From NCBI GenBank assembly GCA_963705375.1, contig OY970071.1, positions 1,110,001-1,142,000 of the forward strand: DNA of 32,000 nt, given 5' to 3'. A program made the position numbers and the translations under genes. Of the stretch, positions 1 to 32,000 are shown one piece after another. This stretch comes from Candidatus Saccharimonadota bacterium (GTDB taxonomy: Archaea > Micrarchaeota > Micrarchaeia > Micrarchaeales > Micrarchaeaceae). The first letter of the stretch is position 1, and each line of letters opens with the position of its first letter. Below the pieces are notes generated by a model. The model saw only the letters and a program-made list of their open reading frames with translations, made no database searches and was not told where the DNA came from.

Positions 1-107
1 ATCCTGGCTATCTCGTCCATCATGCTTCTCGGAAGCAGTCTGGACTCCATCGCCTTTACTCTGGCATTGGAGTACGCGTAAAGAGCGGTATCGCCGTATC
101 GTGCCAT
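1..107 (-). CDS. atpC: A-type ATP synthase subunit C, N-terminal fragment (gene runs off the left edge)
   Basis: A reverse-strand ATG at 107-105 opens a stop-free frame to position 1: MARYGDTALYAYSNARVKAMESRLLPRSMMDEIAR. The YAY-x-NARV-x-AM-x-S-x-LL start resembles archaeal AtpC. It follows the atpE stop by 3 nt, in canonical H-I-K-E-C order. It is absent from the ORF track because it is truncated. Confidence 0.7.
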   Translation of the reverse strand, partial: MARYGDTALYAYSNARVKAMESRLLPRSMMDEIAR

Positions 108-110
108 GCT

Positions 111-785
111 TCATCTCGCCTTCTTGCTTGTCGCTCTCTTACTGCTCTTTTTTGCGCTCTTGGCGACTCTCTTTGCGGCTCTTTTGACCGGTACTTGCAC
201 ACTCTCTGCGTTTGGCGTTCTCTTGCCTTCCCTGACCTCAGATATCACTGCCTTTCTTACGTACTCGATCGAGGCGTCTACCAGCTTGTCCACTGTCGCG
301 TCTATCTTTATGCTGCCGTCCCTGGTGCTAATCATGAGCCCATCAATGTTCGCAAACTCTACGTGTGCGCCAGAATTCCTGACGAAGCGCTCATCTCTTT
401 TGTTGACTTTCACCAAAAGCTCGTTTACCGGCGCTATCTCAAGGGCCCTCTTCAAAGCATCTTTGAAGAGCTTGGCGTAGAGGTCGCTCTTTATGATTCT
501 GCTTGCAAGCCCGTTCACTATGTCCTTAGACTCGCGCATCACATATGCATCTGCGGCTTCAAGCCTGCACAGCTGCGTAGCGCGCACAATCTCAGAATTC
601 TGCTCCTGCCTCATGTGCGCTATCTCGTCGGCGGTCTCTTTCTCGAAATCTCTCTCGACGTCCCTCGCTTTCTGGTATGCTTCGTCGAGTATCTTCTTCG
701 TTTCGGACATCGCCGAACTGTGTATGCTTTCAGCTTCGCTCTTTGCGCCCGCCTCTATGCTAAGTTTTATCCCGTCCAAAGACAT
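111..785 (-). CDS. atpE: A-type ATP synthase subunit E with Lys-rich C-terminal tail
   Basis: Track ORF 111..821 trimmed to the first ATG (785); the long form starts on TTG and overlaps atpK. It has a charged coiled-coil N-half and a globular C-half (GLMISTRDGSIKIDATVDKLV), and lies between atpK and atpC. Confidence 0.85.
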   Translation of the reverse strand: MSLDGIKLSIEAGAKSEAESIHSSAMSETKKILDEAYQKARDVERDFEKETADEIAHMRQEQNSEIVRATQLCRLEAADAYVMRESKDIVNGLASRIIKSDLYAKLFKDALKRALEIAPVNELLVKVNKRDERFVRNSGAHVEFANIDGLMISTRDGSIKIDATVDKLVDASIEYVRKAVISEVREGKRTPNAESVQVPVKRAAKRVAKSAKKSSKRATSKKAR

Positions 786-801
786 TTGCTCGCCCCGGCG
801 T

Positions 802-1038
802 TCATATGAACTTTGCGCCAAGCAGTATGATTATCGCGACCACAAAGCCGAATATCAGCAAGGTCTCTGGTATTACAAGAAACAGCAGTGCAGTTCCGAT
901 CTGGTCTGGCTTCTCAGCCAGCAGTCCAATGCCTGCGCTTCCTACTGCGCCCTGTACTATACCTGTGCCTATCGCGCCGCCGGTTATTGCCAATCCGGCT
1001 CCTATTGCTGCAATAGCAGCAGCCATATCTATAGTCAT
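802..1038 (-). CDS. atpK: A-type ATP synthase subunit K (proteolipid c subunit)
   Basis: 78 aa forming a two-helix hairpin. Helix 1 is Gly/Ala-rich (AIGAGLAITGGAIGTGIVQG). Helix 2 carries the conserved carboxylate (LVIPETLLIFGF). Confidence 0.9.
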   Translation of the reverse strand: MTIDMAAAIAAIGAGLAITGGAIGTGIVQGAVGSAGIGLLAEKPDQIGTALLFLVIPETLLIFGFVVAIIILLGAKFI

Positions 1039-1042
1039 TATC

Positions 1043-2572
1043 TCATTCCTTAGTGTATCGTCTTGTGAAATGATACGGAGAGAACTTTTCCCCGCCGCCA
1101 GTGTAGAACTTGGTGAAAAACTCTACGAAGTTGAGCCTCGTTGCTTGCACCATGCCCTCGAAGATTGAGAGCAGCATGTTCATGGAGTGCAGCAGCACGA
1201 ACAGCGCAGCAACCACCACAAACATTATGACTCCGACAATGCTGCCTGTGAATGTGGGCGTGAACGCCTTGTCTATAAGTGCTGCCAGTATTATGCTTGC
1301 AAGTCCGAAACCGAATATTCGCGTGTAGCTCAGTGGTTGCGAGACAAGGCTCATGAACTCTACTGCCTCGATTCCGCTCAAAGCAACTGTCACAACCGAA
1401 GAGACAATCGCCACTATTGCTGCCGGCATCGCATAGCTGCTCATGTAACCGAACAGGCCTCCTGCTATTGCGATGGTTCCTGTGACTACAACGATTATGG
1501 ATGTTATCTTGGTTATTGCCAACTTGTACTCATGGTGCCTGTATTTGTTGACGAACCCTATCGCAAGGCCGATGATCACCTGTGCTATGCCCATCAGTAT
1601 TGTGATCGCGATCAGGGCAGGCACGTTGTTGGTCCAGTCAAAGATCATGATCTTGTTGAATGGCGCAAGCGTGAAACCGAAGAACTGGTTGGATAGGATC
1701 CCAAATATCATGATCGGCACTGACGCTAACTGCCACACCTTGGCCACGCTGTTCAGCAGTCCCTCTTCAGGGAACTTCTTGATAAGCACTGTAGCGAATA
1801 TGAGCGACAGCACACCATAGCCAAAGTCGCTGACCATCATTCCGTAGAATATGACGAACGACGCAATGAACAGCCATGTCGGATCGATCTCGTCGCTCCT
1901 TGGCAACGAATAGAACCCTACAAGATAGTCGAACGGGCTGAACGCCTTTGGCCTGCTCATCATCGTTGGCTCCACCTCGCCGTCGTTAACCTCTTCAAGG
2001 ACAAAGTTTTGCTTTGTCACGTTGTCCAGGCGTTTGTTGAGCTCACCAAGCCTTCTTTTTGGAATCCATCCTTCTACAATGAATGTGTGCAGCGTGTTCT
2101 TGAAGCTGGAGCTTATCTGCGATCTCTCATATTCTATCTGAAGCATTTCTGCAAGGCCGGCTATATCGAAATAGTGTTCGCTGCCTATCTTCTCAAGCAG
2201 TTTGTCTATTTTTGCTACCTCTCTTGTGCCTTTCTTTCCGCTCTCCGAAAGCACCCTTCTGGTTTCTACGAGCTCGTTTACCTCATCGACCTCTTTCACC
2301 GCTCTGCAGTGCGCGATCAGCTCCTTAAGCTTGAGCTGCTTTGCCAGCTTGAAAGGTTTATTCGGCTCCTTCAAGTACGAGAGCGCGCTTCTGAACTTCA
2401 CGAGCAGCTCGGATACGTCTGTTATCTGGCCTAGTGCCTTGTCGTCCTCGAGGCCGACAGCGCTCTTCCTTATCTCCATGGCACCGATGCTCTGCAGCTC
2501 TTGTATCGTGTCGTACTCTGCAGACTTTAGTGCAACTATCCTTATCTTTTTCATAGGTACTGTACGTAGCAT
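1043..2572 (-). CDS. atpI: A-type ATP synthase subunit I (a-subunit homologue)
   Basis: Soluble N-terminal domain followed by multiple TM helices; operon position between atpH and atpK. Start moved to the ATG at 2572 (MLRTVPMKKIRIV), 1 nt after the atpH stop; the track start at 2581 is GTG. Confidence 0.88.
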   Translation of the reverse strand: MLRTVPMKKIRIVALKSAEYDTIQELQSIGAMEIRKSAVGLEDDKALGQITDVSELLVKFRSALSYLKEPNKPFKLAKQLKLKELIAHCRAVKEVDEVNELVETRRVLSESGKKGTREVAKIDKLLEKIGSEHYFDIAGLAEMLQIEYERSQISSSFKNTLHTFIVEGWIPKRRLGELNKRLDNVTKQNFVLEEVNDGEVEPTMMSRPKAFSPFDYLVGFYSLPRSDEIDPTWLFIASFVIFYGMMVSDFGYGVLSLIFATVLIKKFPEEGLLNSVAKVWQLASVPIMIFGILSNQFFGFTLAPFNKIMIFDWTNNVPALIAITILMGIAQVIIGLAIGFVNKYRHHEYKLAITKITSIIVVVTGTIAIAGGLFGYMSSYAMPAAIVAIVSSVVTVALSGIEAVEFMSLVSQPLSYTRIFGFGLASIILAALIDKAFTPTFTGSIVGVIMFVVVAALFVLLHSMNMLLSIFEGMVQATRLNFVEFFTKFYTGGGEKFSPYHFTRRYTKE

Positions 2573-2573
2573 A

Positions 2574-2930
2574 TCACGCACCTAGTATTAGCGGTATGAT
2601 GTCCTTCAATATGCGCTCCTTGCTCTGAGCGCTCAGCCTCTTCATTCTTACATTGCTTGCGTCTTTTTCCGCTTGCTTGAGCGTCAGCTCCTTTTCTTTT
2701 TCCAGTGCCTTTGTAGCATCATTCATGTCCTTCTTCTTCTTTTCCTTCGCGTTTGCAGCCGCTTTCTCGACAATCTCGATCGCTTTTACTTTGGCATCGC
2801 TTATTGCTTTCTCCTTCTCTCCATTTGCCATACCTATGGTCTTGACGGCCTCCTCCTCGACATGCTTTACCTTGTTTATGGATTCAACGTTCTGCGGCCG
2901 CTGCCCCTCTATGGGTGTTTCATGCTGCAT
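2574..2930 (-). CDS. atpH: A-type ATP synthase subunit H-like (small charged coiled-coil stator protein)
   Basis: First gene of the operon. Highly charged Lys/Glu/Ala helical protein (EEEAVKTI...KAIEIVEKAAANAKEKKKK). First ATG is at 2930; the track start at 2951 is GTG. Confidence 0.6.
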   Translation of the reverse strand: MQHETPIEGQRPQNVESINKVKHVEEEAVKTIGMANGEKEKAISDAKVKAIEIVEKAAANAKEKKKKDMNDATKALEKEKELTLKQAEKDASNVRMKRLSAQSKERILKDIIPLILGA

Positions 2931-2981
2931 AAAATCACACTCTAGGATCACACTTTACGATTAATACTCCGCCAAGTAAGG

Positions 2982-2989
2982 TATAAAAG
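2982..2989 (-). promoter_or_regulatory. Candidate TATA box for the atp operon
   Basis: The reverse strand reads CCTTTTATACC about 50 nt upstream of the atpH ATG. It is the only strong TATA-like box close to the operon start. A second box at 3022-3030 is discussed in findings. Confidence 0.35.
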
Positions 2990-3250
2990 GCATTGGCTTT
3001 CCTTGCGCAAGCCCACAAAACTTTTATATCTTTACTGTGATAGGTCGTGATATCTACTACACTTCTAAGAATCCGACGGCATTCCGTCTGTATCCATAAA
3101 CACACTGTCTCCTTCTTGTTTTCCTAGCCAGGTGCCCTTCCTCACATGGAAAACGCATTAAATGTGGTCGCAAAGGCGCACTGGGAAGTTATTTAGTTGT
3201 TCTCTACCCTTCTTTTGCTGATAGAGATGACGATGGGAGGTAACGGGATT

Positions 3251-3418
3251 ATGCGCGCAAGCAAAGGCATGAAAGTCTTTGTGGCTACGGGCGGCGGCGG
3301 CGAAGGCAGCGGTACCTGTCCGCGAGTGGTCGTGTGTTCAAAGGTGGCACTTTTTAAGGACGACTATCACAACAGCACCAAAGTCAGTAGTGCAATTTTG
3401 AAGTTCATGTTCAAGTGA
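3251..3418 (+). CDS. Hypothetical small protein (55 aa), uncertain
   Basis: Sub-ORF of track ORF 3197..3418 (TTG start). GGGAGGT lies 9 nt upstream of the ATG at 3251. A T-rich tract (TTTTCTTACTTATTTTCC) follows the stop. The product has a Gly-rich stretch and no recognisable family. The region could instead be non-coding. Confidence 0.25.
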   Translation: MRASKGMKVFVATGGGGEGSGTCPRVVVCSKVALFKDDYHNSTKVSSAILKFMFK

Positions 3419-3440
3419 CTTTTCTTACTTATTTTCCTAT

Positions 3441-4856
3441 TCATATCGTCTCTTCTTTTGGTAGGCCTCTTATGTCTGTTTTGCGGTACGCCTTCTTTTT
3501 CCTTATTCTGCCCGTTTCTTCATAGTTTCGCCTTTCTAGTGGCGCATGGCCATATCTCTTTTCAAGCACGCTTTGCTGCAGCGAGTATGCATTGTCGAAT
3601 CTCCTATAGCAGAAATCTCCAACCAATATGCTGGTGATGGTTAGTGCTGCAATCCGCATGCCCAGATTAAGGCTGCTAATGTTTTCTACAGTCCTGTCCA
3701 AATCGTCATATTCGAATACCGGCAGGTAAAACACCGCGCCGTTAGGGGTTTCGCTATCCTCGACCAGGAGATATTTGCTTATCGGCGTGTTAGGCTCCTC
3801 TTTTACGCTCATCAATAGCTCTTCCCTGTGCTTCCTGAGCTTCTCCTCGTATATTATGTTTGCGAAGATCGCCGCCACGTACCTTACAGGCAGGTTCCTC
3901 ATGGTCATCGTTACCCTTCGTAGTGTGCCGTCCTCTTTGAGTTTATGGTATGAATACTGCGATCTGCCTGCGTCGAATCCATATTTTTTATCTATTTCTG
4001 AGAATTCGCATCTGCCATTCTCGTTCAGTTCTTTCATGAGGGCATACTCTCTCTGCAGCATCCTATCTTTCATCATCTCGATGAATGCGCCCCTTAGCGG
4101 CACCGTGCCATAAGTGTCCTCTATATATCCTGTGCTCCACTCTGCACCGTAGCGCGCCAGGCCCAATCGCAGTCTTGTGGTGAGGTTTATCACATCATCA
4201 TTGTTCCTGACCAGCGCATACGCTAGCAAGTCATAGCTACCTGACGTCTGAACTGCGAGCTGGATGAGCGGCTCTGATTCGAAGGCTTGCTTCAGCTCCC
4301 TTCCTGACGGTTTCTCATCTATGAACTTTGCAGTCATCAGGACGCTCTGATACCCTAACTTTTCCGGTGCTATTTCTGTGATGTATTTTATTCCGAATGT
4401 CTTCTCCAGCTTTCTAACACGGTATGTCGTTGTGCTCTCCTTCAGTCCGACCATCCTTCCAAGGACACTCATCGTAATCCGTCCGTTCATGCTTAGCGCG
4501 GTGAGTATCGCTTTGTCCTTGTCGTCCAATTTACGCTGCTTGACTGGATACTCTGCGCTGGTTTGCGTCGTTTGATGTGTTTCTACCAAAGCGCTGTACG
4601 CAGGCCTAAGGCTGCTGAGCGGCGCGCTCAAGTCCATTGGTTGTGTCCTTTTGACCGCAGCAATGAACATGCCTTCATCGGTTATCCTGCCTAGGTAATT
4701 TGCAAGCCCCACCTGCTTTTTGCGTACCCTATCGTGCTTGGATGTGGCCTCGTAAGCGTAAAAATGGCCTTTTATCACCTTTACCGTTATGTAGTGTTTT
4801 TTGCCTTGTCTGAGCCTGTGCAGCGTGCTTAGCACAGCTCTCGGCAGCGCTTTCAT
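3441..4856 (-). CDS. Fused tandem Lrp/AsnC-like transcriptional regulator with extra N-terminal domain
   Basis: There are two successive wHTH plus RAM-like modules. Module 1 is DKAILTALSMNGRITMSVLGRMVGLKESTTTYRVRKLEK followed by YQSVLMTAKF...SGSYDLLAYALV. Module 2 is EYALMKELNENGRCEFSEIDKKYGFDAGRSQYSYHKLKEDG followed by YVAAIFANIIY. Start set to the ATG at 4856 (MKALPRAV); the 14 upstream codons (YLYLYYLY) are the AT-rich promoter read as protein. Confidence 0.65.
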   Translation of the reverse strand: MKALPRAVLSTLHRLRQGKKHYITVKVIKGHFYAYEATSKHDRVRKKQVGLANYLGRITDEGMFIAAVKRTQPMDLSAPLSSLRPAYSALVETHQTTQTSAEYPVKQRKLDDKDKAILTALSMNGRITMSVLGRMVGLKESTTTYRVRKLEKTFGIKYITEIAPEKLGYQSVLMTAKFIDEKPSGRELKQAFESEPLIQLAVQTSGSYDLLAYALVRNNDDVINLTTRLRLGLARYGAEWSTGYIEDTYGTVPLRGAFIEMMKDRMLQREYALMKELNENGRCEFSEIDKKYGFDAGRSQYSYHKLKEDGTLRRVTMTMRNLPVRYVAAIFANIIYEEKLRKHREELLMSVKEEPNTPISKYLLVEDSETPNGAVFYLPVFEYDDLDRTVENISSLNLGMRIAALTITSILVGDFCYRRFDNAYSLQQSVLEKRYGHAPLERRNYEETGRIRKKKAYRKTDIRGLPKEETI

Positions 4857-4874
4857 GATAGTATATAGATAGTA

Positions 4875-4884
4875 TAAATATAAA
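4875..4884 (-). promoter_or_regulatory. TATA-like box upstream of the Lrp-like gene
   Basis: The reverse strand reads TTTATATTTA, ending 18 nt upstream of the ATG at 4856. This is consistent with a leaderless or short-leader mRNA. Confidence 0.4.
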
Positions 4885-5169
4885 TACTTTACAGACAACT
4901 TCGTCGTAACAAAAGTTAAATAGTATAGTATAACTAACCAAAAATCATTAATTTATATATCCTTTTTTATTCCTGCAGCTAAATATGTCGTGTTGATTGC
5001 GCTATCAATATATGCCCTCTAAACACATCTTATGACTAGGTGTGGCATGTCTGATCGGATAAAAAATGCGTATGCCTCTTGTATCTACTTTTTCCCACCA
5101 CAACCGGCATCACCATCCTATCCACCCACCCATCAGCATGCCACACAATTATGCTAGTAAGGCGATACT

Positions 5170-5367
5170 GTGAAGGACACCAAAAACAACTTGTTTGCAG
5201 GCGCGATAGAGAATGCCGCTCTCGAATGCAAATACTGCGGCAGGAAATTTCCTTCACTGTCCTCGCTTACAACGCACGGCGACGAATGCGTGACTGTTGA
5301 TATGATGCTGAATGGTCTGTGGCCTGAGACCGTGGCACCATCTACCATTCCCGTCCTGCGCGTATGA
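5170..5367 (+). CDS. Possible small C2H2/C2HC zinc-finger protein (65 aa)
   Basis: The translation contains ECKYCGRKFPSLSSLTTHGDEC, which fits the classical finger spacing C-x2-C-x3-F-x5-L-x2-H-x3-(H/C). The start is GTG, and the region has overlapping ORFs in several frames, so coding status is unproven. Confidence 0.4.
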   Translation: MKDTKNNLFAGAIENAALECKYCGRKFPSLSSLTTHGDECVTVDMMLNGLWPETVAPSTIPVLRV

Positions 5368-5513
5368 AGAATACGAAAGTATCATGGCTTGCGTTTGCAG
5401 TCGTTGCACTTCAAAATGCTCCGTGATCATCTTTTCTCTTTTTCTTGCATGTTTCATTTGCGCTTCTCTGCATGTTATAAAAGCTTTCTCAGGCCACTCT
5501 TACTCTTGATTCA

Positions 5514-6632
5514 ATGCCTGAGCAGTTCAAGGTTGGCGCGTACGACGTAGAGGGCAAGGTGGACTACGAGGCATTCGCAAGAATGGCAGGCCTGAAGCTC
5601 ATAGACGAGGCCCTTGAGAAGCGCATATCAAAGCACACGGGTGATGTTCACTTTCTGATAAGGCGGAAGATGTTCTACGCTCATCGCGACATTGACTGGC
5701 TTCTTGATGAATATGAGAAGGGCAATCAGTTCTATCTTTACACAGGCATAGCCCCGTCAGGATCCATGCACCTGGGCCATCTGCTGCCGTTCGTATTGCT
5801 GAAATGGCTTCAGGACAAGTTCCATGCTGATGTGCTAATCCAGATACCTGATGAGGAGAAGTACCTTGCAAAGAAAGGGCTGACCCTTGAGGGCATACAC
5901 GATTTCGCGATAGACGACGCGCTGAACATACTCGCTCTAGGATTTGACCCTAAAAAGACTAAGATATTCTTCGACACCGAATACGCCAGCACTCTGTACA
6001 AGCATGCGGTTAGGGTCGCAAAGCACATAACGTTCTCAACGGCCAAGGATGCGTTCGGATGGTCAAACGAGACTAACATAGGGGAGATATTCTATACGAG
6101 CATGCAGGCCGTGCCTGCGTTCCTCAAATCGGTCGAAGCCGGCCACAACATACCCTGCCTGATACCGCTTGGGATAGACCAGGACGTCCACTTCCGCGTC
6201 GCAAGGGATGTGCTGGGAAAGCTTGGCTACTACAAACCAGCACTGATCCATAACAGGTTCATGCCCGGCCTCAGCGGCGATGCTAAGATGTCCGCAAGCG
6301 ACCCCAATGATGCCATATACATAAACGACGCACCAGAGGTCGTGAACAAGAAGATAGGGCGCGCATTCACGGGTCAGCAGGCCACTGCCGAGCTCCAGAA
6401 GAAATACGGCGGGAATCCCGACGTGTGCATGGTATGCCAGTACTACAAGTTCTTCTTCGAGCAAGACGACAAGAAGCTTGCACAGATACTTGACGCGGAA
6501 CGTCACGGGATGGTTCTTGCAGGCGAGCACAAGGCCGACTTGGCAAAGAGGATCAATGAGTTCCTCAAACAGCACAGGGTCAAGAAAGAGCTTTTGAGGG
6601 AGAAGCTTGACAGCTTCATGTTAAGGAGCTAG
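5514..6632 (+). CDS. trpS: Tryptophanyl-tRNA synthetase (archaeal/eukaryotic type)
   Basis: Class I motifs HLGH (PSGSMHLGHLLPF) and KMSAS. Long collinear resemblance to eukaryotic-type TrpRS (FYLYTG, KWLQD, IQIPDEEKYL, CLIPLGIDQDVHFR, YYKPALIH). Confidence 0.93.
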   Translation: MPEQFKVGAYDVEGKVDYEAFARMAGLKLIDEALEKRISKHTGDVHFLIRRKMFYAHRDIDWLLDEYEKGNQFYLYTGIAPSGSMHLGHLLPFVLLKWLQDKFHADVLIQIPDEEKYLAKKGLTLEGIHDFAIDDALNILALGFDPKKTKIFFDTEYASTLYKHAVRVAKHITFSTAKDAFGWSNETNIGEIFYTSMQAVPAFLKSVEAGHNIPCLIPLGIDQDVHFRVARDVLGKLGYYKPALIHNRFMPGLSGDAKMSASDPNDAIYINDAPEVVNKKIGRAFTGQQATAELQKKYGGNPDVCMVCQYYKFFFEQDDKKLAQILDAERHGMVLAGEHKADLAKRINEFLKQHRVKKELLREKLDSFMLRS

Positions 6633-6636
6633 TTTT

Positions 6637-8193
6637 ATGGATGGCAAGGAAGAGCTTGAGGAGTTCGGCATAGAGACTGCCAAGAACACAAGCATATATG
6701 TCGGTGCTCAGCTTGTGAGCTCGCTAATCTCTTTCGTTGTGCTCATAATCGCAGCACGAGCACTGGGCCCTACAAACTTTGGCGTGTTCATAATCGCGAT
6801 AGCGTTCGAGACTCTGCTAGGTTTTGGAGGCAACCTGAGTTTTGGGTCTGCGCTGAGAAGAATGCTGCCACTTAGCCTTAAGGACAAGAAGCGCGTCAGG
6901 AGCCTGCTCTGCAACGCGTACTTTGTGGGCAGCATGTCAGGCCTGACTATTGCTGTGATAGCGTTCATCTTTAGCGGCACAATTGCAACAGCGGTGTACC
7001 ACAACCCTCAGCTATCTGCTCCTTTGCACATCGCTTCGGTAATGATACTCTTAACTGTGCTATTCAACCTTGGCCTTTCCTCGCTTGTAGGCCTTGGGAA
7101 GGTAAAGGCAGCTGCAACAAGCGATCTCATGTACTCTTCAGCGCAGCTCGTTGCTGTGGCTTTGCTGCTGTATGCCGGTTACGGCATTTCGGGCGCTGTC
7201 GCAGGCATGTTGGTAGGCTTTCTGGTCGGGGTGGCGACAGAGGCGTTCTATCTTAGAAAGGCGATAGGCAGCATATCTTCCAAACTGTCCAAGTCTGTGA
7301 TGAAGCAGATACTGGGTTTTTCTCTGCCTGTATTTGCGTCTGATATCTCGACCATGGGCCTGACGAACTTTGCCGTGCTGCTTCTTGGCGTTTATGTTGC
7401 CACAAGCATAGTGGGCAACTACGGCGCAGCATTCAAGCTTGGCGCGGCGTTTCAGGTAGTGACGGATTCCACTGCTTTCATACTATTGTCCGCTTTTTCA
7501 GTTGCACTGGGCAAGTCCAAGCTGTCAGCACACATGAAAGGCATATTTGCAAACAGCGTGTACTATGCATTCCTGTTCGTGCTGCCGATGCTCGCGTACC
7601 TTGTCGCAAGCGCAAAGCCATTCACATACCTGTTCTTCTCAAACAAGTACTCTCTGGCCCCGCAGTACTTTGTTGTCATAGCGATCGGCATTACGATAGA
7701 TGCCCTGGAAGCGTACGCCGGCAACCTGATGCTGGCATACGGCCGTACTGGCGTGTATGTGCGCTATCAGCTTGCAGCTATAGCGATAAGCCTTGCCATA
7801 ATGCTTGCACTCACTCCTTATTTCGGCGTTATAGGTGTTCTCATTCCGCTTTTCGTGATATCTCCAGTGCTTCTAGGTGTGATGTACTGCCTTTCACTGA
7901 AGAGGAACTTCAAAATGACCCTGCACTACAAAAAGCTTGCAGCAATAGCGTGCTCCGCTTTTCTGACTACGCTGTTTGCCGTGCTGCTTCCAAGTGTTCT
8001 GCATTATAGTGGGAGCATGGCGCTGATCGTAAACTTCCTGATAGTAGTTCTTGTATATCCGCCACTTTCATCGCTTTTCAGGGGAATAACCGAAGACAAC
8101 ATAATCTTTTTGAGAAAGTTCTCATCAAGGCTAGGCCTCGCATCAAAGCTGATGGGAATGCTGCTTGCATATGCTGCACTGTTTGTCAGGTAA
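6637..8193 (+). CDS. Polysaccharide/oligosaccharide flippase (Wzx/MOP superfamily)
   Basis: 518 aa, about 12-14 predicted TM helices along the whole length. The N-terminal pattern (NTSIYVGAQLVSSLISFVVLIIAARALGPTNFGVF) is typical of polysaccharide biosynthesis (PST-family) transporters. Confidence 0.75.
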   Translation: MDGKEELEEFGIETAKNTSIYVGAQLVSSLISFVVLIIAARALGPTNFGVFIIAIAFETLLGFGGNLSFGSALRRMLPLSLKDKKRVRSLLCNAYFVGSMSGLTIAVIAFIFSGTIATAVYHNPQLSAPLHIASVMILLTVLFNLGLSSLVGLGKVKAAATSDLMYSSAQLVAVALLLYAGYGISGAVAGMLVGFLVGVATEAFYLRKAIGSISSKLSKSVMKQILGFSLPVFASDISTMGLTNFAVLLLGVYVATSIVGNYGAAFKLGAAFQVVTDSTAFILLSAFSVALGKSKLSAHMKGIFANSVYYAFLFVLPMLAYLVASAKPFTYLFFSNKYSLAPQYFVVIAIGITIDALEAYAGNLMLAYGRTGVYVRYQLAAIAISLAIMLALTPYFGVIGVLIPLFVISPVLLGVMYCLSLKRNFKMTLHYKKLAAIACSAFLTTLFAVLLPSVLHYSGSMALIVNFLIVVLVYPPLSSLFRGITEDNIIFLRKFSSRLGLASKLMGMLLAYAALFVR

Positions 8194-8411
8194 ACGCGCA
8201 ATATACGTGCTTCTGATGCTTATGCTTTCTGCAAGGCCTCTTGAAGTTCATGCGATAAAAACGTTTATGCCCTCTTTTCAGAAAGCATAAATATCGCTCG
8301 CGCGCAAATCACGTGCGTGATATGCTACATACAAAGCAAATACCTGGCCATCTTATGCACGTGACTAACTGATACGTAACACATATATATGGTAAAATCA
8401 CAAGTTGCCCC

Positions 8412-9065
8412 ATGAAAAAATTGCAATTAAAAAGTTCAGATCAAGAACCCGACAGTTACGCATTCTCTGATCAAAAACTTGCTCAGGTGCAATTCGGCAC
8501 AATAACATTCACAATTGACGGTGAATTGTTTCGTCTTGGAAAAGCTGTGCCTGGCCAGGTTGACGAAATAGTCCGCATGATCAATCATTATGCCGAGTCA
8601 GAAAGCGAACTGATGCCGGTATCTATTGCTGAAGTGTCTGCTTGGGTATCGAAAAGCCTGGATTTTGTTGTGATGGATTCCAATAATAATGTGATAGCGC
8701 ATACTGCTGTTGACTGCTGGCCCAAAGGGGCAGAAATTCCAATGTCTCGCGAACTTCGTTCTGTTGTCGTGGCGAGCGAATACAGGGAAAAGCTCGTATA
8801 CACGCGGCTAACCATGGCTGTTGTCGAAGCACTGTTTGCTGAAAATTCCGATATTCCTCTTGTGGAGGTCAAAGGAGGTGCGCAAGGCCATCATCTGCTG
8901 GAAGCTCTGGGTTTTGAGCAGTATGACTGTACGAGAGCGCTGGAATTGGGCATGGACTTCCCCGGTTTAGCTGAAGGGCAGTGGGTCGTGTACGGCCTGA
9001 AGAAACTTCCAGATTTCGACAAAAGAATTAGCGAAGTTAAGCTCAGACTGTCGCTTAGAGAATAA
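8412..9065 (+). CDS. GNAT-like acetyltransferase-fold protein (divergent)
   Basis: Motif A-like strand-helix ELRSVVVASEYREKLVYTRLTMAVVEAL and motif B-like LLEALGFEQ. The usual R/Q-x-x-G-x-G/A loop is not conserved, so this is only a fold-level guess. Confidence 0.4.
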   Translation: MKKLQLKSSDQEPDSYAFSDQKLAQVQFGTITFTIDGELFRLGKAVPGQVDEIVRMINHYAESESELMPVSIAEVSAWVSKSLDFVVMDSNNNVIAHTAVDCWPKGAEIPMSRELRSVVVASEYREKLVYTRLTMAVVEALFAENSDIPLVEVKGGAQGHHLLEALGFEQYDCTRALELGMDFPGLAEGQWVVYGLKKLPDFDKRISEVKLRLSLRE

Positions 9066-9120
9066 CTGCAACGTCGTTGCAATGCTCCTTGTCGTTGCAC
9101 ATCTGCAAGGTCTGCTTTGC

Positions 9121-10275
9121 CTATGTCTTTTGATTATTTGCTGAAATAATGTCCGATATCGCGATGACAAGCCTTTTGCAATTGACGAGCTCTTTTGCCG
9201 TAGTGTACTCTGCTGTGGAGTGGGGGTTCCAGTAGCCCGGGCGCATCACGATTACCCTGTGTCCTTTTCTGCAGAGCACATTGGCTTCGCACGTCGCGTA
9301 CATGTCTTCGGAAGAGAAAGGGACCTGTGCTTTTCTTGCTGCAGCTTCCGCAAGCTGCATGATGCGCGCGTCCTTCGAATCGAGTGGATAAATGGCGTGC
9401 TTAAGGTCCGCACTTAAGGCATACTTGCACTTGCTGACTTTGCACGCTTTTTTGGCGCAGTCATGAACGAGCTCCAGCTGCTTGGCCATTCTCGTGTACT
9501 CAAACGCTCTTACCTCTCCGGTAAGCACAGCGCTTGCAGGTATGACATTGTCAAAGGTGCCTCCTTTTATGGTCCCGATATTCAGGCAGTTGCCCTCCTT
9601 GCTTCTGCCAAGCTGCAAGTAGCTTACGAACAGCGATGCTGCCTTTATCGCATTTATCCCTTTCTCTGGATTCGAAGCGGCATGAGCACCCCTGCCCTTG
9701 AATGTTATACTAAAGTCCAGGCATCCAAGTGCGCGCGATGTAAACGATCCGGCTCTGCCCGCATCATCGATGACAAATGTGTAGTCTGGCTTTTTCCTTG
9801 GTGAAAGGAATCTTGCCCCCATATCTCCCATCTTCTTTCCTGGGCCTTCTTCCTTGGTGGTAAATGCAACTACAATGGTTGGGTGTTCCTTATTCTTGAG
9901 CACTCTCAACGCGGAGATCAGCGCAGCGACGCCTGTCTTGTCGTCTGCGCCCATTATTGCGCCATTATTGCTTTTTATGACTCCTTTGCTCTCGATTATT
10001 CTCGGCCTTGTCAAGTCCGGCGCCACCGTGTCCATGTGTGCATAGAACATAACAGTGTCTCCGCTGCCTTCCAATGTCGCGATTATGTTGCCCGTATTGC
10101 TATAGTTCTTCTTCCAGGAATCATCAACATAGTATGGTATTCCTATTTTCGACAACTCATTCATTATGAATCTTGCAACTTCCTTTTCCTCTCCACTAGG
10201 AGAAGGTATCGATGCAAGCTTCTTGAACAGTTCCACAACATAATTTGTGTTCTGGTCCTTTGAAGATCTCACCAT
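9121..10275 (-). CDS. M20-family metallopeptidase (PepT/tripeptidase-like)
   Basis: Metal ligand motifs YAHMDTV, GADDKTGVAA and TTKEEGPG (Glu-Glu). Start set to the ATG at 10275 (MVRSSKDQ); the track start at 10296 is GTG. Confidence 0.8.
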   Translation of the reverse strand: MVRSSKDQNTNYVVELFKKLASIPSPSGEEKEVARFIMNELSKIGIPYYVDDSWKKNYSNTGNIIATLEGSGDTVMFYAHMDTVAPDLTRPRIIESKGVIKSNNGAIMGADDKTGVAALISALRVLKNKEHPTIVVAFTTKEEGPGKKMGDMGARFLSPRKKPDYTFVIDDAGRAGSFTSRALGCLDFSITFKGRGAHAASNPEKGINAIKAASLFVSYLQLGRSKEGNCLNIGTIKGGTFDNVIPASAVLTGEVRAFEYTRMAKQLELVHDCAKKACKVSKCKYALSADLKHAIYPLDSKDARIMQLAEAAARKAQVPFSSEDMYATCEANVLCRKGHRVIVMRPGYWNPHSTAEYTTAKELVNCKRLVIAISDIISANNQKT

Positions 10276-10324
10276 AGCATCACAGAAAAATAGCACTGGG
10301 GCTTATTAAACGTTATTGAATCGC

Positions 10325-10885
10325 TCATTCTGGCGCAGCGTGCCTCTTCCTGTTGAAGCTGAACATGTTCCTGTAAAGTTCTTCCTGCTCTAGTGCATCA
10401 TCCAATGCGTTGTGGGTGTGCATCTTTTCTGGCCTTAGCTGTTCTGGCAGGTATTTCTTCTTGGCTCTCAAGAACGGCACGCCCATCATTCCAGCGTAAT
10501 ATGACTTCATCTCACAAGCGCTGTGGCTGAACAATCTAGGATATCCGAATTTCACCATGTACCATTTCATGAACAGCCAGTCCATGGTGCTCCAGCAGCA
10601 GAATACGGGCGCGCGTCCTTTTGAAGATGCCATTACCCATCGTGCAAACCTATCGATTGCATCTTCCGATTCTATGCCTTCCTTTTTGAGTTTGCTCATC
10701 GACAATCTGCACACCTTGAGGGCTGATTTGATGTAGTTGTCATTGAGTGGCCTTATTTCGACATAGAACTTCTTCTTCGGGTTACCAACGATGCACGCGC
10801 CTATTGAGAGCATGCTGTACTCTCCAGGTATTGGCCCTGATGCCTCAACATCCACCGAAACATATAATTCTCTTGTCATGGTCAT
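10325..10885 (-). CDS. DEDDh-type 3'-5' exonuclease (DnaQ/RNase T-like fold)
   Basis: Exo I motif VSVDVEASG and Exo III motif HNALDDA (H-x4-D). 186 aa, single domain. Confidence 0.7.
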   Translation of the reverse strand: MTMTRELYVSVDVEASGPIPGEYSMLSIGACIVGNPKKKFYVEIRPLNDNYIKSALKVCRLSMSKLKKEGIESEDAIDRFARWVMASSKGRAPVFCCWSTMDWLFMKWYMVKFGYPRLFSHSACEMKSYYAGMMGVPFLRAKKKYLPEQLRPEKMHTHNALDDALEQEELYRNMFSFNRKRHAAPE

Positions 10886-10969
10886 AGTGCCACAGTTAAA
10901 TTAAAATAGACTAACTTGACAGCAACTTTTAATATCTTCCATGCTTGAAATGAGTTGTAGCGTGTTAAT

Positions 10970-12328
10970 ATGATTGGAACAAAGATAATCGTGACTTATG
11001 GTCCCAGCATAAGCAGCAATAGTGTGCTGGAGCAGGTATTGAAATATGCCGACATAGTGCGCGTTAACTTCTCGCACGCAACGAAAGAAGAGCAGACGGG
11101 GCTTCCTGTCAGAATACGTGCTATGGCCGCAAAGATGCACAGGTATGTGGCTCTGATGGCTGACCTTCCTGGCGCAAAGGTCCGTGTGGGTACACTTACA
11201 GATCCTATTCTTGTCAAGAAAGGCGACATAGTGACATTCTCTTCAAAGGCATCAACAGGTGTTGTCGAAGTGATGCAATACCCTGACTTCCACAAAGACG
11301 CAAAAGTTGGCGTATACATAGACATAGGCGACGGCACTGCCCGATTCAGAATAAAGAAAATCGACGGCATAAACGTTGTCTCTAAGGCCGTAGAGGATGG
11401 CCAGATAGGCAGCAGGAAAGGCCTAAGCCTCATAGGTGCCGAGATGCACATCAAAGCACTGACAGATAACGACAAGAAGCTTGCACGGATAGCGCTGAAG
11501 AATCATTTTGACCTGATCGGCATGTCGTTTGTGAGCTCTGCAAGTGACATACAAGAACTAAGAAAGAGCTGCGACGGTATGCCCATAATCGCAAAGATAG
11601 AGCGCGAGGTCGCTGTTCACAACATCGAAAGCATAGCAAAGGTGGCTGATGGATTGATGGTTGCAAGGGGTGACCTTGCAATGAGCATAGGTCTTGAACA
11701 CATACCCGAAGCGCAGAGGAAAATAGTAAACGCTTCGAGGCGAGCGGGGAAGCCTGTCATAGTAGCAACGCAGATGCTTGCGAGCATGGTGCACAACATA
11801 TCTGCTACAAGAGCTGAAGTGAATGACATAGCAAACGCGGTCTCACAGGGTGCAGACATACTGATGCTCAGCGACGAGACCTCTGTTGGCAGCTATCCTA
11901 TTGAAGCCGTAAAGTTCCTAAATAAGGCTGCCGGAGTTGCAGAAGAGGCAAGTGCAATACGCTGCGCGTGTCCAGACATGGCCTGCGCTGATGTTGCGGG
12001 GGTGTCTGCAGTATCTGCGTTGCGCATAAACAAAGCAAACTGCATATTCGTGCCCGCGTTGACTATGTCTGCTGCAAAAGCACTCTCCAGTCTTAGGCCT
12101 AGCGTCATGGTTGTCGCACTTGCAACAAACGATAAAACGATGAGCACTCTCGGCATGTATTACGGTGTGCGGCCGGTTCATGTCAAACGATACGGTGCCG
12201 CCATGGACCACGTGATGAGCATTGCGAAAAATATTGCAAAGAACAATAAGATAAACCGCTATGTGGTTGTTTCCGAATCGTCAACAAATCCGGGAAGCTC
12301 CTTGGTGTTCAGGTATGTCGGACGCTGA
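10970..12328 (+). CDS. pyk: Pyruvate kinase
   Basis: N-terminal TKIIVTYGPS...VRVNFSHA, followed by IIAKIE, MVARGDLA, VATQMLASM and the MLSDETSVGSYP motif. Full-length at 452 aa. Confidence 0.92.
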   Translation: MIGTKIIVTYGPSISSNSVLEQVLKYADIVRVNFSHATKEEQTGLPVRIRAMAAKMHRYVALMADLPGAKVRVGTLTDPILVKKGDIVTFSSKASTGVVEVMQYPDFHKDAKVGVYIDIGDGTARFRIKKIDGINVVSKAVEDGQIGSRKGLSLIGAEMHIKALTDNDKKLARIALKNHFDLIGMSFVSSASDIQELRKSCDGMPIIAKIEREVAVHNIESIAKVADGLMVARGDLAMSIGLEHIPEAQRKIVNASRRAGKPVIVATQMLASMVHNISATRAEVNDIANAVSQGADILMLSDETSVGSYPIEAVKFLNKAAGVAEEASAIRCACPDMACADVAGVSAVSALRINKANCIFVPALTMSAAKALSSLRPSVMVVALATNDKTMSTLGMYYGVRPVHVKRYGAAMDHVMSIAKNIAKNNKINRYVVVSESSTNPGSSLVFRYVGR

Positions 12329-12351
12329 TACTGGATGTGCGCCCAAACATA

Positions 12352-12360
12352 TTTTATATC
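12352..12360 (+). promoter_or_regulatory. TATA box of the tRNA-Thr gene
   Basis: TTTTATATC preceded by an A-rich BRE-like CCCAAACATA. It ends 25 nt before the first tRNA nucleotide. Confidence 0.55.
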
Positions 12361-12385
12361 TTACAATTCAAATGACACATCGCAT

Positions 12386-12445
<60 letters not shown>

Positions 12446-12458
<13 letters not shown>

Positions 12459-12500
12459 TCTCGCCGTGACACGATGAAGAAGTAGGGTTCAAATCCTCTG
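12446..12500 (+). repeat. Copy 0 of the composite att-like unit (tRNA 3' end, 29-nt spacer, second T-loop-like box)
   Basis: The unit is CCCTCTCAGGGCT followed by TCTCGCCGTGACACGATGAAGAAGTAGGGTTCAAATCCTCTG. It serves as the reference for the downstream copies at 13153, 14570, 18067, 19261 and 20447. Confidence 0.7.
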
Positions 12501-12582
12501 CAATATTGTGCTGTTTATGCCCCAACTAATCAAGTACCAAGGCTTTAATATCTGTGCTGTATGCATTATATCGGCGATTACG

Positions 12583-12786
12583 ATGCAGGAACAGATAATG
12601 GAAAAACGAGTAGTGCGCGACCTAAACGACATAAACGCTAAGTTAGATACTCTTACAATGCTCTACAAGAACCTGATAGATGCACTTGTTAAGACAGGTA
12701 AGATACTCCCTGATGAGAAGAAGGCTCTGAGATCAAATGAAACGCTGATGTCTGAAAAGGCTCTTTTTGATACACTCAAGGCGTAA
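12583..12786 (+). CDS. Putative antitoxin (upstream partner of the RelE/ParE-like toxin)
   Basis: Small helical ORF ending 2 nt before the toxin start. The family is not recognised. Start is uncertain (ATG 12583 or 12598; the track start at 12508 is GTG and lies in the tRNA flank). Confidence 0.5.
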   Translation: MQEQIMEKRVVRDLNDINAKLDTLTMLYKNLIDALVKTGKILPDEKKALRSNETLMSEKALFDTLKA

Positions 12787-12788
12787 GG

Positions 12789-13052
12789 ATGACGTTCGAA
12801 GTCCTTACCAAGAGTTCGGCGTTGAAGTTCATCGAGTCATTAGATGGCAAGCAGAAAGTCAAACTTAGAGAGGCCATAGAAACCCTAAAAGAGGAACCTG
12901 TGCCTGTGGGCACCTATGACATCATAAAACTGAGCGGATACGAAAACCAGTATAGAATCAGGCTTGGAAAGATAAGAATAGTGTATGAAGTCCTATGGAA
13001 TGAGAAAAGGATAATAGTGCATTTTGCTGGCTGGAGAGGACGTGCGTATTAA
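12789..13052 (+). CDS. RelE/ParE-family type II toxin
   Basis: 87 aa with the family-typical C-terminal pattern YRIRLGKIRIVYEVLWNEKRIIVHFAGWRGRAY. It has tight two-gene architecture with the upstream ORF. Confidence 0.8.
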   Translation: MTFEVLTKSSALKFIESLDGKQKVKLREAIETLKEEPVPVGTYDIIKLSGYENQYRIRLGKIRIVYEVLWNEKRIIVHFAGWRGRAY

Positions 13053-13152
13053 CAGAATACCTGAACTGAGCCAACTCGGGGCTTATTACCTGCAGTGAGA
13101 GGCTATCCCAGTGTACGCTTTAAGAAGGGCTTTGGTCGCTTACGTCTTGACG

Positions 13153-13205
13153 TCTTAGGGCCATCCTCGACGTGTCACGACGAAGGATTAGGGTTCAAAT
13201 CCCTC
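13153..13205 (+). repeat. Degenerate copy 1 of the composite att-like unit
   Basis: TCTTAGGGCCATCCTCGACGTGTCACGACGAAGGATTAGGGTTCAAATCCCTC aligns by eye with 12448-12499. The 28-nt 3' part has 4 mismatches. The 5' part has 3 mismatches and 2 single-nt indels. Confidence 0.6.
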
Positions 13206-13275
13206 AAATTGCTCATTTTACAAAATAACAAATCTCAGTATATAAACTGCCAGAAAACCGGGCATATAAATATCT
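13197..13275 (+). repeat. Copy A of a duplicated promoter-bearing segment (partner at 18099-18206)
   Basis: CAAATCCCTCAAATTGCTCATT...ACAAATCTCAGTATATAAACTGCCAGAAAACCGGGCATATAAATATCT. The partner differs by a few substitutions and a ~28-nt insertion. Confidence 0.7.
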
Positions 13276-13300
13276 GGATAAATAGAACGAGTGTGGTAAG

Positions 13301-13855
13301 ATGTCTGCGATAACGAAAGAATTTGGTAGCGACTGCAGAGTCGAACTAAAAGACGGGATGCTGGGATATGAAATAAAGAAATCATTAAATCTATCTAATA
13401 TGTTCGCTGATGACTGTGCTGACCGAGTAGATAGGATTAGGCTTGCTGAAACATTCTTCAGAACCGAATCAGGAGGCTTATATTGCCTGATGAATGGCGG
13501 CATATGCTATATGGTGCGAGAGTATGGAGCTTTCCTTATAGACGCTAACGAAACTGAAAGAACAGGCGAAATTGTTTGTGTTATGATGGACAAGGCATCA
13601 TTAATGCACATAAGTCTAACAATTGGCGGAAATTTTGACTGCAGTTCTGTGCAGACGTCAACCATAACTGGCATATCTGAAATAATTTCAACGGATAGAA
13701 AGTGCTATTTTCCTGATCCATTATTCAGTATGACAAACGGAAGAACGAATAGAATTCTGGATGATTTTGAAGCCAAGATGGCAGCCCACCCTGATTGGAG
13801 GTATGAAGCCATACAGCAATTCCCCATCGTTGACATGCTTAGAGATGAAGATTAG
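13301..13855 (+). CDS. Hypothetical protein (184 aa)
   Basis: ORF with ATG 29 nt after a TATA-like box (CATATAAATA, 13263-13272). No motif recognised. Confidence 0.55.
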   Translation: MSAITKEFGSDCRVELKDGMLGYEIKKSLNLSNMFADDCADRVDRIRLAETFFRTESGGLYCLMNGGICYMVREYGAFLIDANETERTGEIVCVMMDKASLMHISLTIGGNFDCSSVQTSTITGISEIISTDRKCYFPDPLFSMTNGRTNRILDDFEAKMAAHPDWRYEAIQQFPIVDMLRDED

Positions 13856-13979
13856 AGAGAATACGGCACATGCAGGAGCAAGCAGCTTAGCTCTAAGCGA
13901 TGGCTTATTTCTCTAATAAATGACATCTCTCAGAGAGGTATGCCTCTTACCTGCCAAAACCACAATTTGATGCGATTAC

Positions 13980-14441
13980 ATGAATAACGATGTGGATAAG
14001 ATGAGTCCATCGATGCGGTCTGCACAGCATCGAGCAGAACAGGTGGTGAAAGAGATACTAAAACTCGATGCTGAAGGTATAGTGCAAAAAACTCTGCCTT
14101 GGGTTGCTCCTAATATGGCACAAAAATGGCAAGCGCTAATACAAGACAGCGAAGCTGAATCTAGACTGCGAAGAGAGAATCCAGTGCGCGTCTTTGAATT
14201 AGTGCTTAAGCCCACTCTAATTGCAATGCATCTTCTTTTGGAACACGAACCAGAATATGCCTATGACTCTATCTGCAATGCACAGCTTCCAGAACCCACA
14301 CTCCATGTCAACTACTATGCCAAAATTGTTGCACTAGTGAGAGCCTACTCTATAAACGGGGATGCGTTTGCGAAATATGTAGAGACAGAAAAGGACAAGC
14401 TGCAGCAAGAGCTCGACGATGAAATGTTTAACCCTCACTAA
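13980..14441 (+). CDS. Hypothetical protein (153 aa)
   Basis: ORF co-directional with 13301..13855. Predicted helical, no motif recognised. Confidence 0.5.
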   Translation: MNNDVDKMSPSMRSAQHRAEQVVKEILKLDAEGIVQKTLPWVAPNMAQKWQALIQDSEAESRLRRENPVRVFELVLKPTLIAMHLLLEHEPEYAYDSICNAQLPEPTLHVNYYAKIVALVRAYSINGDAFAKYVETEKDKLQQELDDEMFNPH

Positions 14442-14569
14442 GGCTGTGTTTCATGTGCATTTATGGGGGTAGATATCGACCCGCTGCGGTAAGAGTCATT
14501 TTCAGAGCTTAAATGTAGTTATTGTATATTGTTGTATATACAAAAAACTATGACCTTTCCGCACTAGCA

Positions 14570-14582
14570 CCCTCTCAGGGCT
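14570..14582 (+). repeat. Exact 13-nt direct copy of the tRNA-Thr 3' end (att-like)
   Basis: CCCTCTCAGGGCT is identical to 12446-12458 and in the same orientation. It lies 10 nt from the abiEii stop. Confidence 0.8.
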
Positions 14583-14592
14583 CCTTACTGGC

Positions 14593-15384
14593 TTAAATAA
14601 GTTTCTCTAACTTTATCAGCAGGTCATTTTTCACTTCCTCCCAGTTTTTGGGACGCAGGGCCAACGGTATGAATGGATTTGTTAGGTTGCGCAGCTTCTT
14701 GGGATCGCTCTTCCTAAGCGTAAGAAGTGCTTTTTGTATAAATTCTGATGCGCTTTCATTTTTGCCTTCTGATTTGAGCATTTGTGCAATTGCATTTTTA
14801 AGTACGGCAAGGTCACAGAGCGGCAGGGCCGCATGGCAGTCATACAGGTCTTTTCCTTCGCTGCGTGTTGCAAGTGCATTAAGTTTTCGTGCAGTAAGGT
14901 CTTCAAGCGAATAGACTATCAGACCGCTTACTGACGCGTGGGCAAATTCGGAAACCGCAGTCTTGTTAGCAATCGGCAAGGCAGTCATGAGCCTCTTCGG
15001 TGATATGTCGATCCTAACGTGATCCCCGCCAAGAGGGCTTTCGTATTCGCAGTAAAATTGAATGGTGTCGCGCACCTTCCGAAACTCTGCCACTTCATAG
15101 CCTTTCATACTTGCGGCAAGTTCTTTGCAGAAGCCCAGAAGCTCATGTTCGGCATCTTTTGTTACAAGGTCGAAGTCTGCATCTTCTGAGAATCTCTGCA
15201 TTTTTTCCAGATATATTTTATTGAGTGCCGTACCTCCCTTGAATACCAACGAATCTGGCATATGGGAAACAAATTCAGCAATCATGCCTACTGCATTCAT
15301 CAGGTGGAACTCCTTCACGACGAACTGGAGCGGCAGCCCGTAGCGTACTGCTATAGTTCTGCATACTTCAATGTCAAGTTCCAT
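14593..15384 (-). CDS. abiEii: AbiEii/AbiGii-family nucleotidyltransferase toxin (type IV TA / abortive infection)
   Basis: Family-typical FKGGTALNKIYL...RFSEDADFD motif (DUF1814-like). Immediately downstream of an AbiEi-like gene (6-nt gap). Confidence 0.85.
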   Translation of the reverse strand: MELDIEVCRTIAVRYGLPLQFVVKEFHLMNAVGMIAEFVSHMPDSLVFKGGTALNKIYLEKMQRFSEDADFDLVTKDAEHELLGFCKELAASMKGYEVAEFRKVRDTIQFYCEYESPLGGDHVRIDISPKRLMTALPIANKTAVSEFAHASVSGLIVYSLEDLTARKLNALATRSEGKDLYDCHAALPLCDLAVLKNAIAQMLKSEGKNESASEFIQKALLTLRKSDPKKLRNLTNPFIPLALRPKNWEEVKNDLLIKLEKLI

Positions 15385-15390
15385 TATCCA

Positions 15391-15993
15391 TCAACCCTTG
15401 GTTATTCTCTTCCTTATCTCATTGAACCTGTATCTCCGTCCTGTATTAACAAAGCGGGTCACGTATGAATCAAATTCCTTCCATTCTTTGGTGCTTAAGG
15501 GATTTGCATGATATGCATCAATTATCTTTTCTTTTTCAATCGAGTATTTTTCAAGGTATGTGCAATCGAAGAGCGTCTTGGCCTTTGTAGAAACAACCAG
15601 ATCCCCGATGCTTTCGAACCCCACAGCCTTTTCCTTAAGCGCCACGGCCCTGAACTCATATACCCCGAAAGTCTTTGATGCAGATTTGTTAGTTGTTACA
15701 ACAGTAATGGTGAATGGCAATTCGGCAACCAGCTTATGGATGTATAGTGCGGAAGAGAACCCCAGATACCCGCTGAATGTCGCCTGGGCTGCCGAAAACG
15801 CATCCTTGAGCGGATTTGTTGTGTAGACTCCCCGTTTAAGGCGCAGAATCTTTTCTGCCTTGCTCAACCTGCTCAGCGTGGTTTTCAGGGTGAAGGCATC
15901 GCATAGCTGTAGGCCCTCAAGCACATCAAGTGTGGAAATGCCCCCATCGGAGTCTCTGATTGCTGCAAGAACAGTTCTGCTAAGGCTCTCCAT
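15391..15993 (-). CDS. abiEi: AbiEi-family antitoxin / transcriptional regulator
   Basis: N-terminal wHTH ending in the LRLKRGVYTTNP motif typical of AbiEi, followed by a C-terminal domain. Paired with abiEii. Confidence 0.8.
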   Translation of the reverse strand: MESLSRTVLAAIRDSDGGISTLDVLEGLQLCDAFTLKTTLSRLSKAEKILRLKRGVYTTNPLKDAFSAAQATFSGYLGFSSALYIHKLVAELPFTITVVTTNKSASKTFGVYEFRAVALKEKAVGFESIGDLVVSTKAKTLFDCTYLEKYSIEKEKIIDAYHANPLSTKEWKEFDSYVTRFVNTGRRYRFNEIRKRITKG

Positions 15994-15999
15994 ATATCA

Positions 16000-16022
16000 A
16001 TAATAAACAATATGTTTATTAT
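16000..16022. promoter_or_regulatory. 23-bp palindrome overlapping the abiEi TATA box (candidate AbiEi operator)
   Basis: ATAATAAACA-ata-TGTTTATTAT: perfect 10-bp arms with a 3-nt spacer, beginning 7 nt upstream of the abiEi ATG. The right arm overlaps the reverse-strand TTATAATA box (16017-16024). Confidence 0.5.
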
Positions 16023-16218
16023 AAGCTTTCGGTCTGATTTTATACTTTAAATACAAACCACATGACGACGGCTTGCCGTTCTTGCTCTTTGTGTGCATCT
16101 TGCCAATTCTGAATGTCATGAGCCATTTTATTCTCTCAGGACTACGACTTCAATCACTTTCATCTATAAAGAAGCAGAAACTAGTACGCGCTTCTGACTT
16201 TCTGTTTATGTGCGTTTG

Positions 16219-17127
16219 CTAAATGGCGCCTGCGACCGACAATAAGACGAGCCCACCAATCACCAGGCTCACGAGATTCATGATCAGCGACATCAGCAGT
16301 GCGCTCCTCAGCCTTATCGACTTTTTGTTAAAGAAGTAAACGGCGTACCCTTCAAAGACCACCGCGAATATCTCCCCGAGCAGGAATCCTGTGCCCTGCA
16401 AGAGATTGATGAACACCAGCCACAGCAAGGCGACCGAAACGACGTTCGCCCCGACGACCGTAAGCAGTATCCTTTTCTTGTTCTTGATCTTCTTGGCTCT
16501 GATATAAATGAATGCTACCGCCACTTCTATCAAGATTGTGAGCGCGAGCGCGCAGGCAAACAACGCCGGCAGGCCGTGAAGAATTGGAAAGATCGGCGCG
16601 GTCGGGGTGATCAACATTGCTGTGCTGTTCGAGTAAAGCCGTGCAGTGAGGTCTGTCTCGGTGTTGTATCCATGGGAAAATTCCTCAATTGTGACCTCGT
16701 TAGTTATGTATGTTTTATTGATGCTGGGCAGATAGAAAGCCACTTTCAAGTTCGACTCGAAGAACTCGAAATCGCAAACGCCGTCCTTGCAGGCACCGCC
16801 TCCCCTTCCGACATACATCCAGTAGCACGCATCATGGGCGTTGTACTGGGTCACGTTCAGCTGCGGCACAAATCCATGCGGTGTACTGCTGCTGATATTC
16901 AGGCAGGAGAGCACCTCTGCGTAGAAAGTACCGTTAACTGGTTGCCCATCGTATGAAACATTGATATGAAGAAACGGAGGGGCGATGTCTGCCTTGGCAA
17001 ACGCGGAGACGAGCATAAGCGAAAGCAATGCTAAAATCGTCACCTTCAATATGGGCGTTGCAGCTGTTATTATGCGTATCTGCGAATGCAGTTTGCTTGA
17101 CATTGCTTCTGATTTGTCAGCTGCCAT
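16219..17127 (-). CDS. Hypothetical membrane protein (signal anchor, Cys-containing extracytoplasmic domain, about 4 C-terminal TM helices)
   Basis: Hydrophobic N-terminal anchor (ILKVTILALLSLMLVSAFA). An ~150-aa domain follows with 5 Cys and 6 N-x-S/T sequons, then C-terminal TM helices. A TATA-like box ends 22 nt upstream of the ATG. Confidence 0.6.
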   Translation of the reverse strand: MAADKSEAMSSKLHSQIRIITAATPILKVTILALLSLMLVSAFAKADIAPPFLHINVSYDGQPVNGTFYAEVLSCLNISSSTPHGFVPQLNVTQYNAHDACYWMYVGRGGGACKDGVCDFEFFESNLKVAFYLPSINKTYITNEVTIEEFSHGYNTETDLTARLYSNSTAMLITPTAPIFPILHGLPALFACALALTILIEVAVAFIYIRAKKIKNKKRILLTVVGANVVSVALLWLVFINLLQGTGFLLGEIFAVVFEGYAVYFFNKKSIRLRSALLMSLIMNLVSLVIGGLVLLSVAGAI

Positions 17128-17238
17128 TGCTCTTAGTAGTTAAGCAAAACTTATATCTTTTACGCTGCCTAAAAGTATCTTCCCTTCTTACTATCCAGCC
17201 GCGCGATAAGATAATCTGCAGTTTTCCATGATATGAAT

Positions 17239-17712
17239 CTATGGCAGGAGATTAATCATCCTGATTCCCCACCAGACCAGAAGCACCACGTTTGCTATCG
17301 CGCCGATGCCGCAAACGGCCACATCCCTTTTCGAAAAGACGTCGAGGTTGTCGCTCGCCTTGCTGACAGCGATGTATCCCATAATAGTTCCCAACCCCCA
17401 GCATATGGGTGGGAAAAAGAACAAGCCAATGATTGCAAGCATCCATGCGAAGGACGACATCCCAAGCACGCTGTTCTTCATAGCCGAAGCTGATTTCTGC
17501 GGCGCCTTGCTTGCTGTAGGGGCCGTAGTGGCCTGCGCCTTGCTTGCTGCAGGGACCGTAGCAGCCTGCGGCTTGCTGCCGAATACCTTGTCAGCGTCGG
17601 GTTTGCAATAAAGCTTGCCGCCAATCTCCACAGAACACTTGCTGCATACGCCTTTTCCACATTGCGAGCATACGCCCACAGCCTCGGTCTTGCGATGATT
17701 GTAGCATTCCAT
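17239..17712 (-). CDS. Zinc-ribbon (B-box-like) membrane protein
   Basis: N-terminus MECYNHRKTEAVGVCSQCGKGVCSKCSVEIGGKLYC (C-x2-H...C-x2-C...C-x2-C). An Ala/Ser/Lys/Thr-rich repeat linker follows, then two TM helices resembling DUF4190-type small membrane domains. Confidence 0.6.
   Translation of the reverse strand: MECYNHRKTEAVGVCSQCGKGVCSKCSVEIGGKLYCKPDADKVFGSKPQAATVPAASKAQATTAPTASKAPQKSASAMKNSVLGMSSFAWMLAIIGLFFFPPICWGLGTIMGYIAVSKASDNLDVFSKRDVAVCGIGAIANVVLLVWWGIRMINLLP
17497..17580. repeat. Tandem ~33-nt repeat (about 2.5 units) inside the zinc-ribbon gene
   Basis: The units are CTGCGGCGCCTTGCTTGCTGTAGGGGCCGTAGTGGC, then CTGCGCCTTGCTTGCTGCAGGGACCGTAGCAGC, then the partial CTGCGGCTTGCTGCC. 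They encode the AASKAQATTAPTASKAPQ linker. Confidence 0.7.
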
Positions 17713-18066
17713 AATATCAGATTTTAATTGCCCTCTTAACTAGATAGTGATAGAAGCTCTTCTGGTGAATAACTTCTACTCTCATCTGTCATACGCTCCC
17801 TTAACATGATAAAGGGGTATTTGGGGTATAATAACCTTTTGTGGTTGGTCTAAAACGTGCGTTTATTTGCGCTATGCTGCACAATTTCATTGAAGCCCGG
17901 CAATTATCTCAAGGAGCACACTATTGGCTCCAGAGCGAGCCTTCCGAACTCTATAGCATCTGCGCATTTCCAAAGGTAAACGCAGCCCAAGTTGCCTTAA
18001 CTAGTTATTTGTAATGGGGGAAGGGTGATGGTATGGCTGCCTACACAAGCCCCATTCAAAATCAGG

Positions 18067-18110
18067 AAATCCCTCTTAGTGCTTAGCGTTCAGAGGTACA
18101 AATCCCTAAA
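18067..18110 (+). repeat. Degenerate copy of the composite att-like unit (internally deleted)
   Basis: AAATCCCTCTTAGTGCTT matches tRNA positions 12442-12459 at 16 of 18. After a deletion, AGAGGTACAAATCCCT matches the second T-loop-like box. Confidence 0.55.
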
Positions 18111-18206
18111 TTGCTCATTGTCTTGTTAGGTCTAATAAATCACAACGTTTGCAAAACAACAAATCTCAGCATATAAACTGCCAGAAAACTGAGCATATAA
18201 ATATCT
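18099..18206 (+). repeat. Copy B of the duplicated promoter-bearing segment (partner at 13197-13275)
   Basis: CAAATCCCTAAATTGCTCATT...ACAAATCTCAGCATATAAACTGCCAGAAAACTGAGCATATAAATATCT. Confidence 0.7.
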
Positions 18207-18325
18207 CCTAAACCACAAAGACTGCTGCGATTATATGACTAAAACAAAGGGCAGTACGCACTCATTTGCTGCAGATACAGAAAATAAAAAAGCACAATAT
18301 GCCGAATTATTTTTTAATGCCTTAC

Positions 18326-18915
18326 GGGCCTGTGAAATCCCTTGCGTTTACGCATGAGGATGAAACAGGCACAGAATATTATCCCTATTTCTCGATTTGT
18401 CTCCAACGCGGCCGTTAGGCCGCGGAGACCTGAGAACATGGATAGTGTAAACTATGAAAATAAGAACCTTGTGCACAACGCGCACTCCGTGGGTGCGAAC
18501 GAATATCATCTGCAATGGGTAACAAAATACAGATATGCGACCCTTGAAAAAGAGTCGCACTGGAAGGATTGCGATGCGGCAATCCGTTCTGCGGCAGAAA
18601 AATATAAAATCAAAATCGTAGAATTGGGCGTAATGGAAGACCATGTTCACGTAGTTGCGGAAATTCCTCCCGAGATGTCTGTTTCTCGTGCGATAGGACT
18701 TCTGAAAGGTTCAAGTTCCTATGAACTCTTCAGAAAACACCCGAATTTTAGGAAGACATATTGGAACGGCCATTTCTGGGGCAGGGGTTATTTTTACAGA
18801 ACAGTAAGTGAGGTGACCGAAGAAACCATCAGAAATTACGTGCGCAGAGACAACAATATGCGTCAGAAGCGACTATGTGCTTGAAGTAAATCCCACACCT
18901 TTAGGTGTGGGTAGT
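18326..18915 (+). mobile_element. IS200/IS605-family element, TnpA only (no tnpB); ends approximate
   Basis: The element carries a Y1 HUH transposase gene. An imperfect hairpin at 18328-18370 lies just 3' of a TTAC at 18322-18325. A perfect hairpin CGCGGCC-gtta-GGCCGCG lies at 18407-18424. The right-end hairpin CCCACACC-ttt-AGGTGTGGG lies at 18892-18911. No inverted terminal repeats, as expected for this family. Confidence 0.8.
18438..18884 (+). CDS. tnpA: IS200/IS605-family Y1 (HUH) transposase TnpA
   Basis: HLQWVTKYRY, the HUH motif in EDHVHVVAEIPP, LLKGSSSYELF and GHFWGRGYFYRTV. Start set to the ATG at 18438; the track start at 18342 is TTG and would read through the left-end hairpins. 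Confidence 0.9.
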   Translation: MDSVNYENKNLVHNAHSVGANEYHLQWVTKYRYATLEKESHWKDCDAAIRSAAEKYKIKIVELGVMEDHVHVVAEIPPEMSVSRAIGLLKGSSSYELFRKHPNFRKTYWNGHFWGRGYFYRTVSEVTEETIRNYVRRDNNMRQKRLCA

Positions 18916-19260
18916 TTAATAATTTTAAAGACGCTGCCCATTGGTTTGAGCTAGAGGCACAACACAGGGTATCCTACAGTGACTATATGGGTGCCGGCAA
19001 GGCGTACGCAAATGAGGCCCGATGTCTTAAGAAGATCGGACGTATTGATGAGGCCATAGTTGCGCTCGACAATGCACATGCGAAATTCATTGCGGCATGG
19101 GATGGTGCTAGTGCTAAAGAAGTAGAATCTGAGAGGACTAGTGCCATAAAGGCGCTCAAGAGATCAAACTTGGTGTGATGCAGCTAAGTTCTTTTAAAGA
19201 TGGGCTCTTTCCTATCTCTTAAGGATGGCATAAAGGGCTAAACGTTACACGCAGCGTTAT

Positions 19261-19315
19261 TCTCTTTCAGGGCTGCCTCGAAGTGACATAAAGAGGAATT
19301 AAGGTTCAATGTCCT
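19261..19315 (+). repeat. Degenerate copy of the composite att-like unit
   Basis: TCTCTTTCAGGGCTGCCTCGAAGTGACATAAAGAGGAATTAAGGTTCAATGTCCT aligns by eye with 12446-12498 at roughly 70% identity. It includes TCAGGGCT, GTGACA and GGTTCAA. Confidence 0.5.
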
Positions 19316-19416
19316 AGAAGAGATTCATAACTTATGTCTTAAGTTTCATTGACTTGATATTTACTGTTAAATGCCATTCTTATTTAGTATGACGCTGAAC
19401 GTGCGAGTGGGAGAAA

Positions 19417-20319
19417 TCATGGCTCTTTTAGTCTATCAAAAAGCATCTCAGTTTCTTTAGCACTCATGTGCTTTACTGTATCAAGAATTTCTTCAGGGCT
19501 GGAAGAAAGAACATCCAATGTTTTCTTCATATCATAATTACTCGCAGCGAATACAAGCAAGGCTACTGCGCGGCCTAAACGCGAACCTATCGCTATGCTG
19601 GCGACCTCTCCCAGATCGCCTTTCTCGATGTTTAATTGGATATCCGATACTATATTTACAGATAATGTAGGATGCTCATTTCTGAGTGCTTCAACAATTC
19701 GGTGTATCTTTTTTTGTGTTGTACCACTCCTCTCTTCATTCATAGACCAAACATGACTAAAGACGGCCTCAAAAAAGTATGCTCCGGGTTCAGGGAGTTG
19801 GCTTTTTATCAGTTCTGAAGGCATATACACAAGGTCTCCCTTATCATCTAAACGGAAAGGTACACTTGTACATTTAGCTAAAAACCCTATTTTACCTTGC
19901 CAAAAATGAAAGACTTCGTGGGGCACGATCGTTGCTATGCTATATGCTTTGTCAACCTCTATGTCCTTATCTCCGTTCCTGTAGCACCCGCCCATATCTA
20001 GTTCTCTACAGTTGGCTACAAACCTAATTCCTGGACCTTCTGATAGACGCAATCTATCTCCCATCAAAGTGTTTATACACTCTACAGCCAGTTCCACATA
20101 TTTTTTACCTTCTTTTTGCACACGCCTTTCTTTGGCTACAGAATCTTCATTAATAATATCCTGCAGCGAAGCCATCTTTACCCCTTTCTGCGCAGCGTAA
20201 GCTTTCGCTTCCTCAAAGGTTGTCAGTGGACCCTCTTCGAGTTCCGTTGTCTTTTTATGGCTAGACGGTGTTTTTGTGTTGTTTGATTCCGTTCCCTCAG
20301 GCTTTGTCTTTCCAGTCAT
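19417..20319 (-). CDS. Hypothetical protein with HExxH zincin motif (putative metallopeptidase)
   Basis: 300 aa. The ~25-aa N-terminus is Thr/Lys/Ser/Glu-rich. There is a single HEVFH motif in the context IATIVPHEVFHFWQGK. No closer family assignment is possible by eye. Confidence 0.55.
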   Translation of the reverse strand: MTGKTKPEGTESNNTKTPSSHKKTTELEEGPLTTFEEAKAYAAQKGVKMASLQDIINEDSVAKERRVQKEGKKYVELAVECINTLMGDRLRLSEGPGIRFVANCRELDMGGCYRNGDKDIEVDKAYSIATIVPHEVFHFWQGKIGFLAKCTSVPFRLDDKGDLVYMPSELIKSQLPEPGAYFFEAVFSHVWSMNEERSGTTQKKIHRIVEALRNEHPTLSVNIVSDIQLNIEKGDLGEVASIAIGSRLGRAVALLVFAASNYDMKKTLDVLSSSPEEILDTVKHMSAKETEMLFDRLKEP

Positions 20320-20446
20320 TTTATTACATTATATTTGCAGTTAATTTCCTATTTATTACTTTCAGTCGAAATGGAAATAGAGTGAGTAAAAAAGCAAAGA
20401 ATATCGGACGTGATCCAACTCGTGGCTTTTTACTGTCAGTAAGAGA

Positions 20447-20459
20447 CCCTCTCAGGGCT
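20447..20459 (+). repeat. Exact 13-nt direct copy of the tRNA-Thr 3' end (att-like, distal)
   Basis: CCCTCTCAGGGCT is identical to 12446-12458 and 14570-14582, in the same orientation, in the gap between the HExxH gene and the AlkZ-like gene. Confidence 0.8.
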
Positions 20460-20530
20460 ATGCTCGTCTTTCTTTTTGTTTCTTCAGATTTCGGTACGCT
20501 TGGCTAGATAAAAACTCTCTGTTCGGCGTG

Positions 20531-21640
20531 CTATTTAACTACCGTATCCATTCCTAGAAATCTTCCATATCTTTCTACCTCTTCCTTAACTCTTTCCAAG
20601 TTCTCCTTGCTTAATTTTACATATTGTTTTAGTGTAACCACAACTTTCTCTTTTTCAAACTTCCTGCTCCATGCTCCGACTACCTCTCCGTCAACAACTA
20701 TGACAGGAACGAATATTCCATTGCTGTGGATTATCGAGACCTTTCCCGCATTCAGCATTCCATTCAATGCTTTTTGCATTTGGGTGTTTCCGAACGCAGT
20801 GCTCCTGTCAGCATACGCCACAAGATATTCATCAAAAGCAGGTAAAAGATGAACAGAATACAGGTTATCGCGCGATCTTGGAATACTCTTCGGCATGTAG
20901 TAGGTATTGCCGTCGATCTCTTCTTCCACAAGCTTTGACTTTGCTCTTGCTATGCCAGTCCGTGCATCACTGACCTTCAACCCTGACCACCATACATAAT
21001 CCTTGATTGTAGCAGGTCCGTGGCTAGAAAAGTACCTATATGCAAGTTCGGCATTCGCCTGCTCATCTGAAAGCTCCCTTCTCTTTGTTATATGTTCATC
21101 AAGCAGCACGAACGTCTGCTCCTTTCCGGCATATGGCCCAAAGCATATGAGCCCATCCCATGCGGCTCTATAAAGCACATGATATCCCAAATTGTTGTTT
21201 GACGGAACTCTCCCTCTTTCGAGTACTTTGTACATCTCTTTTCTAGTTAGTTGTTTTCCTCCTTTTAGCGCATCATAGAACAGGGCCTTTGTTTTTTCCA
21301 CAACCTTGTCACTTAGTCCTAGATGTCTGTCTCTTGTTATTGCCGTATTCAGAAGACGCGGAGCAAAGAGCCTTAGCATCCAATGTATGTCTGAGGACAC
21401 TGCAAAATGCAGGGTGCCTCTCATAAGCCATGTTCTTGCAATCTCCCTTCTCGCGATTGCGTTCTCAACGTCTTTTACCGTGGTGCCTTCTCTGCATCTT
21501 AATCCTATTGCCCACAATGCTGCCTGATAGTCTTGGGCTTGGATGGCACACATCGAACTTAATACTTCTTCAGGGCTGCTCACTGTGTTGTTGATGTGCT
21601 GGGTTGAAAGACGAAAGTTGGCAATATCTGAAGTATCCAT
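20531..21640 (-). CDS. AlkZ/YcaQ-like winged-helix DNA glycosylase family protein (HTH_42)
   Basis: N-terminal pattern FRLSTQHI...MCAIQAQDYQAALWAIGLR...RTWLMRGTLHF is typical of this family. It includes a Q-x-Q motif (QAQ) at the position of the AlkZ catalytic motif. Confidence 0.72.
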   Translation of the reverse strand: MDTSDIANFRLSTQHINNTVSSPEEVLSSMCAIQAQDYQAALWAIGLRCREGTTVKDVENAIARREIARTWLMRGTLHFAVSSDIHWMLRLFAPRLLNTAITRDRHLGLSDKVVEKTKALFYDALKGGKQLTRKEMYKVLERGRVPSNNNLGYHVLYRAAWDGLICFGPYAGKEQTFVLLDEHITKRRELSDEQANAELAYRYFSSHGPATIKDYVWWSGLKVSDARTGIARAKSKLVEEEIDGNTYYMPKSIPRSRDNLYSVHLLPAFDEYLVAYADRSTAFGNTQMQKALNGMLNAGKVSIIHSNGIFVPVIVVDGEVVGAWSRKFEKEKVVVTLKQYVKLSKENLERVKEEVERYGRFLGMDTVVK

Positions 21641-21867
21641 GGAAGAGTAATGGGTAAAAAGAAATTAAGCCTTTAAGAACCGCCAGCCTAAACAAGCGAT
21701 TGTGAGTCGTGTAGGTGCTTATTACGGGCAGCAATTAAATCTTTCAAGGGCTTGTTTGTTAATTATCCTAACTCGTCAGTTCTATCCACTTTATATCTTC
21801 TTTCTTCTGAACTCTAAAGCGTTTAAATATCCCTTAGATAGTATATTTGACAGAGAAGTGCTCTGCT

Positions 21868-22053
21868 ATGCCTACCAGGACGAAAGGAAATTCAAGAGAC
21901 ATGATACATGAAGCAGATCGCCTAACAGAAGAGATAGTGGCTGCTGCTCTTGTGAAAGGGGGCATGACTGTACTCCCTGCTGTCACGGCTGCAAAATTAG
22001 CCTTCTCGGCTCCGGCCCTTATTTCCTCTCACACGACGATAAGGCTGCTTTGA
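21868..22053 (+). CDS. Hypothetical small ORF (61 aa), weak
   Basis: ATG-trimmed version of track ORF 21847..22053. Its stop overlaps the next small ORF. No motif recognised. Confidence 0.2.
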   Translation: MPTRTKGNSRDMIHEADRLTEEIVAAALVKGGMTVLPAVTAAKLAFSAPALISSHTTIRLL

Positions 22054-22061
22054 TAGCTTTA

Positions 22062-22277
22062 ATGCCCGAAGTGAAGCAGGCACTTGCAACGCTCCGATAT
22101 ACAAAAAGAATACCCTACACTGCCAAAAGAATAGGCTATCGTTTTGGAATAGTATCCCAACTAGAGCTGCCCGACTTGAGAATGCACCATGTGGGTGCGC
22201 GGGGTGTAGACGTCCCGGAAATGGCTGACGCTTCAGAAAAGGTTAAACTTTCAAAATATTTAAGGGAAGATTCTTGA
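22062..22277 (+). CDS. Hypothetical small ORF (71 aa), weak
   Basis: ATG-trimmed version of track ORF 22050..22277 (TTG). No motif recognised. Confidence 0.2.
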   Translation: MPEVKQALATLRYTKRIPYTAKRIGYRFGIVSQLELPDLRMHHVGARGVDVPEMADASEKVKLSKYLREDS

Positions 22278-22366
22278 GACCAGCTTTTTATCCTTCGCCC
22301 TAAGTGGTGCCTATTCTCCTAGTAAATACCTCTTCGACAGAATGTATAAATACTGAAAGAGCAACT

Positions 22367-23089
22367 ATGATACATATGTCGCAAAGTGTATCTCGTCCTG
22401 TGCACATAAAGGCCGAAAGAATAGAAAACAATGTCCTGATATCGGACGATAGGGACACAATAAGAGACCTGTCTAGCCTACTGAGAAATTGCAAGCTTGC
22501 AAGCGACAGCAGAGGGTTCCTTGTTTACAATGGCGAATATAAAGGATGTCCCTTTACCTTAGCATCTCATGGAATCGGAGGACCTTCTTGTTCTGTGGTG
22601 GTTGAAGAGCTGATCATGCTCGGTGCAAGAAAAATTGTGATTCTTGGCACGGCCGGCATCCTTAATGAGAAGGTCAAGGTCGGTGATTATGTGATAACCA
22701 CCAAAGGAAATCATATGTCTGGCGGTTTGTATAAAGCATATAAAGCAGAGCGTATGGTGATGGTGCCTGACAAACATTTAACAGAGAAATTGATAAAGAC
22801 GTTTACGAATAGAGGTCTGACCGTACACACCGGGAGTGTTTTTGCAGACGATGCTTATTATGGAGAAGACAGTGCTTTTGTTAAAAACCGAAGAAAGAAA
22901 GGAGATATCGCTGTCGAAATGGAATCCGCGACACTTTTCATGATAGGAAAACTAAGAGGCGTTGCTACTGCCGAAGTATCTGTGGCAAGTAACAGTGTGG
23001 TTGATAAAGTGTATCCTATATCTCCAGAAGCGCTGAAAGAACGGTTGAGGCAAGGCGCAGCTGCAATATTCAAGGCTTTGAGTAGCTGA
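22367..23089 (+). CDS. Nucleoside phosphorylase (PNP/UDP family 1; purine or uridine phosphorylase)
   Basis: SHGIGGPS, ILGTAG and AVEMESATLF motifs. Start set to ATG 22367 (or 22376), downstream of the TATAAATA box at 22345-22352; the track start at 22304 is GTG. Confidence 0.8.
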   Translation: MIHMSQSVSRPVHIKAERIENNVLISDDRDTIRDLSSLLRNCKLASDSRGFLVYNGEYKGCPFTLASHGIGGPSCSVVVEELIMLGARKIVILGTAGILNEKVKVGDYVITTKGNHMSGGLYKAYKAERMVMVPDKHLTEKLIKTFTNRGLTVHTGSVFADDAYYGEDSAFVKNRRKKGDIAVEMESATLFMIGKLRGVATAEVSVASNSVVDKVYPISPEALKERLRQGAAAIFKALSS

Positions 23090-23191
23090 GAATGCTGCGG
23101 ATGCTGCTTAGCGGCAGAAGGCCTGCGTTTGCTGCCTTTTTGATTGCATAGAGTATTTGACTCATCATTGCCACATATTGGTGCTTGAAGT

Positions 23192-23569
23192 TCAGTCCGG
23201 TTCATTATCGTGCGCTATGGCTATCTCACAGACGACTTGAACTAGTAGTGCATCATTATCACTATTCCAGGCGCCATTGATCTTCGTTTTCTCCTCTTCT
23301 GTTAATTCGGACTTCTCGAGCGTTTTACGTATGTATGCGAGCTTATCGAACGCCATAGACTTGTTTCCCGGCTCTCCACTGTCTGATTTTGTAAGGACTT
23401 CCTTGACAATGAACGGCCAGACTCTATCTAACGGTTCTGGCAAGAGATCTGCCTCCTGTCTTGCCTCAATCGCATCCACTAGGCTCCAACCTGAAATGTC
23501 TTGTTCTTTGGTGTATCCTTTGTTTTCTTTAGTCGTGTCCTGTTTGTCCTGCGTGCGCGTTATTGGCAT
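23192..23569 (-). CDS. Hypothetical acidic protein (125 aa)
   Basis: ORF only; no motif recognised. Confidence 0.45.
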   Translation of the reverse strand: MPITRTQDKQDTTKENKGYTKEQDISGWSLVDAIEARQEADLLPEPLDRVWPFIVKEVLTKSDSGEPGNKSMAFDKLAYIRKTLEKSELTEEEKTKINGAWNSDNDALLVQVVCEIAIAHDNEPD

Positions 23570-23812
23570 TTAATCACGCAATTGGTTATGAATCCCCTGA
23601 TATTTATAAGTCTCTTTTCCTAAAAATTTTCATATACTGCTTTGCAAGAATGCTTTCGTGCAGCAACGTGCGGGTCCATCTGCTTGTTGATTAGGCTGTT
23701 GGAAGACAAGTATTGCTGCAGATGCCCTTAGGTTGTTGATTGAGCGAAATGACCCTCTTTTTGTCAAGACGTACAGGGTTAATATATTTGATTCCATAAC
23801 AAACACGTTTGA

Positions 23813-24751
23813 ATGTACGAATTATTGGTCACAGAGCCTGAATATCTTGATAGTGCTGGAAGGACTGCGCTAGAGGGCATGGGTCACCTTACGGCAAAAC
23901 GTATGACAAGGAGCGAGCTTGAGCAAATAATTCCGAACGTGGATGTCATATTCGTGCGCACCGACACTGCTCTAGACTCAAAGGTCCTGGAAAAAGCCAA
24001 GCATCTCAAGATAATCGCGTCTATCACTACAGGTCTTAACCACATCGATACCGCGTATGCGGAAAGCCACGGTATAAAGGTATTGCACCTACACGGAGCT
24101 CACACAGTCTCGACAGCTCAGTACACTATCACGCTAATGCTCTCGTTGTGCAGGAACCTGCCTTGGGCTTTCGACAGCATCAGGCAGGGTCGTTGGGAGC
24201 GATACAAGTTTATAGGCACTCGGCTCACGGATAAGACATTAGGCATAGTCGGCATCGGCAGGATAGGGTCTTTGGTTGCATCATACGCAAAAGCTCTTGG
24301 CCTGCGCGTAATCGCGTATGATCCGTACTCCAAACCTGGAGAGATCCCTCTTGTTAACGACCTGTCTGAACTTCTTGCAGAATCAGACATAATTTCTATA
24401 CACTCGGTACTTACGGACGAGACGCGTGGTCTCATCGGCACAAAGGAGTTTGAGCAAATGAGAGATGGCGTGTTCTTGATAAACGCGGCAAGGGCAGAAA
24501 TTGTGGATTCAGCTGCCCTTCTCGGCGCGCTTAAGTCCGGTAAGGTTGCTGGTGCGGCTCTTGATGTTTTCGTACACGAACCTATCGCTGGCTTAAACGA
24601 TCCTCTTGTCGAGTACGCACGCAGCCACAAGAACTTGCTATTGACTCCGCATCTGGGTGCGTCCACAAATGATGACGCCCACACAGCCACACTGGAGCTT
24701 GCCGGAGAGGTTAAGAAAACACTCGATGTGCTGCAAAGCGATAAACAATAA
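23813..24751 (+). CDS. D-isomer-specific 2-hydroxyacid dehydrogenase (phosphoglycerate dehydrogenase-like, no ACT domain)
   Basis: NAD-binding GIVGIGRIGSLVA, a D-x-x-S/T region, and catalytic-domain motifs INAARAEIVD, AALDVF and LTPHLGAST. Confidence 0.85.
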   Translation: MYELLVTEPEYLDSAGRTALEGMGHLTAKRMTRSELEQIIPNVDVIFVRTDTALDSKVLEKAKHLKIIASITTGLNHIDTAYAESHGIKVLHLHGAHTVSTAQYTITLMLSLCRNLPWAFDSIRQGRWERYKFIGTRLTDKTLGIVGIGRIGSLVASYAKALGLRVIAYDPYSKPGEIPLVNDLSELLAESDIISIHSVLTDETRGLIGTKEFEQMRDGVFLINAARAEIVDSAALLGALKSGKVAGAALDVFVHEPIAGLNDPLVEYARSHKNLLLTPHLGASTNDDAHTATLELAGEVKKTLDVLQSDKQ

Positions 24752-24758
24752 CGATATT

Positions 24759-27185
24759 ATGAATGAAAAGAGAAAAGGGAAAGACAGAAAAGCAGGTTCT
24801 GTCAGAGGCTTTCCGGAGTTCATTTCGGGCAAGAACTGGACTTTTGCTGCAGTCGTTGCAATACTTGTCTTGAATGTCTTTCTGCGCACTCCGATGCTTC
24901 GCTTCCAGGGATTTTTCGAGCCTGACGGCTTCTTCTACTATGCGGTGGTAAGGCAGGCCGTACAGAGCAATTTCCATGTTATAAACTACCTCAATGTGTC
25001 TGGATTTCCCAAAACAAATTTCATAGGCGAGGCTCCGGGCTTGATATATCTTGTAGTCGTTCCTTACTTCTTCCTGCGCTTCTTCGGCATCAGCTACTAT
25101 ACTATAATGCGACTAATGCCTGTATTGTTCGGCATCACCTATGCTGTGCTCGCATACTATCTTGCCAAGTATCTTGCCAACAGCAGAGCGCTTGGACTGC
25201 TTGCGATGCTATTCGTTACTGTTTCTATAGGAAACATCTCGAAGACGGCAGCTCTCGTTTATAGGGGTGACAGCTTCATAAGTTTGTTTCTACTGTTGAG
25301 CCTCCTCTTCATGCTCAAGACGCTGGAAAGCACCGACACGAAGGGCAAGTACCTGAACACGGGAATATCTGCGTTCGTGCTGAGCCTTGGCATAACGGTG
25401 TGGACAGGATACTCGTTCATAATCGCAATCTACATGCTGACGCTTCTGATACTGCTCGCATACGGCTTCGTGAAGGCAGACCATGACCTTCTGTGGACGA
25501 ACACGCTCCTGACCGTCGGCCTTCTAGGTGCCTCACTTCTTGACGACGCATGGGTGCTTCTGGGCCTGGGAAGGGCAGGAAGCGCGCTCGGAGGTGCGAA
25601 ATTCTTCCTGTTCTGGATCCCGATAATACTCGGAAACGCACTTGCGATATACCTGATCAAAAACAAGCACAAGATAAACTTGATAGGCAGTGTCGAGAAA
25701 AGGATCGGCGTTGTGCTGGCTGTCGTAGCGGTTATGCTCGTCTTATACTTGGTGCTGTTCGGCGAGGTCATAGGCAGCATACTCGGCAGCGTAGGCATAA
25801 CCAACGCAGCAAGCAGCCCGATAGGCGGCACGACGCAGGAGCTGCAGAAGCCGTCCTACGCCTTCCTGTTCGCAAGCTTCAACTTCCAACTATACTTTGC
25901 TCCTATCGCTGTGCTGCTTTTCTTCCTATTCTCCGACCGTATACACGGCAGAGATCAATTCAAGATTAAGGGCATTACGATAAACATGAGCCAGGAGTTC
26001 GTTGCGCTGCTTTCGTATCTTGCAATAACATCGTACTTGCAGTTAATGGCTGTAAGGTGGAGTGCGCTGCTCTCTGTGCCGATCGCAGTGTTCGCAGCAT
26101 ACGGAGCATATATTGTATGGGTGCTTATCATGGCGCGCAAGGTAAACGGCAGAATGCTCCTTATGGGTGCTATGGTCCTCTTCGATGTTCTAGTGGTGCT
26201 CATAATTTCCTTCAATGCAACTCAACAATTCGGAGTAAACAACATGCTTCTCGCTGCGACGGCTTTTCTGGTCACAGCACTGCTTACTTTCAGCCTCCTT
26301 TATGATGTGCGGACAAATGCCAAGAGTGCCCTAAACCTCAGGTACGTGTATGTCGCGTTTTTAGCGGTTCTGTTGCTGTTAACTGTATATGATACAGTGG
26401 CCTCTGTTTTTACTACAACACAGGCTGATGACATAGGTCCTCAGTTCCTCGGCGCGATGATGTGGATGCGCAATAATACGCCAGCAAACGCTACTGTTTT
26501 GAGCTTATGGGCCGACGGCTCAGTCATAGAAGGCTGGGCAAACAGGACCGGCTTTACAGACACGGTTGGCGGCGAGAACGCCTCCAGAATATACAGTTCT
26601 TCGAGGTTCTTGTTAAACACTAGCGCAGACACTCAGTACCTGTATGAAATAGGCCGGCCACAGTACATAGTGGTACGAAGATTCTGGTTCCAAGAAATCA
26701 CGAGCATAGCGACAGAGGCCAATGTTTCGAATGCGACATACGGCTATGCTCTGTTTTCTTCTCCGAACGTGACGCGGAATTCGACTGCGCGCACGTATTC
26801 TTTCACGTCTTATTATCCAAACCGATACAAATCAATAATGGTTGCAGAGCAAGAGACTGGCGGCAGTAGGTTCTTCGCGTATCTACGTAACGGAAGCGCG
26901 TATGTGCCGATAAAACACGTCATGCTCTTAAACACGACAAGCTATTTGTACAGCATCAGCAACACTTCTGCGAGCAACGCACTAAACTATACGCTATTGG
27001 TCACGTACACTGATAACGGAATCGGTGGAGGCATGCTATTAAATCATCAATTGTTTGAAAGCAATGCTTTCAAGTTGGCGTTTCTGTGCAATTATCAAGA
27101 ATGCCCGTACTCCGATGCCAATGTAAGCCTGACTGCAGCATACCTGAACAACGATACAAGAATATTCAAGCTAAACTACCGTTAA
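24759..27185 (+). CDS. GT-C superfamily membrane glycosyltransferase, probably STT3/AglB-like oligosaccharyltransferase
   Basis: 808 aa from ATG 24759; the track start at 24657 overlaps the upstream gene. The product has about 13 or more TM helices. The first-loop acidic motif FFEPDGFFYYAVVRQ resembles the AglB DPDxYYHxR loop. A soluble C-terminal domain is preceded by SLWADGSVIEGW at the place of WWDYG. The assignment is tentative. Confidence 0.55.
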   Translation: MNEKRKGKDRKAGSVRGFPEFISGKNWTFAAVVAILVLNVFLRTPMLRFQGFFEPDGFFYYAVVRQAVQSNFHVINYLNVSGFPKTNFIGEAPGLIYLVVVPYFFLRFFGISYYTIMRLMPVLFGITYAVLAYYLAKYLANSRALGLLAMLFVTVSIGNISKTAALVYRGDSFISLFLLLSLLFMLKTLESTDTKGKYLNTGISAFVLSLGITVWTGYSFIIAIYMLTLLILLAYGFVKADHDLLWTNTLLTVGLLGASLLDDAWVLLGLGRAGSALGGAKFFLFWIPIILGNALAIYLIKNKHKINLIGSVEKRIGVVLAVVAVMLVLYLVLFGEVIGSILGSVGITNAASSPIGGTTQELQKPSYAFLFASFNFQLYFAPIAVLLFFLFSDRIHGRDQFKIKGITINMSQEFVALLSYLAITSYLQLMAVRWSALLSVPIAVFAAYGAYIVWVLIMARKVNGRMLLMGAMVLFDVLVVLIISFNATQQFGVNNMLLAATAFLVTALLTFSLLYDVRTNAKSALNLRYVYVAFLAVLLLLTVYDTVASVFTTTQADDIGPQFLGAMMWMRNNTPANATVLSLWADGSVIEGWANRTGFTDTVGGENASRIYSSSRFLLNTSADTQYLYEIGRPQYIVVRRFWFQEITSIATEANVSNATYGYALFSSPNVTRNSTARTYSFTSYYPNRYKSIMVAEQETGGSRFFAYLRNGSAYVPIKHVMLLNTTSYLYSISNTSASNALNYTLLVTYTDNGIGGGMLLNHQLFESNAFKLAFLCNYQECPYSDANVSLTAAYLNNDTRIFKLNYR

Positions 27186-27249
27186 TGTCACGTGCATCAT
27201 AGGTGGCTGTTCTTTCAACCTCCATTTATCTACATTTGCGGCATCATCA

Positions 27250-27258
27250 GGAAAAAAC
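27250..27258. repeat. Left copy of the 9-bp target-site duplication (GGAAAAAAC)
   Basis: Identical 9-mer at 28546-28554, each abutting an IS inverted repeat. Confidence 0.75.
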
Positions 27259-27274
27259 GGCTTTGGGACAAAAG

Positions 27275-28270
27275 TCAACCACAACCCATTCTGAAAAGGT
27301 TGTGTAATAACGCAATGCAACTTATCGCGGTGTCAACCCTCTCGTCCAGTTTCTGCCATATTTTCCAACCCACCATTCTTTTGTCTGTGGAGAAACCGCT
27401 TTCTGATTTCTCCCTTCTATAGTATTCAATCAGATGATGGATGGGATCGTTCATCAATCCTCGAAATATGTTTCTCCATCTCGAAGTGCCGTTTATTCGT
27501 GTGTTGCTCTTTGGAAGTATATATAAGATTGTTTTGTCGTCGAAATACTTCAAAGTGGATTGATAACTGTAATACCGGTCTAATCTTGTGCTATTAACCA
27601 TTATCCCTGTGGTCTTCTCTACTTTCCGTAACATCTTGATTGCATTCTCGAACGCTTCTTTTTCAGACCGCACGCCTGAACCGTAACAGACGTATAATCC
27701 CGTCTTAAGATCCATGAGATCAAATGAATACACAAATTTCCTGTATCCTTCTTTATCGACTTCAGTTCGGTAGTGTTTCGTCACCGTGAGCGTGTAGCCT
27801 GTAGCGTCACCTGTCGTGTCAACTCTCTTGTCGCATTTTCGTTTTACGGTCAGAATAAACATGTTGTGAAGAGTCATCCGTACAAGTTCATCCGAATACA
27901 ATCTTTCAATCGTCTTGTAACTGATGTCAATACCACAAAACGCTCCGAAAAGTGACATCAGTCCGGCCATAGGTCGGTTGTTCTTCGAAAATATGGACTT
28001 GAGAAGCAGGGCAACGACCTTCTGTTGTAGAGACATCTTCACAGGCCTTCCAAAATTTGAGGTTTTGATATCGATAAGGTCCGTCGCGGATTTTGCAAGA
28101 CTACGCAACTCTCTTGCGACATATCTTATTCTGCCGGCATATTCTCTTTCGTATTCTTTCCAATCAACAGATGTTTTTGTCGATAGTTCACCATAGATTT
28201 CTGTCAGCGTCCTGAACTCTTTGAAAAACCTTCTGAACTGTCTGTTCGTTAGTCTTTTGTTCCTTTCCAT
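27275..28270 (-). CDS. DDE transposase with IS4/IS5-type Y(2)R(3)E(6)K signature
   Basis: Candidate catalytic residues lie in DTTGDATGY, TRLDRYYS and YYRREKSESGFSTDK; the last is an exact Y-x2-R-x3-E-x6-K spacing. The stop lies inside the left IR. From memory it resembles archaeal ISA1214-type elements; this is unverified. Confidence 0.8.
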   Translation of the reverse strand: MERNKRLTNRQFRRFFKEFRTLTEIYGELSTKTSVDWKEYEREYAGRIRYVARELRSLAKSATDLIDIKTSNFGRPVKMSLQQKVVALLLKSIFSKNNRPMAGLMSLFGAFCGIDISYKTIERLYSDELVRMTLHNMFILTVKRKCDKRVDTTGDATGYTLTVTKHYRTEVDKEGYRKFVYSFDLMDLKTGLYVCYGSGVRSEKEAFENAIKMLRKVEKTTGIMVNSTRLDRYYSYQSTLKYFDDKTILYILPKSNTRINGTSRWRNIFRGLMNDPIHHLIEYYRREKSESGFSTDKRMVGWKIWQKLDERVDTAISCIALLHNLFRMGCG

Positions 28271-28334
28271 CGTATTACTATTTAACAGGAATATATTTAT
28301 AGTTATCTATAGATAACTATTATAGAGTGAATAA

Positions 28335-28520
28335 ATGCCTAGAAAAATAGAACTTAAAAAAGGAAACCTTACACTTACAGAAAAGAAAATAGAGGGTTTC
28401 TTAGAACGTGTGGTGACTCCGATAGGCACATCGGCTAAGGCAGACGTACCTAGAAGATACATTGGAAGACGGGTTTATGTTGTAATAACTAAGAACAAAA
28501 GGACTTCCGTGAAAGATTAA
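28335..28520 (+). CDS. Small transposon-encoded protein (DUF2080-like)
   Basis: 61-aa ORF inside the IS, divergent from the transposase. GTSAKADVPRRYIGRRVYVVI resembles the archaeal 'putative transposon-encoded protein' family (recalled, not searched). Confidence 0.55.
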   Translation: MPRKIELKKGNLTLTEKKIEGFLERVVTPIGTSAKADVPRRYIGRRVYVVITKNKRTSVKD

Positions 28521-28545
28521 GATTGCTGACTTTTGTCCCAGAGTC

Positions 28546-28554
28546 GGAAAAAAC
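28546..28554. repeat. Right copy of the 9-bp target-site duplication (GGAAAAAAC)
   Basis: Identical to 27250-27258. It lies 6 nt upstream of the TATAAGTA box (28561-28568) of the next gene. Confidence 0.75.
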
Positions 28555-28599
28555 AAAACGTATAAGTATTAGGTCGGGTTGACGTTTTTCAGTGATATT

Positions 28600-29025
28600 A
28601 TGGATAAGGCAAAGAATGAATCCAATAAAACAAACAGCGGAGATAAGGATGAGATAAAAGAAATATTGCGTAACGCATTGAGAACGTCAGACCTAGATTT
28701 CGGAGACATGGACATGGCAAAGATAGACGAATTGTCTGAAGGCGACGAAGAGGTCAGGCAGATCCTAGAGCGTCTTGTAATGTATTATGGCACTCTCGAC
28801 CCAAGCATACGCCCTGATGATGCAAAGGATTATGGCGTAGAGCTCTTCAACGTTCTTAAGGAAGGACGCGATTCTACAGATGAGTATACGGAAAAAGACC
28901 CGCTAAAACTGATAGAAGAGCGATGGAATCCAGGAGAAAGGAGAGATGCAATACTTGCGCTATACCACGAAAGTGGAGACGACATAGAGAGCACCTATTA
29001 TCTCCTTGCCACAAAACTTCTTTAG
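28600..29025 (+). CDS. Hypothetical acidic protein (141 aa)
   Basis: ATG at 28600, 31 nt after the TATAAGTA box; the track start at 28579 is TTG. Asp/Glu-rich, no motif recognised. Confidence 0.5.
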   Translation: MDKAKNESNKTNSGDKDEIKEILRNALRTSDLDFGDMDMAKIDELSEGDEEVRQILERLVMYYGTLDPSIRPDDAKDYGVELFNVLKEGRDSTDEYTEKDPLKLIEERWNPGERRDAILALYHESGDDIESTYYLLATKLL

Positions 29026-29048
29026 CAACCGCACCAAGCGTGCTTCAG

Positions 29049-29075
29049 ACCACACCTTCGCTTTTTAGGTGTGGT
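29049..29075 (+). terminator. 9-bp stem hairpin followed by a T-rich tract (terminator-like, or an IS200-type hairpin relic)
   Basis: ACCACACCT-tcgcttttt-AGGTGTGGT, starting 24 nt after the stop of 28600..29025 and followed by CTCTCTTTATTTCC. The stem core CACACCT/AGGTGTG is shared with the IS200 right-end hairpin at 18892-18911. Confidence 0.4.
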
Positions 29076-29183
29076 GCATTCTCTCTTTATTTCCATCCTC
29101 TTTGATTTGCAGCAGAGTGCGTGCTGCCCCTTTGTTGTGGCTGGAATGCGCACATGGCCGGAAGGGTACAAGCTTATTGCCCT

Positions 29184-29543
29184 TTACTTGGTTTGCCTCT
29201 TTTTGATGTAATCCATCTCGCCCTTTCGTGCTTTTATCTGCGCTTCTTCTAGGTCTATCTTGTAATGCTTAGCAATGCCTATCACGCTGAACATTATGTC
29301 TGCAAGCTCATCTCCTATCCTGTCATTGTCTACCCTGTACTTCGGATCGCCGGATCTCTTGTCGGCGTAATAATCCTCTTTGATCATTATGCACTTTGCC
29401 AGTTCGCCGCACTGCTTCATGAGCTCTATGGTGTAACCTTCCACACCCCATTGCCTTGGGTGCAGCTTGTCATATCCCTCAATCGCTATTTCCGTCAAAT
29501 CTGTGAGCTCTTCAAAAGTGCGCTTTTTGACCATGTCCCTCAT
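29184..29543 (-). CDS. mazG: MazG-type nucleoside triphosphate pyrophosphohydrolase domain protein
   Basis: 119-aa all-helical protein with the paired acidic motifs of small MazG proteins (KQCGELAKCI and IGDELADIMFSVIGIAKHYKIDLEEA). Confidence 0.78.
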   Translation of the reverse strand: MRDMVKKRTFEELTDLTEIAIEGYDKLHPRQWGVEGYTIELMKQCGELAKCIMIKEDYYADKRSGDPKYRVDNDRIGDELADIMFSVIGIAKHYKIDLEEAQIKARKGEMDYIKKRQTK

Positions 29544-29586
29544 TTCGTAATCAATACTTAAATAGCAATGAGGTAGGCAGAACGAG

Positions 29587-30114
29587 TCAACGCCTTATTT
29601 TCTTCTGTTTTTCAAAACTCAGCAATTCTTCAATCTTATCCAGCTTCTTGTCCGTGTATCTTTCGAGCGCGTACATCTGCATTTCTATGGACTTTGCCGT
29701 GTCCACCTGAATGTTGCCCTTGGTGTCATCCGGGCCTGTTGCTGATATTCCGTAGGACTGCACTGATCCGATTTCGGCAAGTTCTGTTCTCACTTTATCA
29801 ATCACCTCCGGAGTTACCTTCTTCGATTTCAGACTCGCCTCTGAAAGCAAAACATACTTTTCCAACAGGTGCATTCTCCTCTCTATTATCTCTATAGCGT
29901 CACTTTGCATCTTGAAAAGACGACTTCCCGAGTAGTCCAGATTCTTTCTTAGTATGAATGCTTGGAATGTGTGCGCCTCCTTGATTCTTGATACTTCCAT
30001 TCGCAATTTCTTAAGCATCTCTGGCGTAATCTTGTGCGTGTCTGCCTGAACCCTTATTATTCTTGTGACTGACACCTGGCTGCCACCCATCCAACCAAGT
30101 ACTACGCCTGCCAT
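29587..30114 (-). CDS. Hypothetical protein with internal two-fold repeat (175 aa)
   Basis: Two similar halves: KITPEMLKKLRMEVSRIKE...DAIEIIERRMHLLEKY and KVTPEVIDKVRTELAEIGS...KSIEMQMYALERY. No known family recognised. Confidence 0.55.
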   Translation of the reverse strand: MAGVVLGWMGGSQVSVTRIIRVQADTHKITPEMLKKLRMEVSRIKEAHTFQAFILRKNLDYSGSRLFKMQSDAIEIIERRMHLLEKYVLLSEASLKSKKVTPEVIDKVRTELAEIGSVQSYGISATGPDDTKGNIQVDTAKSIEMQMYALERYTDKKLDKIEELLSFEKQKKIRR

Positions 30115-30153
30115 GGTACTTATATCTTGCTGTTATTTTTGCGCTCGGGCAGT

Positions 30154-30495
30154 CTATTTGTTCCTTAATAAGTCGAAGCAGATATACTTCATCATCGCAG
30201 CTCTCGAACTCTCTGCCTTTTCTTCTGCTTTTTCTAGCTCCTCCTTGCTAAAATTTACCGCCAACCATGCCTTTTCATTTCTTTGGTATTTTGCCACGGT
30301 CATAGTGTCCTTTGACAGCCACCACTTGTTCTTTCCGTATTTTCTAATTGCCATTAACGCCTCTTCTCTATCTTTATTTGATAAGGCGTCCCACTCTTTC
30401 AATACTCTCTCCTTCTTGTCTTGCGGTAACCTTTTCCATTCCCTATCGCTCATGGCTAACGGATGCCTGGGCTCATTGACTGTTTGCATGGGCAT
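30154..30495 (-). CDS. Hypothetical protein with C-terminal ribbon-helix-helix-like segment (113 aa)
   Basis: The C-terminus LAVNFSKEELEKAEEKAESSRAAMMKYICFDLL fits the strand / helix / S-R-x-x-hydrophobic helix pattern of CopG/RHH domains. The N-terminal 75 aa are unassigned. Confidence 0.5.
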   Translation of the reverse strand: MPMQTVNEPRHPLAMSDREWKRLPQDKKERVLKEWDALSNKDREEALMAIRKYGKNKWWLSKDTMTVAKYQRNEKAWLAVNFSKEELEKAEEKAESSRAAMMKYICFDLLRNK

Positions 30496-30967
30496 AAATC
30501 ACACTACATACTATGTTCCTTTTCAAATACTTATATTTTGCCTAGTTCTGGCTGGCCTACTCTTATTTGCACGAGTTTTGTTGATTAAAGTATGAGAGAT
30601 CACGTATTACAATATCGCAAAATTGTGCAAACATACTGCCACTGGACACAATGCTTAAAAATGAGTGTAAATAGAACCAGTAGTAGTGGTGATATGAGCA
30701 ATATTTTGAAGGCTGCAAACAAGAGTCCTGACGAGATGAAGTGGTGTCTTCGCTCTACTGCTAGCGTGACTGACTTCCCACATGGCCAATTGGAACATAA
30801 TTTTAAACTACTGCGATTGGAAGCTGTACGGAATCTGCCACACATGCGGAATCATGGGCCCGGCAAGGGTTAGCTGTACAAAACTAGTCTCACAAAGGCA
30901 GGTATATATATCTGGAAATATAGACCGTATCTCTGTGACGAATTAACTATTCGTGCCGGTCGATAAG

Positions 30968-31657
30968 ATGTCATCAAAGCAAAACGAAAAAACAGATGGT
31001 GCGCAGCAAAGAGAAATGGCACAGTTAGAGATAACTTCTACGCAAAACGACGTTACCGGATATGCTATGTTTAGCCTTCTGGCCGATGGTGCTAGAGCGG
31101 TTGCCGACAACAATTTCACCGATGCCGAGCTGAATTCCCCCGAATGGCAAGAGCATCAAGACTCTTATCCGAGATGGGTCACACCTATAGTTGTCAATGA
31201 AGCTCCAGGCATTCCGATTGGGGAAACCGTAGAGTATCAAAATGCGACATTCAAGGTGCCTGAACAATTCCGAGGCATGACTGATGTTATCCTGGTGCTG
31301 TCTATAACTTCCGCGACAGAGCTGGATGGTAAGTTAGTCCTTGTTGGGGATGTATCAAAGGTTCTAGACTATCCAAGAGCAAAAGGCTGGTATTCGACAG
31401 ACGAAGACACTGGCATACCTATAGCTATCCCAAAACGATCCGCTGCTGAAGGTGCTCGTTATTTGCTGCGATCTTCTGGCGCATACGTAGGTCCTATTGC
31501 CCGCGACTTTGATATCGTCGGCTACTATGACAAACGATACGTCGACATTAGTGCAAATCTAGACGACGAGTTTAAGGTTGCCTTTGTGGAAGGAGTGCCT
31601 CAGTCGCATGCAGACGAGGATGTGCCTGCTGGATCGCTATTACGGAATAATAAATAA
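30968..31657 (+). CDS. Hypothetical protein (229 aa)
   Basis: ORF trimmed to the ATG at 30968; the track start at 30953 is GTG. No motif recognised. Confidence 0.5.
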   Translation: MSSKQNEKTDGAQQREMAQLEITSTQNDVTGYAMFSLLADGARAVADNNFTDAELNSPEWQEHQDSYPRWVTPIVVNEAPGIPIGETVEYQNATFKVPEQFRGMTDVILVLSITSATELDGKLVLVGDVSKVLDYPRAKGWYSTDEDTGIPIAIPKRSAAEGARYLLRSSGAYVGPIARDFDIVGYYDKRYVDISANLDDEFKVAFVEGVPQSHADEDVPAGSLLRNNK

Positions 31658-31682
31658 GGCTCTTGCATCGCCTTTGCACTTC

Positions 31683-32000
31683 TCATTGAAACTCTGAAGC
31701 GATCTTATCTAGGCCCGCTTTTATTTCCTCTTCAGGAACAGTCAAGGATATCCTGAAGAACTCCCTGTAATCGCCGAATGCGGTGCCTGGCGTTATTGCG
31801 ACTCCCTTGTCCAGCAACCTGAATGCCAATTTCTCAGAGTCTGTGTTGCACTTAGGAAAGAAGTAGAACGGAGCATCAGGCTTAGAGAACTCTAATCCAG
31901 CTTTGGATAGTATTGACGTTGCCAGCTCGGCACGCCTCGCATATATGTCGCGCATACGTCCGGAAATCTCTTTTTTGAGCTCTAGGGCTCTTATCGCTGC
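31683..32000 (-). CDS. Class I/II PLP-dependent aminotransferase, C-terminal part (gene runs off the right edge)
   Basis: The frame is open from 32000 down to the stop at 31683. The C-terminal domain pattern is GLEFSKPDAPFYFFPK...VAITPGTAFGDYREFFRISL, typical of aspartate/aromatic aminotransferases. Confidence 0.72.
   Translation of the reverse strand, partial: AAIRALELKKEISGRMRDIYARRAELATSILSKAGLEFSKPDAPFYFFPKCNTDSEKLAFRLLDKGVAITPGTAFGDYREFFRISLTVPEEEIKAGLDKIASEFQ

Follow-up and report, generated by a model that had tools for sequence, protein, structure and literature searches.

An orphan gene pair and a MazG-like gene, probably two separate units, within a variable archaeal chromosome region

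Do three small neighbouring genes on the minus strand of an archaeal chromosome, the last of which encodes a MazG-like protein, belong to one functional system, or do they represent separate units that happen to be adjacent? The window, i.e. the whole stretch of 32,000 nucleotides that was analyzed, contains three minus-strand ORFs of the same direction with 113, 175 and 119 aa, and coordinate arithmetic gives gaps of 39 and 43 nt between them. The ORF coordinates agree with the earlier note, which had described a trio of co-directional reverse-strand genes with this spacing and had proposed a module of an RHH-like protein, an internally duplicated protein and a MazG-type enzyme. A fourth, convergent gene belongs to the same conserved cluster.

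30154..30495, minus strand: p113, ORF of 113 aa, basic (pI 9.5), function unassigned; opens the conserved p113-p175 block
29587..30114, minus strand: p175, ORF of 175 aa, basic, internally duplicated; a helical hairpin occurs twice, predicted as a four-helix bundle
29184..29543, minus strand: MazG-like gene, homologue of the all-alpha NTP pyrophosphohydrolases from the 'KQ' clade, recognized by a family profile (Pfam match below the cut-off)
28579..29025, plus strand: p148, 148 aa, acidic (pI 4.4), convergent with the trio; fourth gene of the conserved cluster

The complete trio was found in one other contig only, L001. In comparison to this single related contig, dN/dS is 0.10 for p113, 0.09 for p175, 0.075 for the MazG-like gene and 0.23 for p148, and the differences within the trio are mostly located at third codon positions. 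The p113, p175 and MazG-like genes are real, are read in the frames given above and are under purifying selection. Because of the low dN/dS values and the third-position bias, the long antisense ORF 30065..30595 is likely spurious.

The cluster is embedded in a stretch of almost only orphan genes with a G+C content of 40-45%, slightly below that of the neighbours, and the wider chromosome context is of the housekeeping type (pyruvate kinase, class I aminoacyl-tRNA synthetase, V-ATPase subunit I, AglB/STT3). An AbiEii gene is also present within the window. An IS element follows next to p148:

27251..28554, no strand assigned: IS element (context), with an IS5-like transposase gene (27275-28270, minus) and a DUF2080 gene (28335-28520, plus)

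Its 20-nt terminal inverted repeats (27258-27277 and 28527-28546) and the intact target-site duplication, a direct repeat of 7-8 bp with the sequence GAAAAAA(C) at 27251-27258 and 28547-28554, support the earlier view of a freshly inserted adjacent IS. The surroundings had also been described as consisting of unknown genes, and the flanking genes are indeed without family assignment. Searches of Rfam in the region 27-32 kb revealed no structured RNA at E<=1. Around the cluster, the search for att-like direct repeats yielded only one 15-nt pair at chance level, and no tRNA gene was found nearby. The proposed function as defence, counter-defence or TA-like system received no backing from the specialized collections: p113, p175, the MazG-like protein and p148 have no match at E<=1 in PADLOC-DB v2, the cluster has no match in the IMG/VR, phage and plasmid collections, and no PHROG match was significant. 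The neighbouring p234 showed only a 14.7-bit match to Csx19 in PADLOC.

The RHH assignment had been made for the C-terminal segment of p113:

30160..30270, minus strand: p113 C-terminal segment (aa 76-112), termed RHH-like earlier; predicted strand, helix, helix

The predicted strand-helix-helix order of this segment and the upstream position of p113 in a gene pair resemble RHH proteins of the CopG/Arc/MetJ type. In the single-sequence AF2 model, which is of low confidence (pLDDT 52), E76-81, H84-93 and H98-112 follow each other as beta-alpha-alpha, and this order was the sole hint of the claimed RHH-like C-terminus; Pfam, PDB, Foldseek and hhalign did not provide any link. At E<=1, Pfam gave nothing for the whole p113 or for the C-terminal 39 aa alone, and the PDB profile search with p113 did not return an RHH protein. 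The same was true for Foldseek against the PDB, a result of little weight with such a poor query model. Alignment of p113 with 10 RHH domains by hhalign gave probabilities of 0.5-1% (P=0.05-0.12), whereas in the control 9 of the 10 genuine RHH proteins that had been held out scored better than p113 (P<=0.008); these values are indicative only. Moreover, p113 differs from the CopG/Arc/MetJ proteins by ~75 extra N-terminal residues, and its putative strand would present W, A and N/H to the DNA. The L001 orthologue lacks the G-x-S/T/N turn and carries an insertion of 4 residues in the inter-helix loop, which is not conserved. Searches of p113 against Pfam, NCBIfam, PHROG and PADLOC did not match any family. 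Its sole relative is encoded at L001:280-630 (56% identity, E=4e-44), which makes p113 a family of two. The word-index protein search overlooked this homologue, and its 'self only' outcome undercounts the p113 family.

The two-fold repeat that had been reported for the 175-aa protein is clearly present. Residues 28-87 and 99-153 align with a significant score of 68 compared to 25.7 +/- 5.0 for shuffled sequences, and 0 of 1000 shuffles equalled it.

29854..30033, minus strand: p175 repeat unit 1 (aa 28-87), from self-alignment
29656..29820, minus strand: p175 repeat unit 2 (aa 99-153), from self-alignment with unit 1

The AF2 model of p175 (pLDDT 64) contains four long helices (H31-57, H65-96, H102-117, H134-166), and with its duplicated helical hairpin the protein is predicted to fold as a four-helix bundle. 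For p175, both the initial ~13-26 residues and the start codon in use are uncertain. Comparisons with Pfam, NCBIfam, PHROG and PADLOC gave nothing significant, and Foldseek searches of PDB and BFVD returned no match at E<0.01, with generic four-helix bundles at E>=0.013. A divergent, duplicated MazG/dUTPase-like bundle was considered and rejected at a profile-profile probability of 0.3% against the MazG-like clade. An identity as HEPN toxin was likewise rejected, with the sole R-x4-H motif (R43...H48) not conserved and K present in both homologues.

Among ~15 billion proteins, the p175 family comprises three members, those of the window, of L001 and of a distant contig, L020. The searches covered a word index over 5.8 billion proteins and an exhaustive HMMER run over 1.84 billion representatives, and were extended to GTDB genomes, JGI metagenome contigs, IMG/VR, phages and plasmids; across all these sets, only L001 and L020 were found to contain relatives. 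The homologue in L020, the sole distant member, shows 43% identity and is situated 64 nt upstream of a gene for a YfbR-like HD 5'-deoxynucleotidase (PF12917, E=2.5e-22). This copy has no canonical start codon for the N-terminal homologous part and an aberrant C-terminal tail, and may be decaying or affected by assembly errors. The window and L020 have no gene in common besides p175, and the L020 gene upstream of p175 is unrelated to p113; since no other genes are shared, the two contexts are independent. The L020 homologue is located ~1 kb downstream of a tRNA-Arg gene, where a duplicated tRNA-3'-end-like repeat is present.

The third protein had been called a MazG-type enzyme, and at the level of the superfamily this claim holds. 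As a single sequence it stays below the threshold of the Pfam model PF03819 (19 bits at a cut-off of 22, E=1.7e-3). The profile of 8 MazG-like members, searched against the PDB, matched the nucleotide pyrophosphohydrolase 5ie9 (E=1.3e-6), YpjD 2gta (6e-4) and 1vmg (2e-3), and weak matches to the MazG, MazG-like and PRA-PH models were obtained for 4 to 6 of the 8 members. Judged by these family-profile matches to 5ie9 and 2gta, the protein is a member of the all-alpha NTP-pyrophosphohydrolases of the MazG/YpjD superfamily. Small enzymes of the MazG/YpjD type are related to DCTPP1/RS21-C6 and dimeric dUTPases. Translation probably starts at the second ATG at position 29534, which agrees with the start of the L001 orthologue and corresponds to 116 rather than 119 aa.

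With 5ie9, YpjD 2gta and the MazG protein of S. solfataricus (1vmg), the clade shares the size of ~100-120 aa and the profile similarity over two core helices. The Mg ligands of 1vmg are Glu35, Glu38, Glu54 and Asp57, arranged as E-x-x-E ... E-x-x-D (PMC2954211). These positions map to Q44, E47, E79 and D82 of the window protein, so that the set of four carboxylates is incomplete, with three ligands retained. The conserved G-E-L and D-E-L-A-D motifs of the clade correspond to the ligands Glu38, Glu54 and Asp57. However, the first ligand Glu and the Glu preceding it, the canonical EE, are replaced by Lys-Gln (K43-Q44 in the window), which is invariant across ~40 clade members; the E47 position is mostly E or D, and Q in one lineage. 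The KQ clade further differs from MazG/YpjD proteins by additional invariant residues (W32, E35, E40, E56-x-Y-Y, R106 and E109) and by falling below the gathering thresholds of the Pfam MazG, MazG-like and PRA-PH models. Its ~40 loci are scattered over Aenigmatarchaeota, Nanoarchaeota, Methanosarcinales, Chloroflexota, Actinomycetota, CPR and Bacillota. The earlier note had itself named a ubiquitous housekeeping MazG homologue with variable neighbours as an observation against a common module, and variable neighbours are what the clade displays: p113, p175 and p148 are absent from the vicinity of the ~40 clade genes, and no neighbour family is common to independent loci. Examples include aldehyde dehydrogenase and AP endonuclease, Nudix and metallophosphatase, methyltransferase and PhyH, or pilus ATPase and membrane genes. 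The closest non-orthologous gene (L002, 52% identity) sits among small genes that are closely packed and run in the same direction.

In the comparison with L001, the p113-p175 block including its intergenic region is covered by one alignment (L001 237-1189 to window 30533-29620, 70.6% identity). The MazG-like cassette aligns apart from it (L001 1848-2226 to window 29564-29185), and this second alignment begins exactly at a TATA-like box:

29557..29564, minus strand: TATA-like box TATTTAAG, with its centre ~26 nt before the ATG at 29534

The same octamer is found in L001 at 1848-1855, 21 nt upstream of the ATG of the MazG-like orthologue. By analogy with the usual layout of archaeal promoters, the box is probably the own promoter of the MazG-like gene, which would give rise to a leaderless mRNA. 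In L001, the p175 and MazG-like homologues are separated by 630 nt, and the homologue of p148 (L001:1268-1735, 39% identity, E=6e-33) lies between them on the opposite strand. The flank on the MazG side also differs: L001 has a His_Phos_1 gene there, the window p148, the IS and AglB. The synteny of the three genes is preserved insofar as all of them recur in L001, but the opposite-strand gene splits p175 from the MazG-like gene. The RHH-regulated three-gene module suggested earlier, or an obligate three-gene operon, is not supported: the MazG-like cassette is separable in L001, and its homology starts at a TATA-like box. On the other hand, the four cluster genes are found within 2 kb of each other in both genomes although dS is above 1 (saturated), and given this proximity and the differing flanks, the cluster could be held together by selection.

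The explanation that we favour, with some reservation, is that the locus contains two separate units in a lineage-restricted cluster within a variable stretch of the archaeal chromosome and not one three-gene system. The first unit would be the p113-p175 orphan pair, two basic and soluble proteins encoded in a collinear DNA block. Both genes are probably co-transcribed, and our best guess is that they act as a small nucleic-acid- or protein-binding pair. The second unit would be the MazG-like gene, standing alone with its own TATA box and belonging to a patchily distributed clade. Its metal site would be altered by Gln in place of the first Glu of ExxE, and proteins of the KQ clade are most likely homodimers that hydrolyse (d)NTPs in a 'house-cleaning' role. 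The adjacency of the two units would then be local and rearrangeable; a rearrangement between the window and L001 is directly visible in the alignments. Speaking against two units, the four genes have stayed within 2 kb in two dS-saturated genomes, the p175 homologue of L020 is again located directly before a nucleotide phosphohydrolase gene, for which chance is not an easy explanation, and the promoter has been deduced from sequence alone.

In an unlikely alternative, p175 would serve small nucleotide phosphohydrolases as their dedicated partner, be it as regulator, inhibitor or specificity adaptor. The combinations with MazG-like and HD enzymes would be versions of one two-component nucleotide-pool module in defence, counter-defence or stress control, to which p113 would contribute as lineage-specific accessory or regulator. 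Each of the three p175-family genes is followed within 1 kb by a same-strand gene for a nucleotide hydrolase, with gaps of 43 nt in the window, 630 nt with one gene between in L001 and 64 nt in L020, and the contexts in the window and L020 are independent. The YfbR-like HD gene of L020 takes the same place directly downstream of p175 as the MazG-like gene of the window, although fold and chemistry of the two enzymes are unrelated and the window contains no HD gene. YfbR-like HD proteins are metal-dependent phosphohydrolases acting on dNMPs, whereas the MazG type represents all-alpha pyrophosphohydrolases acting on NTPs. However, the pattern consists of only two independent observations and was noticed post hoc, ~40 MazG-like loci of the clade are without a p175-like neighbour, and the MazG-like gene has its promoter-like element and is parted from p175 in L001. 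The missing canonical N-terminal start and the odd C-terminal tail of the L020 copy, as well as the empty PADLOC result, also weigh against a partnership. In favour of the partnership, a participation of MazG domains in defence systems has been predicted, though not validated (PMC13092281). Quite unlikely is the stronger version, in which p175 would be a new, very rare partner family that is interchangeably coupled to a KQ MazG-like or a YfbR-like HD enzyme and forms an undescribed archaeal two-component nucleotide-pool module for stress, defence or counter-defence, with p113 as local regulator.

That the cluster (perhaps p234, then p113, p175, the MazG-like gene and p148) is left over from an archaeal virus or plasmid that had integrated, and whose nucleotide metabolism was once served by the MazG-like protein, is likewise rather improbable. 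Such an origin would be consistent with the almost exclusive presence of orphan genes at slightly lowered G+C, with the unlike flanks in the window and L001, with the tRNA-Arg gene and its duplicated repeat near the L020 homologue, and with the virus- or plasmid-like gene array around the L002 homologue. Nevertheless, genes for integrase, capsid and replication are absent, the window shows neither attachment-site repeats nor a tRNA gene nearby, and the searches of viral, phage, plasmid and PHROG collections mentioned above remained without significant match.

In E. coli mazEFG, MazG is encoded downstream of a type II TA pair and hydrolyses (p)ppGpp/NTPs, which restrains the action of MazF. The window resembles this arrangement in having a MazG-superfamily gene downstream of two small co-directional genes. 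However, the upstream genes show no similarity to MazE (AbrB/SpoVT) or MazF (PemK), the E. coli MazG is a tandem-domain protein of 263 aa compared to the single domain of 116-119 aa in the window, and in the window the MazG-like gene apparently has a promoter to itself and, as L001 shows, can be parted from the pair. As a rule, TA families are mobile and have a wide distribution. A type II TA-like pair of p113 as RHH antitoxin or autoregulator and p175 as helical toxin, with the MazG-like protein as downstream modulator, is very unlikely. p113 and p175 are small neighbouring genes of the same direction, 39 nt apart and within one conserved block, the p113 C-terminus has the predicted strand-helix-helix order and the IS and AbiEii indicate a region tolerating mobile or TA genes, but the RHH signal is absent from all four comparisons, the would-be DNA-facing residues and the variable loop of p113 do not fit, p175 matches no toxin family and is not HEPN, a MazF/PemK domain is missing at the locus, p175 of L020 is not preceded by a p113 homologue, and the pair was seen in 2 genomes but in none of the plasmid, phage or viral-contig collections.

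If the ordinary reading with two separate units is true, the locus adds little, namely one more MazG-superfamily gene and two orphans in a variable archaeal region. The KQ clade and the p175 family provide further leads, which are as yet too weak to name a new system. Swaps of analogous enzymes have sometimes exposed real functional partnerships, and the extremely rare p175 family is found beside a nucleotide hydrolase in both independent contexts. The KQ clade is coherent, spans many phyla and is missed by current Pfam thresholds, and with the change of an Mg-ligand Glu to Gln its substrate or activity may differ from those of known house-cleaning enzymes.

The three minus-strand open reading frames (ORFs) lie exactly at the positions that the earlier note had given them, as confirmed by an ORF check:

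29184..29543, minus strand, MazG-like gene, ORF of 119 aa
29587..30114, minus strand, orphan p175, ORF of 175 aa
30154..30495, minus strand, orphan p113, ORF of 113 aa

The gaps measure 39 nt between p113 and p175 and 43 nt between p175 and the MazG-like gene. The comparison with L001, the only related contig carrying all four genes of the cluster, indicates that p113, p175, the MazG-like gene and p148, the convergent neighbour at 28579..29025 (+), are genuine protein-coding genes in the frames stated, because dN/dS is low (0.10, 0.09, 0.075 and 0.23, respectively) and the differences pile up at third codon positions, with synonymous sites being saturated. A long antisense ORF at 30065..30595 found no support in this coding comparison.

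The MazG-like protein alone scored 19 bits against the Pfam MazG cut-off of 22, and its PDB matches were weak. A family profile built from eight members recovered the small nucleotide pyrophosphohydrolase 5ie9 (E=1.3e-6), Bacillus subtilis YpjD (2gta, 6e-4) and Sulfolobus solfataricus MazG (1vmg, 2e-3), hence membership in the MazG superfamily, already recognized in the earlier note, is sound. Compared with 1vmg, the active site is non-canonical. The metal ligands Glu35, Glu38, Glu54 and Asp57 of 1vmg (PMC2954211) correspond to Q44, E47, E79 and D82 in HMMER alignments, and all of the approximately 40 close homologues possess KQ-x-G[ED] instead of the canonical EE-x-GE, while EE is retained in more distant homologues (<42% identity). 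As far as novelty goes, the protein adds one more member to an established superfamily, within a clade marked by its unusual KQ motif. This KQ clade comprises about 40 sequences from at least seven phyla that fall below the Pfam MazG thresholds, and its distribution is patchy (Aenigmatarchaeota, Nanoarchaeota, one Methanosarcinales MAG, Chloroflexota, Actinomycetota, CPR bacteria, Bacillota). Other invariant residues are W32, E35, E40, E56-x-YY, R106 and E109. The conservation of IGDELAD is partly a selection effect, since the search pattern demanded it. Substrate or mechanism may differ in members of this clade, or they may be non-catalytic.

The relatives of the orphan pair are few. For p113 there is one, in L001 (56% identity), which a word-index search overlooked; p175 has two, in L001 (81%) and in a second locus, L020 (43%), the latter being the sole additional cluster from an exhaustive HMMER search over 1.84 billion representatives. 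The sample on this rare-gene side is thus tiny. In L001 the order differs from that in the window: p113, p175, a p148 homologue on the opposite strand, the MazG-like gene and a His_Phos_1 gene. Co-transcription of p175 with the MazG-like gene is impossible there because of the opposite-strand gene in between, and none of the tests run spoke for the three-gene operon that had been proposed. At the DNA level, p113 and p175 form one unbroken alignment including their spacer (L001 237-1189, window 30533-29620), and the MazG-like gene forms a separate cassette (L001 1848-2226, window 29564-29185). Homology of this cassette starts in both loci exactly at the identical octamer TATTTAAG, 21-22 nt upstream of the common ATG (window 29534, L001 1877). 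Its centre lies about 26 nt ahead of the start codon, the distance expected of the TATA box in an archaeal promoter that yields a leaderless mRNA. We infer that TATTTAAG is the TATA box of the MazG-like gene's own promoter, giving a leaderless mRNA. Taking the separate DNA blocks, the TATA-like octamer and the intervening L001 gene together, the simplest reading is that p113 and p175 make up one unit and the MazG-like gene, expressed independently, a second. The element ATATAAGTA occurs upstream of p113 and also of p175 and is conserved in L001; both copies may be TATA boxes, so that co-transcription of p113 and p175 is itself not certain.

The view from the MazG side likewise argues against a three-gene module. 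Relatives of p113, p175 or p148 were absent from all other clade loci (tblastn, E<=1), and when the ORFs lying up to 2.5 kb from the MazG-like gene in 40 loci were clustered all against all, no neighbour family proved common to independent loci. The neighbours vary widely, e.g. aldehyde dehydrogenase / AP endonuclease, Nudix / metallophosphatase, methyltransferase / PhyH, a 646-aa unknown, a cupin within a dense array of small genes, or pilus ATPase / membrane genes. Such variable neighbours are an outcome that the earlier note itself had named as speaking against its hypothesis. Collectively, the best explanation, which we consider rather probable, is that a lineage-restricted orphan pair p113-p175 adjoins an independently transcribed, non-canonical MazG-like enzyme.

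The internal duplication of p175, also proposed earlier, is real, since residues 28-87 align with 99-153 at a score of 68, which none of 1000 shuffled second halves reached (25.7 +/- 5.0). The predicted structure (AF2, pLDDT 64) contains four long helices as two hairpins, in agreement with the repeat. Foldseek returned generic four-helix bundles only (best E=0.07 in PDB, 0.013 in BFVD). Like p113, the protein is basic (pI 9.5) and soluble, and it did not match defence models. It was rejected as a MazG-like relative, showing no profile similarity to that clade, and as a HEPN protein, the HEPN motif not being conserved. The distant homologue is arranged as follows:

L020 8501-9760, both genes on the same strand, p175 homologue followed by a YfbR-like HD-domain gene

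The latter, a 5'-deoxynucleotidase gene (PF12917, E=2.5e-22), begins 64 nt downstream, and no other genes are common to L020 and the window. Both independent contexts therefore place p175 directly upstream of a small nucleotide phosphohydrolase, with unrelated folds. By our own, not computed estimate, well below 1% of genes encode enzymes of this kind, so pure chance is an unlikely cause. This arrangement is the single point that speaks for a functional link, and a role of p175 as partner of nucleotide hydrolases is an unlikely reading. The caveats weigh heavily: only two independent contexts exist, the pattern was spotted after the fact, and the L020 copy is aberrant, as its homologous N-terminal stretch lacks a canonical start codon and it ends in an odd C-terminal tail of 35 aa. 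Gene decay or errors in the long-read assembly may account for this. L020 also contains a direct repeat of about 35 nt (ttctccgcgggccca...) resembling a tRNA 3' end (7414-7550 and 8362-8395), with one copy immediately following tRNA-Arg(TCG) and the second some 840 bp further downstream. The repeats bracket a 200-aa orphan ORF; a small element may have integrated here, beside the p175 homologue, and left them as an att-like scar.

That the cluster in the window is itself the remnant of an integrated element seems quite improbable. The archaeal chromosomal genes of the window (AglB/STT3, V-ATPase subunit I, pyruvate kinase, class I aminoacyl-tRNA synthetase) are interspersed with an AbiEii gene, an IS200 element and an IS5-like/DUF2080 element, the last being:

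27251-28554, between AglB and the p148 gene, IS element with inverted repeats and target-site duplication

It is intact, with 20-nt terminal inverted repeats, a 7-8 bp duplication, GAAAAAA(C), an IS5-like transposase and a divergent DUF2080 transposase-associated protein. The IS200/Y1-type transposase gene (18342-18884; PF01797, E=1e-35) lies near an AlkZ-like DNA glycosylase gene (20531-21640).

The RHH-like C-terminus ascribed to p113 found agreement only in the strand-helix-helix order of its sequence (E76-81, H84-93, H98-112 in a single-sequence AF2 model with a mean pLDDT of only 52). Neither the whole basic, soluble protein nor its 39-residue C-terminal peptide matched a Pfam family at E<=1, RHH was absent from the PDB profile search results, and Foldseek found nothing with this model, which is too weak to trust. 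With hhalign, in a comparison that is only indicative, p113 reached a probability of 0.5-1% (P=0.05-0.12) against an alignment of ten classical RHH domains, whereas nine of the ten true domains scored P<=0.008 in a leave-one-out control. Moreover, four residues are inserted between the putative helices in the L001 orthologue, which is also missing the turn motif, and the putative-strand residues that would touch DNA are W, A and N/H. An RHH assignment is unproven and somewhat unlikely. A p113/p175 toxin-antitoxin (TA) pair with MazG as modulator is very unlikely; the earlier interpretation holds only in part, in that the MazG assignment and the repeat stood, while RHH, operon and TA/defence were backed by none of the tests run.

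Divergent from p113, across a 457-bp non-coding gap (30496-30952) with no Rfam match, lies p234 (30953-31657), an acidic orphan of 234 aa with no homologue in L001 or L020. Its only matches, the PADLOC Csx19 model (14.7 bits) and a weak PHROG tail-lysozyme, are probably noise. The AbiEii nucleotidyltransferase toxin gene is situated at 14593-15384 (-) (PF08843, E=2.5e-23), and directly upstream, where the AbiEi antitoxin would sit, is a 200-aa ORF (15391-15993, -) without match in a Pfam search; 14 kb away from the trio, the two plausibly form a TA pair of type IV that is genuine.
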